Shown piece by piece: positions 1-64,000 of a stretch of DNA of 64,000 nt. Position numbers and translations under genes: made by a program. The notes under the pieces were generated by a model, which searched no databases, was not told the origin of the DNA, and was given only the letters and a program-made list of their open reading frames with translations. Source of the DNA: Asaia bogorensis (GTDB taxonomy: Bacteria > Pseudomonadota > Alphaproteobacteria > Acetobacterales > Acetobacteraceae); the NCBI GenBank assembly GCA_945873195.1, contig CAMCDA010000004.1, positions 1,923 through 65,922 of the forward strand, given 5' to 3'. Within the stretch, counting starts at the first letter, position 1, and each line of letters starts with the position of its first letter.

Positions 1-1251
1 GATGAAGTTGAAGTGGATCGCCGGATCGGCCAGCGGATCGGGGGATTTCAGCCGCACGCTGCCGCGCCCGTCCGGCCGCAGATGCACCGGGCTGATCGAA
101 ATGCCCGGGTGCGGATGGGAAATGACCCCCTGGCGCGTGCGGTCGATCGTGCTCCAGGCGGAGATGTTCAATTGCAGGTCCGGCCGCTCCAGGCTGGGAT
201 CGCTGCGGACCAGCGCGCCGACGTACAGCCCGTTGCCCGACATCGGTCCCGCCTTGAACAGGAAATACTTGGCCCCCGCCATCAGCCGAGCCCCGAGCGA
301 GTAATGCAGGGAGTTCAGGGACAGGTTCTTGGAGATGCGATAGGTGCAGGTTGAATTGAAATGATCCTGCAGGTTCGATCCGACGCCCGGCAGGTCGTGC
401 ACGATCGGCACGCCCATGTCCTGCAGATGCTGCGCCGGCCCGATGCCGGACAGTTGCAGCAAATGCGGCGATCCATAGGCACCGCCGGAGACGATCACCT
501 CCCGCGCCGCCTTGGCGGTTTCCCGGCCGCGCTGGGTCTGGAATTCGACGCCGACGGCGCGTCCGTTCTCCACCAGGACCTTGGTGGCGTGGGCGCGGGT
601 CTTGATGGTCAGGTTGGGGCGCTTCTTGGCCTCGGTCAGATAGGCGGCCGCGGTGCTCCAGCGGCGCTTGTCCTTTGTTGTGGTCTGGTAGTAGCCGCAG
701 CCTTCCTGGGTGGCGCCGTTGAAGTCCTCATTATACGGAATGCCGGCCTGCTTGCAGGCTTCGACCAGGGCCTCGGCGATTTCCCATTTGTAGGGCTGGT
801 TGGACACGCGCAGCGGGCCGCCGGAACCGTGGAATTCATCGGCGCCGCGTTCATTGTCCTCGGCCTTGCGGAAGTAGGGCAGAACGGAGTCGTAGTCCCA
901 GCCTTCGTTGCCCATCTGGCGCCACTGGTCGTAGTCCTTGGCGTGGCCGCGCATGTAGATCATGCCGTTGATCGACGACGTGCCGCCGAGGACCTTGCCG
1001 CGGGGCTGATACATCGTGCGGTTGTTGAGTTCGGCTTCTGGCTCGCTTTCGAACATCCAGTTCACGCGGGGATCGACGAAGGTCTTGGCATAGCCGATCG
1101 GGATGTGGATCCACATCGAGCGGTCCTCTCCGCCGGCTTCCAGCAGGAGGACCTTGTACTTGCCGGATTCCGACAGCCGGGCGGCGAGTACGCAGCCGGC
1201 CGAACCGGCGCCGGTGACGATGTAGTCGTAGGTGTCGGCGTCGTTGGCCAT
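1..1251 (-). CDS. GMC-family (choline dehydrogenase-like) FAD oxidoreductase, C-terminus runs off the window
   Basis: Manual translation from ATG at 1251: [28 protein letters not shown]...LLLEAG...[20 protein letters not shown]; the frame stays open to the window edge, so it is absent from the ORF track. Confidence 0.92.
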
Positions 1252-1401
1252 TTGGGTCCCCTCCGTTTCGGTGGTGGGAGCATCCGACAGGGCGGCGCCG
1301 CTGGCAATGCTTTCGTCGGGTGCCGTGGGGTATTGCCGGCGGTGCTTGCGAAAACGGCTTGATCCGGAAAAGCTGGTTCATTCATTGGTCCGGACCATGC
1401 G

Positions 1402-2850
1402 ATGATTCCCGACGACGCTGCCTCGGTCCCGCAAATTATCTTGCATTGGGCCCGGCTTACCCCCGATGCGCCGGCGGTTATGGAAGCCCGCCGGACCCTG
1501 AGCTACCGGACGCTTGGGGCGGGGATCGCCCGCCATGCCCGTGCGCTCCAGGCCAGCGGCGTCCAGCCCGGCACCTTCGTCGGCCTCCAGGCCCAGGACC
1601 GCCTGCTGGGCTTGTCGCTGATCGTCGCCTGTGATGTCATTGGCGCGGTTGCCGTCCCGCTTTCGCCCGCCGATCTGACGGGCCAACCGCATGTGCTGTC
1701 CCGCTGCGGCTTCCTGTGTACCGACATCGCCGCGTCAAACGCGCCCGCCGGCCTCGGGATCCTGCCGCTGGCGCCGGACTCGCTGCGCCGCATCGCGGGT
1801 ATTCCGGCCGATCTCTCCCTGCTGGACACGCGCGGGCCGGATGCGGCTCTGGTCAAGGTCGCCCGCACCTCCGGGTCCACCGGCGCACCCAAGCTGATCG
1901 GCATCAACCGGGGGCTTCTGCGCCGCCAGATCGCGCGTTCGGCGGTCGAACGGGATTTGCCAGGATACGTTCTGGACTCGATCGCGCTGTACAATTTCGT
2001 GCCGCACTGGGTCTACGTGGAGGCGGTGATGGCACTGCGCGCCGGGCGGACCGCGGTGATGTCGAGCTTTGAAACCATCCGCGAAGACATGGCGCGCTGT
2101 CCCGGTGGCCAGATGGGGCTGCACGCCGGTGACGCGGCCCGCCTGATCGCCGCCTGCCGCGATGACGCCCGCGGACCATGGCACGGCCTGCTGAACACCA
2201 AGGGTGGGGCGCTGCCGCCGCATCAGCGCGACACGCTGCGGCGGGAGATCGTGACAGGCCTGCATCCCACCTATGGCATCACCGAAACGTTTCGCGTCAG
2301 CGTCATCGATGACGACGGGATCGGCCGCCTCCGCCCCGACGCCCAGGCCCGCATCATCGGTCCCGACAACCGTCCGCTCGGCCTGCATGAAACCGGGGTG
2401 ATCGAGGTCCGCACGCCCTGTTTGGCGCAATCCTACCTGTGGGATGAGGCCGCAACGAAAGCCGCGTTCGTCGCTGGGTGGTACCGCACCAGCGATTTCG
2501 GCTTCATGCCGGCACCGAACCAACTCGTGCTGCTGGGCCGGGTGGATGACATGCTGAACCTGGGCGGGATCAAGGTCGCGCCCGATCCCTTGGAAGATCG
2601 CATCAGCGCGCTGGAAGGCGTGGCCGACGCGGCGGTGGTCACGCTGCCGAATGCCGAGGGCATCGAGGAACTGACCGTCGCCCTGTGCCTGCGACAAGGC
2701 GCGCCGCCCGAAGCCATCCACCAGCGCATCGCCCCCATCGTCGCCCCGCACGCGCCCTATTTCGTCGCACGTCATCTGCCATCCCTGCCGCGGACCGAGA
2801 CGGGCAAGCCCCAGCGCGCCGAAATCCGCCGCCTGTTGAGCCAGCCCTGA
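1402..2850 (+). CDS. Class I adenylate-forming (AMP-binding) enzyme / acyl-CoA synthetase-like
   Basis: TSGSTGAPK, YGITE, GWYRTSDFG, GRVDDMLNLGG and PRTETGK motifs. Confidence 0.8.
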   Translation: MIPDDAASVPQIILHWARLTPDAPAVMEARRTLSYRTLGAGIARHARALQASGVQPGTFVGLQAQDRLLGLSLIVACDVIGAVAVPLSPADLTGQPHVLSRCGFLCTDIAASNAPAGLGILPLAPDSLRRIAGIPADLSLLDTRGPDAALVKVARTSGSTGAPKLIGINRGLLRRQIARSAVERDLPGYVLDSIALYNFVPHWVYVEAVMALRAGRTAVMSSFETIREDMARCPGGQMGLHAGDAARLIAACRDDARGPWHGLLNTKGGALPPHQRDTLRREIVTGLHPTYGITETFRVSVIDDDGIGRLRPDAQARIIGPDNRPLGLHETGVIEVRTPCLAQSYLWDEAATKAAFVAGWYRTSDFGFMPAPNQLVLLGRVDDMLNLGGIKVAPDPLEDRISALEGVADAAVVTLPNAEGIEELTVALCLRQGAPPEAIHQRIAPIVAPHAPYFVARHLPSLPRTETGKPQRAEIRRLLSQP

Positions 2851-2886
2851 TTTCCCACCGGTCGCATGCTCGGCTAGACTTCCGCA

Positions 2887-3930
2887 ATGCAACATGATCC
2901 CGCGAACCCCGCTCTGGTCTATCCCTTCGCCAAGCCCCCCGCGCCCGGTGAGATCACCGAAGTCGCGCCCGGCGTGCTCTGGTTCCGTCTGAAACTGCCC
3001 TTCGCGCTCAACCACGTGAACATCTACCTGATCGAGGATGATGGCGGGTGGCTGGTGCTGGACACCGGGCTTGCGACCGACGACGGGCGCAACGGCTGGG
3101 ACGCGATCATGAACGGCCCGCTGGCCGGCCAGCGCCTGACCGCGATGCTGGTCACGCATTTCCACCCCGATCACGTGGGCCTGGCCGGATGGCTGGCGGA
3201 ACGCTTCGGGCTGCAACTGCGGATGACGCGGACCGAGTATCTGTTCCATCTGCAAGCCCGCCAGCCGGGCGGCGACATGCGCGGGGAAGCGCATCGCGAT
3301 TTCTACCGTCACCACGGCCTGGGCGAGGAAGTGACCGAACTGGTCATGACCCGCGGCCATGGCTATCTTCGCCGCACCACCCTGGCCCCACCGGTCTACA
3401 AGCGTATCCAACAGGGCGACCACCAGCGCGTCGGCGGGCGGGAGTTTGAAATCCTCACCGGCGGCGGCCACGCGGTCGAGCAGGCAATGCTGCACCGGCC
3501 GCAGGAGAAATTGTTCTTCGCGGCCGACCAGGTGATCGCGAAAATCTCTCCCAACGTCTCCGTCCACCCGATGGAGCCGGACCAGGACGCGCTCGGCACC
3601 TACCTCACCGACCTGGGCGCGCTGCGCGGGGCGGTGGGGCCGGACGTGCTGGTGCTGCCGGGGCACGGGCTGCCGTTCTATGGGCTGCACGCCCGTATCG
3701 ATGAACTGACCAGCCACCACGCCGAACGCTGCGGCCTGATCGCCAAGGCCTGCGGGCTGCATCCGATGACGGTCACCGACCTGCTGCCGCATGTCTTCGA
3801 CCGGGAGCTTGACCCCCACCAGATGGGCTTCGCGTTCGGGGAAGTGCTCGCGCATGTGAACTACATGCAGGGACGGGGCGAATTGCGGGAGGAACCCGGC
3901 AACGACGGCGTGATGCGGTTCCGGGTCTAA
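2887..3930 (+). CDS. MBL-fold metallo-hydrolase
   Basis: THFHPDHVG (HxHxDH), GGH, D and PGHG motifs. Confidence 0.9.
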   Translation: MQHDPANPALVYPFAKPPAPGEITEVAPGVLWFRLKLPFALNHVNIYLIEDDGGWLVLDTGLATDDGRNGWDAIMNGPLAGQRLTAMLVTHFHPDHVGLAGWLAERFGLQLRMTRTEYLFHLQARQPGGDMRGEAHRDFYRHHGLGEEVTELVMTRGHGYLRRTTLAPPVYKRIQQGDHQRVGGREFEILTGGGHAVEQAMLHRPQEKLFFAADQVIAKISPNVSVHPMEPDQDALGTYLTDLGALRGAVGPDVLVLPGHGLPFYGLHARIDELTSHHAERCGLIAKACGLHPMTVTDLLPHVFDRELDPHQMGFAFGEVLAHVNYMQGRGELREEPGNDGVMRFRV

Positions 3931-3944
3931 AGGCCGACGACAAA

Positions 3945-3974
3945 TCCCTCCCCCGCTGAACGGCGGGGGAGGGA
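3945..3974. terminator. Hairpin between convergent genes, probable bidirectional terminator
   Basis: tccctcccccgc-tgaacg-gcgggggaggga, a perfect 12-bp stem. Confidence 0.65.
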
Positions 3975-3981
3975 ACCCGTA

Positions 3982-4761
3982 TCAGTTAGCGACGTCGCCA
4001 CCCTCACGACGCGCCTGCGCCACGGCCTCGCGCGCCGCCTTGGCCATCAGTCCCGAGTCATTCGCGATCGTGGCAAGCTGGAAGCCCATCTTGAACATCC
4101 GCGCGGCATAGGACCCGGTGGCATTGTGCAGGCCCGCGAACTTGCCGTGCTTCTTGCAGGACGCCAGCAACTTCTCATAGATCGCGAGGATCACCGGTTC
4201 CTCTCGGTCCAGGGTCGGGATCATGCCCAGCGACAGCCCCATGTCGGACGGGCCGATATAGATGCCGCTGATCCCCGGGACCGACAGGATTTCGTCGATG
4301 TTGTCGATGCCGGCCTGTGTCTCGATCATCGGGATGATCAGGATCTCATCGTTCGCGGTCCGCTGGTAGCTGCTCGCTTCCCCATACATCGCCGCCCGGA
4401 TCGGCCCGTTGGAGCGCTTGCCCATCGGCGGATACAGGCACGCGTCGGCCAGCGCCTTCGCCTCGGCCGCGTTGTTCACCATTGGGCAGATGATGCCCAT
4501 CGCGCCGCCGTCGAGGCACTTGCCGATGATCCCAGGCTCATTCCACGGCACGCGGACCATCGGGGTGACCGGGTGCGCCTGCATCGCCTGGAAGCACTGC
4601 ACCATCGACTGGTAGTCCTGCACGCCGTGCTGGATGTCGACCGTCACGCTATCCCAGCCGCACTGCGCCATGACTTCGGCCGAGAACCCGGACGGGATCG
4701 CCAGCCAGGCGTTGACGGCGGCCTTGCCCGCCGACAGGCGAGCCTTGAGTTTATTGGACAT
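3982..4761 (-). CDS. HpcH/HpaI aldolase family protein
   Basis: WDSVTVDIQHG, MVRVPWN, IIPMIET, IYIGPSDM. Confidence 0.9.
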   Translation of the reverse strand: MSNKLKARLSAGKAAVNAWLAIPSGFSAEVMAQCGWDSVTVDIQHGVQDYQSMVQCFQAMQAHPVTPMVRVPWNEPGIIGKCLDGGAMGIICPMVNNAAEAKALADACLYPPMGKRSNGPIRAAMYGEASSYQRTANDEILIIPMIETQAGIDNIDEILSVPGISGIYIGPSDMGLSLGMIPTLDREEPVILAIYEKLLASCKKHGKFAGLHNATGSYAARMFKMGFQLATIANDSGLMAKAAREAVAQARREGGDVAN

Positions 4762-4979
4762 CTGGAGATTCCCCCGTTCAGATTGAAACGGCCGGCACGC
4801 TAGGCGCAGGGCTGGGCAGCGTCAACGCGGCAGGAATGACTGGCATGAGTACTTACCCTCAGATGTATTGAACGGCGATTTTTCTGTCCCAAATCATTGC
4901 GAACGCGGCAAGTCGGCCCGTCGCGGCGGTCAATGCTCAGGGGATATTGGGCTACGACCGCAGGTAAAGCCGGTCCCGC

Positions 4980-5258
4980 TTGGTATCCATGCATAAGGCA
5001 CGCAACATGAAAATCATCACTACGCTCATTCTGGCCGGCACACTCGGCCTCGTCGCCGCCTGTGGATCCAGTGAGCCCGGCCGCGTCCAGGGCGCCGCCG
5101 CGACAGGGGCCGCCACCGGCGCGACGGTCGGTCTGGTTGGCGGTCCCGTGGGCGTCGCCGCGGGGGCCGTGATAGGCGGCGGGGCCGGTGCCATAACCGG
5201 CGCCAGCACCACCCCCGCGCAGGTCGATCTGGGTAAGCCGGTTTGGGACAAGAAGTAA
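4980..5258 (+). CDS. Small glycine-zipper lipoprotein
   Basis: Lipobox LVAAC, then GAAATGAATGATVGLVGGPVGVAAGAVIGGGAG. Confidence 0.8.
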   Translation: MVSMHKARNMKIITTLILAGTLGLVAACGSSEPGRVQGAAATGAATGATVGLVGGPVGVAAGAVIGGGAGAITGASTTPAQVDLGKPVWDKK

Positions 5259-5390
5259 TACCCGGGCCGCAACCACCGTCACGGCGCCGTCCATCCGGGC
5301 GGCCCGTTTCGCTCGAAGCTTGATCATACCATCCGAAATTATATCGGTACGCATTCCCCGACCAACGCCATTGAAGGACACTCAGACATT

Positions 5391-5864
5391 ATGAATGAGG
5401 ACCGGACGACGCGGGCGAAAGTCGCCAAGCCGCACGCGCATTTTGAGGAGCCGGCGGATATCGTCATCGATCCCGCGCTCTCGAAGGACCAGAAGAAGAA
5501 GGCCCTCGATTCAATGGAACAGGATGCGCGCCAATTGCTGGACGCATCCTCGGAAGGCATGACCGGCGGCGAAATGAACAAGCTGCATGAGGTGCTGGAC
5601 GCCAAGGATGCGCTTGAGCTGCCACCGGTCGCCTTTGCCTATGATGTCGTGGTCAAGGATCTGCGTTCCACCTTGCGGACCGATGTCAGCCCGGCGGAAC
5701 GGAGCGATGTCGAACAGGCGCTGAACGCGCTCGACGCCGTGGCACGGGTTGGCGCCATCAAGACCGATCCGCGCGTCGTGACCGCCGAGGACGACGGCCT
5801 GCCACTGCCCGGCTCCGAAGCCGAAATGGACGATGAAATCGCCCGCGAGAAGCTTGATCCCTGA
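5391..5864 (+). CDS. Hypothetical acidic protein
   Basis: 157-aa ORF with coding-like codon use, co-oriented with its neighbours. Confidence 0.7.
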   Translation: MNEDRTTRAKVAKPHAHFEEPADIVIDPALSKDQKKKALDSMEQDARQLLDASSEGMTGGEMNKLHEVLDAKDALELPPVAFAYDVVVKDLRSTLRTDVSPAERSDVEQALNALDAVARVGAIKTDPRVVTAEDDGLPLPGSEAEMDDEIAREKLDP

Positions 5865-5901
5865 TCCCATCCGCCGATCAGTCACCATAAAGGAACACAC
5901 G

Positions 5902-6672
5902 ATGTTGTGGGATGCTTCGTCCATGAATGGCTATGCGATCGAGGCCACCGATGGCCGGATCGGCACCGTCAGCGATATGCTTTTTGACGACGTCGGCTGG
6001 GCGGTGCGTTGGCTGGTGGTCGATACCGGCGTTTGGCTCCCGGGTCGCAAGGTCCTGCTGCCGCTCTCGGTCCTGGGGCACCCGGACAAGGCGCTGCGGA
6101 CGTTTCCCGTCTCCCTGACCCAGAAACAGGTCGAGGACAGCCCCAACATCGATGCCGACCAGCCGGTGTCGCGGCAGACGGAAGGCCATCTTTACCGGCA
6201 TTATCGGCATGAGCCCTACTGGGGCGGCGGCATCTTCCCCGTCAGCGACGAAATGGCCACCCCGATGCTCACGCCGCTCGGCTTTCCCGACATGGGCGCG
6301 CGTGTGTGCGAAGACCTGTACGTCCCATCCAACCCCGGCGATCCGCATCTGCGCAGCATCTACGCGGTGACGGCGTATCACATCGCCGCGACCGACGGCG
6401 ACATCGGCCATGCCGAGGCGTTCCTGGTGGATGATGCCCACTGGACGATTCGTTACATTGTCGTGGACACCCAGAACTGGTGGGCGGGTGAGAAGGTGCT
6501 GATCTCGCCACCGATGGTGGAGCGTATCGATTGGCAGGAAAAGCGCGTTCACGTGAAGGCCGATCGCCAGAAGATCAAGGACGAGCCGCGCTATGACCCG
6601 ATGATCACGGTCGATGGCGCCTATGATGAAAGCTTTCTGACCTATTACGGAATTCGTTGGACCAAGGCCTGA
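5902..6672 (+). CDS. PRC-barrel domain protein (two PRC repeats)
   Basis: Two repeats of IxATDGxIG..xxxLxDD..WxxRxxVVDT..W..G.KVL; AGGA 5' of ATG 5902. Confidence 0.88.
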   Translation: MLWDASSMNGYAIEATDGRIGTVSDMLFDDVGWAVRWLVVDTGVWLPGRKVLLPLSVLGHPDKALRTFPVSLTQKQVEDSPNIDADQPVSRQTEGHLYRHYRHEPYWGGGIFPVSDEMATPMLTPLGFPDMGARVCEDLYVPSNPGDPHLRSIYAVTAYHIAATDGDIGHAEAFLVDDAHWTIRYIVVDTQNWWAGEKVLISPPMVERIDWQEKRVHVKADRQKIKDEPRYDPMITVDGAYDESFLTYYGIRWTKA

Positions 6673-6706
6673 GCCATCCCTCGGTCCGCGGGAAAGGAGA
6701 GATCCC

Positions 6707-6784
6707 ATGCGCTATGTTCTGATGTGGCTGGTCGGCATTCCAATTCCGATTCTGATCATCCTGTATCTACTCAACGTAATCTGA
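6707..6784 (+). CDS. 25-aa small membrane protein MRYVLMWLVGIPIPILIILYLLNVI
   Basis: AGGAG at 6695-6699, 7 nt before the ATG; a single hydrophobic helix; below the ORF-track length cutoff. Confidence 0.75.
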   Translation: MRYVLMWLVGIPIPILIILYLLNVI

Positions 6785-6797
6785 CGGGCCATCGCAG

Positions 6798-7292
6798 GTG
6801 ACCGCGGCGATGGATGAGCACTTCATGCGCCGAGCGATCGGGCTGGCGCGAGAGGCGGAGCGCAGGGTTGGGCTGGCGCCGGTCGGTTGCGTGATCGTAC
6901 TGAGCGGCGCGATCCTGGCCGAAGGCGCCAACGAAGTCCGCCTGCGCCACGACCCCACCGCGCATGCCGAGATCGTCGCGATCCGGCGGGCGACGGAAAG
7001 CGGCGCGACCGCCGATTTGCGCGGCGCGACGCTCTATTCGACGTTGCAACCCTGTGGGATGTGCACAATGGCCTCGATCTGGGCCAGGATGGGGCGGATC
7101 GTCTATGGCGCCGAACGGCACCAGGTCCACGCGATGTATTTCGACGCGCGCCACCTGGACACGATCGACTTCATCAGCGACGCGTTCCGCGCGGACCTGC
7201 CGGTCATGAGCGGCGTCCTCGGTGCGCAATGCGCCGAACTCTACTTCAAGCCCGGCGACATCGTGCCCGTGGCGGAACAGGGTAACATCTGA
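6798..7292 (+). CDS. Nucleoside/nucleobase deaminase (TadA/guanine deaminase-like, Zn)
   Basis: HAE...PCGMC zinc motif; start may be 6810. Confidence 0.88.
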   Translation: MTAAMDEHFMRRAIGLAREAERRVGLAPVGCVIVLSGAILAEGANEVRLRHDPTAHAEIVAIRRATESGATADLRGATLYSTLQPCGMCTMASIWARMGRIVYGAERHQVHAMYFDARHLDTIDFISDAFRADLPVMSGVLGAQCAELYFKPGDIVPVAEQGNI

Positions 7293-7294
7293 GC

Positions 7295-8521
7295 CTAGTT
7301 CGCCAATTCCAGCACCGCGTCCAGCAGCACCCGCGCGCCGAGGGCGATCTGCTCCTTGGTGGAATATTCCTTCGGATTATGGGTAATCCCGCCCACGCTC
7401 GGGATGAACAGCATGGCGCTGGGGCAATGCGGCGCGACCAGCACTGAGTCATGCCCCGCCGCTGCCGTCATGTCCCGCGTGGTCAATTGCCGCGTCTCGG
7501 CCTTGCGCCGCAGTAGCGCCCCCAGCGCTGGATCGAAATGGATCGGCCCGAACGTCGTGTAGGGATCGATGTCGATCTTCACCCCGCGCCGAGAGGCGAT
7601 GGCCGCCAGTTCGCCCCGCAGCGCCGCCTCCATCGCCACGGCCTGCGCCGCGTTGTCGTGGCGGACATCGCAGTGCAGCCGCGTGATGTTCGATACATTG
7701 CCGCGCGCGTTCGGATAATTCTCGATCCAGGACGCGGAAGCCCGCCCCCCCGGTTCCGCGGCCAGCGCGATCCGTTCCACGGCCAGGATCACCTCAGCCG
7801 CCGCCGCCAGACTATCCCTCCTCCGCTCCATCACCGTCGGCCCCACGTGGCTCGGCTCTCCGGTCACGACCAACTGGAAGTAGCGCGCGTGCATCGTGCC
7901 TGTAACGATGCCGATATCGGTGTTCGTGGCCTCCATCACGGGGCCTTGCTCGATATGGCCTTCCAGCCAGCAGGCCCAGTCGCGGGGGCCCGGAGGCAGG
8001 GGGCCGCCCTGGCCGCTGTCGCGCAAGGCCTGGGCGACCGAGACGCCATGGTCGTCGGTGGTGGCCAGCGCGGTTGCCAGCGGCAGGTCGCCCGCGAAGA
8101 CGCGGCTTCCCATCATGGCGGGGCGAAAGCGGCTGCCTTCCTCATTCATCCAATTGACCAGTTCCAGCGGCGCGCGCGTGGTCACGCCGGCGTCGTGCAG
8201 GGCGCGCAGCACCTCCAACCCCGCCAGCACGCCGAACACGCCATCGAAGCGGCCACCGGTCGGGACCGTATCCAGGTGGCTGCCGAACGCGATGGCCTTG
8301 GCGGTCGGGTCCGTCCCCGGCCGGCGGAGGAACATGTTGCCGATCGCATCCTGCTCCACGCGCAGGCCGAGCGGTTTGCACCAGTCCAGCAGGAGCGCGC
8401 GGGCGGCCGCGTCTTCGGAGGTCAGGGCCATGCGGTTGCTGCCGCCCTCGGGCGTGGGGCCGATTTCGGCGATGCGCATATGCGCGTCCCACAGGCGGTC
8501 GGCGTTGATATCGACGGTCAT
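7295..8521 (-). CDS. M20 Zn-dependent amidohydrolase (allantoate / N-carbamoyl-amino-acid hydrolase family)
   Basis: GSHLDTVPTGGRFDG, NEEGSRF, EGHIEQGP and AGHD motifs; start MTVDIN at 8521. Confidence 0.9.
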   Translation of the reverse strand: MTVDINADRLWDAHMRIAEIGPTPEGGSNRMALTSEDAAARALLLDWCKPLGLRVEQDAIGNMFLRRPGTDPTAKAIAFGSHLDTVPTGGRFDGVFGVLAGLEVLRALHDAGVTTRAPLELVNWMNEEGSRFRPAMMGSRVFAGDLPLATALATTDDHGVSVAQALRDSGQGGPLPPGPRDWACWLEGHIEQGPVMEATNTDIGIVTGTMHARYFQLVVTGEPSHVGPTVMERRRDSLAAAAEVILAVERIALAAEPGGRASASWIENYPNARGNVSNITRLHCDVRHDNAAQAVAMEAALRGELAAIASRRGVKIDIDPYTTFGPIHFDPALGALLRRKAETRQLTTRDMTAAAGHDSVLVAPHCPSAMLFIPSVGGITHNPKEYSTKEQIALGARVLLDAVLELAN

Positions 8522-8679
8522 GGCGGGTCCCTTGGCTGAGGTCCGAATCTTCGCGCGCCTTGCCGGTTGGTGTCGAGACCCGGGCCGTCCGTCACCGGAT
8601 TCGGCTCGGCGTCGGCGGGTTCGGGCGCGCGACCATGCAGGTCGAGACGAAGTTCCAGCTATCGAACCCGCATTCGGGC

Positions 8680-8708
8680 TTGAAAAGTGCGTTAAGTGCA
8701 CTTATTTT
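8680..8708 (+). promoter_or_regulatory. Putative sigma70 promoter with a 12-bp palindromic operator for the TA operon
   Basis: TTGAAA (8680-85), 17 nt, TATTTT (8703-08); TAAGTGCACTTA at 8693-8704 lies between them. Confidence 0.5.
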
Positions 8709-8731
8709 GCCCTTTACGGAAGGTCACAGCC

Positions 8732-9091
8732 ATGCTCGATACGATCGACGCCGTCTATGATCCCGTCCTGAAGGGCATTTCCCCCGAGCGGGTCGCCGCC
8801 ACGCTGCATATGCCGCTGGCAGACATTGCACGGGTGGTGGATGTCCATCGCAACACTTTGGCCCGGACGCCGACGTCCCCCAAGGTCCAGGCCGGGTTGG
8901 GGTCGATCATGCGTATCCTGACGGAGGCCGCCGATTTGATGGGCGGCGATCTCGGGCGCGCCGCGGTGTGGTTTCGTCACCAGCCGCTCTCGGGTTTCGA
9001 TCATCAGACCGCTGAGGAACTCGTGACCGCCGGCCATGCCCAGGCCGTGCTGAAGCATCTGGCCATGCTGCGGGACGGCGGCCACGCCTGA
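8732..9091 (+). CDS. Antitoxin Xre/MbcA/ParS family
   Basis: HTH-like N-terminus, then AAVWFRHQPLSGFDHQTAEELVTAG; directly upstream of a RES gene. Confidence 0.85.
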   Translation: MLDTIDAVYDPVLKGISPERVAATLHMPLADIARVVDVHRNTLARTPTSPKVQAGLGSIMRILTEAADLMGGDLGRAAVWFRHQPLSGFDHQTAEELVTAGHAQAVLKHLAMLRDGGHA

Positions 9092-9608
9092 CCTGCCGTT
9101 CCTTTCGGTCAAGGCCCGGTTCTGGCGAGTCCTCGCCCCGCGCTGGGCGCACCAACCGCTCAGCGGAGAGTGTGCCGCGCGCCATGCCGGCCGGTGGAAC
9201 CCGCCAGGGGTGAACACGCTCTATCTGTCCGCCGACCTGCCGACCGCCGTCGCCGAGTATGAACAGGATATCGGCATCCGGCCGGGCACGTTCTGTGCCT
9301 ATGACGTGGCGACCGACGGTGTCCTGGACCTTACCGATCCCGCCGTGCCGCCGGTGCTGGGCCTCCAACCCGAGGACTGTTTCGCGCCCTGGAAATCGAT
9401 CTTCCTGACCGAGCGCGGCACGCCGCCGGGTTGGGGGGTCGTGACGCGGGTTACCAAGGCGGGTGGGGCAGGGGTCATCGTGCCCTCGGCCCAGTTCAAG
9501 GGCGGCAGGAACCTGGTGTTGTGGCGCTGGGACGACGGCGTCGATCGGCGGATCACCGCGCTGGATCCGCAGACCGATCTGCCCAGGGATCAGGCGTCCT
9601 TGCGGTAG
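9084..9608 (+). CDS. RES-domain toxin; canonical start codon absent (ACG 9084 or CTG 9093)
   Basis: The frame upstream of ORF-track GTG 9210 encodes the RES N-terminus (FWRVLAPRWAHQPLSGECAARHAGRWNPPG), then LYLSAD...AVAEY...IVPSA...NLVLW. Confidence 0.8.
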   Translation, partial: TPDLPFLSVKARFWRVLAPRWAHQPLSGECAARHAGRWNPPGVNTLYLSADLPTAVAEYEQDIGIRPGTFCAYDVATDGVLDLTDPAVPPVLGLQPEDCFAPWKSIFLTERGTPPGWGVVTRVTKAGGAGVIVPSAQFKGGRNLVLWRWDDGVDRRITALDPQTDLPRDQASLR

Positions 9609-9609
9609 A

Positions 9610-10347
9610 CTATCCGACCGCCCCGGTGGCCAAGGCCTGCGCCCAGCGGGGAAACCCGTTGCGTTCGGCGCAGGCAGCCGCGTCGTCCCAGTCATATTCG
9701 AGGGCGAACAACTCCGCCCCCCAACGTCGGCCACGCCGTGTCAGGATTGCGTAGCGTGCGTGCGGGGAACGATGTTCCAGATGATCCGCGGTCGGCACAT
9801 CGGCGAAGGCCGGGCAACCCACGGTGCCGGGATTGACGATCAGGCAGCCGCCCGGAACCTGGGTCACGCTCTGCCGGTGGCTATGCCCGCAAAGCACGAC
9901 CGCGCGCCCAACTGCGTCGCCCAGCCGTTCCAGCACGACCCCGCGAGAGGCCGGCATCAGGCGGTTGTCGTGGGATTCCTCAGTGAGATAGGTGCTGTCG
10001 CTGGTTGGAGTCCCATGCACCGCCAGCACATCGCCATCAAGCAACAGCCTCGGTGGCAGATCATGCAGCGCCTGCCGCTGTGCCGCGTCCAGAGCCGCCT
10101 GGGCGAAGCGGCCGGCGGGCGGCATCTTCTCCGGCGGGCGGGTCAGCACCCAGCGGTCATGGTTGCCCCTGACCGTCGGCAGCGCCAGCGATTGCAGCAT
10201 CTCGAACGTCTCGCGTGGCCAGAGCGGGCCGGCCACGCAGTCGCCCAGATTGACCGTCGCATCGACATCCCGGTCGCGGATATGCGCCATCACGGCCTCC
10301 AACGCGCGGAGATTGCCGTGGATGTCGGAAATGACCGCGAGGCGCAT
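9610..10347 (-). CDS. Metallophosphoesterase (YfcE-like)
   Basis: ISDIHGN, LGDCV, GNHD, HG and GHSH motifs. Confidence 0.9.
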   Translation of the reverse strand: MRLAVISDIHGNLRALEAVMAHIRDRDVDATVNLGDCVAGPLWPRETFEMLQSLALPTVRGNHDRWVLTRPPEKMPPAGRFAQAALDAAQRQALHDLPPRLLLDGDVLAVHGTPTSDSTYLTEESHDNRLMPASRGVVLERLGDAVGRAVVLCGHSHRQSVTQVPGGCLIVNPGTVGCPAFADVPTADHLEHRSPHARYAILTRRGRRWGAELFALEYDWDDAAACAERNGFPRWAQALATGAVG

Positions 10348-10356
10348 GGTCCGGGT

Positions 10357-10785
10357 TCAGCCCGCGTCGGCGGTCAGGCCGGCAGCGACGATCCCCGCGA
10401 CCGCCGCGGCTTCGTCATTGTCGGAGGTATCGCCGGTCACGCCGACCGCGCCGATGATCTCGCCATCCGCCTTGATCAGCACGCCGCCAGGCACGGGGAT
10501 GAATGGGCCGCTGACGGACGCCGCGAGCGCGCCCACGAAATGCGGCCGCTGCTGCGCCATGCTCTCCAACCGGCGCGATCCGACGCCCATCGCCAGGCTG
10601 CCATTCGCCTTGCCGATCGCGACGACCGAGCGCTGCATCGACGTGCCGTCCTCGGCCGCGAAGGCCTTCAGCGCGCCGCGCGCGTCCAGCACCGCCACGC
10701 CCATCGGCGCGAACTTGCCCGTTCGGCAGTGTTCCAGGGCCACGCGGACGATGGTCTGCGCCTGGGCCAAGGTGAGTGTTGCCAT
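10357..10785 (-). CDS. GlcG/HbpS family heme-binding protein
   Basis: VAVLDARG...AIGKA...GGVLI...IGAVGVTG...DEAAA. Confidence 0.88.
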   Translation of the reverse strand: MATLTLAQAQTIVRVALEHCRTGKFAPMGVAVLDARGALKAFAAEDGTSMQRSVVAIGKANGSLAMGVGSRRLESMAQQRPHFVGALAASVSGPFIPVPGGVLIKADGEIIGAVGVTGDTSDNDEAAAVAGIVAAGLTADAG

Positions 10786-10807
10786 GATGATGCCTTCCCT
10801 TTGTTGA

Positions 10808-11989
10808 TTACAGGAACGACCCGTCCGGGTCGCCGTGGAACATGACCCGGCCGACCGCCTCGAAATGCGCGTCGCGGGCCTGGATTTGTTGGGACAGCGT
10901 GTGCATGTCGCGGAACCGCCGCTCGAACGGCGTGCCGAGGAAGATCGCCGACACGCCGGCGGCCTTGTAGACATAGTCCGCGATCTCGATCGCCGTGTTG
11001 ATGCCGTGGGCGCAGCCCAACCGCACCCGCATCCGCTCGTTGGTGCCGATCGGTTCGATGTCGTCGGCCGATTCCCAGATATCCTTCAGGATTTCCGTCA
11101 GATAGGCCCGCGCGGCGCCAACGTTGGCTTCCCGACGGGCGAGATCGGCCTGGACGATGGGGCTGTCGGACAGGCGGATATGGCCGCGTGGCACCTTGTC
11201 CTTTGCCAGGCTTGTGAAGGAATCCAGCATGGCGCGGGCGATGCCAAACGCGACGCCGGCGACGCCCACCGCGTACAGCCCCTGCATTGTGAAGGCATAG
11301 AGTGGCCCGCGATCCCGCCGCAGAGCCGGGTCCTCGCGTGTGCCGGTGAAACCCTCCGGCACGAACAGGTCGGTGACCGAATAGCCCTCGGACGCCGTGC
11401 CGCGCATGCCCAGCGTGTTCCAGTCATGGATCGGCGTCGCGTGGTGCTTGGGGAACAGCAGGGTCCGCACGGTCGGGCGGCCGAACCGGTTCAGGCGCAG
11501 CGAGCCATCGGGTTCCTGCACGTTGCAATGCGCGCCCATCCAGTTCGCCTGGCGCGACCCGCTGGCGAAATGCCACTGGCCGGAGACGCGGTAGCCACCC
11601 TCGACCGCGATGGCCCTGTATTGATTGGGCGGTCCCCAGGCGATCCAGCCGCGCTTGTCGCCGAAGATCGTCTGTGCCGCCGGCAGCGGAATGAACGGCG
11701 CGATCAGCGCGGCGCTGTTCGACACGAACAGGTTCCAGCCAACCGAGCCATCGTGGCGGGCGATTTCCTCGATCGCGCGCATATAGACCCACGGCTCCAC
11801 CTGGTCGCCGCCAACTGATCGGGGCAGCAGCATCCGCGGCAGGCGGGCGTCGTGGATCTGGGACAGGACGGGTTCGGGGATGGCCTGCGCCCGCTCGATC
11901 TCATCCGCGACCGCTGCGATGGCGGGGCCGACATCCCGCGCGCGGGCAACCGGGTCCACCCCGAGAGAAGACGCGCCGATATGGTTCAT
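10808..11989 (-). CDS. Acyl-CoA dehydrogenase-fold flavin monooxygenase (HsaA-like)
   Basis: VSGQWHFASG, WNTLGMRGTAS, ERRFRD. Confidence 0.88.
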   Translation of the reverse strand: MNHIGASSLGVDPVARARDVGPAIAAVADEIERAQAIPEPVLSQIHDARLPRMLLPRSVGGDQVEPWVYMRAIEEIARHDGSVGWNLFVSNSAALIAPFIPLPAAQTIFGDKRGWIAWGPPNQYRAIAVEGGYRVSGQWHFASGSRQANWMGAHCNVQEPDGSLRLNRFGRPTVRTLLFPKHHATPIHDWNTLGMRGTASEGYSVTDLFVPEGFTGTREDPALRRDRGPLYAFTMQGLYAVGVAGVAFGIARAMLDSFTSLAKDKVPRGHIRLSDSPIVQADLARREANVGAARAYLTEILKDIWESADDIEPIGTNERMRVRLGCAHGINTAIEIADYVYKAAGVSAIFLGTPFERRFRDMHTLSQQIQARDAHFEAVGRVMFHGDPDGSFL

Positions 11990-12083
11990 GGGGCCGTTCC
12001 GTCCGAGTTTCCGTGCTGATTACCGGCCCCGTTTGGCTGGATTGTCAACGGCCGGTGATATCCCAGCAAAACAATTCCCGCGT

Positions 12084-13259
12084 GTGCTTCATTGCTTCCC
12101 TACCCCGTCGTTCGTTAAGACGGGGCGTTACGTCAGGCGCGGCCGAACCAGCGGGAGATGGCGCATTTCGCTCAGGGTCATTCGACATGTTCGTGGGCCG
12201 CGCTCGGTTTGGCGGCGCATCCGCATCCCGGCGGTGCTGGCGTTGCTGTGCCTGGTTGGGGTGACGGTCTGGGCTGTCCGCGAACGGGCCTCCGCCCCGG
12301 CCAACCCGGTCGAGACCCGCGTCGAACCTGTGCGCCAGGCCCGTAATCCGCCGACCCGGATCGAGTCCCGGCAGGTCCCGCTGCCACCCGGGGACTGGCG
12401 CATGCTCGCGCGCATCCCGGCGGAGGGAGAGGAGTCCCAGGCGCCCCAGGCCAGCATGGTGCTGGTGCGGCTGAACGGGCGGGATGTCGATGCCGCCGTG
12501 CTGGTGCAGGTCAATCGGTTGGGCCATCGGGTGCATTGGGGCCTGCCGCCGGCCTGCGCGCGGGACGATTTCATCCCCCGCCGCGTGCTGTATGCCTCGG
12601 ATCACGACGGGTCCTGCGCCTATGCCGCCTTCGCCGATGGCACCGGGCCGCTGACCGGCGTGCCGATCGACCCAGCCTGGCAACGCGCGATGCGAGAGGC
12701 CGTGGATCGCGGCTGGAACGTGCCGGCGACATGGTTGGCGGTCGTGTTCCGCAAGACAGATCCGGAAGATGCGCTGCAGATCCGGTATCTGTTTCATCCC
12801 TGGCCGATCGAGCAATCGCAGCCGCCGATCTCGGCCGCATGGCGCCGGATTCAGGCGGATCGGCTGGCGTTGTGGATCGAGGCCACGGCGCCCCGGGTCA
12901 GCGCCGCGTTCCGCGACCGCCTGCGCACCGGGCTGGACGCGACACTGACCGACCCGGAACAGCCGGTCGGAAAGGACGGTGATCCGACCAAGGACCGCGA
13001 CGCCGCGGCTCTGGATGAGGCCAGCCGAACCAGCACCGCGCGGGCGATGTCCTATCGGATGTTCGCCTCGATGGCGGATTTCGGGGTGCTGTGGCTGTAT
13101 CTGGGCAATGCCGTGACGGCATCGACGCTGGCGACGCTGAAATTCGCCGCGCAGGGGGCGACGAGCGCCACGCATGAGTATGTGTGGTCGCTGTTGGCGC
13201 CGCCGATCGCACAGCATGACCTGCCGGGCGTGGGCGTGGAAACCCCGCTGCCGCGCTAG
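12084..13259 (+). CDS. Membrane-anchored protein: unknown Cys-containing domain plus C-terminal DUF2061-like hairpin (start uncertain)
   Basis: N-terminal TM (PAVLALLCLVGVTVWAV); QVPLPPGDWR...C...CAYA domain; C-terminal RAMSYRMFASMADFGVLWLYLGN...THEYVW. Confidence 0.7.
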   Translation: MLHCFPTPSFVKTGRYVRRGRTSGRWRISLRVIRHVRGPRSVWRRIRIPAVLALLCLVGVTVWAVRERASAPANPVETRVEPVRQARNPPTRIESRQVPLPPGDWRMLARIPAEGEESQAPQASMVLVRLNGRDVDAAVLVQVNRLGHRVHWGLPPACARDDFIPRRVLYASDHDGSCAYAAFADGTGPLTGVPIDPAWQRAMREAVDRGWNVPATWLAVVFRKTDPEDALQIRYLFHPWPIEQSQPPISAAWRRIQADRLALWIEATAPRVSAAFRDRLRTGLDATLTDPEQPVGKDGDPTKDRDAAALDEASRTSTARAMSYRMFASMADFGVLWLYLGNAVTASTLATLKFAAQGATSATHEYVWSLLAPPIAQHDLPGVGVETPLPR

Positions 13260-13296
13260 ATAGCGCCCCGGTCAGCGACCAGGGCGCGTCCCGTCG

Positions 13297-13587
13297 TCAG
13301 GACTTCGGCGTGGACCCGAGATTGACCTCGATCTGCCGGCCGCCGTACCACATATGCGCCAGGTAGCCGCCGAAGATGCCGCCGACGACGACGCCCAACT
13401 CGGTGGAGAACAAGGCTTCCCCAACAACGATCCCGCCGATGATTCCGACGCCGACCGCGACGATATGGGCGGGGCGAATGACGATCGTTGCTTCTGTCGG
13501 CGTGCCGGCGGCGGCTGGTTGCGCGAGCGCGGGTTGCATCGTGAACGCCATGGACACCGCGAACGCGGCGGGCAGAACTGACTTCAT
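13297..13587 (-). CDS. Small signal-peptide / Gly-zipper membrane protein (96 aa)
   Basis: MKSVLPAAFAVSMAFTMQPALA signal; two GxxxG-rich helices. Confidence 0.75.
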   Translation of the reverse strand: MKSVLPAAFAVSMAFTMQPALAQPAAAGTPTEATIVIRPAHIVAVGVGIIGGIVVGEALFSTELGVVVGGIFGGYLAHMWYGGRQIEVNLGSTPKS

Positions 13588-13841
13588 CTGGTGTGACCCC
13601 TTGGGTTGGCATTGCGCCGGCGGCTCAGGTCGCGCTGGCGTGTCTGGACGTTGAACCACTCCGTTCCGAATTTCAACCATGGGATGTGATCCGCGTGGCT
13701 TTGCCCCGACCTGTGACCAGATCGGCACGATGCCTGAATATGCGCGTGATCCGCTTGATTCTTCCGGGAGGTGGCCAGACATAGGAAGTATCGCCGGTTC
13801 GGCCGCTTTGCCGAACGGCTCCAACCGAGGCAGGTCTTGCC

Positions 13842-14495
13842 ATGCATCATTCGTTTCGTCCCTGGCGGTCCGGTCGGTTCCCCGGCCTGATGGCGGCTCT
13901 TCTGGCCACCGTGGCGCTTGCCGCCCCGGTCCGTGCCGCTGATCCGCCTCCCGCTGCCCCCCCGGTTGCCCCGGGCCAGGCCATGACAGCCGAGGACCTG
14001 GCGAAATCAGCCGAGGAAATGGCGCGTTCGGCCGGCGAAGTGGCGAAATCCGTCGGCGGGGCGGTCGGTGGCGCCATCGGCAGCCTGTGGAACGACGTGA
14101 CCAGCAAGATCGCCCCAGGCCCGCCGACCGATCATCTGCCCGCGCAGATCAGTGAGGAAGACAAGCAGTTCTTCGCGATCCTGGAAACGATCGGCCTGCA
14201 ATTGAAGGACGTGAACGTCAGCAAGGGCCTGATCCCCAGCGCGAGCTACCGCTTCGTCGCCGCGCGGGAACCCTTGGATACCGATATCGCCAAGGCCGAG
14301 GCCCTGCTGCGCGCCTATCGCGACGGTAACGACGGCATGCGCGCCCGCGCCAAGCAGCGGATCGCGCGTTCGACGCTGGATACGGTGGCGACCGCGGGGG
14401 TCGTGCTCAGCGGGATGGATGTGACGCTGTCACCCTGGCCGGACGCCAGCTACCAGATCGCCAACAAGCCCAAGGCCGAAGCGCCCAAGCCGTAA
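13842..14495 (+). CDS. Hypothetical exported protein
   Basis: Signal peptide ending APVRA-AD; GAVGGAIG segment. Confidence 0.75.
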   Translation: MHHSFRPWRSGRFPGLMAALLATVALAAPVRAADPPPAAPPVAPGQAMTAEDLAKSAEEMARSAGEVAKSVGGAVGGAIGSLWNDVTSKIAPGPPTDHLPAQISEEDKQFFAILETIGLQLKDVNVSKGLIPSASYRFVAAREPLDTDIAKAEALLRAYRDGNDGMRARAKQRIARSTLDTVATAGVVLSGMDVTLSPWPDASYQIANKPKAEAPKP

Positions 14496-14504
14496 GCGGG
14501 TTGC

Positions 14505-14774
14505 TTACGGCTGCACGCGGCTCGCGGTGCGGCGCTCCGGGATCACGATCTGCTGGGTGGAGAAGTCGCTGGAGGTGCGGAGCAATTCGTTGATCTGCGC
14601 TTCCTCCTTCGAAAGGTCGCGCATCGCCGGCGAGTCGTTGACACGATGGCTCCAGAACGCATCCGCATAAAACGTCTGATACCAGTCCTGCACCGCGTTG
14701 ACCGTGATATCAACCATCACGGTTCCCAGCAGCGCGCCGCCTGCGATCAAGGTCGTGACCGAGAATGGGCCCAT
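14505..14774 (-). CDS. Small hypothetical protein with an N-terminal hydrophobic helix; last gene of the RND operon
   Basis: Starts 14 nt after the RND stop; TLIAGGALLGTVMVDITV. Confidence 0.6.
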   Translation of the reverse strand: MGPFSVTTLIAGGALLGTVMVDITVNAVQDWYQTFYADAFWSHRVNDSPAMRDLSKEEAQINELLRTSSDFSTQQIVIPERRTASRVQP

Positions 14775-14788
14775 GACGCGTTACTCCG

Positions 14789-17700
14789 TCAGAAGGTTTC
14801 GTAAGCCAGCTTTTCGTTCGCCGCGATGACTTTACGCAAGGCTTTTTCGCCGAACAGTTGAAACAGCAACGGTGTTGTGAACGTATCCAATAGGGTAGAG
14901 CTGATCAATCCACCGAAAATTGCAACCGCAACGGGGTGCAAAATCTCCGTCCCGGCGCTGTCCGAGCTCCAGAGCAGCGGCGTCAACGCCAACCCTGCCG
15001 CCAGCGCGGTCATCAGAACCGGCATCAGCCGTTCCGCCGACCCGCGCATTACCAGGTCGCGACCCAGCGGCATACCTTCATGAAGGTGAAGGTTGATGAA
15101 GTGGCTGACCTTAAGCAGGGAATTCCGCACGGCCACGCCGGTCACCGCGATGAACCCGATCAGCGCCGCGAGGTCGAGGTCGAGCCCCGTGATCCATAGC
15201 GCCGCGACACTGCCGACCAGCGCCAGCGGGATGTTGCCCATGATGACCAGGCACAGCACGGCCGAACGGAACCGCTGGTGCAGCAGCATGAACATCAGGA
15301 ACAGCGCGACGGGGGACAGCAGGCCGAGCTTGACGCGGGCTTCCTCGCCCTGGCGGAAATCGCCGTCGAGTACGATGTGGTTCCCGGGCGGCAGCTTGGT
15401 CTTGGCGACGACCTCTCGGACCTTGGCGACGATCCCGGCCAGATCCGAGGTTCCATCCGAATTCGCCATCACCGCGATTCGCCGCTGCCCATCCTCATGC
15501 ATGATCCTGCTCGGCCCCACCGAGCTGGTGATGGTCGCGAACGACGACAGCGGCACCGGGCCGCCTGGCGTGTCGAAGCGCATCCGTTCCAGCGCCTGCG
15601 GATTGCGGTCTTCGTTCCGCAGCCGGATGGTGACATCGAACCGCCGGCCATTTTCAATCACCTGGGAGACAACCTGTCCGTTGGTCAGGGTACCGAGGCG
15701 GCCAATGATGTCGGCGGGAATGACCCCGAACAGGGCGGCGCGTTGGTAGTCGATGGAGATGCGCTGCTGCGGCACGAACGTCTGCTGCTCCACCGCCAGA
15801 TCGACCAGGCCGTGGATACGGCCCAGCTCCACCTTCAGCTTTTCCGCGATGATGCGGATCGTTGGCAGGTCGCGGCCGAACACCTTCAAAACGATATCGC
15901 CACGGACCATGTTGTCCTGCGATTGCATGCGTTCCAGGAGGAACTGCGTGACGTTGACCTCACCCGGGAAGATCGAGATGCGCCGGCGGACCTCGGCCAT
16001 CAGTTCCTTGAGCGAGCGTCCCTGGTCGAGCTTGATCTTCAGCGGCCATTCATTGTCGTTCACCGGATCGACGTCGGAATCCCCATCGTAGCGGCCGCTG
16101 CGCCGGGACATCGCCTTGACCTCGGGGATGTCCATCAGGAACTGCTCGGCGACATGGCCGATCCGGTAGGACTCGGCGATGGAGGTATCCGGCGCGAGCA
16201 GCAGCGTGACGTAGACATTCCCCTCATTCAGTTGCGGCAGGAACGACCGCGGTAGGAACGGCACCGAGAGCATTGAGACCGCGACGCACAGCCCGGCGAA
16301 AGCCAGCACGGGGCGCGGCCGGTCCAGCACCCAGCCCAGCGCTCGGCTGTTCAGGCGCTTCAGACGATGGACCAGCACGCCGCCGTGCTCCCGGTTCAGC
16401 GCCTTCATGTTCGGGATGAAATAGGAGCACAGCGCCGGCGTGACGGTGATCGACACGATCAGGCTGACGACGATCGACACCACAAAGGCGGTGGCCAGCG
16501 GCATGAACATGCGCCCGACCTGGCCCGGCATCGCCAGCAGGGGAATGAACACGATCAGCACCACGGCGGTCGCGTACAGAATGCCCGAGCGCACTTCCTG
16601 GGACGCGCGGGCGATCACGGCCATGGCGGGCTCCGGCCGTTCCCGCCGCCGGTTCTCGCCCAGGCGGCGCATGATGTTCTCGACGTCCACGACCGCGTCA
16701 TCGACCAGTACGCCAATGCCGATCGCGATCCCACCCAGGGTCATGGTGTTCAGCGACGTGCCCATCAAGTGGAACACGATCAGGCTACTGACCAGCGACA
16801 CCGGGATCGCGAGCAGGGAGATCACGGTCGGCTGTAGCGACCCCAGGAAGACGACCAGCACGATGGCGACGATGACCACGGCGTCGCGCAGCACCAACCC
16901 GACATTGCCGATCGCCTCCTTGATCATGTCGGCCTGGCTGAAGGAGATAAGGCCGAGCTTGATGGTGGGCGGCGCGCTGGTTTGGAGGTCGGCGAGGGCG
17001 GCTTCGATGCGATCGGTCACCTGGACCGTGTTCGCCTGGGGCTGCTTGACGATCGACAGATTGACGGACGGCTGGCCATTGAACGCGGCCTGTCCCTGGC
17101 GCACGGCCGGCGCGAAGGTGACCTCTCCGACCTGGCCCAGCAGCACCGGCACCCGATCGCGATAGGCCACGACGAGGGATCGCATGTCGTCCTGGCTGGT
17201 CGTGCGGCTGATGTTGCGCAATGCGTAGCTGGTGCCCTGCACATCGGCGACGCCGCCGCTCGTGTTGCTGGCAAACCGTTCGAGCGTCGTTTCCACATCG
17301 CTGAGCGTGACGCCGAAATACTGCATCAGGTCGAGGTTGGGCGTGAATTGATAGGTCCGAACCTGGCCGCCGATGGCGAAGACCTGCGAAACGCCCTCGA
17401 TCGCCAGCAGGCGGGGGCGCACCACCCAGTCCACGTACCCCCGCAGCGCCATCGGGCTTTCGCCGCCGATGACGCCCATGTGCATGATTAGCCCGGTTGC
17501 CGCCGACATCGGTGCCAGGTTTGGGATGACGCCATCGGGTAGTTGCGACCGCACCGACTGCATGCGTTCGGCGACGAACTGGCGGTTGCGGAAATTATCC
17601 GTGCCCCAGGCGAACACCACCTGGAAATAGGCGACCGAGGCGTTGGAACTGCTCCGCACGCTGGTGACGCCGGTCAGGCCGGTCAGCGCCTGCTCGATCG

Positions 17701-17902
17701 GCACGACGACAAGCTGCTCGACCTCCTCGGCCGTGAGCGTGCCGGATTCGGCGGTCAGCACGACGGATGGCGGGCGGGTTTCGGGCAGCAGGTCGATCGG
17801 CATGTCGCGCGCGATCAGGGTGCCCCAGACCAGCAGCACCGCGGTCACGATAAGGACCAGGACGCGATGGCGCAGGCTGGCCGAGACGATCGCCGCGAAC
17901 AT
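14789..17902 (-). CDS. CusA/CzcA (HME-type) RND efflux permease
   Basis: 1037 aa; MPIDLLPE, GIAIGIGVLVDDAVVDVEN, GFIAVTGVAVRN, PVLMTALAAGLALTPL. Confidence 0.93.
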   Translation of the reverse strand: MFAAIVSASLRHRVLVLIVTAVLLVWGTLIARDMPIDLLPETRPPSVVLTAESGTLTAEEVEQLVVVPIEQALTGLTGVTSVRSSSNASVAYFQVVFAWGTDNFRNRQFVAERMQSVRSQLPDGVIPNLAPMSAATGLIMHMGVIGGESPMALRGYVDWVVRPRLLAIEGVSQVFAIGGQVRTYQFTPNLDLMQYFGVTLSDVETTLERFASNTSGGVADVQGTSYALRNISRTTSQDDMRSLVVAYRDRVPVLLGQVGEVTFAPAVRQGQAAFNGQPSVNLSIVKQPQANTVQVTDRIEAALADLQTSAPPTIKLGLISFSQADMIKEAIGNVGLVLRDAVVIVAIVLVVFLGSLQPTVISLLAIPVSLVSSLIVFHLMGTSLNTMTLGGIAIGIGVLVDDAVVDVENIMRRLGENRRRERPEPAMAVIARASQEVRSGILYATAVVLIVFIPLLAMPGQVGRMFMPLATAFVVSIVVSLIVSITVTPALCSYFIPNMKALNREHGGVLVHRLKRLNSRALGWVLDRPRPVLAFAGLCVAVSMLSVPFLPRSFLPQLNEGNVYVTLLLAPDTSIAESYRIGHVAEQFLMDIPEVKAMSRRSGRYDGDSDVDPVNDNEWPLKIKLDQGRSLKELMAEVRRRISIFPGEVNVTQFLLERMQSQDNMVRGDIVLKVFGRDLPTIRIIAEKLKVELGRIHGLVDLAVEQQTFVPQQRISIDYQRAALFGVIPADIIGRLGTLTNGQVVSQVIENGRRFDVTIRLRNEDRNPQALERMRFDTPGGPVPLSSFATITSSVGPSRIMHEDGQRRIAVMANSDGTSDLAGIVAKVREVVAKTKLPPGNHIVLDGDFRQGEEARVKLGLLSPVALFLMFMLLHQRFRSAVLCLVIMGNIPLALVGSVAALWITGLDLDLAALIGFIAVTGVAVRNSLLKVSHFINLHLHEGMPLGRDLVMRGSAERLMPVLMTALAAGLALTPLLWSSDSAGTEILHPVAVAIFGGLISSTLLDTFTTPLLFQLFGEKALRKVIAANEKLAYETF

Positions 17903-18466
17903 CTAGATCGGCCGCAGCGCGGGCCGCTTCTGTCCGCGCCGGCGCACGATCATCGACCCGAGGAGGATGCCGATTCCGCCCGCCGCCAGGGCAATCAGGA
18001 CCTTGTCCCGGAACCCGCCGCCGTCGCCGGCGACCGCGCTTTCCGACGGGGGCGGATAGATGATCTCGGCTATCGCATCGCCCGTGCCGGCGGCCGCATT
18101 GACCGAGACCACGAAGGTATCCCGCAGCCGGCCATTCAGCGCGAAGGGGCCGACGAACAGGCCCTGGCTGACCTGGTTGAGCGTGACCGGCGTGCCCTCG
18201 GCCGTCGTGATGGTCAGCGTCGCGTCGTCGGCGGGGGCGTTGTTGTCCACCCGGTCGACGAAGGCGTGCAATTTGCCATCGGCCGCGATAAGCACGACCG
18301 CGACGCCGCCGATTTCCACCACCACGCGGGGGGCCACCGGGTTGCCGTCGTCATCATCGCCGGCGCGCGCGGGGGCGATGCCGAGCAGCAGCCCGAAGGC
18401 CAGGACGGCGGCGAACAGCCATACAGGAAGACAGCGCGTGCCCGACATTCTGGTTTCCGCCTTCAT
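17903..18466 (-). CDS. Exported accessory protein of the RND operon (signal peptide plus C-terminal TM)
   Basis: ATGA overlap with the MFP stop; TAG abuts the RND ATG; VLIAADGKLHAFVDRVDNNAP resembles N-terminal domains fused to some alphaproteobacterial MFPs. Confidence 0.72.
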   Translation of the reverse strand: MKAETRMSGTRCLPVWLFAAVLAFGLLLGIAPARAGDDDDGNPVAPRVVVEIGGVAVVLIAADGKLHAFVDRVDNNAPADDATLTITTAEGTPVTLNQVSQGLFVGPFALNGRLRDTFVVSVNAAAGTGDAIAEIIYPPPSESAVAGDGGGFRDKVLIALAAGGIGILLGSMIVRRRGQKRPALRPI

Positions 18467-19992
18467 TGCAGTTGCGCCATCAGGCGGGAGCCATTGATGA
18501 CGATGCGCGCGCCCGCGGCCACACCGTCCACCACCAGGATGGAGGTGCCGTCGATCACGCGGGTTCGCACCGGGTGCGGCACGAAGGTCTCGGCGGCGGT
18601 CTGTTCCCAGACTTCCTCGACGCCCGAACTGCCCTGGGTCACCGCGGACCGGTTCAGGAGGATGCCGCGCTGGCTCTGGCCGGTGTTGACGACGGTCACG
18701 CTGACCGGCCGGCCGACGCTCAGGCCGGCGGGCGGATTTTCGATCCGGTACATGATTGGCGTGGACTGCCGAGCAACCGAGAGGCCGGAGCCGACAAAGC
18801 GCAGGGTCAGGTTGATGCCTTCCGGGGTAGTGGCCGCGGCGACCGGCGTGCCGCGCGCGGCCTCGGCGATCGCGGGATTGGACGCGGTGGCCTCGATCCA
18901 CAGGCGGGTCGGATCGATGACCTCGAACATCACCTCTCCGGGCTGGACGATCCGGCCGTTGACGGCCGATGTCGTGGAGACGATCCCGTCGGTGAGCGCG
19001 CGCAGGGCTTCGCGCAATTCCAGCATCGGCAGCAGGGCATCGCGTTCGCGGCGGAGGCCGGACAGGCGCTGTTCGGCCTGGTAGATCTTGCCTTCGCGGA
19101 ACGGCACCCAGGTGAACTGGCGCAGGATTTCCAGCGCCTCGGTTTCCAGGCGGATGTCGGTGGTCAGGCGGGTGACATCGCGGCGGACCTGGCTGCGATC
19201 GACGACGCCGATGGATGGCGACACCCAGGCAAGCGTCTCGCCCTGCTTCACCGCCTGGCCCAGGGTCGGGAAGCCGGTATCGGGCGGTTCCAGCCGGCCG
19301 GGCACGCTGGGCTGCACCGTGCCGTGCAGCGACGGGTCGGGCACGATCCGGCCCGAGATCTGCCGGACATCCGGGACATCGATCACGCGGGCCTGCTCGG
19401 TGCGGACGTTGAACAGACGTTGCAGCGGTTTGGGCACGAAAAACGACCCGTCTTCCCGCCGGTTGCTGCGGTCGTAGACGAAATTGGCGATCAGGCCGGG
19501 ATCGACCTCATCCTGCGGGCCGATCGGCATGGTGGGGGAGGGCGGGATCGCCGGCTGCTCGGGCATCCGAGCGGCGGCGCGCAACGGTTCCATCACGGGC
19601 GGCGCGGACGCCGGCGTCGCGGCTGGCACGGGGCGTGGGCGAGGCGGCGGTTCGGCGGCGCGGGGCGGCAGGATCGGCGTGGAGTTGACCCCCAGCAGAT
19701 ACGACACCTCCCACAAGAACTGGCCTGTGCCGCCGGGGATATTGGCGATGCCGGTGGCGGTCCAGGCGATCGCGTCCAGCGTCGCGCCCACGGCGGAGCC
19801 CAGATAGGACCCGGTCGCGGCCGGTTTTGGCGGCGGCGGCGCGGGCTGGGCATGGGACCTCAGGGACGGATCTTCCTCCGGCACGCGGTCGGCGATGCTC
19901 CGGTCCTGCAAACCTTGCGCCGGCACGAGGCTGGTGGAGTAGGCGATCACCGCAACCGTCAGCGTGGCCAGGCGCCACGGCGCGCGCATCAT
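18463..19992 (-). CDS. RND periplasmic adaptor (MFP) with a long Pro-rich N-terminal extension
   Basis: ISGRIVPDP...VQPSVPGRL...LGQAVKQGETLA; LRALTDGIV...GRIVQPGEVMFEVIDPTRLWIEA. Confidence 0.9.
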   Translation of the reverse strand: MMRAPWRLATLTVAVIAYSTSLVPAQGLQDRSIADRVPEEDPSLRSHAQPAPPPPKPAATGSYLGSAVGATLDAIAWTATGIANIPGGTGQFLWEVSYLLGVNSTPILPPRAAEPPPRPRPVPAATPASAPPVMEPLRAAARMPEQPAIPPSPTMPIGPQDEVDPGLIANFVYDRSNRREDGSFFVPKPLQRLFNVRTEQARVIDVPDVRQISGRIVPDPSLHGTVQPSVPGRLEPPDTGFPTLGQAVKQGETLAWVSPSIGVVDRSQVRRDVTRLTTDIRLETEALEILRQFTWVPFREGKIYQAEQRLSGLRRERDALLPMLELREALRALTDGIVSTTSAVNGRIVQPGEVMFEVIDPTRLWIEATASNPAIAEAARGTPVAAATTPEGINLTLRFVGSGLSVARQSTPIMYRIENPPAGLSVGRPVSVTVVNTGQSQRGILLNRSAVTQGSSGVEEVWEQTAAETFVPHPVRTRVIDGTSILVVDGVAAGARIVINGSRLMAQLQ

Positions 19993-21086
19993 CGCGTTTC
20001 CGTCCCAGCTGTCTGTCGGGTCGCCTGGGCTTCGGTCACGGCATAGGCCGAGATGGCTTGCGCGGCGCGCGCGGCCTCGGTCCGTTCTCCCGCGCTTTTG
20101 ACCCAGGTTTCCGCCTGGCCGCGCCAGGGCGAATGGGTCAGCAGCGTCGCGACTTCAGCCATCCGCCCTTCGGCCGCCAGCAGCCGCAGCCGTTGCAGGA
20201 AGCTGGCCTGCGGATCATCGGCCCCGCCGAACAGCGCGCGCAGGCGGGACCAGCTTGATCCGTCCTGGCCGAGCGTGGCGGCGATGGATTGGTCGAGCGC
20301 CTCGAAGGCGATGGCGAGGTCGCGGATCGTGGCCACGCCTTCCGGCAGGTCGCGCAGCGTATCGACGGCCAGGGCGATCGGCTCGGGGTAGGGGCCGTTC
20401 AGGTCCATCAGCGCGACGCCCTCGCTCAGCGGCGACCCGGTATCGACATCGCGGCGCAGGCGGGTGGCGGCGGCAAGCAGGGCGGCGGCGCGCACCCGGG
20501 CGGCAAGCACCTGACCCGCGGCCTCGATCTGGGTCATGCGCTGGCCGGCGTCCTGCGCCGCGCGCGCGGCGCCCGCGAGCTCGGTGCGGTTTTCGCGCAC
20601 GGCCGAGCCGGTTTCGATCAGCCGCCGGTCGAGCTGGCGGATATCGAGGCGCAGCCGCAGCATCTCCGACTCGAGGCCGGCGACGCGGGGGATCAGGGCC
20701 GCGACGTCGCGGTCGGTCGGGTTTTCCGGGGTCAGGACCTCGGTCAGCTTGCCGGCGGCGTCAGTGCCCAGGACGGTTGGCGCGTGGGCGACCAGCACCG
20801 GGCGCAGCGACGGGGCGGCCAGCGCGATGCAGGCGGCGGCGAGCGCCACGGTCGCGAACAACCCGCTGGCCCAGGCGCCGCGCGCGCGCTGAGGGGGGGA
20901 GGGAACATCGGTCGCGGGATCGGGAACATCGGTCGCCAAGGGTCGCGCGTGGGTTGCAGGCGCGGGATCGTTATCGTTGCGAGACTCAGGCAGGGGGAGC
21001 GGCGGCGGTTCGGCCCGCGCGCGGTCGCCGCGATCCCGGATCAGAACGTTCAGCCCGCCCGGCAGTGCAACAGGTTCATCGGCCAC
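19989..21086 (-). CDS. Mitofilin/Mic60-like (COG4223-like) TM-coiled-coil protein, copy 1
   Basis: Pro-rich N-terminus, TM, heptad coiled coil, then LRRDVDTGSPL...EGVATIRDLAIAF...W...W..A..R..A pattern; ATGA overlap with the MFP. Confidence 0.65.
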   Translation of the reverse strand: MADEPVALPGGLNVLIRDRGDRARAEPPPLPLPESRNDNDPAPATHARPLATDVPDPATDVPSPPQRARGAWASGLFATVALAAACIALAAPSLRPVLVAHAPTVLGTDAAGKLTEVLTPENPTDRDVAALIPRVAGLESEMLRLRLDIRQLDRRLIETGSAVRENRTELAGAARAAQDAGQRMTQIEAAGQVLAARVRAAALLAAATRLRRDVDTGSPLSEGVALMDLNGPYPEPIALAVDTLRDLPEGVATIRDLAIAFEALDQSIAATLGQDGSSWSRLRALFGGADDPQASFLQRLRLLAAEGRMAEVATLLTHSPWRGQAETWVKSAGERTEAARAAQAISAYAVTEAQATRQTAGTETR

Positions 21087-21326
21087 GTTTGCGATCCATG
21101 TCAGGGAGGAGCGGCTTGGGTGGAACGCGGTTCAGGGTAGGGCGAGGTCGGTAACGCCACGCATTGAGTCCGCATATGCATGATCCTGCCGGGGCAGCCA
21201 TGTTTTCATGTATCAGGGTGACAGGCCGATCGGTTTCAGGCAACACTAAACATGCATACCGCCAATCAGTTTTACGTTGTGTTACAGTCGGAGAGTGTGT
21301 CCGGATGAAGCATCGGAGCGTGTGAG

Positions 21327-21734
21327 ATGTACGGCCAACCGCTCGGGATTCTTGTCCGCATGATGGCGGTCCTCATGCTCGTCGCCGCGACGTACAATCC
21401 CAGCGGATATTCCTGGTATCATTGGGTGGAACAGACGGGCACCGAGCACTGGATCGCGAAGCTTTTTACATTCTTTGTTTTGATTTCTGGATACATCGTC
21501 TGCGTCAACGCCACGATCCGCTCACTCGGCCTGATCCTGGGCATCCCGTTCGTGCTACTGATCGTGACCATGGTCTGGCTCGCCGCCGATCACGGCTGGA
21601 TCGATCTGTCCAACTGGCTGCACCGAACCCTGGTGATCCAGGGATCCCTGGTGCTGCTGCTGGGCACCGGAACGTCGTTTTCCATCATTCGCTACCGGCT
21701 CGCCGGACAAATGGATTCCCGCTCGCTGCAATGA
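21327..21734 (+). CDS. DUF6524-like membrane protein, copy 1
   Basis: LVAATYNPSGYSWYHWV followed by 3 TM helices (family recognised by motif, not searched). Confidence 0.7.
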   Translation: MYGQPLGILVRMMAVLMLVAATYNPSGYSWYHWVEQTGTEHWIAKLFTFFVLISGYIVCVNATIRSLGLILGIPFVLLIVTMVWLAADHGWIDLSNWLHRTLVIQGSLVLLLGTGTSFSIIRYRLAGQMDSRSLQ

Positions 21735-21787
21735 AGATGTATTTTTTACCCATACGTCATCTTGGAGCGTAACGAGATGGCATCCCC

Positions 21788-22186
21788 ATGAGCCCGGGTG
21801 GCCTCACCGCTCGGCTGCTCGCCTGTTTCGCCCTGGTGTTCGCCACCTGGAACCCGACCGGCGTGAATTTCATCGACTGGGTCACCGGCCCCGAGCCGCT
21901 CGCGCTCAAGGCGGTGGCGGCGGCGCTGCTCGTCTTGCTGCATACCCTGTTCGCCCGAATCACCTGGCTGTCCCTGGGACTGGAGGGCCTCGGGTTCCTG
22001 CTGGTGATGCTGTTCCTGGGCGTGTTCACGCTGTCGGAACTGGATGTGATCGACCTCAGCCGAGGGCGGACATGGGGGTATGTTTTCAATGCGGTGGCGG
22101 CGCTGACGCTGACAACCGGTGTCGCTTGGTCGGTGATGAAGCGGCGCGTGACGGGCCAGTCCAACTACCTCAATCCACCACCCTGA
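21788..22186 (+). CDS. DUF6524-like membrane protein, copy 2
   Basis: LVFATWNPTGVNFIDWV with the same TM layout as the upstream paralogue. Confidence 0.7.
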   Translation: MSPGGLTARLLACFALVFATWNPTGVNFIDWVTGPEPLALKAVAAALLVLLHTLFARITWLSLGLEGLGFLLVMLFLGVFTLSELDVIDLSRGRTWGYVFNAVAALTLTTGVAWSVMKRRVTGQSNYLNPPP

Positions 22187-22838
22187 TGATGTCGGCCTGC
22201 GGTTCATCCCGCTGCCGCCGCCCCGACAGGGCCGAGAGCATCCTGGGCAGCAACGGCGGCTCATTGTGGCGGTAGTCCTGGATCAGCAGCATCGCCACCA
22301 GGATGACCCAGAAATTGAGCTGGTTGATCGACCACAATGTCAGCGTCGCGAGATAGATGACGCCGTGAAAACTTGTGATGAAGACAAGGACCTCGGTGAT
22401 CAGCAGGGCGCGCGCGCGGCGGCCGCGGCGCTGTGCCAGTGAGGTGACGATTCGCAGCGCCCAGACCGCTAGCGCCAGCCCGCACCACGCCAGCAGGTTG
22501 GCGCGTTCGTCTTGCCCGGCGATGGCGGTGGCCAATTCCAGGGCGGCGCGCGCTTCGTAGCGCAGGGAGCGTTCCAGGAATTCAGTCAGGGACAGGTCCC
22601 ACACGCCGTTGGGCGTGACGATCGCGTCCCAGGTCAGGGCCATGGGGGGGATCAGCAAAGGCAGGGCGGCCAGGCCGATCATGCCGCCGCTGACGACGGT
22701 GGCGTCCCCGGCGCTGCTGCCGCCCCGGATGACGCGGGAGAATTGCACGATCCAGAGCCAAAGCAGCAGCGGCGCGCCCACGATGATGGCGCGGAACAGA
22801 TAGAACGCGGCCTCACCCAGGAAATCGAGCAGGTCCAT
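22170..22838 (-). CDS. Hypothetical polytopic membrane protein
   Basis: About 4-5 hydrophobic helices. Confidence 0.7.
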   Translation of the reverse strand: MDLLDFLGEAAFYLFRAIIVGAPLLLWLWIVQFSRVIRGGSSAGDATVVSGGMIGLAALPLLIPPMALTWDAIVTPNGVWDLSLTEFLERSLRYEARAALELATAIAGQDERANLLAWCGLALAVWALRIVTSLAQRRGRRARALLITEVLVFITSFHGVIYLATLTLWSINQLNFWVILVAMLLIQDYRHNEPPLLPRMLSALSGRRQRDEPQADIIRVVD

Positions 22839-22864
22839 CCGGCGTCACGCCACGCGCGGGGGGA

Positions 22865-23311
22865 TCAGGTCTCGATCGATCGATACCACCGGCGGGACCA
22901 GAACAGCCCGGCGCGCTTGGGGCGCCAGCCGTTGTCAGCCATCACGCGCTTGAGCTGCCGCCGAGCCTCGGCTTCCGTGATGGTGTTGGCGGAGAAATCG
23001 CGGAGGACCTGGGCCGTGCTGTTGAACTGCGCGCGAGACACGGAGCCGCGGCGGCCGGCGTGACGGGCCAGAACCTGCTGGATGCGGCGGGCGGTTTCGG
23101 TTTCGAACGTATAGCCAAGATCCTCGGCCACGCCGCGCAGGATGCCGCGGGCTTCGTCGAGGGGCAGGCCATAGCGCGTGACCCCTTCCTCCAGCAGCCG
23201 CTGTTCCTGGGCGCGGTCGATGAACTTGCTTTGCAGGCCTGACAGCTTCACCAGGTCGGCAAAGCGCCGGGCGGGGTCGTCGGCACCGCGCCTGACCATG
23301 TCATCTGCCAT
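22865..23311 (-). CDS. Hypothetical soluble helical protein
   Basis: FIDRAQEQRLLEEGVTRYGL...; basic aromatic C-tail (GLFWSRRWYRSI); start 23311 or 23323. Confidence 0.7.
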   Translation of the reverse strand: MADDMVRRGADDPARRFADLVKLSGLQSKFIDRAQEQRLLEEGVTRYGLPLDEARGILRGVAEDLGYTFETETARRIQQVLARHAGRRGSVSRAQFNSTAQVLRDFSANTITEAEARRQLKRVMADNGWRPKRAGLFWSRRWYRSIET

Positions 23312-23442
23312 TGTCAAGATCACATCCCCGCATCTGGTGAAGGCGGGGGTTATAGGTGGCCGGTCACGGGGCTGTAAAGCGCGCGCTGGGATGAAGTTGG
23401 CATGATGGTGTGGGCAAACGTGTTAATTCGTGCGGAAGTAGC

Positions 23443-23459
23443 CATAATGTGACATTATG
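23443..23459. promoter_or_regulatory. Perfect 8-1-8 inverted repeat, candidate operator in a divergent promoter
   Basis: CATAATGT-G-ACATTATG in an AT-rich intergenic region. Confidence 0.6.
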
Positions 23460-23603
23460 CCCCGATGGGTGGTATGTTACCGAAAAATTTCTCGCTTCGC
23501 GGGGCCTGTGTCATCTGATAGAGGCAACCACGCCCTGGTCGTTGCAATCAGGACGGCCGAACGGGGTGTTGGCTACCCTGGATTTTAATGGATTTCATCC
23601 GAC

Positions 23604-24779
23604 GTGTCCGTTGCACAGACCTGGAAAACGCTCCGTATCTTCGTCAATCGCCGCCTGTCCGCGCGGCGTGGGCGCATCAATCCCTGGCGCGATTGGGCCA
23701 CAAGCGCGGTGGTCCTCGCGATCGGCATCGGTGTCGGGGTGTCGTGTCTGCCGGGACACCCGACGCAGGGCCCCTCGGCCGCCACGCTGATCGATCCGCA
23801 GCCCAATGGCGGCGGCATCGCCCCCGCCGTCTTCGCGCTGCGTGACAGCGGCGCGGCGGTCCGTTTCGCGAATGCCGAGGCCCGGCCGAACGGCCAGATC
23901 CTTGTCGGCTTCTACAACGCCCTCGACCCGCTGCTCGCCACCGCCACCGAACCGGTTCTGCTTCCCGCCGATGCTCGGCTGCTGTGGCTGCTGGCATCAC
24001 CGGGGGAGCGTCAGTCGATCCGCGACCGCGCGGCGGCCCTGGTCGTGGCGCTGTCTTCGGGCGGGCGCGATATCGTCACGTCGCCGGAGTTCGCCGATCA
24101 CTACCGTGACCGTTTCCTGGAGGTGTTTCAGGTTGCCGCCCGTTCGGCCTGGGTGGTGACGCAGGAAAGCGGCGCCTGGCGCGCCTTGCTGCGCGGGCTG
24201 GAACCGGCGATGCGCGACCTCGGTGACCGCGACATCCGCCCGGTGGTCGAACGGCATTTTCGCGTGGTCCCCGGCCGGATGCTGCGCGCCAACGCCTTCG
24301 CGATGCTCGATCCCTTCACCGACCGACCCTGGAACATGACCCCGGTGGAGGACGCGCTGCGGTCCGCGCTGCTTGAACTGCGGGATCGGGAGGTGCCGGA
24401 GCGGATGGTCGCGCATCTGATGGCCTCCCCCCAGGCCGCGACCTTCCTGCGGCTGTATCAGGATGAGTTGGTGCGCCAGCTCGCCCATGATGGCGCGCTG
24501 CAAGGGCTGCTGGCCGAGATGGCCTTTGATGAGCGGTTTCGTCCCTATGCCAACGGCATAGTCGATCGCGCCAACGACCTGGCCCGCTTCGCGCCGCGTC
24601 TGCTGGTCAGCCTGCGCGGCAGCAAGGACCTGAACCTGGTGGCCGCCACCGTCATCCGGGCGACCATCGCCGGGCGGGGGGACCGTGTCGTTGTGTTCAT
24701 GAGCCGATCGCAACGGGATGAGCTGGCGGCGCTGGATCGGTACGCGGTGCAGCCGCTTGAGAGGAAGGGGCGCTCGTGA
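23604..24779 (+). CDS. Hypothetical single-TM/exported helical protein
   Basis: TM SAVVLAIGIGVGVSC; GTGA overlap with the ABC-MlaE gene. Confidence 0.72.
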   Translation: MSVAQTWKTLRIFVNRRLSARRGRINPWRDWATSAVVLAIGIGVGVSCLPGHPTQGPSAATLIDPQPNGGGIAPAVFALRDSGAAVRFANAEARPNGQILVGFYNALDPLLATATEPVLLPADARLLWLLASPGERQSIRDRAAALVVALSSGGRDIVTSPEFADHYRDRFLEVFQVAARSAWVVTQESGAWRALLRGLEPAMRDLGDRDIRPVVERHFRVVPGRMLRANAFAMLDPFTDRPWNMTPVEDALRSALLELRDREVPERMVAHLMASPQAATFLRLYQDELVRQLAHDGALQGLLAEMAFDERFRPYANGIVDRANDLARFAPRLLVSLRGSKDLNLVAATVIRATIAGRGDRVVVFMSRSQRDELAALDRYAVQPLERKGRS

Positions 24780-26323
24780 GCGACAGCCGGATGGCGGCGC
24801 GCGACGGGCTTGTCGCGACGGCGGCGCGCGACGGGCTTGTCGCGACCGGTCTTTCGATCACCCGCCCGGATGGCATTCCCATCCTGCGCGATACCGAGCT
24901 GCGGATCGGCGCGTCCGAGGTCGTGCTGCTGGTCGGCCCCAGCGGCTGCGGCAAATCGACCCTGCTGATGCTGTTGGGCGGGTTGCTGGATCGCGGCAAT
25001 GGCTGGCAGGTATCGGGGCAATTGTCGTGCGGCGACCTGCGGATCGACCTGGCCGAGGAACAGGCCGGCGTCGGCGGCGTGGTGTTCCAGAGCCATGCGC
25101 TGTTCGACGAACTGGATGCCGAGGCCAATCTGCGGATCGCGCGCGACCACGCGGCGGCGAATGTCGCGCCGTCGCTGGCCGCCGCCATGCTGCCGATGCT
25201 GGAGGATATCGACCCGCACCAGGCCGTCAGCGCCAGCAGCGGCGGGCAACGCCAGCGTTTGGCCATCGCGCGCACCGTGCTGACCGACCAACCGGTGCTG
25301 CTGTTCGATGAGCCGAATTCGGGGTTGGACATCATCTCCTCCCGCCGGCTGGTGGAACTGATCCGCGGCCTGTGCCGCACCATGGGCAAGCCGGCGCTGA
25401 TCGCGGTGCATCACGCCTCCGAACTGCTGCCGGTGGCCGATCGCGTGCTGGTGATGGACCCAATCCGCGCCACCTTGACCGAGGTTGCGCCGCGGATCGA
25501 GGCGTTGGAGGCCGGCCTCACCATCGCCACGCGGGCCGATCCGACCGAGGAACGGCCCCGTTCTCGGGGGCGCTGGCGGCTGGGCTCCTCGGCGGCGCCG
25601 AGGAACACGCGGCTGTATTGGTTCACCCATTACGTGCTGGGCTACATGTGGCTGCTCTGCGCGTCGCCGATCATGTTGATGTATATCGCGGCTGGGGCCT
25701 GCATTACCGGGTTTGTCACGATCTGGTTCGGGTTCAACTACTATTCCTATGGTGGATTGCTGAAATCACTGCTGCATGATGAGACCTTGGTGGGGCTGGG
25801 AACGGTGCAGGCGCGGGTGGCGCTGCCCTTGATCACGACGATTCTGTTCGTCGCGCGCAACAGCGCGGTGATCGCGGCGGATGTCGGTAACCGGGCGCTG
25901 ACCGCGCAGTTCCAGGCGATGGACAACCTGGGCATTCCAGGCCGGCTTTATGTGTTTTCGGGGATCATCATCAGCATGGGCGTTGGCTCGGTCGTGCTGA
26001 TCGTGCTGGCGGTGCTGCTGGGCGCCTGGGCCTCGCAGGAAACATGGATGGTACAGTTCCCCAACCAATATCGGGAGTTGTTTCGCAGCCTGTTCTTCCG
26101 TAATGTTATCTCGCCATCCGGTTGGCCGTCCTCGGCGATGGGTTGGGTGGTGGCCAAGGCGGCGATCAGTGGATTGCTGGCCTCGATCACGTCGATCATC
26201 ATCGCGCTGGGGCCCAAATCATCCAGCCTGGCGGTCAGCCGGTCGGTGGCCAACGCGATTGTCGTGGGCGTGATCGTGGCGCTTTTGGTGCATGCGGTGA
26301 TTTCGGCGCTGACAGCGGTCTGA
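24776..26323 (+). CDS. Fused ABC ATPase plus MlaE-like permease
   Basis: GPSGCGKST, SGGQRQRLAIAR, LLFDEPNSGLD; C-terminal LPLITTILFVARNSAVIAADVG...QFQAMDNLGI and AVSRSVANAIV match the MlaE pattern. Confidence 0.82.
   Translation: MSDSRMAARDGLVATAARDGLVATGLSITRPDGIPILRDTELRIGASEVVLLVGPSGCGKSTLLMLLGGLLDRGNGWQVSGQLSCGDLRIDLAEEQAGVGGVVFQSHALFDELDAEANLRIARDHAAANVAPSLAAAMLPMLEDIDPHQAVSASSGGQRQRLAIARTVLTDQPVLLFDEPNSGLDIISSRRLVELIRGLCRTMGKPALIAVHHASELLPVADRVLVMDPIRATLTEVAPRIEALEAGLTIATRADPTEERPRSRGRWRLGSSAAPRNTRLYWFTHYVLGYMWLLCASPIMLMYIAAGACITGFVTIWFGFNYYSYGGLLKSLLHDETLVGLGTVQARVALPLITTILFVARNSAVIAADVGNRALTAQFQAMDNLGIPGRLYVFSGIIISMGVGSVVLIVLAVLLGAWASQETWMVQFPNQYRELFRSLFFRNVISPSGWPSSAMGWVVAKAAISGLLASITSIIIALGPKSSSLAVSRSVANAIVVGVIVALLVHAVISALTAV
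24793..24846 (+). repeat. Perfect 27-bp tandem duplication (AARDGLVAT x2), in frame
   Basis: ggcggcgcgcgacgggcttgtcgcgac at 24793 and 24820. Confidence 0.95.
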
Positions 26324-26378
26324 CCGGACCCTACGATACTTTCACGGCGCGTATATCGGTTCTTGAGGAGTGACAGGC

Positions 26379-27161
26379 ATGGATCGGGATGACCAGGCAC
26401 ATGAGCGCGCGGCGACGATGCGATCGATGAAAATGCTGGCCGGGGCGGCGTTGATCGTCTCGCTGACCGGGCCGCTTTGGGTACCGAACATCCTCGCCAC
26501 TCTGAATTTCCGTTCCTCCGCCGATATCGCCGCCGAACGGAACCGGGACGACATCGTCCGGCTGGAGCAAGGCTCCGTCGGGTCCGAGCAGCGACTGAAG
26601 GCGGCCGAGGCCGCGGTGGCCAAGCTGCGGGAGGACCTGGGCCGCATGGAACAGCGGATGGCGGCGATGCGCGACGCGCTGGCCGCCGGCGCCGCGGCCG
26701 ATCTCGCGGCGGCGCTGCGCTCCGATGGCGGGTTCATGGCGGAACTGGCGGCGTTGCGCGCGGTTGCGACTCCCGCCCCCGATCTGACCGACATGCTGGC
26801 CATGATCACCCCCTTCGCGGAAACCGGGGTGCCGGGCGCGCGTGAAATCCGCCAGCGCTTCCTGCGGGAGATGGCGGGCGCGGGTTCGGCGCAGGGCGGT
26901 TCGCCGTTCGCCTGGCTTCGCCGGACGGTGCTGCTGGCGCCAGATCCGGTGGCTCAGGACGTGAACCCGCATTTGCTGGAAGCCGAGACCCTGCTGCGTG
27001 ACGACGACCTGCTGGGTGCGATGGCCGCGGCCCGCCGGATCGAGGCGCCGCGCCCCGACTGGCTGGGGGCCTGGCTCGCGGATGCCCAGGCGCGGTCCGC
27101 GGCGGATGCGCTATTGCCCCGGCTGGATCGCTGGACGGCCGTCGCCGCGCCCAAGCCATGA
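26379..27161 (+). CDS. Mitofilin/Mic60-like protein, copy 2
   Basis: GAGGAG RBS; TM; coiled coil; LAAALRSDGGFMAELAAL...FAETGVP...LLRDDDLLGAM...WLADAQARSAAD. Confidence 0.75.
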   Translation: MDRDDQAHERAATMRSMKMLAGAALIVSLTGPLWVPNILATLNFRSSADIAAERNRDDIVRLEQGSVGSEQRLKAAEAAVAKLREDLGRMEQRMAAMRDALAAGAAADLAAALRSDGGFMAELAALRAVATPAPDLTDMLAMITPFAETGVPGAREIRQRFLREMAGAGSAQGGSPFAWLRRTVLLAPDPVAQDVNPHLLEAETLLRDDDLLGAMAAARRIEAPRPDWLGAWLADAQARSAADALLPRLDRWTAVAAPKP

Positions 27162-27451
27162 GGCCGCGCCGGACGTTGGCCGGCCTGGCGCTGGGGGTGT
27201 CGCTGTTGGCCGGCGGGCCGGTGTCGGCACAGGTCGTTGTGGAACGCGACGTCATCGTCGTGCGCCAGGGCGGCGTGACCGAGGCGATGATCTCGGCCTG
27301 CGCCGGTGGCGCGGCGATCGGGGCGGTGATCGTCTGGGGCAGCGGGACGGGAGCGGTGTTGCCGACCGCCGGGTTGTTCTGTGGGCTGTCGGTGGCGGCG
27401 ACCATTTCGGCCTCGGTGGCGACTTATGCGTGGCGCTCGCTGCCTTGGTGA
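27158..27451 (+). CDS. Small signal-peptide / Gly-zipper membrane protein (97 aa)
   Basis: ATGA overlap; SACAGGAAIGAVIVWG...AGLFCG. Confidence 0.72.
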   Translation: MRPRRTLAGLALGVSLLAGGPVSAQVVVERDVIVVRQGGVTEAMISACAGGAAIGAVIVWGSGTGAVLPTAGLFCGLSVAATISASVATYAWRSLPW

Positions 27452-27529
27452 ATTGCGCGCGACCGTGACCGGGGCCTACGATGCGCCGAGCGTTTGCATA
27501 AGCATCGGCGGGCGGGGAAGGGGTTGTCC

Positions 27530-28216
27530 ATGCACACCGTGATGTTGGCCAAGCAGAAGGGCGGCGTGGGCGCGAGTACCATCGCGCGGGAGATCGGGGT
27601 GCTGGCCGCGCGCAACGGGCAGCGGGTTGTGTTCATCGACCTCGATCCGCAGGCGACTCTGTCGAAATGGTGGAACCGGCGCACGGCTGGCGCGAACGGC
27701 ACGCCGAACCCGGCGCTGGCTGCGGTGAAGCCAGACCAGTTGCTGACCGTGCTGGGGCAGTTGGCCGCCAGCGGCGGGGTGGATCTGGTGGTGATCGACG
27801 TGCCGCCCTCGATCCACAGCTTCATCCGGCGGGTGATGGACGCGGTCGATTTCGTGCTGGTGCCGGTGCGCCCGACCTCCGACGATTTCGAGGCCTTGCC
27901 GGAAATCGTTGAGATGATTGAGCAAGCGGGCCGGCGCTATGCCTTCGTCGTGACCCAGGCGCCGACGGGCCGGCGGATCCGCGCGGTGGATGAGGCGATT
28001 CCGATCCTGGCGCGCCAGGGCCGGGTGGCGGGCGTGCTGCGGTTCCGTTCGGCGTTCCCGGCGGCTGCCTCGGCGGCGCAGGTGACGACCGAGTTTGAAA
28101 CGACTGGCAAGGCCGCCGCCGAAATTCGGGAGCTTTGGGCTTTCGTGAAGGCTGAACTGCGGAAGATTGATCGGGCGGCCGCGGCGGCGGCGCCAGAACT
28201 GGCGAAGGCGTCCTGA
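27530..28216 (+). CDS. ParA-family ATPase with atypical Walker A (KGGVGAST)
   Basis: KQKGGVGASTIA, FIDLDPQA, VIDVPPS, VLVPVRPT; GGGGAAGGGG RBS. Confidence 0.88.
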   Translation: MHTVMLAKQKGGVGASTIAREIGVLAARNGQRVVFIDLDPQATLSKWWNRRTAGANGTPNPALAAVKPDQLLTVLGQLAASGGVDLVVIDVPPSIHSFIRRVMDAVDFVLVPVRPTSDDFEALPEIVEMIEQAGRRYAFVVTQAPTGRRIRAVDEAIPILARQGRVAGVLRFRSAFPAAASAAQVTTEFETTGKAAAEIRELWAFVKAELRKIDRAAAAAAPELAKAS

Positions 28217-28239
28217 GCGGCGGATGAGGAAAATTCAGG

Positions 28240-29670
28240 ATGGCCCGTAAATCGACGGTGAAGCTACCGGACGTGTTCGCCAAGCCCGGTCAGGCGCCGT
28301 CGCGCGGCACGCCGATCGAGGCCCTGCCGCGGGAGGGGGAACCGGAGCCGTCGGCGGCTGAACCCGTGCCTGCTTCGGCGGTTGCGGAGCCGGGTCCCGT
28401 GGCCAGCGCGGCGCCGGTCACCGGTGATGATTCACCGGCGTCCTGGGCGCTGGCATCTCGGCCGGCCCTGGTTGCCGGCGGGCCTGATCGCGGCCAGCCG
28501 CCCGTTGTCCCGCCGCGTCATGTCGTCGTGCCGGAAGCTGCCACCCCCGACGTGCCGGCATCGGAGTCCCCCCTGCCGAACCCTGTGAGCGGTTCGGCGG
28601 CCTCGGCTGATGCCGTGCCGACTCCGCCGGAAGCCGCCCCGGTTGCCGAGGCCTCCCCCGTTGGAGAGACCCCAAGCGCGCTGCCCCCCATTATCGCGGC
28701 ACCTACCGCCGCCCCGCTGGCGAGGCCCGTGGTTCCCCCGGCGGTCGTCGCTCCGCCTGTCCCGCCAGCGCCCACATCGACGGTTCCATCGGCGGTCCCC
28801 CCGACGGTCCCCCTGGCGGCCCCATCAACGCCCCCACCGTCCATGTCCCCGCCCGCAACGCCCTCGCGTCCGGCGCACGCCGAACCGCCGCGCCCCGCCG
28901 TCACCCTGCCATCTCCGCGCGGGCCAGCCTGGACCATCGCCATGCTCGCCCTCGGGGTCAGCCTGACGACCCCGTTCTGGTATGACGGCGCCCTCCGCCT
29001 CCTCGGCCTCACCACCACGGTCGGCCAGGCCCAGCAGGAAGACGCGCTCGCCATCTCGCGGCAGGAGCGCAAGCTCCGCGACGTCGAGCAGCGCCTGACC
29101 ACGACCGCGACCCAATTGACCAGGGCACAGGCCGACCTGACGCAGGCCGTCCGCAAGCAGGAGGAAACCGCGGCCTGGACCCGCGTCATGATCCTGGCCC
29201 GCCTCGGGGAAGCCTTGCGGCGCGGCACACCCTTCGGGCCCGAACTCGCGATGGCGCGCGGGGCGAGGGCCGCGACCGGTGACCTGACGCCGTTGCTGGA
29301 CCGGTTCGCGCCCTACGCGCCGATCGGCGTGCCGACCACCCAGGACCTCGGTCAGGATTTCCGCCGGGTCACCGACCCTGTGCTGCGGCCGGCCCGTGGG
29401 CTCAATCCCCTGGCCTGGGCCGCGACGGTCATCGCCTGGACCCCCTTCGGCCGGCCCGCGCCCGAGACCGACCCAGGCCGTCTGGCCCTGCGAGAGGCCG
29501 CGAGCCGCGTGCGCGACGGCGCCGTCACCGATGCGGCGACGATGCTGCGCCCCGTCACCGGCCCGGTCGCGGACCTGATGGCCGGCTGGCTCGCCGATGC
29601 CGACGCCCGGGCGGCGGCGGATGCGTTCAATCAGCGCATCGACGCCCTCCTGCGCGCCGGCCCCCGCTGA
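28240..29670 (+). CDS. Mitofilin/Mic60-like protein, copy 3, with a ~220-aa Pro/Ala-rich N-terminal region
   Basis: TM (WTIAMLALGVSLTTPFW), coiled coil, LGEALRRGTPFGPEL...GVPTTQDL...F...WLADADARAAAD. Confidence 0.78.
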   Translation: MARKSTVKLPDVFAKPGQAPSRGTPIEALPREGEPEPSAAEPVPASAVAEPGPVASAAPVTGDDSPASWALASRPALVAGGPDRGQPPVVPPRHVVVPEAATPDVPASESPLPNPVSGSAASADAVPTPPEAAPVAEASPVGETPSALPPIIAAPTAAPLARPVVPPAVVAPPVPPAPTSTVPSAVPPTVPLAAPSTPPPSMSPPATPSRPAHAEPPRPAVTLPSPRGPAWTIAMLALGVSLTTPFWYDGALRLLGLTTTVGQAQQEDALAISRQERKLRDVEQRLTTTATQLTRAQADLTQAVRKQEETAAWTRVMILARLGEALRRGTPFGPELAMARGARAATGDLTPLLDRFAPYAPIGVPTTQDLGQDFRRVTDPVLRPARGLNPLAWAATVIAWTPFGRPAPETDPGRLALREAASRVRDGAVTDAATMLRPVTGPVADLMAGWLADADARAAADAFNQRIDALLRAGPR

Positions 29671-29692
29671 TACGCCCCCGCTGATACGCCCC
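29661..29692 (+). repeat. Perfect 14-bp tandem duplication spanning the stop codon
   Basis: cccccgctgatacg at 29661 and 29675. Confidence 0.9.
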
Positions 29693-29703
29693 AGGTGATC
29701 TGA

Positions 29704-31715
29704 TCAGCGCGCCTCGGGGCCGATATCGGGGAAGCTGGCCGGCAGGAGGGCCGCCCGAGCGCCCCCCGCCCCCGCGCCGGCCCAGCCGATCTCATTTGCA
29801 TAGGCGATCATCGGCTTGATCACGGCATGGGCGTTGGCCAGCGTGAAGCTCTGCGCCGCATTGCCCGTCACCACCCAGGTCGTCGCGACCGTGTCCAGGT
29901 AGGCGGCGACGCGATAGGTGCCGACCTTCACCAGCGTCCGGCTCCAGAGCGACCAGCCTTGATGTTCCGGCTGCAACGCCGAGTCCTCGGCCGCCCGCGC
30001 CAGGCGATCATGGGTCTCGGCGTCGATCGCCCCGGCATCGCGGAGGCGATCAACCGGCGCGCGGGCCTGGCGAAGCAGCAGCCGGCGCGCGGTGTCGGCC
30101 GTATCCGGTGCCGGCAGCGCCGCGAGGCTCCCGGTCAGGGTCTCGGGCAATCGTCCCCGCGCGCCGAGTTCCAGCGGTTCCCGCAGCAAGCTGCTCCAGG
30201 TGACGATGGTGGCGGGATCGTCGGTGGAGTCGGGGAAATAATACCGCGCGTCCAGGAAGTTCTCCCGCGTCCTGGTCCGCCCGGTTGCCTCCAGCATGAT
30301 CGGCGGCACGACCACGCCCTCGGTCCGCAGCCGATCCCGCGCGGCGGCCCATAGCGGCTCGCCGCCGGGCTCGTCCCGCGGGATGACCCGCTTGACATAG
30401 GCGCAATACCCGTCGCGAGGCGTATCGAACGCGACCTGCACGGAAAGCAGGTCGGTGCGCCCGCATTCAGCCGGGGAGCCGATGATATTGGCCGTCGGCG
30501 CGCCATTGGCCCGCGCGATCACCAGCCCCCGCAGCGCGCCGGCCTCGATCCGCCCGAACACCGCGCCGGCCTGTTGCGGCGTGTCCTCCCGCGCCAGTTC
30601 CCGCCAGGTCCCGGGCGGCATCGGGATTTGCTTGCCGGCGACGACGGGAGTCGGTGCCGCGGCGATGCCCGGTGTGCCCATGGCCGGTGTGCCCATGCCC
30701 GGTGCGCCCATGCCCGGCGCATCCGAGGCCGGCGGCCCTGACCTGCCCGCCAGGGGGCCGGACAGGTTGATGATCGGCGTGGTGGGGGGCGTCTCCCACA
30801 CCAGTTCATTGACCATGAACACCGCGCTGTGCGTGACCATATTCCAGGTCTGCACCCAGGTGCCGGTGACCACGCTGCCAGTGACATAGCTGGCCAGGAC
30901 CAAGCCGATGGCGGTGTTCATCACGCGATAGCCGGCCAGCCGATACAAGCTCCGGGTCAGCGTGGTGGGCTCCTCGGCGTGCTCGTCTGCCCCATCCGCC
31001 GCGAACAGCAGGACCGGCATGGGCATTCTGGCATCGGGCGCGACCGGCGCGCGCATGGCGGCCAGCGTGGCGCGCCGAGCGGTCTGTGCCCAGTCGGAAA
31101 GGCGGCGGAGGGTCGCGGCGTGGGCGGTGTCGAGGCCCGCCGGACCCTCTGCCCAGGCCGCCGGGTCCGGTGAGGACGGGGACACGCCGAGGCGCATGTC
31201 GATCATGTCGCGCCGGTCGGAGACCCGGAACCCCGCGACAAGTGCCCAGGGCGGCAGCGTGCCTACGGCTTCGGCCGGCAAGGCGGGCAGCAGCGTGCCG
31301 ACGCGGTGCGGCCCGCGCGCGAAGGACACGAAGGCACAGCCCTCATGCAGGTCGCGCGATTCCGAGATCTGGGTAAAGAGCGTGCCCTCACAGGATGGCG
31401 ACGTCCCCCATCCGTCGCGGGCCGGCAGGGCATTGGTCTGGACCAGCAGGAAGGCGCGGTCGCGGGGTCGGGGCGGACCAGCAGCACGCCCGCGGTCACG
31501 CTGAGCAGGGTCCCGTTCGCGGCTTTCGCCGACCCGTGGCCGCTGGCCGCGATGCGCCAGGGGCCTTCGGGCAGGGGTATGGTCTTGCCGGCCAGGGTCA
31601 GACGCCCTGTGACGGTATCCCCGACAACGGGTGCATCGGCGGCCAAGGCGGGGCCGGCAACCATGGCGAGTAGCAGGGCGAACCATGGCACCAGAGCGAT
31701 GAGTTTGCGCGTCAT
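29704..31715 (-). pseudogene. Exported/membrane protein with two tandem [unknown Cys domain + DUF2061-like] units, interrupted by a 1-nt frameshift near 31465
   Basis: The signal peptide and TIPLPEGPWR are in one frame (ORF 31263..31751); the continuation DRAFLLVQTN...C...CAFV is in the other (ORF 29704..31686); RSLYRLAGYRV...NELVW and RTLVKVGTYRV...NEIGW are DUF2061-like. Confidence 0.7.
30665..30720 (-). repeat. 15-bp x ~3.7 tandem repeat encoding a Met/Gly/Pro linker (PGMGAPGMGTPAMGTPG)
   Basis: atg(c/g)ccggtg(t/c)gccc units at 30665, 30680, 30695 and 30710. Confidence 0.85.
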
Positions 31716-31892
31716 GACAGCTCCGACGGCGGGCGAGGGGGGCGTGAACACCGCGTCATGGTCATCATCCGATCCGGTCGTGGAATGTCAACGCGCATTC
31801 CGCCGCATCTTTTCATCATTTCCGACACTGTTTCGCCACTTGGCGGGGCGTTAACGGTATGGCAACACATCACCAGCCATAATTGCAGGATC

Positions 31893-33494
31893 ATGTCCGC
31901 AAGCGCACTGCTACCACCCGACCGCCCGTCAAACCCGTTGGCCGAACCGGCCGAACGCACCGAACACCCGCGTCTGCCGCGCTCGCTCGGCCCGATCGCC
32001 CTGGTGGTGCTGATCGGCGTGCTGGTCGTCGTCATGTTCACCGCCCTGCGTTCCCCGCTCAAGGACGACATCGCCTGGCTGCTGTATGTCGCCCGGCGCT
32101 GGATGGCCGGACGGGAGTTGTATGTCGATGTGGTGGAGGTCAATCCGCCGCTGATCGTCTGGATCTCCGTCCTGCCGATGGAATTGTCGCGCTGGTTCGG
32201 CGTGCCATCCCAGTACGTGGCGATGCCCGGCTTCATCGGCGCGGTTCTCGGCTGCGCCTGGTGGACCGCCGGTCTGCTGCGTCCGCAGGGGGGCCTGTTC
32301 GCCGACCGGCTGGTCACGTTCTCGGTGATCGGCATCATCCTGCTGGTGCTCCCGGCCGGAGAGGTCGGGCAGCGCGAGCATCTGCTGGTCGCCGCCATCC
32401 TGCCTTATCTGGCGCTGTTCGCGGGCGAATTGTCCGGGCATCGGCCCGAGCGCCGGGATGCGATCATCGCCGGCGTGCTGGCCGCGATCGGCTGCGCCAT
32501 GAAGCCACGCTATGTCGGCGTGGCCATCGCGCTGGAGGCGATTGCCCTGACCCAGGGGCTGCGGCCCTGGCGCCTGCTGCCCCTCGCCGGGGGCCTCAGC
32601 GTCGCGCTGTATGCCGGGGCGGTCGCGCTGTTCTCACCGGCCTATTTCAGCTGGGCGATACCGATGGCGCTCGCGCTGTATGGCGCGACCGACAGTTCGA
32701 TGTGGCAACTCTTTGCCGAGAGCGCCGCTCTCATCGGTGGCCAATTCGTCATGCTCGGCCTGCTGCTGCTGCGGTGGCGGCACCTGCAAGAACGCTGGGT
32801 GATCCTGTCGCTGATGGTGCTGGCGGTGGTCGGCAGCGTGATCTGCTTCCTCGATGGCAAGGACTGGTACTACCACCGCATTCCGGCGACGGTCGCGACC
32901 GTGCTGGCGCTGCTGTGCTGGGCCGGATCGGCCTTCGTCCACCGCGACCGGACCGCGCATCGCGCCCGCATGCCGCTGGCCATCGCCTGCCTGGTGCTGG
33001 TGATCCTGTTCTTCGGCTCCCTGCGCCGGTTTGAACCGCAGGTTGTCCAGGCGGTCGAGCCCGCCGCGACCACCGTTTCCCGGCTTGAGGCGATTGTCCG
33101 CAAGGAAAAGGCCCGCAGCTACCTGGCGTTCTCGGAATGGATCGCGCTGGGTTTCCCCGTGGTGAACAACACCGGGGTGGAATGGGCATCGCGGTTCGAT
33201 TCCATGTGGGCGTTGAAGGGGGAGCTGTGGCGCGCCCGCTTCGATCCCCAGACATCCCGCGACTGGCCGGTGGCGCGCTGGGTCGTGCATGACTTCCTGG
33301 CCGGCTGCCCGGATATCGCGGTCGTCGATACGCGCGAAGGCACGAACTACATCGGTGTGCTGAGCGAGGCGGATCCGGCCTTCGCGCGGGTCTGGTCGCG
33401 CTACCGGCCGATCGACTCCTTTGACGGGCTGGTCGTCTATCGCCGTGGCAAGGGCGGATGTATCGATCCCTGGATCGCGGCCGAGGGCAAATAA
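31893..33494 (+). CDS. Polytopic membrane protein, GT-C glycosyltransferase-like
   Basis: First-loop DDIAWLLYVARRW...LYVDVVEVNPPL, GQREHL, KP, WYYH; about 11-12 TM plus a C-terminal periplasmic domain. Confidence 0.6.
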   Translation: MSASALLPPDRPSNPLAEPAERTEHPRLPRSLGPIALVVLIGVLVVVMFTALRSPLKDDIAWLLYVARRWMAGRELYVDVVEVNPPLIVWISVLPMELSRWFGVPSQYVAMPGFIGAVLGCAWWTAGLLRPQGGLFADRLVTFSVIGIILLVLPAGEVGQREHLLVAAILPYLALFAGELSGHRPERRDAIIAGVLAAIGCAMKPRYVGVAIALEAIALTQGLRPWRLLPLAGGLSVALYAGAVALFSPAYFSWAIPMALALYGATDSSMWQLFAESAALIGGQFVMLGLLLLRWRHLQERWVILSLMVLAVVGSVICFLDGKDWYYHRIPATVATVLALLCWAGSAFVHRDRTAHRARMPLAIACLVLVILFFGSLRRFEPQVVQAVEPAATTVSRLEAIVRKEKARSYLAFSEWIALGFPVVNNTGVEWASRFDSMWALKGELWRARFDPQTSRDWPVARWVVHDFLAGCPDIAVVDTREGTNYIGVLSEADPAFARVWSRYRPIDSFDGLVVYRRGKGGCIDPWIAAEGK

Positions 33495-33567
33495 CCGCGG
33501 GACTCCCCACCGCGCCCCATCGGCGCTACGCATGGCGTTCCAAACCCGACCGGAAAGGAACGCCGGC

Positions 33568-34740
33568 ATGACCGTCCAGGGCACACACGAAAATTTCCTG
33601 ATTGATCGCATCATCTACGGCAAACCCGCCGCGCCCACCTTGGCGGCGGAGGCTGAACGGCTCGGCGCGAAACGGGTGTTCCTGCTGGTCAGCCGGACCC
33701 TGGATCGGGAAACCGATTGGGTCGATGCCATGCGCGCGGCGCTCGGCCCGCGCTACGCCGGGTCACATGACGGCATGCCCTCGCACACGCCGCGCGACGC
33801 GGTGCTGACCGCGACCGAGGCTGCGCGGGCCGTCGGCGCTGATCTGATCGTGACGTTCGGCGGCGGTTCCGGTACCGATGCCGGCAAGATGGTGCGGCTG
33901 GCGTTGAAGCATGACATTCGCGGCACGCAGGATTTCGACCGGTTCGTTGCCCGCGTCGGACCGGACGGAAAGCGAGTGATCCCGGTCTTCGACGGCCCGG
34001 ATATCCCGCAGATCGCCATCCCCACCACGCTGTCGGGCGGTGATTTCAACCTCTCGGCTGGCGCGACCGACACGCGGACGATGCTGAAGGAGATCTTCCG
34101 CCATTCGCTGATCGCCCCGCGCGTCATCATCCTCGATGCCGCGGTTACGGTGCGCACGCCGATGTGGCTATGGCTCTCGACCGGAATCCGCGCGCTGGAT
34201 CACGCGGTGGAGACGGTATGTTCCCAGTTCGCCGACAAGCGGTCCTACGCCGAGGCGCTGGAGGCGATCCGCCTGCTGGCCGTCGCCCTGCCGGCGACCA
34301 AGGCCGACCCCGACGCGCTGGCGCCGCGGCTGGATGCGCTGCTGGGGGTGTGGCTGTCGATGGAGCATAACCGCTTCAAGGTCCCGATGGGGGCGAGCCA
34401 TGGGATCGGCCATGTGCTGGGCGGCACCTGCGACGTGCCGCATGGATATACGTCCTGCATCATGCTGCCGACGGTCCTGCGATGGAACGAACCCGCGAAC
34501 GCCGACCGCCAGGCCCTGGTGGCGGAGGCGTTTGGCCAGGCCGGCCGGCGCGCCTGCGACGTGGTCCACGACTTCGTGGCCGGCCTCGGCCTGCCGCGGA
34601 CGTTGGCCGAGGTCGGCGTGACCCCGGACCGCTTCGACACCGTCGCGAAGGCCGCTTTGCTGGACCATTACCTGCACACCAATCCCCGCCCGGTGCACGG
34701 GGTCGATGACATCCTGGAGATGCTCCGCCTGGCGGCCTGA
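33568..34740 (+). CDS. Iron-containing alcohol dehydrogenase family
   Basis: GGGSGTDAGK, IPTTLSGGD, DHAVE, HGIGH and PHG motifs. Confidence 0.9.
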   Translation: MTVQGTHENFLIDRIIYGKPAAPTLAAEAERLGAKRVFLLVSRTLDRETDWVDAMRAALGPRYAGSHDGMPSHTPRDAVLTATEAARAVGADLIVTFGGGSGTDAGKMVRLALKHDIRGTQDFDRFVARVGPDGKRVIPVFDGPDIPQIAIPTTLSGGDFNLSAGATDTRTMLKEIFRHSLIAPRVIILDAAVTVRTPMWLWLSTGIRALDHAVETVCSQFADKRSYAEALEAIRLLAVALPATKADPDALAPRLDALLGVWLSMEHNRFKVPMGASHGIGHVLGGTCDVPHGYTSCIMLPTVLRWNEPANADRQALVAEAFGQAGRRACDVVHDFVAGLGLPRTLAEVGVTPDRFDTVAKAALLDHYLHTNPRPVHGVDDILEMLRLAA

Positions 34741-34749
34741 TCAGCCTGT

Positions 34750-35193
34750 TCAGGGTTGCTCCGCCGGTGTCTCCGGCGTCGGGGTCTGGACATCGTTACG
34801 CATCGGGCCTTGTACCGTGGTGGCGCTGGCCGCCGGTTCCTCGGCCGGCCCGCGCTGCACCGCGTGCCGCGGCCTAAGGGGATCGTTCAGGGTTGTCCGC
34901 GCCGCCTGACGGGCGTCACGCGCGGCCTTTTGCCAGGCGCGGACGTCCTCCAGCGTGACAAAGCCCTTGCCGGTCGCGTCGATCGTTTCAAAGGCCCGCG
35001 CGACGGTCTTGTAGCCCTGCTTGGCCTGCTCCAGCGTCAACTGCCCGTCGCGCGTGGTGTTGGCCTGCTCGAAGCGTTGTTCCGTTGTCATGCGCGGCCG
35101 TGGCGTCGCGGTGGTTGACTTGGCCGGTGGGTCGTTGGCGAGGGCGGGACTGATCCCGAGCAGGATGGCAAGCACAAGGGGCAGCAGACGCAT
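34750..35193 (-). CDS. Exported EF-hand protein
   Basis: Signal peptide; FEQANTTRDGQLTLEQ and FETIDATGKGFVTLED. Confidence 0.82.
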   Translation of the reverse strand: MRLLPLVLAILLGISPALANDPPAKSTTATPRPRMTTEQRFEQANTTRDGQLTLEQAKQGYKTVARAFETIDATGKGFVTLEDVRAWQKAARDARQAARTTLNDPLRPRHAVQRGPAEEPAASATTVQGPMRNDVQTPTPETPAEQP

Positions 35194-35342
35194 GACGGGC
35201 TCCAGGGTTCACGGACGCCCCCATTCTGCCTGCCGACATCCTAAGAATTGGTGAACGCGGGCATGGAATTCGGTGGTCGCGACCCCTTGAGCGAGGAGGG
35301 TGGCGCGCGCAAAGTGCCGCCAAGTCCAGAGGGAGGGAGACG

Positions 35343-35819
35343 ATGGCGATCAAGATGTCCGTGAACGGACAGGATGTCAGCGTGACGGCGGCACCGGACA
35401 CGCCGCTGCTGGACGTGCTGCGTAATCACCTCGATCTGAAGGCCACGCGCTATGGCTGCGGGCTGGAACAATGCGGCACCTGCATGGTTTTGATCGATGG
35501 GCAGGCCGAATACTCCTGCGCGCGGGAAGTCGGGTCCGTGGCGGGCCGTTCGATCACGACGCTGGAAGGGATGGGGACGCCGGAGCACTTGCATCCGCTG
35601 CAACGGGCGTTTCTGGAGGAGCAGGCGGGCCAGTGCGGGTTCTGCCTGTCGGGCATCCTGGTCTCGGCCAAGGCGCTGCTGGACCGCAATCCGTCGCCGA
35701 CCCGCGCTGATATCGTGGCCGCGTTGGACAAGCATCTGTGCCGCTGCGGCGCCCATCCGCGCATCCTGCGCGCGGTCGAAAAGGCCGCCGCGATGATCCG
35801 AGAGGGAGCCCCGGCATGA
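35343..35819 (+). CDS. (2Fe-2S)-binding small subunit of a Mo-hydroxylase
   Basis: GCGLEQCGTC...C and QCGFC...LCRC. Confidence 0.93.
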   Translation: MAIKMSVNGQDVSVTAAPDTPLLDVLRNHLDLKATRYGCGLEQCGTCMVLIDGQAEYSCAREVGSVAGRSITTLEGMGTPEHLHPLQRAFLEEQAGQCGFCLSGILVSAKALLDRNPSPTRADIVAALDKHLCRCGAHPRILRAVEKAAAMIREGAPA

Positions 35820-37927
35820 GCGACTCGCTGCCGCTGAGCCTGCAACAGAACCCCCGCCTGGAAACCTGGCTGCGGTTCGAACCGGACCAGACCGTCCGCC
35901 TGTCGGTGGGCAAGGTCGAGATCGGGCAGGGGGTGCTGACCGCCCTGACCCAGATCGCGGCCGAGGAATTGGACATCAACCTCGACCGCGTCACCATCCT
36001 CTCGGGCGACACGGCCGAGGCGCCGGATGAAGGCTCCACCGCCTCCAGCCTGTCGATCGAGATGTCAGGCCGCTCGGTTCGCATCGTGTCCTCCGAACTA
36101 AGGGCACGGGTGCTGCGGCGTTTGGCGCAGCGGCTGAACTGCGCGCCCGAGGAGCTGGTGGTGGAAGACGGCGCCTTCCTGCGCGGGGATCGGCCGACCG
36201 GGTTCCACTACTGGAATTTTGTGAGTGGCGTGGACTTCGCCGAGGACGTGACCGGGACGGCCACGCCGAAGCCAACCAGCGCCTACCGGATCGTGGGACA
36301 GCCGATCCCGCGCAAGGATCTGATCGCCAAGGTCACGACCGGCGGGTTCCTCCAGGACATCGTGCGGCCGGACATGCTGCATGCCCGCGTGCTCCGTCAG
36401 CCGGCGCGCGGCGCCCAACTGGCCGCGTTGGACGAGGCCGCGGTGCGACGGGCGGCGCGGGGCGATTTCCAGATCGTGCAGGTCGGCAACTTCGTGGCCT
36501 TTGTCGGAGAGGACGAGACGGTCGTTCACCGCGCCGCCACCGCCGCGCCGACCCATGCCCGCTGGGACAGTGTCCGCCAACTGACCCCGGCGCAGGGGGA
36601 GGCGGTCTGGTTCCGCTCCCAGCCCTCCGACGACCGGTTCGTGGGGGATGAAAACCCGCCGGCGGAGACAGGCAACGTGGCTGAGGCTACCTATTCCCGC
36701 CCCTATGTCGCCCATGCGGCGATCGCGCCGTCCTGCGGACTGGCGGAGTATCGTGGCGGGCACCTGTCCGTCTGGTCGCATACCCAGGGCGTCTATCCGC
36801 TGCGGAACAGCATCGCCGACATCATGGGCCTGAAGCGGTCGCAGGTGACGGTGCGGCATGCCCATGGCGCCGGCTGCTATGGCCATAATGGCGCCGATGA
36901 CGCGGCGATGGACGCGGCGGTGATCGCGCTCCAAATGCCGGACAAGTGCATCCGCGTGCAGTGGCGGCGGGAGGAGGAGTTCGGATTCGAACCCGTCTCC
37001 ACCGCCCACATGACCCGTATCCGCGCCGCGATGGACCCGGACGGCAAGCCCCTGGACTGGACGGTGGAGGTCTGGGCCGGATCGCATGTCCAGCGCCCGA
37101 TCTATGGCGGCAACATGCTGACGCATGAGGCGTTGCCGACTCCGCCCCCCGATCCGCGCCCGAACGATCCGCCCGAGGCGGCCGGCGGCGGCGGCACCCG
37201 CAATGGGACGCCTCTGTATGACTTCCCGGCCAAGCGGATCATCCATCATCTCGCGTTGAAGACGGCGGTCCGGACGTCGTCGCTGCGAGGCCTGGGCGCG
37301 CTGCCCAATGTCTTCGCGCTGGAATGCTTCATGGACGAGTTGGCTGACCGGGCCGGAGTCGATCCCCTGGCCTATCGCCTGTCGCTGCTGTCCGACCCGC
37401 GCGCCCGCAAGCTGCTGGAAAGCGTCGGTGAACGCAGCGACTGGGCCAATCGCGGACCGGCGGGGACGGGCAGGGGGCTGGGTCTGGCCTGGAGCCGCTA
37501 CAAGAACCGCGCCGCCTATGCCGCCGTCGCGATCGAACTGGAGGTGGACCAGGAAGTTCGTCTCCGCCGCGTATGGTGCGCCGTCGATGCCGGCCTGGTG
37601 ATCAACCCCGACGGGGCGAAGAACCAGGTCGAGGGCGGCATCATCCACGCCGCCAGCATGACGCTGAAGGAAGAAGTGAAGATGGAAGGCGACGGGATCA
37701 CGTCGCTGGATTGGGAGAGCTACCCGATCCTGAAATTCTCCGAGATCCCCGAGATCGACACCATCATCATGCACAACCCGGACATGCCCACGCTGGGCAT
37801 GGGTGAATGCACCTTCGGACCGACCGCCGCCGCCATCGGAAACGCCGTCGCGCATGCCCTGGGTACGCGCATCCGGGACATGCCGCTAAGCCGGGAACGG
37901 ATCGCGGCGGCGCTGCTGAAAGCCTGA
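35816..37927 (+). CDS. Molybdopterin-binding large subunit (nicotinate/isoquinoline/xanthine dehydrogenase family)
   Basis: GKVEIGQG, AGCYGHNG, NQVEGGIIH, GMGE; ATGA overlap. Confidence 0.9.
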   Translation: MSDSLPLSLQQNPRLETWLRFEPDQTVRLSVGKVEIGQGVLTALTQIAAEELDINLDRVTILSGDTAEAPDEGSTASSLSIEMSGRSVRIVSSELRARVLRRLAQRLNCAPEELVVEDGAFLRGDRPTGFHYWNFVSGVDFAEDVTGTATPKPTSAYRIVGQPIPRKDLIAKVTTGGFLQDIVRPDMLHARVLRQPARGAQLAALDEAAVRRAARGDFQIVQVGNFVAFVGEDETVVHRAATAAPTHARWDSVRQLTPAQGEAVWFRSQPSDDRFVGDENPPAETGNVAEATYSRPYVAHAAIAPSCGLAEYRGGHLSVWSHTQGVYPLRNSIADIMGLKRSQVTVRHAHGAGCYGHNGADDAAMDAAVIALQMPDKCIRVQWRREEEFGFEPVSTAHMTRIRAAMDPDGKPLDWTVEVWAGSHVQRPIYGGNMLTHEALPTPPPDPRPNDPPEAAGGGGTRNGTPLYDFPAKRIIHHLALKTAVRTSSLRGLGALPNVFALECFMDELADRAGVDPLAYRLSLLSDPRARKLLESVGERSDWANRGPAGTGRGLGLAWSRYKNRAAYAAVAIELEVDQEVRLRRVWCAVDAGLVINPDGAKNQVEGGIIHAASMTLKEEVKMEGDGITSLDWESYPILKFSEIPEIDTIIMHNPDMPTLGMGECTFGPTAAAIGNAVAHALGTRIRDMPLSRERIAAALLKA

Positions 37928-37928
37928 G

Positions 37929-38210
37929 CTACAGGAAAAGCCGCAGGGGGGTGACGGTGCCGGCCTGGTCCTTGACCAGGAACTCCTTGCCCCCCTCGGC
38001 TTCTTCAATGAGCGCTTCATACAGCCGCAGCGCGTTTTTCACGACCTCGGCGTACGAAGAGGCTTCGGTCTTCAGTTTCAACGCGTTCAGCCGGTCCATG
38101 GAGCGCGGGGTCAGGTCGAACTGCACCCGCATCTTGGCGACGCGAGCCTTGGCGTCCGACGCCTGCGTGGTCGAGCGGCCGTTGGTGGTGTCGAGCGTGA
38201 GCGTGCTCAT
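37929..38210 (-). CDS. Ribbon-helix-helix (CopG-like) DNA-binding protein
   Basis: RVQFDL beta-strand followed by SMDRLNALK...SYAEVVKNALRLY helices. Confidence 0.7.
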   Translation of the reverse strand: MSTLTLDTTNGRSTTQASDAKARVAKMRVQFDLTPRSMDRLNALKLKTEASSYAEVVKNALRLYEALIEEAEGGKEFLVKDQAGTVTPLRLFL

Positions 38211-38560
38211 GAGAAACCCTTTCGATGCGCGCCAAAGTAGTAACTGACCAAGGCCCCGACGATCGGACCGGTGACCGCCCAGACGGTGCTGATCGCCGTG
38301 GTGTCGCCGGTGATCAGCCCTTGCAGGCCGGTGACGGCGATCGCGGCGCTGGTGGCAAAGGCGAGTGCTCGTGCCACGAAAGCCCTTGTCCGAGCGTCCA
38401 CCACCACGGCATCCTCCAGCTCGAAGTCAGACCCGATAGCGGGCCGGAACGGCAGGTTGGGATGCATGCGGCGGTTCCGCCGTGGTTCCGAAGTCATCAC
38501 CCTGTCTCCGCATGGCGGGGCCGGCTGGCCCGAAATCCGAGCCTGATCCTGGACCGTCAA
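38207..38560 (-). CDS. Small two-TM hypothetical protein (start 38560 or about 38498)
   Basis: Hydrophobic hairpin ending GALVSYYFG; ATGA overlap with the RHH gene. Confidence 0.6.
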   Translation of the reverse strand: MTVQDQARISGQPAPPCGDRVMTSEPRRNRRMHPNLPFRPAIGSDFELEDAVVVDARTRAFVARALAFATSAAIAVTGLQGLITGDTTAISTVWAVTGPIVGALVSYYFGAHRKGFS

Positions 38561-38609
38561 TCGAAAACATAAGGTTAACGTAGCGAAGTTTTTTTTGAGG
38601 TCAATCGAA

Positions 38610-38632
38610 ATATGAGGGAATTAGCCTCATAT
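38610..38632. promoter_or_regulatory. 8-7-8 inverted repeat in the divergent promoter
   Basis: ATATGAGG-gaattag-CCTCATAT. Confidence 0.45.
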
Positions 38633-38689
38633 ATCCCGCCGCCCGGTGGCTTGCAATCCGCCGGACACGCCGCCATGGTCCGGCCCGCC

Positions 38690-39565
38690 ATGACCCATAT
38701 CCTGACCCTGATCGCCAATCGCGCAGACACAACACTGGACGCGGCAACCATCGATAGCGTGCGCGATGCCGTCGCCGCCGGCTCCGCGACCGTCTTGAGC
38801 CCTGGCGAAGCCGTGGATATCCCGCTGACCGCCGCACCCGACCTGGCGGTTGTGCGCGCGGCCCTCGGCGCCGCGCTGGTTGACGCCATCGTCTCCGAGG
38901 TCGCCACCCGTCGGAAAAGCCTGCTGATCGCCGACATGGACAGCACCATGATCACCGGGGAGACGTTGGATGAACTGGCGGATTTCGCCGGCCTCAAGGA
39001 CAAGATCGCCGCCATCACGGCGCGGGCGATGAACGGGGAACTCGACTTCAAGTCCGCGCTGCGGGAACGCGTGCTGATGCTCAAGGACCTGCCGGTGTCC
39101 ACCCTGGACCAGACCTGGGAACGCGTCCGCCTGACGGATGGGGCCCGGGAACTCGTCGCCACCATGCGGGCAAACGGAGCCTACACCGCCCTAGTTTCAG
39201 GCGGCTTCACCTTCTTCACCGCCCGCGTGGCCGCCCTGCTCGGCTTTCACATGCACAAGTCCAACCTGCTGCTGGATGACGGTGCGACGCTGACGGGGTT
39301 TGTGGCAGAGCCGATCCTGGACCGGGAGACAAAGCTGGCAACGCTGCGCGCCCTGGCGCAGGAGCGGAACCTGCCGCTGTCCGCTACCGTCGCGGTGGGC
39401 GACGGTGCGAATGATCTCGCTATGCTCGGCGCCGCCGGCCTAGGCGTCGCGTTCCACGCTAAACCGATCGTGGCGGCCGCGGCGCGGGCGCGGGTCGACC
39501 ATGCCAACCTGCGCGCCCTGCTGTTCGCGCAGGGCTACCGGGCGAGGGACTTCGTCACCGCCTAA
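38690..39565 (+). CDS. serB: Phosphoserine phosphatase
   Basis: ADMDSTMI...ETLDELA...ITARAMNGELDF...VSGGF...GDGANDL. Confidence 0.95.
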   Translation: MTHILTLIANRADTTLDAATIDSVRDAVAAGSATVLSPGEAVDIPLTAAPDLAVVRAALGAALVDAIVSEVATRRKSLLIADMDSTMITGETLDELADFAGLKDKIAAITARAMNGELDFKSALRERVLMLKDLPVSTLDQTWERVRLTDGARELVATMRANGAYTALVSGGFTFFTARVAALLGFHMHKSNLLLDDGATLTGFVAEPILDRETKLATLRALAQERNLPLSATVAVGDGANDLAMLGAAGLGVAFHAKPIVAAAARARVDHANLRALLFAQGYRARDFVTA

Positions 39566-39586
39566 CCGCCCGGGGGAGCCGGCCGT

Positions 39587-40396
39587 CTAGCGAACGGCCC
39601 GCTCCGGTGCATGGGCGTGATGGCCGCCATGTTCGGCCCACTCCCATGGACCATCCACGTCGATGCCCTTGGCGCGCAGCATCGGGATGTGGTCCTCGGC
39701 ATTGTCTTGCGGCTGGTAGCCCAGGAAGTCCCAATGGGTCTTTGCCACCTTCAGCCGCGTATTGGCCGAGTAGCCATTGACCACCAGGCACCCCGGATCG
39801 GGATGACGAAGCGACGCATCCACCAGTCGGGCCACGTCGCCAGGACTAAGCCAGGAGGCCAATGACCGCTGATCGATCGGCAGGGTCCGATAGGTCCCGA
39901 TCCGCATCGACACGCTGCGGATGCCCCAGCGGTCATAGTACATCCGCAGGACGTCCTCGAACGCCGCCTTGAACGCGCCGTACATGCTATCCGGACGGGT
40001 CGGCATCTCGGGCGACACCGGCACGTCGATCGGGTAGCAGCCGAAGGCGTGGTTGGAGGACGCGTAGAGGATCCGCTCCACCCCCGCGAGGCGGGCGGCC
40101 TCGAACACGTCCCAGACGCCCCGGCAATTGATGCGGAACAGTTCCTCCAAAGACGCGCCGTTGGGGGCACCGGTCATGTACACGACCGCCTTGACCCCCT
40201 GCATCATCTGGTCGATCGCCGCGCGGTCCGAGAGATCGGCCAGGACGAATTCCTCATTCGCCGTCTGCTCCTTGATCGGACGGATGTCCGTCAGGCGGAT
40301 GTGTTTCCACTCCGCCCGCAGGCCGTCGCGCAAGGCAGTCCCGATGGCCCCGGACGCGCCGGTGATCAGGACGGTATCCGTGGCCGGGTCGATCAT
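39587..40396 (-). CDS. NAD-dependent epimerase/dehydratase (uronate dehydrogenase-like)
   Basis: ITGASGAIG, ASSNHA, YGAFK. Confidence 0.88.
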   Translation of the reverse strand: MIDPATDTVLITGASGAIGTALRDGLRAEWKHIRLTDIRPIKEQTANEEFVLADLSDRAAIDQMMQGVKAVVYMTGAPNGASLEELFRINCRGVWDVFEAARLAGVERILYASSNHAFGCYPIDVPVSPEMPTRPDSMYGAFKAAFEDVLRMYYDRWGIRSVSMRIGTYRTLPIDQRSLASWLSPGDVARLVDASLRHPDPGCLVVNGYSANTRLKVAKTHWDFLGYQPQDNAEDHIPMLRAKGIDVDGPWEWAEHGGHHAHAPERAVR

Positions 40397-41256
40397 GTGT
40401 CGGCGAGCGCGGTCAGGATGTGGTCACGGGCGGCGATATCGCCCTCGGCATGCACGGGCTGGATCGCCACATGCGTGGCCCCGGCGGCGAAATGCGCCCG
40501 CAGCCCGGCCTTCACCTGGTCGGCCGAACCCCAGAGGCACATCTGGTCGATGAAGTCGTCCGATCCGCCGTTCTCCAGGTCCTTCTCGGTGAAGCCGATG
40601 CGGAGGAAATTGTTCCGGTAGTTGTCGAGCGTCATGTAACGCTCCAGTTCCTTGCGGCCGAGCGCGCGGGCTTTTACGGGGTCGGTTTCGATGGTGACTT
40701 TCTGCTCGATCGCCAGCCATTTGTTGGGGCCGAGGATCTTCGCGGCTTCCGCCGTGTGGCGCGGGTTGGTGTTGTAGGGGATGGCGCCCTGGGTCATGTC
40801 GCCCGACAACTTCATCATCAGCGGGCCAAGCGCGGCGACGCAGAGCGGCCATTCGGCGGCGCCCGGCTGGTCCTTGGTGATGCCGTTCAGATAGCGGCGC
40901 ATCGCCGGGATCGGCTTTTCATAGGTATGGCCGCGCAGGCCTTCGACCATCGGCGGATGGCTGACGCCCAGGCCCAGAATGAACCGCCCACCGAACAGAT
41001 CGTTCAGCGTGATCATCCCGCGCCGCGACGTGAAGGCGTCGCGCGCATAGATCGAAGCGATGGAACTGCCGATCTTCAGCTTCGTCGTCTGCGCCAGCAT
41101 ATAGGCGGCGACGGCAAAGGACTCGTTGCCGCGCGACTCCGGATACCAGAGCACGTCGTAGCCCAGACGCTCCACCGTGCCGACGAATTCGCGGATTTGC
41201 GCGGGGGAGGAGAGCTTGTCGGTGGAGTACCAGGCTCCGAGGCGGCCGAGTTTCAT
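40393..41256 (-). CDS. LLM-class oxidoreductase (TIGR03620-like, putative F420-dependent)
   Basis: GYDVLWYPE, GRFILGLGVSH, ALGPLMMKL. Confidence 0.82.
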   Translation of the reverse strand: MKLGRLGAWYSTDKLSSPAQIREFVGTVERLGYDVLWYPESRGNESFAVAAYMLAQTTKLKIGSSIASIYARDAFTSRRGMITLNDLFGGRFILGLGVSHPPMVEGLRGHTYEKPIPAMRRYLNGITKDQPGAAEWPLCVAALGPLMMKLSGDMTQGAIPYNTNPRHTAEAAKILGPNKWLAIEQKVTIETDPVKARALGRKELERYMTLDNYRNNFLRIGFTEKDLENGGSDDFIDQMCLWGSADQVKAGLRAHFAAGATHVAIQPVHAEGDIAARDHILTALADT

Positions 41257-41390
41257 GGGGCGGTGTTCCTGTTTGTCTGGGCGGGATCGTAGCAGGCGTT
41301 CGGCCCGGTGTCATGACGAGGCAAAACGGCACCCCCTGGCAATCCGGGCGTGTGCCGCTAATGTGCGGCCACGCAAGGACGGAGGAACGG

Positions 41391-42197
41391 ATGCTCAGCA
41401 TGGCCGGCAAGGTGGCGATCGTCACCGGCGCGGGATCGGTCGGTCCCGGATGGGGCAACGGCAAGGCCACGGCGACGTTGCTGGCGCGTCAGGGAGCCTC
41501 GGTCTTCCTGGTGGACGTCAAGCAGGACGCGGTGGACGAAACGAAGCGAATCATCGAATCCGAGGGCGGGACCTGCGCCACGCATCTCTGCAACATGATG
41601 GCGGCGGCCGAGGTGGCCGAGATGGTGCAGGCCTGCATCAACCGCTTCAAGAAGATCGACATCCTGGTCAACAACGTGGGCGGCTCCGCCCCCGGCGACC
41701 CGGTGTCCATGAGCGAGGAGGTCTGGGACCTTCAGATCGACTTCAACCTGAAGACCGCCTTCCTGGGCTGCAAGTATGCGATTCCCCTGATGCTTGAGAA
41801 CGGCAAGGGCGCGATCGTCAACATCGCCTCCGTCGCGGGCATGCGGAACGACTGGACCAGCGGGCGCAGCCATGTCGGCTACAGCGCGTCCAAGGCCGGC
41901 GTGATCCAGCTTTCCCGCTCGGTTGCCGGGACCTATGCCAAGCAGGGCATTCGGGTGAACACCGTCGTGCCGGGCCTGATGCACACCCCGCTGGTGGAAT
42001 TCCGCCTGGCGCGCACCGTCGCCGGGAACGACGCCCAGGCGCTGATCGATGCGCGCAATAAGGTCGTGCCGATGGGGCACATGGGCAATGCGTGGGATGT
42101 CGCGCACGCCGTGCTGTTCCTGGTCTCGGACGAAGCCCGCTTCATCACCGCGACCGAGATCGTCGTCGATGGCGGCAGCACAGCGACGATGCCCTGA
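41391..42197 (+). CDS. SDR family oxidoreductase
   Basis: TGAGSVGPGWGNG, NNVG, YSASK. Confidence 0.92.
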   Translation: MLSMAGKVAIVTGAGSVGPGWGNGKATATLLARQGASVFLVDVKQDAVDETKRIIESEGGTCATHLCNMMAAAEVAEMVQACINRFKKIDILVNNVGGSAPGDPVSMSEEVWDLQIDFNLKTAFLGCKYAIPLMLENGKGAIVNIASVAGMRNDWTSGRSHVGYSASKAGVIQLSRSVAGTYAKQGIRVNTVVPGLMHTPLVEFRLARTVAGNDAQALIDARNKVVPMGHMGNAWDVAHAVLFLVSDEARFITATEIVVDGGSTATMP

Positions 42198-42245
42198 CCC
42201 GCCTTACGCGGGATGCCCTGACCCGCCTAAGGCCAGGTGCCCTGA
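42188..42245 (+). repeat. 24-bp-period direct repeat (x2.5) spanning the SDR stop codon
   Basis: gatgccctgacccgcct at 42188 and 42212; degenerate ggtgccctga at 42236. Confidence 0.85.
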
Positions 42246-42291
42246 ACACCAGTAGCCCCCTACCCGAAACACAACTGGGAGTGAGTAGATC

Positions 42292-42855
42292 ATGAGTGAA
42301 AGCCGTTTTCCTGAACTGTCGCCTGAGTCCCTGACAGACGAGCAGCGCGCCGTCGTCGATTCGATCCAGTCCGGCCCGCGCGGCGCCGGCCTGCGCGGTC
42401 CCTTCAACGCCCTGCTGCGCAGCCCGCAACTGTGCGACCTGGTGCAGCGCGTCGGCGCCTATGTGCGCTTCGGCAGTTCGATTCCCGCGCCGCTGAACGA
42501 ACTCGCGATCTGCATGGCCGGCCGCAAGTGGGGCGCGCAGTATGAATTCTACGCCCATCGCCGTATCGGCATCGACGCGGGCCTGCCGCCGGCGATCCTG
42601 GACGCCGTGGCCGAGGGCCGCCGCCCCGACAACATGAGCGCCGATGAAGCCATGGTGTATAATTTCGCCGCCGAACTGCTGGGCACGGGCCAGGTGTCCG
42701 ACCCGACCTACCAGGCGGTGATCGACCGCTTCGGTGAGCGTGGCGCGATGGATCTGGTGGGTGGGATTGGCTACTACAGCCTGGTCTCGATGGTGCTGAA
42801 CGTCGCCCAGGTGCCGCTGCCCCCGGGTGAGACGCCGCCGCTGAAGCCGCTCTGA
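42292..42855 (+). CDS. Carboxymuconolactone decarboxylase / AhpD-like family
   Basis: GPFNALLRSP, ELAI...W..QYEFYAH. Confidence 0.85.
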   Translation: MSESRFPELSPESLTDEQRAVVDSIQSGPRGAGLRGPFNALLRSPQLCDLVQRVGAYVRFGSSIPAPLNELAICMAGRKWGAQYEFYAHRRIGIDAGLPPAILDAVAEGRRPDNMSADEAMVYNFAAELLGTGQVSDPTYQAVIDRFGERGAMDLVGGIGYYSLVSMVLNVAQVPLPPGETPPLKPL

Positions 42856-42872
42856 CCCTTACGGCTGGGTTC

Positions 42873-42906
42873 GGGCCGCCGCCTTCGGGTGGCGGCCCTT
42901 ATTTTG
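42873..42906 (+). terminator. Rho-independent terminator
   Basis: gggccgccgcc-TTCG-ggtggcggccc followed by ttatttt. Confidence 0.8.
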
Positions 42907-43076
42907 TACGGTGTGGACATTTTATGGGCGAATAAGGCTATAATTTGACCATTATTGGTCGTTATGGTCAATTTATCCTTGTGCGTCGCAGCAATGTGCC
43001 CTTTATTGCGGCATTTTCCTGTGTCAGATTTCGGTCATGGGGTTTCTCTCCGCTTCGCTCGCCGAAGCCGCGGTCC

Positions 43077-43163
43077 GGCCAATGAAGGCCACCGGCGCGA
43101 CCCCTCGCCCCTGACGCGGTCCAACGGCGGCCCGCTTCCTCTTCCCAGATTGATGGGCAGGAG
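43077..43163 (+). promoter_or_regulatory. Putative ANTAR (NasT/NasR-type) dual-hairpin RNA leader
   Basis: GGCC-AATGAA-GGCC and GCGGTCC-AACGGC-GGCCCGC: hexaloops with A1 and G4; a downstream hairpin could pair with the AGGAG RBS. Confidence 0.6.
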
Positions 43164-43173
43164 ACCCGCGCCG

Positions 43174-44457
43174 ATGACCTCCCTTTCCCCCACCCGCCGC
43201 TCTGTCCTGCGTGGCCTCGCCGGCTCCGCCTCCATCCTGGCGCTCGCCCGCGCCGCCTTCCCCTCCGGCGCCTTCGCCCAGGGCAAGGGGCCCGAGACGA
43301 CCAAAGCCCGCATCGGCTTCATCGCGCTGACCGACTCGGCGCCGCTGATGATCGCCAAGGAAAAGGGCCTGTTCGCCAAGTACGGCATGCCGGATGTCGA
43401 GGTGCTGAAGCAGGCCTCCTGGGGCGGCACGCGCGACAACCTGGTTCTTGGCGGCGGATCGGGCGGGATCGACGGGGCGCATATCCTGACCCCGATGCCC
43501 TATCTGATCCACACTGGCCGTATCGTGCAGAACAGCCAGCCCGTGCCGATGGCGATCCTCGCGCGCCTGAACACGAACGGGCAGGCGGTCAGCGTGTCCA
43601 AGGCGCTCATGCCGGCGGGGGCGAAGCTCGACTCCAGCCCTCTGAAGGCCGCCTTCGCCGCCAAGGGGAACAACAAGGTCGCCATGACCTTCCGCGGCGG
43701 CACCCATGACCTTTGGATCCGCTATTGGCTCGCCGCCGGTGGCATCGACCCGGAAAAGGACGTCGAGACGATCGTCGTCCCGCCGCCGCAGATGGTCGCC
43801 AACATGAAGGTCGGCACCATGGACGCGTTCTGCGTGGGTGAGCCCTGGAACGACCAGCTGGTGAACCAGGGCCTGGGCTACACGGCCTGCGTGACCGGTG
43901 AGATCTGGAAGGACCATCCCGAAAAGTCCTTCGCCATGCGCTCCGATTTCGTCGCCGCCAACCCGATCGCCGCCACCGCGCTCACCAGTGCCGTGATCGA
44001 GGCGCAGAAATGGTGCGATGTTGATGCGAACAAGGAAGAACTGGCGGGCATCCTGGGAAAGCGCGCCTGGTTCAACGTGCCGCCGGCCGATATCCTGCCG
44101 CGCTCCCTCGGCAACGTGAACTACGGCGACGGCCGGACGGTGGAGAAATCCCCGCTGCGGATGAAGTTCTTCGCCGACCACGCCTCCTACCCGTTCCGCT
44201 CCCACGAATTGTGGTTCCTGACCGAGGACCAGCGCTGGGGCATCATGCCCGCCGACCTCGACACCAAGGCGCTGATCGGCGCGGTCAACCGCGAAGACAT
44301 CTGGCGGACCGCGGCGGTGCAGGCCGGCGTATCAGCGGCCGAGATGCCGGTCGGCACGTCGCGCGGCAAGGAAACCTTCTTCGACGGCAAGGTCTTCGAC
44401 CCGGAAGCGCCGGCCGCCTATCTGGCGAGCCTAGCCATCAAGAAGATATCGGCCTGA
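43174..44457 (+). CDS. nrtA: Nitrate/cyanate ABC substrate-binding protein (CmpA/NrtA/NasF family), Tat signal
   Basis: TRRSVL Tat motif; GFIALTDSAPL, GGTHDLW, PPPQMVANM, CVGEPW. Confidence 0.85.
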   Translation: MTSLSPTRRSVLRGLAGSASILALARAAFPSGAFAQGKGPETTKARIGFIALTDSAPLMIAKEKGLFAKYGMPDVEVLKQASWGGTRDNLVLGGGSGGIDGAHILTPMPYLIHTGRIVQNSQPVPMAILARLNTNGQAVSVSKALMPAGAKLDSSPLKAAFAAKGNNKVAMTFRGGTHDLWIRYWLAAGGIDPEKDVETIVVPPPQMVANMKVGTMDAFCVGEPWNDQLVNQGLGYTACVTGEIWKDHPEKSFAMRSDFVAANPIAATALTSAVIEAQKWCDVDANKEELAGILGKRAWFNVPPADILPRSLGNVNYGDGRTVEKSPLRMKFFADHASYPFRSHELWFLTEDQRWGIMPADLDTKALIGAVNREDIWRTAAVQAGVSAAEMPVGTSRGKETFFDGKVFDPEAPAAYLASLAIKKISA

Positions 44458-44470
44458 GCGGGAGCGTGAC

Positions 44471-45346
44471 ATGTCCCTTTCGATGACCCGGCGGACCGAG
44501 AAAGTGTCCACGCCCATTCCCAGGCTGGATGGCGTGCGATCCGCCCTCATGACCCATGTCGTTCCCCGGCTGCGCGATTTCGCGGTGGCCGTGGTACCGC
44601 TTTTGATCATGCTGACGCTGCTGCTGGGGATCTGGCAGTTCGTGGCCGACAGCCCGACGTCGATGCTGCCGGCACCCTCGAAGATCTGGGCGGACAGCAA
44701 GGATCTGATCCTCCATCCGTTCTACGACAATGGCGGGCTGGATCGCGGCCTGGGCTGGCATCTTCTGGCCAGTCTCCAGCGCGTGGCCTTTGGCTTCTTG
44801 CTGGCCGCGATCGGCGGCATCGCGATGGGCATGCTGGTTGGCACCAGCGAACTGGCGATGCGCGGCCTGGACCCGATCTTCCAGGTGCTGCGCACCGTAC
44901 CGCCGTTGGCCTGGCTGCCGCTGTCGCTCGCGGCGTTCCGCGAAGCGCAGCCCAGCGCGATCTTCGTGATCTTCATCACCGCCGTCTGGCCGGTGATCAT
45001 CAATACCGCTGTTGGCGTCCGGAACGTGCCGCAGGATTACCGCAACGTCGCCGCCGTCATTCAACTGCGCGGCATCCGCTTCTTCACCCGCATCCTGCTG
45101 CCCGCCGCCGCGCCCTTCATCTTCACCGGCCTGCGCATCGGCATCGGCCTGTCCTGGCTGGCGATCGTCGCGGCCGAGATGCTGATCGGCGGCGTCGGCA
45201 TCGGCTTCTTCATCTGGGATGCGTGGAACAGCTCCAACATCTCCGACATCATCGTCGCCCTGATCTATGTCGGCCTGGTCGGCTTCGTGCTGGACCGGCT
45301 GGTCACCCTGGCCGGGCGCATCATCACCCGTGGCACATCGGCCTGA
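44471..45346 (+). CDS. nrtB: Nitrate ABC permease
   Basis: DPIFQVLRTVPPLAWLPL, GIGLSWLAIVAAEM, GIGFFIWDAWN. Confidence 0.85.
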   Translation: MSLSMTRRTEKVSTPIPRLDGVRSALMTHVVPRLRDFAVAVVPLLIMLTLLLGIWQFVADSPTSMLPAPSKIWADSKDLILHPFYDNGGLDRGLGWHLLASLQRVAFGFLLAAIGGIAMGMLVGTSELAMRGLDPIFQVLRTVPPLAWLPLSLAAFREAQPSAIFVIFITAVWPVIINTAVGVRNVPQDYRNVAAVIQLRGIRFFTRILLPAAAPFIFTGLRIGIGLSWLAIVAAEMLIGGVGIGFFIWDAWNSSNISDIIVALIYVGLVGFVLDRLVTLAGRIITRGTSA

Positions 45347-45358
45347 GGGAGAAACATC

Positions 45359-46150
45359 ATGTCGAGCGCTCTTGAAATCGATCATGTCGGCATGCGCTTC
45401 GCCGCGAACGGACCGGCGGTGCTGGAAAGCGTCAGCCTGAAGGTCGCGCCCGGTGAATATGTCTCGGTGATAGGTCATTCCGGTTGCGGCAAGTCCACGC
45501 TGCTGAACATCGTGGCCGGCCTGCTGAAGGCGACGTCGGGCGGGGTCGTGCTGGACGGGACCGAGGTGAACGAGCCTGGCCCCGACCGCGCGGTGGTGTT
45601 CCAGAACCACTCGCTGCTGCCCTGGCTGACGTGTCGGGAAAACGTGCGCCTGGCCGTCGACCAGGTGTTCGGGCGCAGAAAGTCCCGCGCGGAACGGGCG
45701 GAATGGGTGGATGAGAACCTGGCCCTGGTCCGCATGATGCCCGCCGCCGACAAGCGCCCGCACGAAATCAGCGGCGGCATGAAGCAGCGGATCGGCATCG
45801 CCCGGGCGCTGGCAATGCAGCCGCGGGTGCTGCTGCTGGATGAGCCCTTCGGCGCGCTGGACGCCCTCACCCGAGCCCATCTCCAGGACCAGGTCATGGA
45901 AATCCACGCTCGGCTGAAAACCACCGTGATGATGATCACGCACGACGTGGATGAGGCCGTCCTGCTGTCGGACCGGATCGTCATGATGACAAACGGCCCG
46001 GATGCGACGATCGGCGAGATCCTGACCATCGACCTGTCGCGCCCCCGGGATCGGTTGGTCCTGTCGCGCGACCCGGCCTTCGTGGCGGCACGCGCCCGGG
46101 TGATGGGGTTCCTGTATGATCGCCACCGCGCGCCGGCGGAAGCGGCGTAG
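45359..46150 (+). CDS. Nitrate ABC ATP-binding protein (NrtD/NasD-like)
   Basis: GHSGCGKST, ISGGMKQR, LLDEPFGALDALTR. Confidence 0.9.
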   Translation: MSSALEIDHVGMRFAANGPAVLESVSLKVAPGEYVSVIGHSGCGKSTLLNIVAGLLKATSGGVVLDGTEVNEPGPDRAVVFQNHSLLPWLTCRENVRLAVDQVFGRRKSRAERAEWVDENLALVRMMPAADKRPHEISGGMKQRIGIARALAMQPRVLLLDEPFGALDALTRAHLQDQVMEIHARLKTTVMMITHDVDEAVLLSDRIVMMTNGPDATIGEILTIDLSRPRDRLVLSRDPAFVAARARVMGFLYDRHRAPAEAA

Positions 46151-46153
46151 CGC

Positions 46154-46380
46154 TGGGGTTTCACCCCAGACCCCGTAAGGGGCTTTGCCCCTTAACCCCA
46201 CCAAAGGCCTAGGCCTTTGGAAACCACTCCGTTGGGAGGAATTGAGGAGGGGCCAACCGTGACCGTGCCAGGTCCGTGTTGGCCCCTCCTCAATTCCCCC
46301 CAATCCAATGGTTCCAAGGGCGAGCCCTTGGTGGGGGGCGAGGGGGCAAAGCCCCTCGCGGGGTTTGGGGCGGAGCCCCA
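46154..46380. mobile_element. 227-bp nested palindromic element (REPIN/MITE-like)
   Basis: ~70-bp imperfect terminal inverted repeats (tggggtttcaccccagacccc...ggggtttggggcggagcccca) plus an inner ~25-bp inverted pair (ttgggaggaattgaggagggccaac / gttggcccctcctcaattccccccaa). Confidence 0.65.
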
Positions 46381-46456
46381 TCGCTACCGCCATTGCCGCC
46401 GACGTGGGGTGCGGCCATTCTGGTGCCCTATGAACCCATAGGGATGCGTCCAGTCC

Positions 46457-47512
46457 ATGCCTGACAACATTGCGCTGATTGCCGGTGCCACCGGTGCCGC
46501 TGCCTCGCGCCTGACCGAGTTGATTGCCTTGACGCCTGGGTGGAAGGTGGTCGGCCTTTGTCGCAATCCGCCGGCCAATCCGCCGCCGGCGAATGTGCGC
46601 TACATCCGCACGGATCTCATGAGCCCGGAGTCCTGCAAAGCTGCCGTGGCCGCGGCGGGCGCTGTGACGCATGTCGTCTATGCCTCGCGCGCGCCGTTTG
46701 GAGAGGGCGGGGTTGAGGACGTGCCGCTGAACGTCGCGATGGTGCGGAATCTGCTGGATGCGGCGGAGACTCCGGCGCTGAAGCATGTGCATTTGCTGGA
46801 GGGGGGCAAGTGGTATGGGCTGCATCTCGGCCCGATGCTGAGCCCGACGCGGGAGGATGATCCGCGGCACATGCCGCCCAATTTCTACTATGACCAGCAG
46901 GATTTCCTTACGTCGCGCCGGGTTGGCAAGGCGTGGACCTGGTCGGCGAGCCGCCCGCAGTATCTGGTCGATGTGGAACCGGGGCGGCCGCGCAATCTGG
47001 TGACCGTTGTTGGCGCCTATGCCGCGATTTGCCGTGAGATGAACGCGGCGTTTGATTTTCCGGGGAAGTTGGCCTCGTATCATGCGCTGACCGAGGTCAC
47101 GGACTGCACGATGCTGGGGCGGTTCATCTTTTGGGCGATGACGGAACCGAAAGCCGCTGACCAGGCCTTCAACATCACCAATGGTGACACATTCCGGTGG
47201 AATCGGCTTTGGCCGCGGCTCGCTGATTATTTCGGTTTGAAGATGGGCATCGTGCGGACGGTGAAGCTGGAACGCTGGATGGCGGACAAGGGGCCGGTCT
47301 GGCAACGGATCGCCGAACGTCATGGGCTGCGGTACTCGAACATGGATGATGTCGCGCTGTGGCCTTATGGCGATTTCGTCTGGGGCATCGACTACGATAT
47401 CGTTTCCAGCATGAGTCGGGCGCGCGAAGCGGGGTTCACCGGATATGAAGACTCCGAGGATCAGTTCATCCGTCATATCGAGGCTTATCGTTCATTGAAG
47501 GTGCTGCCCTGA
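46457..47512 (+). CDS. PRISE-family SDR (progesterone 5-beta-reductase/iridoid synthase-like)
   Basis: GATGAAA, GGKWYG, PNFYYDQQD, FNITNGD.FRW. Confidence 0.8.
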   Translation: MPDNIALIAGATGAAASRLTELIALTPGWKVVGLCRNPPANPPPANVRYIRTDLMSPESCKAAVAAAGAVTHVVYASRAPFGEGGVEDVPLNVAMVRNLLDAAETPALKHVHLLEGGKWYGLHLGPMLSPTREDDPRHMPPNFYYDQQDFLTSRRVGKAWTWSASRPQYLVDVEPGRPRNLVTVVGAYAAICREMNAAFDFPGKLASYHALTEVTDCTMLGRFIFWAMTEPKAADQAFNITNGDTFRWNRLWPRLADYFGLKMGIVRTVKLERWMADKGPVWQRIAERHGLRYSNMDDVALWPYGDFVWGIDYDIVSSMSRAREAGFTGYEDSEDQFIRHIEAYRSLKVLP

Positions 47513-48180
47513 TGGCGCTTCTTGGCAAGGCGACGCTTGGCGTCTGGAACGAGGTTGATCCCGCGATCGAGGATTCTTTCAACGATTGGTACGTCCGCGA
47601 ACATATCCCCGAGCGCGTGTCGGTGCCTGGAATGCTGCGTGGGCGGCGGTATCGCGCGGATGTGGGAACGCCGCGGTACATGGCGTTGTATGAGGCCTCG
47701 ACGCTGGATGTTCTGACAACGGGACATTATCGTTGGCAACTGGATCATCCGACGCCCTGGACCAGCTATGTGATGCCCGGGTTCCGGGTGGCGCAGCGCG
47801 GGATTTGTGACGTGCTGGCGACGGCGGGGGACGGGATCGGGGGCGTGGCGACGGTCATCCATTTCTCGGCCGAGGATCGATTTCGGCCCTGGCTGGAACA
47901 GCGGGTTGCTGAACTACCGGGGATGCGGCAGGTGCTGGCGGCGCATGCCTGGGCGGGATCGTCGGGGGAGCCGAAAAGCCCCACCACGGAACTGGCGCTG
48001 CGCGCCGCGCCGGATCGCGGCATTGAATGGGTGCTGATGATCGAGGCGAGCGAGCCCTCCGCCATCGATGCCGCGCGGGAAGCCGTGCTGGCCGCCGATC
48101 CCAAGGCGCATGGGGCAACCGATATTCGTCCCTACCCGACGTATCGGCTGCTCTACACGTTGAATGGAACGCCGGCATGA
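47512..48180 (+). CDS. Hypothetical dimeric alpha/beta-barrel protein
   Basis: FNDWYVREHIPERVSVPG...YMALYE. Confidence 0.7.
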   Translation: MALLGKATLGVWNEVDPAIEDSFNDWYVREHIPERVSVPGMLRGRRYRADVGTPRYMALYEASTLDVLTTGHYRWQLDHPTPWTSYVMPGFRVAQRGICDVLATAGDGIGGVATVIHFSAEDRFRPWLEQRVAELPGMRQVLAAHAWAGSSGEPKSPTTELALRAAPDRGIEWVLMIEASEPSAIDAAREAVLAADPKAHGATDIRPYPTYRLLYTLNGTPA

Positions 48181-48881
48181 GCGTCGTTGATGAACTCAAG
48201 GCCAGCATCAAGGTCTGCATGTTCGACCAGTATGGGACGGTCGTGGATATGCAGGGCGGGTTGGTTGAATACGCGACGCCGTTTCTGAAGGAGAAGGGTT
48301 GGACGGGCAATCCGAACTCCTTCGTCACCTGGTGGCGGCGGACGCATTACGAGAACTCGATGATCGATGCGCTGCTGCATCGGGAGCACACGCCCTATCG
48401 GGAAATCGGCCACCGCGCCGTCGCGCATGTGATGAACCGCGCCGGTATCCAACACACGATGGACGAGGTCCGTGACCTGGTCGCCGCCATCGAACGCCTG
48501 CGCTGCTTTCCGGAGGTTCCGGCGGCGCTGACGACGTTGCAGACCCGGTTCAAGCTGGTGGTGCTGTCGAACGGCGATCCGGACATGCTGGAGACGGCCA
48601 AGCGGTATCACGGGTTTCCGTTCGACCGCGTGATCTCGGTGGCCGAGGCGAACTCGTTCAAGCCACATGTCGCGACCTACACCAAGGCCGCGGAATTGAT
48701 CGGTCTGCCGATGGAGCAGATCCTGTTCGTGGCGAACCATGAATTCGATTGCGTGGGCGCGAAGTCAGCGGGGATGCGGACAGCCTTCATCGACCGGCGG
48801 GAACGGCCGTTCGGAGCCGGGCCGCATCAGCCGGATATCATCGTGCGGACGATGACGCATCTGGCGGAGTTGTTGGTTTAG
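48177..48881 (+). CDS. Haloacid dehalogenase type II
   Basis: FDQYGTVVD, LSNG, FKPH...Y, FVANHEFD; ATGA overlap. Confidence 0.88.
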   Translation: MSVVDELKASIKVCMFDQYGTVVDMQGGLVEYATPFLKEKGWTGNPNSFVTWWRRTHYENSMIDALLHREHTPYREIGHRAVAHVMNRAGIQHTMDEVRDLVAAIERLRCFPEVPAALTTLQTRFKLVVLSNGDPDMLETAKRYHGFPFDRVISVAEANSFKPHVATYTKAAELIGLPMEQILFVANHEFDCVGAKSAGMRTAFIDRRERPFGAGPHQPDIIVRTMTHLAELLV

Positions 48882-48922
48882 TATCAAATGGTATCATAAT
48901 CGAGTCTCCGCCCCAACCACCC

Positions 48923-49071
48923 CGTCATGATGGCCCCCCGGGTCCGGCGAAGAGCCGGCCCGAGGACAGGCTCCGGGCCACCACCCACAACTTGCGTGTG
49001 CAGAACAGGGGGGAGTCGCGGGTGCCGGGCTGGAGCCTGCCCTCGGGCTGGACCCGAGGGCCCGGCACGAC
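48923..49071. repeat. Two oppositely oriented REP-like palindromes between convergent genes
   Basis: Shared core CCCGAGG(A/G)CAGGCTCC at 48959-74 (+) and 49031-46 (-), each set inside a longer hairpin. Confidence 0.65.
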
Positions 49072-49081
49072 GAAATTCAGG

Positions 49082-50002
49082 CTACAGCCCCACCAACCCC
49101 CGCGCAAAATCATTCGCGTCAAACGGCCGCAGGTCGGCGGCCTTCTCCCCCACGCCCACCGCATGCACCGGCAGCCCGAACGTCTCGGCCAGGGCAACCA
49201 CGATACCGCCGCGGGCGCTGCCATCCAGCTTGGTGACCACAAGCCCGGTCACGTCCACCATTTCCTTGAACACCTTCACCTGCTGCACGGCGTTCTGCCC
49301 CGTCGTCGCGTCCAGCACCAACAGCACCGTATGCGGAACGGTTTCATCCTGCTTGCGCAACACACGGATGATCTTCCGCAACTCCTCCATAAGCGCGTTC
49401 TTGTTGTGCAGCCGCCCCGCGGTATCGACCAGCAGCACATCCGCCTGGTCCGTCCGCGCCCGCGTCAGCGCATCGAACGCCAGCCCCGCCGAGTCCGCGT
49501 TCTGCCCGCCGGAGATCACCGGCGCACCCGTCCGTTCGCCCCAGATCTGCAACTGCTCCACGGCCGCGGCGCGGAATGTATCGCCGGCGCACAGGACGAC
49601 CCGCTTGCCCTCGTCCTTGTAGAGCTGAGCCAGCTTGCCGATCGTCGTGGTCTTGCCGGTGCCGTTGACGCCGACGACCAGCACGACATGCGGCTTCTTC
49701 GCCGGGTCCAGCACCAGGGGCAGCGCGACGGGGGTCAGGATCGCGGCAATTTCCTCGGACAGCGCCTGCTTGATTTCCTCGTCCGTGACCTCCTTGCCGA
49801 AGCGCGTGCGGCGGAACTCGGCGATCACACGCTTGGCCGCGTCGACGCCCAGATCTGCGCCGAGCAGGAGGTCTTCCAGTTCTTCGAGCGCCTCATCATC
49901 CAGGCGGCGCTTCTTGAAGACCGCGGTGATGCTTTCCGTGATCTTCGCGGTGCTGCGGGACAGGCCCTCCTTCAGCCGGGAGAAAAATCCACCAAGAGCC
50001 AT
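49082..50002 (-). CDS. ftsY: SRP receptor FtsY
   Basis: GVNGTGKTTT, DTFRAAA, DTAGRL, TKLDGSARGG. Confidence 0.97.
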   Translation of the reverse strand: MALGGFFSRLKEGLSRSTAKITESITAVFKKRRLDDEALEELEDLLLGADLGVDAAKRVIAEFRRTRFGKEVTDEEIKQALSEEIAAILTPVALPLVLDPAKKPHVVLVVGVNGTGKTTTIGKLAQLYKDEGKRVVLCAGDTFRAAAVEQLQIWGERTGAPVISGGQNADSAGLAFDALTRARTDQADVLLVDTAGRLHNKNALMEELRKIIRVLRKQDETVPHTVLLVLDATTGQNAVQQVKVFKEMVDVTGLVVTKLDGSARGGIVVALAETFGLPVHAVGVGEKAADLRPFDANDFARGLVGL

Positions 50003-51231
50003 CAGGCCGCCTCCGCCAACAAACCGTCGAGTGTGGCGCCGGTAACCCGGGCCGGAATCAGTCGTCCGGCCGCGACCGGCGCGGACAGGCGGACAGGGGC
50101 GAAATGCTCACTATGGCCGGTGTCACCGGTTTCGGTCAGCAACGAAACAACCCGGCCAAACTGCGCCGCGTAGAAACGTTCGGCGGAAAGCTGGCCCGCC
50201 GACCTCAGCAGCGCCGCCCGCGCCTTGCGATCGGGCTTGGGGATCGCCGGCATGCGCGCGGCGGGGGTGCCCGGACGCTCGCTATAGGGAAACACATGCA
50301 GGAACGGCAGGTCGGCTTCGGTCACGAAGGCGAGCGTCTCGGCAAACAAATCGTCCGTCTCGGTCGGGAAGCCGGCGATCAGGTCGGCGCCGATGGCGAT
50401 GCCAGGCCGCAGCGCTCGCGCCCGGTCGATCACCGCCCGCGCATCCGTCGTCAGATGCCGCCGCTTCATCCGCTTCAGGATCATGTCGCTGCCGGCCTGC
50501 AATGAAAGATGCAGATGCGGCATCAGCCGAGGCTCCGTCTCCAGCAGTCGCCAGATGTCATCGTCGATCGCGGCCGGGTCGATCGAGGACAGCCGTAACC
50601 GCGGCAACTCCGGCACCAAGGCCAGCATCCGCCGCGTCATCTGCCCAAGCGTCGGCCGCCCCGGCAGATCGGCGCCGTAGGAGGCGATATCGACGCCGGT
50701 CAGCACGACCTCCCGATAGCCGGAGGCCACCAGCGCCCGCACCTGCTCCACGATCATGCCCACGGGCACCGACCGGTTGGGGCCACGTCCGAATGGGATG
50801 ATGCAGAACGTACACCGATGATCGCATCCCTGCTGCACCTGAACGAAGGCCCGCGCTCGGCCAGCGAACTCGGTTACCAGATGCGGCGCCGTTTCCCGCG
50901 CCGCCATAATGTCGGACACCGCACTGGGCGCGCCGACCAGCCAGCTTTCCGGCTTCAGCTTGTCCTCGTTGCCCAGGACGCGGTCGACATTCGGCAAGGC
51001 GGACCACTTCGCCGGATCGATCTGCGCGGCGCAGCCGGTGACGACGATGCGCGCGTCCGGCCGTTCCCGCGCCAGCTTCCGGATCGCCTGGCGCGCCTGG
51101 CGCTCAGCCTCGCCGGTCACGGCGCAGGTATTGACGATGATCGTGTCGGTCAGGGCGGAGGCATGATCGCGCATGACCTCGCTCTCATAGGCGTTCAAAC
51201 GGCAGCCGAAGGTGAGGACCTCAACCGTCAT
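50002..51231 (-). CDS. mtaB: tRNA methylthiotransferase MtaB
   Basis: [25 protein letters not shown] radical-SAM motif; dapF-mtaB-ftsY synteny. Confidence 0.95.
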
Positions 51232-52058
51232 GCGGGGTAGTTGTCCAACTCGACCTCACCCGTGAAGGACGTGGCGACCGGGCCTGTCATCAGGACATGG
51301 CCGTCGTCACGCCATGCCATCTCCAGCTCGCCTCCATCCACCAGCACGGTCGCACGCCGTCCGGTCAGGCCGCGGCGGGCAGCGTTGACCATGGCCGCGC
51401 AGGCGCCGGAACCGCAGGCGAGCGTCAGCCCCGCACCCCGCTCCCAGACCCGCAGCCGGAACCGGTCGGGGGCGAGCACCTGCACGAACCCGATATTGGC
51501 CCTTTGCGGAAAGATCGGATCGGTCTCCAAAGACGGCCCGATCTCGGCAATCCTGACGGCGTCCATGTCGGGCACGAAGAAGGTCGCGTGCGGGTTGCCC
51601 ATGCTGGCCGCCGCCGGATCGCGCACGTCCCCGCGCGCCAGGTCCAGATGCAGCGTGTCCATCGGGCGGGCGAGCGGCACGTCCGCCCAGTCCAGCCGCA
51701 CCGCGCCCATGTCCACGCGGACGCGGCCGTCGGGCAGGAGTTCGGACGGCAGGTCGCCAGAGATCGTGCGGATGATTTGCGCCCGCCGGCCGGTTTCCGT
51801 GGCCAGCAGCCAGGCGACGCAGCGGGTGGCGTTGCCGCAGGCGCCGGCCTCGGTTCCATCCGGGTTGCGGATGCGCATGAAGGCGTCGGCGCCGGGGGGC
51901 GGAGGCTCGATCACGATGAACTGGTCGCAGCCGATGCCCGTCCAGCGATTCGCCAAGCCGGCGGCCCTCCGTTGGGTCAGGCCGAGCGGATGGGCGCGTT
52001 CGTCGAAGATGACGAAATCGTTCCCGCAGCCATGCATCTTGATAAAGCGCGCGCGCAT
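51228..52058 (-). CDS. dapF: Diaminopimelate epimerase
   Basis: [33 protein letters not shown]. Confidence 0.97.
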
Positions 52059-52185
52059 CAGGGGCATATAGGCGAGGGCGGGGCGGAATGCCATCGGGGC
52101 CTTGGACACGTCGATTGCCGCACATCCCCCGATGACAGCCCGCCCGATCCAGGGCACCTTTCAACGACACACAGGGAGCCGCCGG

Positions 52186-53097
52186 ATGGACCCGAATCTC
52201 GTGACCTACTCTCCGATCCTGAGCCGGCCGCAACTGCGCTGGCCGAATGGCGCGCGCGTCGCGGTCTGGATCGTGCCGAATATCGAGCACTACGAATACC
52301 AACCGAAATACCAGCGCATCCGCGATCCCTGGCCTCGGTCGCCGCATCCGGACGTGCTTGGCTATGCCCAGCGCGACTACGGGAACCGCGTCGGCCTGTG
52401 GCGCCTGTTCGACCTGACGGATGAATTCAACATCCCGTGCACCGTCAGCCTGTCGATGACGGTCATCCAGCATTACCCGGCGATCCTGGAGGCGATGGAA
52501 AAGCGCAACTGGGAACTGATGTCTCACGGCATCTACAACACGCGCTACCACTGGAACTTCACGCCCGACGAAGAACGGGCCGCCATGCTGGAAAGCCGGG
52601 AAATCCATCGCCGCCTGACCGGCCGGGAGCAGAAGGGCTGGTTCAGCCCCGCCATCACCAACACGATGAACACCTTCGAACTCGCGGCCGAATGCGGCTA
52701 CGAATACACGGCCGATCTGTATCACGATGACCAGCCGTTTCCGCTGAACGTGAAGTCCGGCAAGTTCGTCTCGATCCCGTATTCCGTCGACAACAACGAC
52801 GTGATCCTGCATCGGCGCGGGGAGGAGACGGCCGACTTCGTCCGCCAGATCAAGGACCATTTCGACACGGTCTATGAGGAAGGCGCCGAACAGGGCCGGG
52901 TGATGTGCATCGCGCTGCATCCCTATTGGGTGGGCCAGCCGCATCGCATCCGGCTGTTCCGCCAGGCGCTGGAATACATCATGTCGCACTCGGGCGTCTG
53001 GGTAACGACCGGCGGGGCGATCGTCGATCACTTCAACACGCATCATCGCGCCGCGATCGACGCGCATCTCGCCGCGCGGGAGGCCGCCAATGGTTGA
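52186..53097 (+). CDS. Polysaccharide deacetylase / PuuE allantoinase-like, paralogue 1
   Basis: PNIEHYE, DYGNRVGLWR, SHG, ALHP...GQPHR. Confidence 0.85.
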   Translation: MDPNLVTYSPILSRPQLRWPNGARVAVWIVPNIEHYEYQPKYQRIRDPWPRSPHPDVLGYAQRDYGNRVGLWRLFDLTDEFNIPCTVSLSMTVIQHYPAILEAMEKRNWELMSHGIYNTRYHWNFTPDEERAAMLESREIHRRLTGREQKGWFSPAITNTMNTFELAAECGYEYTADLYHDDQPFPLNVKSGKFVSIPYSVDNNDVILHRRGEETADFVRQIKDHFDTVYEEGAEQGRVMCIALHPYWVGQPHRIRLFRQALEYIMSHSGVWVTTGGAIVDHFNTHHRAAIDAHLAAREAANG

Positions 53098-54022
53098 GTT
53101 CAAGACTACCAACATCCCGCCGGTTGATGAACGCCGCGATGCCGGCATGGATCACGACCATTACCCGTTCCGCACCCTGGTCGATGCCCCAAAGATGCAA
53201 TGGCCCGGCAAGGCGCGGATCGCCATGACGGTGACGCTGATGCTCGACTATTGGGAGCTCGATCCCCCCGCGGATGCCAGCCCCGATCCGCGCGTGGTCT
53301 CGCCGCTCGGCAAATTCCATCCCGACTGGCTGACCTGGAGCCAGCGTGAATACGGCAACCGCGTCGGTATCTTCCGCGTCCTGCGCGTGCTGGACCAGTT
53401 CGGCCTGGTGCCATCCGTGGCCTTGGGCACCGAGGCGGTGCGGCGCTATCCGGAACTGGTGGACGAACTGGTGCGGCGCGATGCGTGCTTCATGGCGCAC
53501 GGCGATTTCGCCACGCGCCGCCTGACCAGCCGGATGACGGCGGAGCAGGAGCGGTCGGTCATCATCGCCTCCCGCGATGCGATCGCCGCGGTTGCCGGCG
53601 CGCCTCCGGCTGGCTGGTGCGGGCAGGACCACAACGAATCCTGGGATACGCCCGCCTTCCTGACCGAGGCCGGCTTCACCTACACCGCCGACTGGTCGAA
53701 CGATGATCGCCCCTTCCTGCTCGGCCCCTATGGCGGGAAGTCCCTGGTGGCGCTGCCGGCCCAGGCGGAGTGGAACGACCTTGAATGCATGTGGCTGCGC
53801 CGCGTTACGGCGCCGGTCTGGTCGGACTGCCTGGTGGAGGCGTTTCAGGTGCTCCATGCCGAGGGCGGCGGGGTGTTCAACCTGACCCTGCACCCCTGGA
53901 TCACCGGACAGGCGCACCGCATCCGCTATCTGCGGGACGCGCTGCACCGGATCATGGGCACGCCCGGCCTATGGCGCGCGACCTCGGATCAGGTCGCGGC
54001 GGAGTCTCGGCCCCAGCTGTAA
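53090..54022 (+). CDS. Polysaccharide deacetylase / PuuE-like, paralogue 2
   Basis: EYGNRVGIFR, AHG, TLHPWITGQAHR; 8-nt overlap with paralogue 1. Confidence 0.82.
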   Translation: MVEFKTTNIPPVDERRDAGMDHDHYPFRTLVDAPKMQWPGKARIAMTVTLMLDYWELDPPADASPDPRVVSPLGKFHPDWLTWSQREYGNRVGIFRVLRVLDQFGLVPSVALGTEAVRRYPELVDELVRRDACFMAHGDFATRRLTSRMTAEQERSVIIASRDAIAAVAGAPPAGWCGQDHNESWDTPAFLTEAGFTYTADWSNDDRPFLLGPYGGKSLVALPAQAEWNDLECMWLRRVTAPVWSDCLVEAFQVLHAEGGGVFNLTLHPWITGQAHRIRYLRDALHRIMGTPGLWRATSDQVAAESRPQL

Positions 54023-54023
54023 T

Positions 54024-54428
54024 TCAGGGACGAGGAGGCGGGAGGCCGGACTTGGTCACCGCCTCGGCTTCCTTCTCATCCTTCGCCAGCATCCAGCCCA
54101 GGGTGTACATGCAATCGACCCGGGCCGCGCGCCGGCCCTCGGCGTTGTGGTCGATGGTCTGGAACAACGGCGGTACCCAATAGCCGCCGGTTGTCTGGCA
54201 TTGCGTCTGGTTGTTGACCGTGGAGCAGCGGCGCTGCGGCGGCACGAAATACTCGGGCCGGACCAGCACCTGCTGCAGCACGGGAGGGAACCGCGCATGG
54301 CTTTCCGCGTTGCAGCGGGCCAGCGTGGCATCCCGTTCGATCTGCGTGCCGCCCGGCTTCGCCCAGTGTTCGGCGCAGCCGGCCAGCGACAGTATCGCGA
54401 GCAGGGACAGCCCAGCCCGCCGGATCAC
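54024..54428 (-). CDS. Hypothetical lipoprotein
   Basis: Lipobox LAGC; Cys pairs. Confidence 0.7.
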   Translation of the reverse strand: MIRRAGLSLLAILSLAGCAEHWAKPGGTQIERDATLARCNAESHARFPPVLQQVLVRPEYFVPPQRRCSTVNNQTQCQTTGGYWVPPLFQTIDHNAEGRRAARVDCMYTLGWMLAKDEKEAEAVTKSGLPPPRP

Positions 54429-54441
54429 GAATGTCCCTTTG

Positions 54442-55446
54442 TCATTCCGCCTTCATGTTCAGTTTCTTGATCAATGCCGCGTATTGATCATTATCAGACC
54501 GCAATGTTTTTGCCAATTGCTCCGGGGAACTCGGGTTGGGCTTCAGCGCCAGCCTGCGGAACTGCGTGATCAGCTCCGGGTCCTCCGCGATCTTTGCCAT
54601 GGTCGCGGCCAGCTTCGCGATGATCGGATCCGGTGTGCCGGCCGGCGCGAACAGCCCGAACCAGGCGTAGAAGTCGATCTCGGGGTAGAATTCCTGCAAT
54701 AATGGCACATTCGGATAGTCGGGATGGCGTTGCCGATCCAGCACCGCCAACAGCTTGCCCTTGCCCGCCGCCAGATGCGGGAAGGTGTTGGCGTCGGCAT
54801 GGATCTGATGCACCCCCCCCAGGAAGTCCGAGAGGGATTCGGCACCGCCCTTATAGGGGACGTGCAGGATGTCCACACCGGCCGCGGCCTTGAACGCCTC
54901 ACACATCATGTGACCCTGCGAGCCGATGCCCGCGGTGCCCCAGCTCAGCTTGCCAGGATTGGCCTTGGCATAGGCCACCAGCTCGGGGATCGTGTTGGCC
55001 GGGATCGAGGGGTGCAGCGCGAACAGCAGCGTGCCGTCGGTAAAGCGCGACACCGGTTTCAGGTCAGTGAAGATGTCGATGGGCAGCTTGCGCAGATTGG
55101 GCAGGACCGTCACCGTCAGGGACGGCGTGGCAACGAAGGTGTAGCCATCGGGGGTGGAGCGTACCGCCGCCTCCAACCCCAGCGCGCCGGACGCGCCGCC
55201 GCGGTTGTCGATCACGAATTGCTGGCCCATCACCTTCGACAGCCGTTCGGCGAAGGGCCGCATGGCATTGTCCGTGGAACCACCAGGCGCGAAATTGACG
55301 ATGATCTTGACCACCTTGTTGGGCCAGGTGTCGGCGGACTGGGCTTGAACCCGGGCGAGCGGCGCCGTGGCGGCAGCGGCCGCCATCCCAGCCGTAACGG
55401 AACGACGTGATAGCAAATTAGCCTCCCTGGTTAGTGTCTGATGCAC
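54442..55446 (-). CDS. Bug/TctC tripartite tricarboxylate transporter substrate-binding protein
   Basis: WPNKVVKIIVNFAPGGSTD, NRGGASG, HVPYKGG, WFGLFAPAGTP. Confidence 0.92.
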   Translation of the reverse strand: MHQTLTREANLLSRRSVTAGMAAAAATAPLARVQAQSADTWPNKVVKIIVNFAPGGSTDNAMRPFAERLSKVMGQQFVIDNRGGASGALGLEAAVRSTPDGYTFVATPSLTVTVLPNLRKLPIDIFTDLKPVSRFTDGTLLFALHPSIPANTIPELVAYAKANPGKLSWGTAGIGSQGHMMCEAFKAAAGVDILHVPYKGGAESLSDFLGGVHQIHADANTFPHLAAGKGKLLAVLDRQRHPDYPNVPLLQEFYPEIDFYAWFGLFAPAGTPDPIIAKLAATMAKIAEDPELITQFRRLALKPNPSSPEQLAKTLRSDNDQYAALIKKLNMKAE

Positions 55447-55524
55447 TGGTTTCGCGGGTGTGTTCCGCGTCCGGGGAGGTTAGGGGACAGAATGGCGCCA
55501 TGTCACGAAGTTTGGCGCATCAGG

Positions 55525-56589
55525 TCAACGCATCGCTGGCAGCACCTCCGTCTCCAGCAGGCCCTTGGATATCGCCCCGTCCTCGGCCGAGGCGCCGCGC
55601 ATGCCGCCGCTGACGGAAATCTTGTCGAGGCCAAGGGCGCGGATGGCCTGGAGACGGGCGATGACGGTGTCGGGCGTGCCGGTGATGGCAAAGCGGTCGA
55701 TGAAGGCGGGCGTCAGCACCGCGGCCTGGCGGGAATTCGCCATCGTATGCGCCTTCATGTCGTAGGAATTGCGGAGTTCGTGCAGCACCGCGTCGTCGGA
55801 GGCCGAGACAGGCCCGCTCGTCTTGCCGTGCATGACCGAGAACCGGGCAAACGTCGTCAGCCCGCCCTTCACGAGATCCCGCGCCTTGGTCACGTCGGTG
55901 TGGCAGCCGACATTGATATAGGCGCCGAACTTGATGCCGTCCGGGTCCAGGCCGGCGTCGCGCCTCGCCTTGCGGGCGGTTTCGATGCCCCAGGAAATAC
56001 GTTCCAGGTCGGCGCCGAGGGCGAACATCACCCGGTCAGCCTGGCGCGCGGCGATGGCGATGACTCGCGGGCCGCTGGCCGCGACCTCCACCGGCACTTT
56101 GCGGCCCTGGGCGATCCAGTCGATGCGGCTGGCGGGCGGGGCATCGGCGAGTTCCAGGGCGGACATCGGCGGCGCGGTGTCGACAGGGATGTCGATGTCC
56201 TCGAAGGCCACGGATTCCCCGCGCAGATAGGTCTGCAACTGGCGCAGATAGCGTTCGAACGGGGCCAGCTTGCCGGGCGCGCGCCCCAGATGCGCCAATG
56301 CGCTGTCACCGCGCCCAATCCCCAGCACCGCTCGGCCTGACGACACGCGGTCCACGCTGGCGATCGAACAGGCGGTAACCGAGGCTTGGCGGGTGACCGA
56401 GTTCGACACGCCGGTACCAAGCCCGATCCGCTTCGTGGTCGTGGCCGCCATGGCGAGGGCGACGTAGGGGTCTCCGGACAGGTTCTGGGAGTCGACGACC
56501 AGGAACCCGTCCCAGCCGGCTTCCTCCAGTTGCTGGGCCGTGCGCGCCGAGGCCCGCGGTGACGCCACGCCCGTGATCCAGATTTCCAT
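55525..56589 (-). CDS. LLM-class flavin-dependent oxidoreductase
   Basis: DSQNLSGDP, GRAVLGIGRGD, AASGPR. Confidence 0.85.
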   Translation of the reverse strand: MEIWITGVASPRASARTAQQLEEAGWDGFLVVDSQNLSGDPYVALAMAATTTKRIGLGTGVSNSVTRQASVTACSIASVDRVSSGRAVLGIGRGDSALAHLGRAPGKLAPFERYLRQLQTYLRGESVAFEDIDIPVDTAPPMSALELADAPPASRIDWIAQGRKVPVEVAASGPRVIAIAARQADRVMFALGADLERISWGIETARKARRDAGLDPDGIKFGAYINVGCHTDVTKARDLVKGGLTTFARFSVMHGKTSGPVSASDDAVLHELRNSYDMKAHTMANSRQAAVLTPAFIDRFAITGTPDTVIARLQAIRALGLDKISVSGGMRGASAEDGAISKGLLETEVLPAMR

Positions 56590-56654
56590 CCGCCGTCTCC
56601 CCCATGTGGTCATTCCGGGTGATACTGAAGTGGAGAAGCGGAGGAGGAAACCCC

Positions 56655-57722
56655 ATGAAATTCGGCATCGCGATCCCGACGGACGCGGAATCCTGGCGGC
56701 TGGTGCGGCGGGCCGAGGAACTCGGCTTCGATCACGCCTGGTTCTATGACACGCAGATGCTCAGCGCCGATCCCTTCGTTGCGATGGCGGCCTGCGCGAT
56801 GAAGACAACGCGCATCCGGCTGGGGACGGGGGTGCTGATCCCGTCCAATCGCATCGCGGCGGTGGCGGCCAATGCCTTCGCGTCGCTGAACAAGCTGGCG
56901 CCGGGGCGGATTGATTTCGGCGTCGGCACCGGGTTCACCGGGCGGCGGGCGATGGGGCTCGGGGCGGTGAAGCTGGCCGACATGGAGGAATATATCCGCG
57001 TCGTGCGGGCCTTGTGGCGTGGGGAGACGGTGGAGAGCGTGGTGGAGGGCAAGCCTCGGCTGATCCGGCTGCTGAACCCTGATCTGGGGCTGATCAACAC
57101 GGACGGGGATTTGCCGGTTTCCATCGCCGCCTCCGGCCCCAAGGCGCGGGCGCTGACGGCGAAGATCGCGGCCGGTTGGATCGATGGGGCCCCGGGGGTG
57201 GCGCAGAGCACGGCGGCGCTGGCGTCCATGCGGGAGACCTGGGCGGCGGCGGGGCAGGCGCCCGAGGCGTTGAACGCCATCGCCTGGGCCGGCGGCTGCG
57301 TGCTGCGACCGGGGGAACCGGCGGACAGTCCCCGCGCCATCGCCCAGGCCGGGCCGCGGACCATGACGCTGCTGCACCGGGCGGCCGACGCGGTGCTGGG
57401 CGGCTATCCGCCGATCACCCTGCCGGCCGAGTTCGCCGATAAGGTCGCCGGCTATGTCGAGATGGCGCGGAACTACGGTCCCCAGGGCGCGCATTACCTG
57501 GACAATCACCGCGGCCACCTGATGTTCGTCCGCCCCGACGAACGACAGTTCCTGACCGGGGAGATGATCCGGCGGATGACCTGGACGGCACAGGAGGGCG
57601 AACTGACCGAACGGGTCGCGGCGCTGGAGGCGGCGGGGTTCAGCCAGATCGTGTTCTCGATCCTTCCGGGGCAGGAGAGCGCGGTGGAGGATTGGGGGCG
57701 CATCCGGGCGGTGTTCGCGTAG
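56655..57722 (+). CDS. LLM-class flavin-dependent oxidoreductase
   Basis: GFDHAWFYD, GRIDFGVGTG, AASGPK; GAGGAG RBS. Confidence 0.87.
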   Translation: MKFGIAIPTDAESWRLVRRAEELGFDHAWFYDTQMLSADPFVAMAACAMKTTRIRLGTGVLIPSNRIAAVAANAFASLNKLAPGRIDFGVGTGFTGRRAMGLGAVKLADMEEYIRVVRALWRGETVESVVEGKPRLIRLLNPDLGLINTDGDLPVSIAASGPKARALTAKIAAGWIDGAPGVAQSTAALASMRETWAAAGQAPEALNAIAWAGGCVLRPGEPADSPRAIAQAGPRTMTLLHRAADAVLGGYPPITLPAEFADKVAGYVEMARNYGPQGAHYLDNHRGHLMFVRPDERQFLTGEMIRRMTWTAQEGELTERVAALEAAGFSQIVFSILPGQESAVEDWGRIRAVFA

Positions 57723-57733
57723 GACTGACCATG

Positions 57734-57760
57734 GCCCCGGAGGGACGTATCCCCCGGGGC
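57734..57760 (+). terminator. GC-rich hairpin after the LLM gene
   Basis: gccccgg-a-ggga-cgta-tccc-ccggggc; no adjacent U-tract. Confidence 0.4.
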
Positions 57761-57910
57761 GGTATGGATCGGGGATCCGTTTCTTGGTTGCTGACCGAAT
57801 TCAACAGGTGATGCGCGTTTCCGTTCCGTTTCTGTGATCCACTTCACTCTCGCGGCATGCTCGGCTGTGCAATTCAGCCACGAGATGCAACGAAAGAAGG
57901 ATCAAGAACG

Positions 57911-59779
57911 ATGCCACGTAAGCTTAAGAACATCGAGCGTGATGTTGTCCGTATGGGAGAGCGTAAGGCAGGGGAGCCGATCCGGGCCCTGCCGGACGTG
58001 CCGGATATTCGGGATTTGCCATATCAGGCCAGCCTGTTGCCTTTGGCACCAAGGCTGGATGTGCCCGCCGGTCTGACGATCCTGGATCAGGGTCCTGACG
58101 GTGCCTGCACGGGCTTTGCCCTGGCGGCTGTCGTCAATCTCTTGTCGGACCGCGTCGCGGCTACCCACCGGCGAAAAGGGATGCGGCGGGTCAGCGCACA
58201 GATGCTCTACCGCATGGCCCGCCTGCACGATGAGTGGCCGGGCGAGGACTATGAAGGCTCCAGCCTGCGCGGTGCCTTGCGGGGGTTCTACAATAACGGT
58301 GCATGCCGGGATGACCTGTGGGACGTGTCGGCGACGGAGTTCACCTCCCTTGAGGCCGCGATGGATGCGCGGCGGACCAGCCTTGGCGCCTATTATCGGC
58401 TCCGGCCGGTCATATCGGATTACCATGCCGCGCTGAATGAGACAGGCGCGATTTACGTCTCGGCGGCGGTGCATCCTGGGTGGGACAAACCAGTGGGCGG
58501 CAAGATCAAGCCGCGTGCCGGCGGTCCTCTGCACGCGTTCGCGATTGTCGGCTATGACGAGACGGGCTTCTTTGTACAGAATTCCTGGGGTGCCAAATGG
58601 GGCAAGTCGGGCACGGCCCATTGGTCATATAATGACTGGGCGGCCAATGTTCAGGATTCCTGGGTATTGCAACTCGCGGTTGAAGCGCCGGATGCCTTTG
58701 GTCTGACTGTTCGTTCCGGTTCCACCAGGGGCACCACTTCGGGTCGGGATGTCCGCCGTACGCAGCCGAGCCGTACTGACATCGCGGGGCATTTTGTGCA
58801 TGTGCAAAATGGGGCGTACTCCAAGAAGCAACCTTACTGGAGTGACCAGGCCGATGTGGAAGCGACCGCCAACCTGGTTGCTACGAAGGACAAGCACCGT
58901 CACTTGCTGATCTACGCGCACGGAGGCCTCAACTCACCCGCCGACGCGGCGAGCAGAACCGCGGCGATGACGAATGTCTTCATGGAAAATGGCGTGTATC
59001 CCTATGCCATTTTCTACGACACTGGTCTGTTGGAAACGTTGAAGGACGTAATCACCGGCAAGGGCGCGGCAATAGCGGAACGCTCCGGCGGGTTGCTGGA
59101 CATGACGGATGTGCTGATTGAGAGTGCCATCGGCGATGTCGGCAAACGTCTGTGGACGGAGATGAAGGCTGATGCGACCTTGCCGTTCAAGCCTGGACGT
59201 GATGGAGAACGAGCGATCAAGGCCTTTGTTGACGCCTTGAGCATGGGAGGAACGGTGACGTCCTTGCATCTGGTCGGCCATAGCACGGGTGCCATCCTGC
59301 TGGGGAATCTGCTTGGATCATTGGACAACGTGGCACAGGGTGCGATCGCGGTCGAAACCTGCACATTGATGGCCCCGGCCTGCTCGATCGACTTCTACAA
59401 CCGGCATTTCAAACCGCGCCTTGGTGCCGCTGTCTCTCCAGGACAAACCAAGATCAACGAAATGACCGTATACAATCTGAATGATGAAGAGGAACAGGCG
59501 GATTCCGTTACGCCACTCTACAACAAGTCGTTGCTCTATCTCGTCTCGAATGCCTTTGAATCGCGCTCGCGCATGCCCTTGCTCGGCATGGAAGTGTTTG
59601 AAAGGCAGTTGAATGGTGATCCTGTCACGATTTGCCACGCAGGCGGCAACGACAAGCGGTCAGCCAGCACGACGCATGGTGGCTTTGATAACGATGTTGC
59701 GACGATGAACGATCTGTTGACTCGGGTTCTGAAGAAGAAGCCAAGCCGTAAGTTTACAGATCGCGACCTGGACTACTGA
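57911..59779 (+). CDS. C1 (papain-like) peptidase fused to an alpha/beta-hydrolase domain
   Basis: DQGPDGACTGF, HAFAIVGY, QNSWG; then HGGLN, GHSTG, HGGFDND; visibly more A/T-ending codons than the flanking genes. Confidence 0.85.
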   Translation: MPRKLKNIERDVVRMGERKAGEPIRALPDVPDIRDLPYQASLLPLAPRLDVPAGLTILDQGPDGACTGFALAAVVNLLSDRVAATHRRKGMRRVSAQMLYRMARLHDEWPGEDYEGSSLRGALRGFYNNGACRDDLWDVSATEFTSLEAAMDARRTSLGAYYRLRPVISDYHAALNETGAIYVSAAVHPGWDKPVGGKIKPRAGGPLHAFAIVGYDETGFFVQNSWGAKWGKSGTAHWSYNDWAANVQDSWVLQLAVEAPDAFGLTVRSGSTRGTTSGRDVRRTQPSRTDIAGHFVHVQNGAYSKKQPYWSDQADVEATANLVATKDKHRHLLIYAHGGLNSPADAASRTAAMTNVFMENGVYPYAIFYDTGLLETLKDVITGKGAAIAERSGGLLDMTDVLIESAIGDVGKRLWTEMKADATLPFKPGRDGERAIKAFVDALSMGGTVTSLHLVGHSTGAILLGNLLGSLDNVAQGAIAVETCTLMAPACSIDFYNRHFKPRLGAAVSPGQTKINEMTVYNLNDEEEQADSVTPLYNKSLLYLVSNAFESRSRMPLLGMEVFERQLNGDPVTICHAGGNDKRSASTTHGGFDNDVATMNDLLTRVLKKKPSRKFTDRDLDY

Positions 59780-59830
59780 GTAATCGCGTGATGCGGGCGT
59801 GCCATCCAGGCCCGCCCGCATCAGCAGCGA

Positions 59831-61408
59831 TCAAACCCGCTTGGCGCCCCAGAACAGCGGGAACCCGTCTGGGATCCCGTCGATCGTCTTCTGCCACGCC
59901 ACCGGCTGATACCAGATGCCCAGCGGGATATGCGGCACGTCGATCCAGCATTGTTCCTGGATGGCAACGGCGATCTTCTTCTGCGCTTCCATGGTCGGGG
60001 CATCGACCCAGGCGGAGCGCAATTCCTCGATCTTCGGGCTGTCGGTCCAGCCGAACCAGCCCTTGTCGCCGTTGGTGCGGAAGAAATGCAGCATCGGCGT
60101 CTGCACATCCAAACCGTTGGCGGTGGTGCACAAAGCGCTCCAGCCACCCTTGTCCACGGGCTGCTTGTTCTCCCGCCGCACGATCGCCGTGCCCCAGTCC
60201 AGCGACTGGACATCAAGGTTCAGGCCCACGTTCTTGAACATCTCGGCCGTCATGTCCGCCATCGCCTTGCGGTAATGCGGGTCGAACGGCGCCAGCAGCA
60301 CGGTGCGCTCGTTGTTGTAGCCGGCTTCCTTGATCATCGCCTTTACCCGAGCGGCGTCGCGCGGGCTGTTCAGCAGGTCCATCCCCGCGTCGTTCGCCAT
60401 GTCGGTGCCGGGTGTGAAGATGCCCACCTTGTCGCGCCACATCGCCCGATCCTCACCGGCGACCGCCGTCATGAAGTCGGCCTGGTCGACCGCGCGGATC
60501 ATCGCCCGCCGGATCGCCGGATTGTTGAAGGGCGGCTGGAGGTTGTTCATCTTCAGCATGCCCATCGTGCCGTTGCGATCCTTGATCGCCACGTTGATGC
60601 GGCCCGTCTGCTTTAGCACCGGCAGCAGATCGACGGTCGGCAGTTCCCACCAGTCCATCTCGCCCGAGCGCATCGACGCCGCCGATGTCCCGTCATCGGG
60701 GCTGGTGATCCACTCCACACGATTGAAATGCACAACCTTCGCCCCAGCCGTCCACCCGGTGCTCGGCTCGGACCTGGGCACGTATTTGTCGTTCTTCACA
60801 TACACGGCCCGCGCGCCGGACACCCATTCGTCGGCCTTGAACTTGAACGGGCCGCTGCCGACCATCTCGGAGATGCCCTTGAACGGGTCCATCATCGCGA
60901 ACCGCTCGGGCATCATCGCGCACATCGGGGTGGAGATTTTCCCCAGCGCGTAGGGCAGATGCGAGAACGGCCGTTTCAGGCGAAACTGGAACGTCCGGTC
61001 ATCGATCACCGACAGCTCATCCGTGCGCGCCATCAGCAGGCTGCCGACGCCATCGCGCCTGGCCCAGCGCTTGATGGAGGCGACGCAGTCCTTGGCCGTC
61101 ACGCGTTCGCCGTCATGCCACATCAGGCCTTCGCGCAGGCGCAACACCCAGCGCTTGTCGTCGTCTTCGAGCGACACGCGATCCAGCATCTGCGGCTGCA
61201 TGCGATAGTTGCTGTCCATGCCGAACAGCGTGTCGAACACCATGAAGCCGTGGTTGCGCGCGGTATAGACGGTCGTCACGATCGGGTCGAGGATCGTCAG
61301 GTCGGATTGCGGAATGAACTTCAGCGGCGCCACCGCCTGGCCCTTGCCGATCGATGGCGCGGCAAGGGTGGCGACGGCGGCGGCTGCGAAAGTACGGCGT
61401 GTCAGCAT
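59831..61408 (-). CDS. Family 5 (DppA/OppA-like) ABC substrate-binding protein, Tat signal
   Basis: TRRTF; LREGLMWHDG..VT..DCVAS..RW; GSGPFKF. Confidence 0.9.
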   Translation of the reverse strand: MLTRRTFAAAAVATLAAPSIGKGQAVAPLKFIPQSDLTILDPIVTTVYTARNHGFMVFDTLFGMDSNYRMQPQMLDRVSLEDDDKRWVLRLREGLMWHDGERVTAKDCVASIKRWARRDGVGSLLMARTDELSVIDDRTFQFRLKRPFSHLPYALGKISTPMCAMMPERFAMMDPFKGISEMVGSGPFKFKADEWVSGARAVYVKNDKYVPRSEPSTGWTAGAKVVHFNRVEWITSPDDGTSAASMRSGEMDWWELPTVDLLPVLKQTGRINVAIKDRNGTMGMLKMNNLQPPFNNPAIRRAMIRAVDQADFMTAVAGEDRAMWRDKVGIFTPGTDMANDAGMDLLNSPRDAARVKAMIKEAGYNNERTVLLAPFDPHYRKAMADMTAEMFKNVGLNLDVQSLDWGTAIVRRENKQPVDKGGWSALCTTANGLDVQTPMLHFFRTNGDKGWFGWTDSPKIEELRSAWVDAPTMEAQKKIAVAIQEQCWIDVPHIPLGIWYQPVAWQKTIDGIPDGFPLFWGAKRV

Positions 61409-61435
61409 GGTGCGTTGTTCCAGAACAAAGGGGGC

Positions 61436-62623
61436 TCAGATGACCTTGGCGGTGCGGAAGCCGCTGATCTGATCAGCGCTATAGCCGAGTTCGCCCAGGA
61501 TTTCGTCATTATGCTGGCCGAACATCGGCGGCGGGCGATCCACCGCCGGCCCACCGTGGGCGAACTTGAAGGCGGCGACGGGAACGGTGAACGACCCCGG
61601 CACGCCCGGCGCGTTTTCGTGCTTGTGCAGGATGCCGCGGCTGCCGAGCTGCGGGTCGGCGAGGGCTTCCCCCATGGTGCGGACGCGGGAGGCTGGGACG
61701 TGACGTGCCTGGAACCATTCCTCCCACTCGGCCGCGGTCTTGGCGAGCAGCAACTGGCCCAGGACCTGTTCCTCCTGCGCATGGTCGGCGTCGCGTTCGT
61801 CGTTGGTCTTCTTGGCCATGTCCGGCCGTTCCAGCGCGATCCACAGGCGCCGCTGCTGGCGCAGGTTGGAGGCGCCGATCATCACCATGCCCTCCTTGGT
61901 CGGATACGCCATGGAGGTCGCGTGGCCGGTGCTGTTGCCCGACGGCTTGGGGTGCTTGCCGTTGCGCATGTAGCCGGTGACGTGGCTCGCCATCAGCATC
62001 ATCGCGACATCCAGCATCGCCATGTCGATGCGCTGGCCCTGGCCCGTCCGCTCCCGCTGGAACAGCGCCGCCGACAACGCATAGGCACCCATCGTGCCCG
62101 TTGCGTAGTCGATCGCGGGAGCCCCAATCTTGATCGGGTTGGCTTCCGGCGTGCCGGTCATCGCCATGATGCCCGAGGTCGACTGTATGACGTGGTCATA
62201 GGCGGTGCGTTCCCGCTTGGGGCCGCCCTGGCCGTAGGCGGAGAACGAGGCATAGATCAGCTTCGGGTTGATCTTCCGCAGGTCCTCATAGCCCAGGCCC
62301 AATGCCTCAAACGCGCCGGGGCGGTAGTTTTCCACCAGCACATCCGCGGTGGCGACCAGCTTCTTGAGGATTTCCCGTCCCTGCTCGGATTTCAGGTTCA
62401 GGCTGATGGCGCGCTTGTTGGACCCCTGCGTGAGGAATCCCGTGCCCATCAGCGCATGGTTCAGGTCATTGTCGGAACCTGAATCGCGGCTCTGGTCGGG
62501 GTCGGACGGGTCTTCGACCTTGATGACATCGGCGCCCATGAGCCCAAGCTGATAGGCCGCGAAGGGGCCGGCGAGGACATGGGTGATGTCGATGATGCGG
62601 ATGCCTTCGAAGGGGCGGGGCAT
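61436..62623 (-). CDS. CaiB/BaiF class III CoA-transferase
   Basis: GADVIKVE, ADVLVENYRPG, AYD; GGAGG RBS. Confidence 0.92.
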   Translation of the reverse strand: MPRPFEGIRIIDITHVLAGPFAAYQLGLMGADVIKVEDPSDPDQSRDSGSDNDLNHALMGTGFLTQGSNKRAISLNLKSEQGREILKKLVATADVLVENYRPGAFEALGLGYEDLRKINPKLIYASFSAYGQGGPKRERTAYDHVIQSTSGIMAMTGTPEANPIKIGAPAIDYATGTMGAYALSAALFQRERTGQGQRIDMAMLDVAMMLMASHVTGYMRNGKHPKPSGNSTGHATSMAYPTKEGMVMIGASNLRQQRRLWIALERPDMAKKTNDERDADHAQEEQVLGQLLLAKTAAEWEEWFQARHVPASRVRTMGEALADPQLGSRGILHKHENAPGVPGSFTVPVAAFKFAHGGPAVDRPPPMFGQHNDEILGELGYSADQISGFRTAKVI

Positions 62624-63330
62624 GGCGGTTCCTCCGGGATTGATTTGTCTGGAGGGTGGGGGGTTGTCGGGTCGGCGTCAATCTCGGTGGTCGCGCCAGG
62701 CGGTGGCGGGGAGGGGGTCGTTTCTGTCTCAAGGAAACGTGGTTCGGGATCGTGTCCCTGGTTTTGAAACGCGTCCGCCTGCGTCTCGGCGGGTTCCGTC
62801 TCATGGACATGTGGGGTGGGACGATGTTCCGGATTTTGATCCGGTTGATCATTGCTGGTTTGATCCGATGGTGGCAAGGCCTTGGCCATCCATTGCGCGG
62901 CGGCGTATTCGATCCAGGCCGAGCTTTCCGCCGATGCGTCGGTTTCTTCGCGCTTGCGGCGTTCGGCTTGCATTAACCGGAGGATCCGCAACGCGCCCTG
63001 GGCGTGGCGCATCATGCCGCCGGCCTGTGCGGTGCATTGCAGCACCTGCTTGGGATCGGTGGCGGGGTCGTTGGCGAGGCCCATCGTGACCATGGCCTGG
63101 GCGTTCGCGGCGACGGCCTGGGCGGCGATGGCGGCCTCGGCCGCGTTGGCGGGGCAGAGGGCGGCGACCTGAGCTATGGCGGCGTAGTCTCGGGCGATCG
63201 CCGCTGTTGGGCCGGGCGGGGCAGGCGGGAGGTTCTGGCGCAGCGTGTGCATCAGGTGGTGGTAAGCGTGGCGCGGGAGGGTAGAGGTGTCCATGCCCGG
63301 TAGGGTGGGCATTGGGATGTGGTTGTTCAA
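62461..63330 (-). CDS. Hypothetical Ala-rich helical protein with a disordered tail overlapping the CaiB gene
   Basis: The N-terminal ~150 aa look coding; the tail is low complexity; 163-nt same-strand overlap. Confidence 0.5.
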   Translation of the reverse strand: MNNHIPMPTLPGMDTSTLPRHAYHHLMHTLRQNLPPAPPGPTAAIARDYAAIAQVAALCPANAAEAAIAAQAVAANAQAMVTMGLANDPATDPKQVLQCTAQAGGMMRHAQGALRILRLMQAERRKREETDASAESSAWIEYAAAQWMAKALPPSDQTSNDQPDQNPEHRPTPHVHETEPAETQADAFQNQGHDPEPRFLETETTPSPPPPGATTEIDADPTTPHPPDKSIPEEPPCPAPSKASASSTSPMSSPAPSRPISLGSWAPMSSRSKTRPTPTRAAIQVPTMT

Positions 63331-63419
63331 TATTTGTTCTCTACAATTTCCGCCACACTCAGCCTATTGGGGCTAAGGTATGCGCAGGGTTCGTCGGACC
63401 ATTGCAGAGAGCTGAGCTG

Positions 63420-64000
63420 ATGAATGAAAGTCGTGCGAAGCGTCACCACTACGTTCCAAAATTCTACTTAAGAATGTTTGCGGACCATGTGAACAAGAGT
63501 CGAGTGGGAGTCGTGGAGCGGCACCACGACATATTGGTGAAAGACCGAAAGTCAATCGATCGAATCGATTATGAGGACGCACTCTACGACTACACTGTTG
63601 CCGCCGTTCCAGGTTCGATCGAAACCGAGTTGAACCGCGTTATCGAGACGCCATTTTCGCGAAGCGACACTTGGCGAAAAATCTGTACCGGCAGCTATGC
63701 GAGCCTCGATGAGGCCGACAAAGTGGCGATATATGGCTTTGCGCGGCACCTGCAACTGCGAAACCTGGAAACCCTCCGGTTCATCGAAACGGAAAACACT
63801 CGGTTCCAAAGTGGCGCACTCGACGGGCATCTCACCAGGGAAGAGCGGGAGATGCACGAGTGGATTGCCGCATCACCTGACAACGCTCACGCAATTTTTC
63901 GGGATGGCGCTTTGGATACAAGTCTTCCACTGGACGTGGATATAGCAGGGCTGTTGAATTCTCTATGCCTCGGTGCTGAAAGAGTGAGTCTGCGCCGCAA
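63420..64000 (+). CDS. DUF4238 domain protein, partial (runs off the window)
   Basis: Manual translation MNESRAKRHHYVPKFYLRMF... is open to 64000; AT-richer sequence. Confidence 0.8.
   Translation, partial: MNESRAKRHHYVPKFYLRMFADHVNKSRVGVVERHHDILVKDRKSIDRIDYEDALYDYTVAAVPGSIETELNRVIETPFSRSDTWRKICTGSYASLDEADKVAIYGFARHLQLRNLETLRFIETENTRFQSGALDGHLTREEREMHEWIAASPDNAHAIFRDGALDTSLPLDVDIAGLLNSLCLGAERVSLRR

Follow-up and report, generated by a model that had tools for sequence, protein, structure and literature searches.

A ParA-like gene paired with a Mic60-like membrane protein gene in Asaia bogorensis suggests re-use of a plasmid DNA-segregation system at the cell envelope

We analysed a 64,000-nucleotide stretch of Asaia bogorensis DNA (the window, whose first letter is position 1) and found in it a two-gene module in which a small ParA-like protein is encoded directly upstream of a membrane-anchored, Mic60-like partner that carries a short basic N-terminal arm. 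The pairing of the two genes is far beyond chance. Our preferred reading, which we hold at a probability of roughly 0.55, is that the module derives from a plasmid type Ib partition cassette and that the ParA-like protein, together with the arm on its Mic60-like partner, sets the distribution of Mic60-like assemblies in the envelope. The finding suggests that a motor for DNA segregation has been given a new task, the placing or tethering of a structure in the cell envelope. The features of the module and of the operon in which it lies are collected in Table 1.

Table 1. Positions of the module genes, their motifs and domains, and the linked operon genes in the window.
Feature	Position	Strand	Basis
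391-aa protein and MlaF-MlaE fusion ABC transporter; operon head, linked context outside the core pair	23604..26323	+	Pfam ABC_tran and MlaE, synteny
Paralogue of the partner without the arm, 263 aa, with TM, coiled coil and mitofilin-like part; same predicted operon in most genomes	26370..27161	+	BLASTP, synteny
97-aa membrane protein, operon-linked in most genomes, not all	27158..27451	+	synteny
Small P-loop protein of 228 aa, ParA-like and resembling type Ib, without N-terminal HTH	27530..28216	+	Pfam, NCBIfam, PDB sequence matches
Variant Walker A, KQKGGVGAST: signature Lys retained, P-loop Lys replaced by Ala, extra Lys two positions ahead of the signature one	27551..27580	+	alignment to Soj QKGGVGKTT
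23-nt spacer with ribosome-binding site GAGGAA	28217..28239	+	sequence reading
Partner N-terminal arm, aa 1-32, putative ParA-docking peptide	28240..28335	+	conservation and homology to plasmid RHH partner N-termini
Pro/Ala-rich acidic disordered cytoplasmic linker, aa 33-226	28336..28917	+	composition, AlphaFold
TM segment and conserved flanks, aa 227-250, RGxAWxIAxxALxVSLTxPxW	28918..28989	+	AlphaFold helix, hydropathy
Long single helix or coiled coil, aa 258-328	29011..29223	+	AlphaFold models
Divergent mitofilin (Mic60 C-terminal) domain	29236..29658	+	profile search, hhalign

The ParA-like gene starts at an ATG just 3' of GGGGAAGGGG, and the N-terminus of its homologues, MHTVML, fits this start. 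Its product scored above the cut-offs of the Pfam models AAA_31, CbiA and MipZ, and NCBIfam NF041546 (ParA_partition) aligned to it over its full length with 127 bits, under that model's cut-off of 180. The closest PDB sequences included Soj (E 3e-10) and the ParF/TP228 ParA (4dzz, 5u1g; E about 4e-8). A C-terminal MinD-like membrane-targeting helix was sought on the protein and none was seen; a C-terminal ...LA[KR]AS is kept in the nearest clade only. The Mic60-paired ParA homologues that we checked were 72-92% identical.

The partner starts at the ATG 3' of the GAGGAA and is 476 aa long. Searches against Pfam and NCBIfam gave no domain match to it, hence no HTH, ParB or RHH domain. Its first 32 residues, MARKSTVKLPDVFAKPGQAPSRGTPIEALPRE, have a pI of 10.3 and a pLDDT of about 40 in the AlphaFold model; they are nearly invariant in all homologues (K4, K/R15 and R22 being invariant) and form the sole invariant cytoplasmic portion of the protein. 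The linker that follows is 49% Pro+Ala with a pI of 4.4, and across homologues its length ranges from about 90 to 330 aa and its sequence is unconserved; nearly all of residues 1-222 were modelled at pLDDT <50 and without secondary structure. The TM helix was modelled at about residues 229-243. This segment is only moderately hydrophobic, since in a hydropathy scan it was among the top windows and about equal to a stretch of the Pro-rich linker that is no TM candidate, and it is conserved alike in the partner and its 263-aa paralogue.

Homology of the C-terminal domain, which ends ...MAGWLADADARAAAD..., to bona fide Mic60 proteins was confirmed at the level of sequence profiles. Modelled alone, the C-terminal part reached a pLDDT of 84.5, with a helical C-terminal domain. 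Its profile found 4437 proteins at E<=1e-3, and in 10 of 10 sampled long matches the Pfam Mitofilin model PF09731 scored above cut-off on the aligned region. The family profile matched canonical alpha-Mic60 proteins at E about 1e-17 to 1e-25, and hhalign of the partner against the host genome's own Mic60 gave E 4.5e-4. PF09731 run directly on the partner gave no match at E<=0.01; the host genome's canonical Mic60 itself scored 26.3 with this model, below the 27.4 cut-off. A Foldseek search of the C-terminal model against the PDB returned nothing at E<=0.001, the long helix dominating the query.

By AlphaFold secondary structure and hydropathy the partner has the layout of alphaproteobacterial Mic60, in which a TM near the N-terminus is followed by a coiled coil and, at the C-terminus, the mitofilin domain. 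Unlike Mic60, it has no direct Pfam match, lies outside the hemC/hemD/hemY locus (the host's canonical copy is on another contig), and combines a paired ATPase gene with a 230-aa cytoplasmic N-terminal extension that bears the ParA-type arm. The N-terminus is predicted to lie inside and the C-terminus outside, and we place the Mic60-like domain in the periplasm by analogy with alpha-Mic60 and because there is no signal peptide. These results bear out the gene anatomy given in the original prediction, which had read the sequence as a gene 23 nt after parA (exact, from the ParA stop at 28216 to the ATG at 28240) for a protein without an HTH or ParB domain, with a short basic arm (about 30 aa), a disordered Pro/Ala-rich linker of ~200 aa (about 195 aa), a TM and a mitofilin-like domain, the last now recognised by profile.

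Wherever a related locus reached beyond the ParA gene, which was so in about 15 independent loci or genomes, the two genes were direct neighbours. They occur in three contexts: in the MlaFE operon, next to rho (L004) and next to TPR genes (L012, L034). Non-adjacency in other genomes had been named beforehand as an outcome that would refute the idea; the pair stayed together everywhere, even without the rest of the operon, the MlaFE-side genes being missing beside it in L004, L012, L034, G071 and G330. The surroundings of the Mic60-like-paired module look chromosomal, with for example large contigs of 183-768 kb. Within the operon, the 263-aa paralogue is 31% identical to the partner over 232 aa (BLASTP, E 3e-15).

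The distribution of the pair is sparse. It was found in 8 of 401 Acetobacteraceae genomes and in no other family, and a sample of 400 alphaproteobacterial genomes from across the class yielded no close ParA relative outside the Acetobacteraceae, a floor given that only 7 candidates per genome were scored. Completed plasmids in PLSDB held no close ParA relative, the best matches (41% identity) being ordinary plasmid ParAs. A search with the arm over a 5.8-billion-protein set gave matches confined to the same family; its length filter excluded small RHH proteins, and these were found afterwards through gene context. We found no publication describing a ParA/Mic60-like partner module.

Sister ParAs, 54-73% identical, are encoded on plasmid-like contigs adjoining RepA_C. 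RepA_C was beside them on three contigs, one of which also carries MobA (a relaxase) and a T4SS coupling protein, and the others carry resolvase, integrase or transposase genes. Directly 3' of each sister ParA is a gene for a 111-125-aa RHH protein that scores slightly under the cut-off of RHH models and has an N-terminus homologous to the partner arm. An HMM made from the Mic60-type arms alone matched, over 2179 ORFs, only the N-termini of the small RHH proteins encoded 3' of the plasmid ParAs (E 5e-15 to 5e-8), and BLASTP of the arm against the RHH tail aligned 13 of 25 residues as identical, at positions 8-32 in both proteins; the homology is in the same register from residue 1. In a tree, 13 Mic60-paired ParAs formed one group with the plasmid ParAs outside (support 92/99).

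Because the RHH partners of the sister ParAs have arm-homologous N-termini, we read the module as a parA/parG-like cassette of type Ib that has had its DNA-binding domain replaced. The ancestor would have been a plasmid type Ib cassette of a small ParA and an RHH centromere-binding protein. The 5' end of the partner gene, encoding the ParA-docking tail, would have been retained, and the RHH domain exchanged for a long disordered cytoplasmic tether followed by a TM helix and, in the periplasm, a coiled coil with a Mic60-like domain; this presumably acquired membrane part is most like the arm-less paralogue of the same operon. The homology to RHH tails and the invariance of the arm also strongly support the original prediction that the arm engages ParA as a peptide borne by a transmembrane adaptor whose Mic60-like domain is periplasmic. 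That the two genes are mere neighbours, with an arm conserved for some other role, for example in membrane insertion or regulation, is scarcely credible beside this homology to the partner tails of the sister ParAs and an adjacency that survives three changes of genomic context.

The DNA sites of the plasmid cassettes have not been carried along. In one plasmid subgroup (L030-L033) parA is preceded by a palindrome, TAGCGTCCTA/TAGGACGCTA, which in three of the four loci recurs immediately 3' of the RHH gene. The palindrome was found in none of the other fetched loci, and TAGCGTCCTA was missing from the window even with one mismatch allowed. The absence of a parS-like repeat array noted originally was also seen here, with no array near the ParA-like and partner genes and no repeats in the upstream spacer. 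This sequence comparison shows that the module has lost the plasmids' palindromic sites.

Plasmid ancestry, together with a patchy distribution over more than one genomic context, would also fit a role in plasmid interference, in which a chromosomal ParA copy and a membrane-tethered decoy arm disturb the partition of related incoming plasmids in the manner of incompatibility-type exclusion. We regard this as very improbable: a decoy could do without a TM segment and a periplasmic mitofilin domain that are strongly conserved, the module is linked in an operon with envelope genes, and none of the host genome's other ParAs exceeds 34% identity to the module ParA. Descent from a DNA-partition ATPase could also mean that the cargo is the chromosome, with DNA-bound ParA-like dimers held to the inner membrane and, via the Mic60-like domain, to the outer envelope, and the long flexible linker could span from membrane to nucleoid. 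It would then be the nucleoid that the module anchors or organises, and not membrane structures that it positions. Such a tether seems improbable, however, as the module has no specific DNA site or DNA-binding partner, is missing from most relatives and so serves no core chromosome function, and in most loci sits inside an envelope/lipid-transport operon.

Replacement of the P-loop Lys by Ala in standard ParA/MinD proteins abolishes ATP binding. In the module ParA the signature Lys (KGG at the start of the P-loop) is present, as it is in all homologues with a readable motif, and the Lys of GK[ST] is replaced by Ala. Among the best 120 homologues, plasmid ones included, this position was Ala in 116 and Ser in 1 (the motif was unread in 3), and the extra Lys before the signature Lys was found in 117/117 readable motifs. 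Because the P-loop Lys is Ala, a classical ATP-driven ratchet may not operate. The same Ala in the plasmid sisters weakens this objection without removing it. We set aside a dead ATPase as the main explanation, since the plasmid partition sisters carry the same change: the substitution is not evidence of a dead protein when all 117 readable homologues, plasmid ones included, lack that Lys.

The clade-wide Ala is also what would be expected if the ParA-like protein were a static scaffold or switch, a dimerising hub without ATP hydrolysis, and perhaps without ATP binding, that clusters or regulates the Mic60-like protein with no nucleoid patterning. The model for such a hub is TadZ/CpaE, which localises pilus machinery. 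In TadZ/CpaE, as in further ParA/MinD members whose Walker A motif is atypical, key Lys residues are missing or relocated, but the proteins still act as localisation factors (PMC11407121); unlike these, the module ParA belongs to a different clade with different partners, and its variant is common to plasmid partition ParAs. We consider a static hub unlikely. Plasmid partition cassettes that seem intact, having RepA_C and, in one subgroup, palindromic sites, contain the Ala variant; this argues that the variant is still a working partition ATPase, and Walker A' (DLDPQ) and Walker B (LVVIDVPP) are conserved and align with Soj. ParA identity across the genera of the Mic60-paired set is, moreover, very high.

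We return to the preferred reading, in which the module would act as a positioning system; the original prediction proposed such a system for membrane invaginations. The ParA-like protein would dimerise in the cytoplasm, probably on the nucleoid like its plasmid sisters, and would bind the basic arm of its inner-membrane partner; both nucleoid binding and, from the sequence evidence above, arm contact are what we infer. The arm would modulate the nucleotide cycle of the ParA-like protein. By this inferred route the cytoplasmic ParA pattern would be converted into the distribution, spacing or inheritance of envelope Mic60-like assemblies, which may be membrane-shaping structures or inner-outer membrane contacts. 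In a bolder and doubtful version, a ParA-type machine organises MICOS-like (Mic60-based) envelope or crista-junction-like structures by way of a 'no-lysine' ParA, whose phosphate-binding Lys has moved (the extra Lys) or comes in trans from K4, K/R15 or R22 of the arm.

The module resembles type Ib systems (ParF-ParG of TP228) in its small ParA without HTH (the class is about 200-230 aa), in its partner gene directly downstream, and in the basic flexible N-terminal tail of the partner, homologous to those of the sister RHH partners. It differs in that the partner has linker, TM and mitofilin domain instead of an RHH or other DNA-binding domain, in having no centromere or operator repeats, and in its P-loop Ala. 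Partners of ParA/MinD ATPases generally act via a positively charged, disordered N-terminus (PMC10241942), and the Mic60-like partner fits this pattern, its charged disordered peptide being encoded 23 nt from the ATPase gene. The same design of an ATPase and an adaptor with a charged disordered N-terminus, the remainder of which belongs to the cargo, is found in McdA-McdB, ParC-ParP, PpfA-TlpT, PomZ-PomXY and MinD-MinE (PMC10241942, PMC11407121), to which the module ATPase and adaptor are homologous at the superfamily level only. Unlike in those systems, the adaptor of the module is integral to the inner membrane and its main domain is predicted to be periplasmic, and this cargo class is absent from both reviews. 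Mic60 paralogues dedicated to special membranes are known, for example one in a magnetosome island (bioRxiv 10.1101/2022.06.14.496148).

A whole clade has lost the Walker A Lys, and it includes plasmid partition genes that apparently work; this calls the textbook motif into question, and searches based on KGGxxK[ST] overlook ParA proteins of this kind. Should the bolder version hold, with the phosphate-binding Lys relocated or supplied in trans, Walker-type cytoskeletal ATPases would have a catalytic arrangement that is new for them, and the module would be the first system that actively positions membrane organisers of the Mic60 type.

The cargoes known for ParA/MinD ATPases include DNA, carboxysomes, chemoreceptor arrays, flagella and the divisome. 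A membrane-integral protein that bears a periplasmic Mic60-type domain would add a new class to them. The module would also show how such a system originates, the docking tail of a plasmid centromere-binding protein having been transferred, like a portable 'luggage tag', to a membrane organiser. Mic60 forms the ancestral core of the system that organises mitochondrial cristae, and a Mic60 paralogue coupled to a positioning ATPase would offer a direct handle on the distribution of Mic60 assemblies in bacteria.

At the level of sequence, the decisive result is the homology of the basic N-terminal arm of the ParA-like protein's Mic60-like partner to the N-termini of RHH proteins of plasmid cassettes. 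Sister ParAs, 54-73% identical to that of the window and with the same Ala variant in Walker A, lie on plasmid-like contigs. RepA_C was found on 3/3 representative contigs; that of Acidisoma silvae also has a MobA/MobL relaxase and a T4SS coupling protein, and the remaining ones carry resolvase and, in one case, KfrA. A further group of sister loci has resolvase, integrase and transposase genes and no replication gene. Directly after each sister ParA comes a protein of 111-125 aa with an RHH-like C-terminus, scoring 19-26 bits against Antitox_RHH, below the 27.2 cut-off. BLASTP of the partner against an RHH protein aligned residues 8-32 of both (52% identity, E 2e-6), and an HMM that we built from Mic60-type arms alone retrieved, among 2179 ORFs, only the sister-ParA RHH proteins (E 5e-15 to 5e-8). 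ParA phylogeny places the 13 Mic60-paired ParAs in a single group (92/99) that excludes the plasmid ParAs.

A single domain swap would explain this most simply: a plasmid parA/parG-like cassette would have kept the ATPase and its partner's ATPase-contacting tail, and a copy of the arm-less Mic60-like paralogue, together with a tether, would have taken the place of the DNA-binding domain. We consider a cassette-derived anatomy of the module very likely. A rival reading is that the module would act in plasmid interference. Among PLSDB plasmids there was no close relative of the window's ParA. One plasmid subgroup, L030-L033, has a palindrome, TAGCGTCCTA/TAGGACGCTA, upstream of parA, and L030-L032 have it a second time immediately after the RHH gene; in L033 the upstream region contains a perfect palindrome of 56 bp. 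A search for the motif, with one mismatch allowed in the window, found it neither there nor in any of the 34 other loci; it probably serves these uncharacterised Acetobacteraceae plasmids as centromere or operator.

The partner has no Pfam or NCBIfam domain at all, in agreement with the original prediction that it lacks an HTH/ParB domain, and the 23-nt gap between the ParA stop and its ATG, which is preceded by GAGGAA, was confirmed. Residues 1-32 are basic (pI 10.3) and residues 33-226 acidic, with 49% Pro+Ala; in an AlphaFold model on the family alignment nearly all of residues 1-222 are without secondary structure at pLDDT <50, followed by predicted helices at 229-243 and, over about 70 residues, 258-328, and then a helical bundle. 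The C-terminal 254 aa modelled alone reached a pLDDT of 84.5. The 263-aa protein encoded two genes upstream is a paralogue (31% identity over 232 aa, E 3e-15). Among 1.84 billion representatives, a profile of the partner C-terminus matched 4437 proteins (E<=1e-3), and 10/10 sampled long matches carry Pfam Mitofilin above cut-off on exactly the aligned region, several of them being HemD fusions of the kind seen in the classic hem locus; the label mitofilin-like is thus justified, through profiles only. The same genome's canonical Mic60 is encoded next to a hemY-like gene on a different contig, and its last ~110 residues, GWLADA included, align to the family profile. Foldseek of the partner against the PDB gave no significant match.

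These fusions with HemD are seen among the canonical Mic60s P0093, P0107, P0136 and P0145; in one case the Mic60 carries a PTS EIIA-HPr-EI N-terminal module, which is unusual as a cytoplasmic extension. A 365-aa protein heading an MFP/RND operon in the window is tentatively a third mitofilin-like paralogue, tentatively because its profile similarity to the partner family is weak (hhalign E 4.4e-4, probability 34%) and a direct search of the genome did not retrieve it.

The ParA-like protein belongs to the small ParAs that lack an HTH, and NF041546 matches it over its full length, below cut-off; the closest solved sequences are Soj (E 3e-10) and ParF/TP228 ParA (E ~4e-8). Its start was placed at ATG 27530 and not at TTG 27494, from which the ORF is also readable, because homologues begin MHTVML and GGGGAAGGGG precedes the ATG. 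Its Walker A reads KQKGGVGAST, with Ala where Soj (QKGGVGKTT) has the P-loop Lys. By sequence comparison this Ala is not private to the window: in the best 120 homologues (53-100% identity) from 5.8 billion proteins the position is Ala in 116, Ser in 1 and unread in 3, and the clade motif, plasmid partition members included, is K[QE]KGGxGA[ST]T. The closest ParA that has a normal KGGAGKTT shares only 38% identity. The Ala is the chief difficulty for a positioning reading, and a rival would have the ParA-like protein act as a static hub. In our view the Ala does not prove inactivity, since apparently functional plasmid cassettes share it. ParA/MinD family members with key lysines placed elsewhere exist (PMC11407121), and an extra Lys two residues N-terminal of the signature Lys, present in 117/117 readable sequences among the best 120, is a candidate relocated key lysine.

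The original prediction called for adjacency of the two genes in other genomes, and this was found: wherever downstream DNA is available, a ParA of the clade has an arm-bearing Mic60-like gene after it (metagenome contigs L001-L005, genome contigs L009-L012, six more Acetobacteraceae genomes and L034). In L034, a 768-kb nanopore contig, the partner orthologue is split by a frameshift, probably an assembly error, and is not called as a gene. An operon of MlaFE, paralogue and 97-aa genes surrounds the pair at most loci; in L004 it lies next to rho without the other operon genes, TPR genes follow it in L012, L034 and G308, and in G071 and G330 the arm-less paralogue lies elsewhere, on a different contig or at a distance of 1.3 Mb. 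These differing surroundings make the pair, not the operon, the unit. The partner's first 30 residues are nearly invariant (MA[RKQ]KPxxxL[PKR]DVFA[KR]PGxAPxR[GN]T[PA]IE[AD]LP), the linker runs from ~90 to 330 aa without conserved sequence, and ParA identity is 72-92% across clades where the partner C-terminal domain is ~30-70% identical.

The module occurs in 8/401 sampled Acetobacteraceae genomes and 4/143 genera, both floors because the search filter was stricter, and the arm is carried by ~14 representative clusters at 50% identity. One of four congeners gave any match, to the arm-less paralogue and not the pair, and no close ParA relative was found in 400 genomes sampled across the class. 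Acetobacteraceae MAGs are the nearest named relatives of the locus. This Acetobacteraceae-type cluster is also carried by contigs L010 and L013, whose Nitrosovibrio and Bifidobacterium MAG labels are probably the result of mis-binning.

In the window (G+C ~67%) the + strand operon has overlapping or closely spaced genes. No MCE/MlaD gene was recognised near the MlaF-MlaE fusion, whose N-terminus contains a tandem duplication. The conserved envelope cluster is bracketed by large proteins with DUF2061-like C-terminal segments; a 660-aa protein so ended is syntenic in L010 and L011, and a 578-aa multi-TM protein takes its position in L001 and L003.

Features of the window and of related loci, with the aligned N-termini
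Feature	Position	Strand	Remark
Protein with DUF2061-like C-terminal segment	11880-13259	+	
365-aa protein	19989-21086	-	
391-aa protein of unknown function	23604-24779	+	operon member
MlaF-MlaE ABC fusion, single chain	24776-26323	+	operon member
27-nt tandem duplication	24790-24843		AARDGLVAT x2
TM + coiled-coil + mitofilin-like protein, 263 aa	26370-27161	+	operon member
Membrane protein, 97 aa	27158-27451	+	operon member
ParA-like gene	ATG 27530	+	after 97-aa gene
ParA-like Walker A	27551-27580		
Partner gene, 476 aa	28240-29670	+	last of operon listed
Exact 14-nt tandem direct repeat, two copies	29660-29687		GCCCCCGCTGATAC, overlaps partner stop codon
Protein with DUF2061-like C-terminal segment	29704-31686	-	
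TAGCGTCCTA/TAGGACGCTA motif sites	L030:6928-6937, 8048-8065		
TAGCGTCCTA/TAGGACGCTA motif sites	L031:6843-6852, 7963-7980		
56-bp palindrome	L033:5228-5283		
Split partner orthologue	L034:5900-6870		
Arm, RHH protein	L036		MPGKPRPQIADVFARPGAAPARGRAVEDFPR
Arm, RHH protein	L035		MAAKPKPTRIPDVFARPGAAPSRGRAVEDLPR
Arm, RHH protein	L031		MDATKKRPSVVASGLLARPGAAPARSTPVEDLPR
Arm, Mic60-like partner	window		MARKSTVKLPDVFAKPGQAPSRGTPIEALPR

By homology, the arm would have its docking site on the cytoplasmic ParA-like protein, a contact that we regard as likely. Alpha-Mic60 has an N-in/C-out topology, and from this, the lack of a signal peptide and the N-terminal region of 230 aa, the mitofilin domain of the partner should be periplasmic. 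With a tether of variable length, the membrane-embedded partner could contact an ATPase located at the nucleoid surface. A rival reading is that the module would be a nucleoid-membrane tether. The reading that we favor, to which as a whole we give a probability of about 0.55, is that the module positions Mic60-like envelope assemblies or secures their inheritance.

A literature search for ParA together with Mic60 returned no description of the pairing, and motif searches based on KGGxxK[ST] would overlook the whole Ala-variant ParA clade. The module would be a ParA/MinD adaptor system whose cargo adaptor is of a new type and whose active-site motif is unusual.
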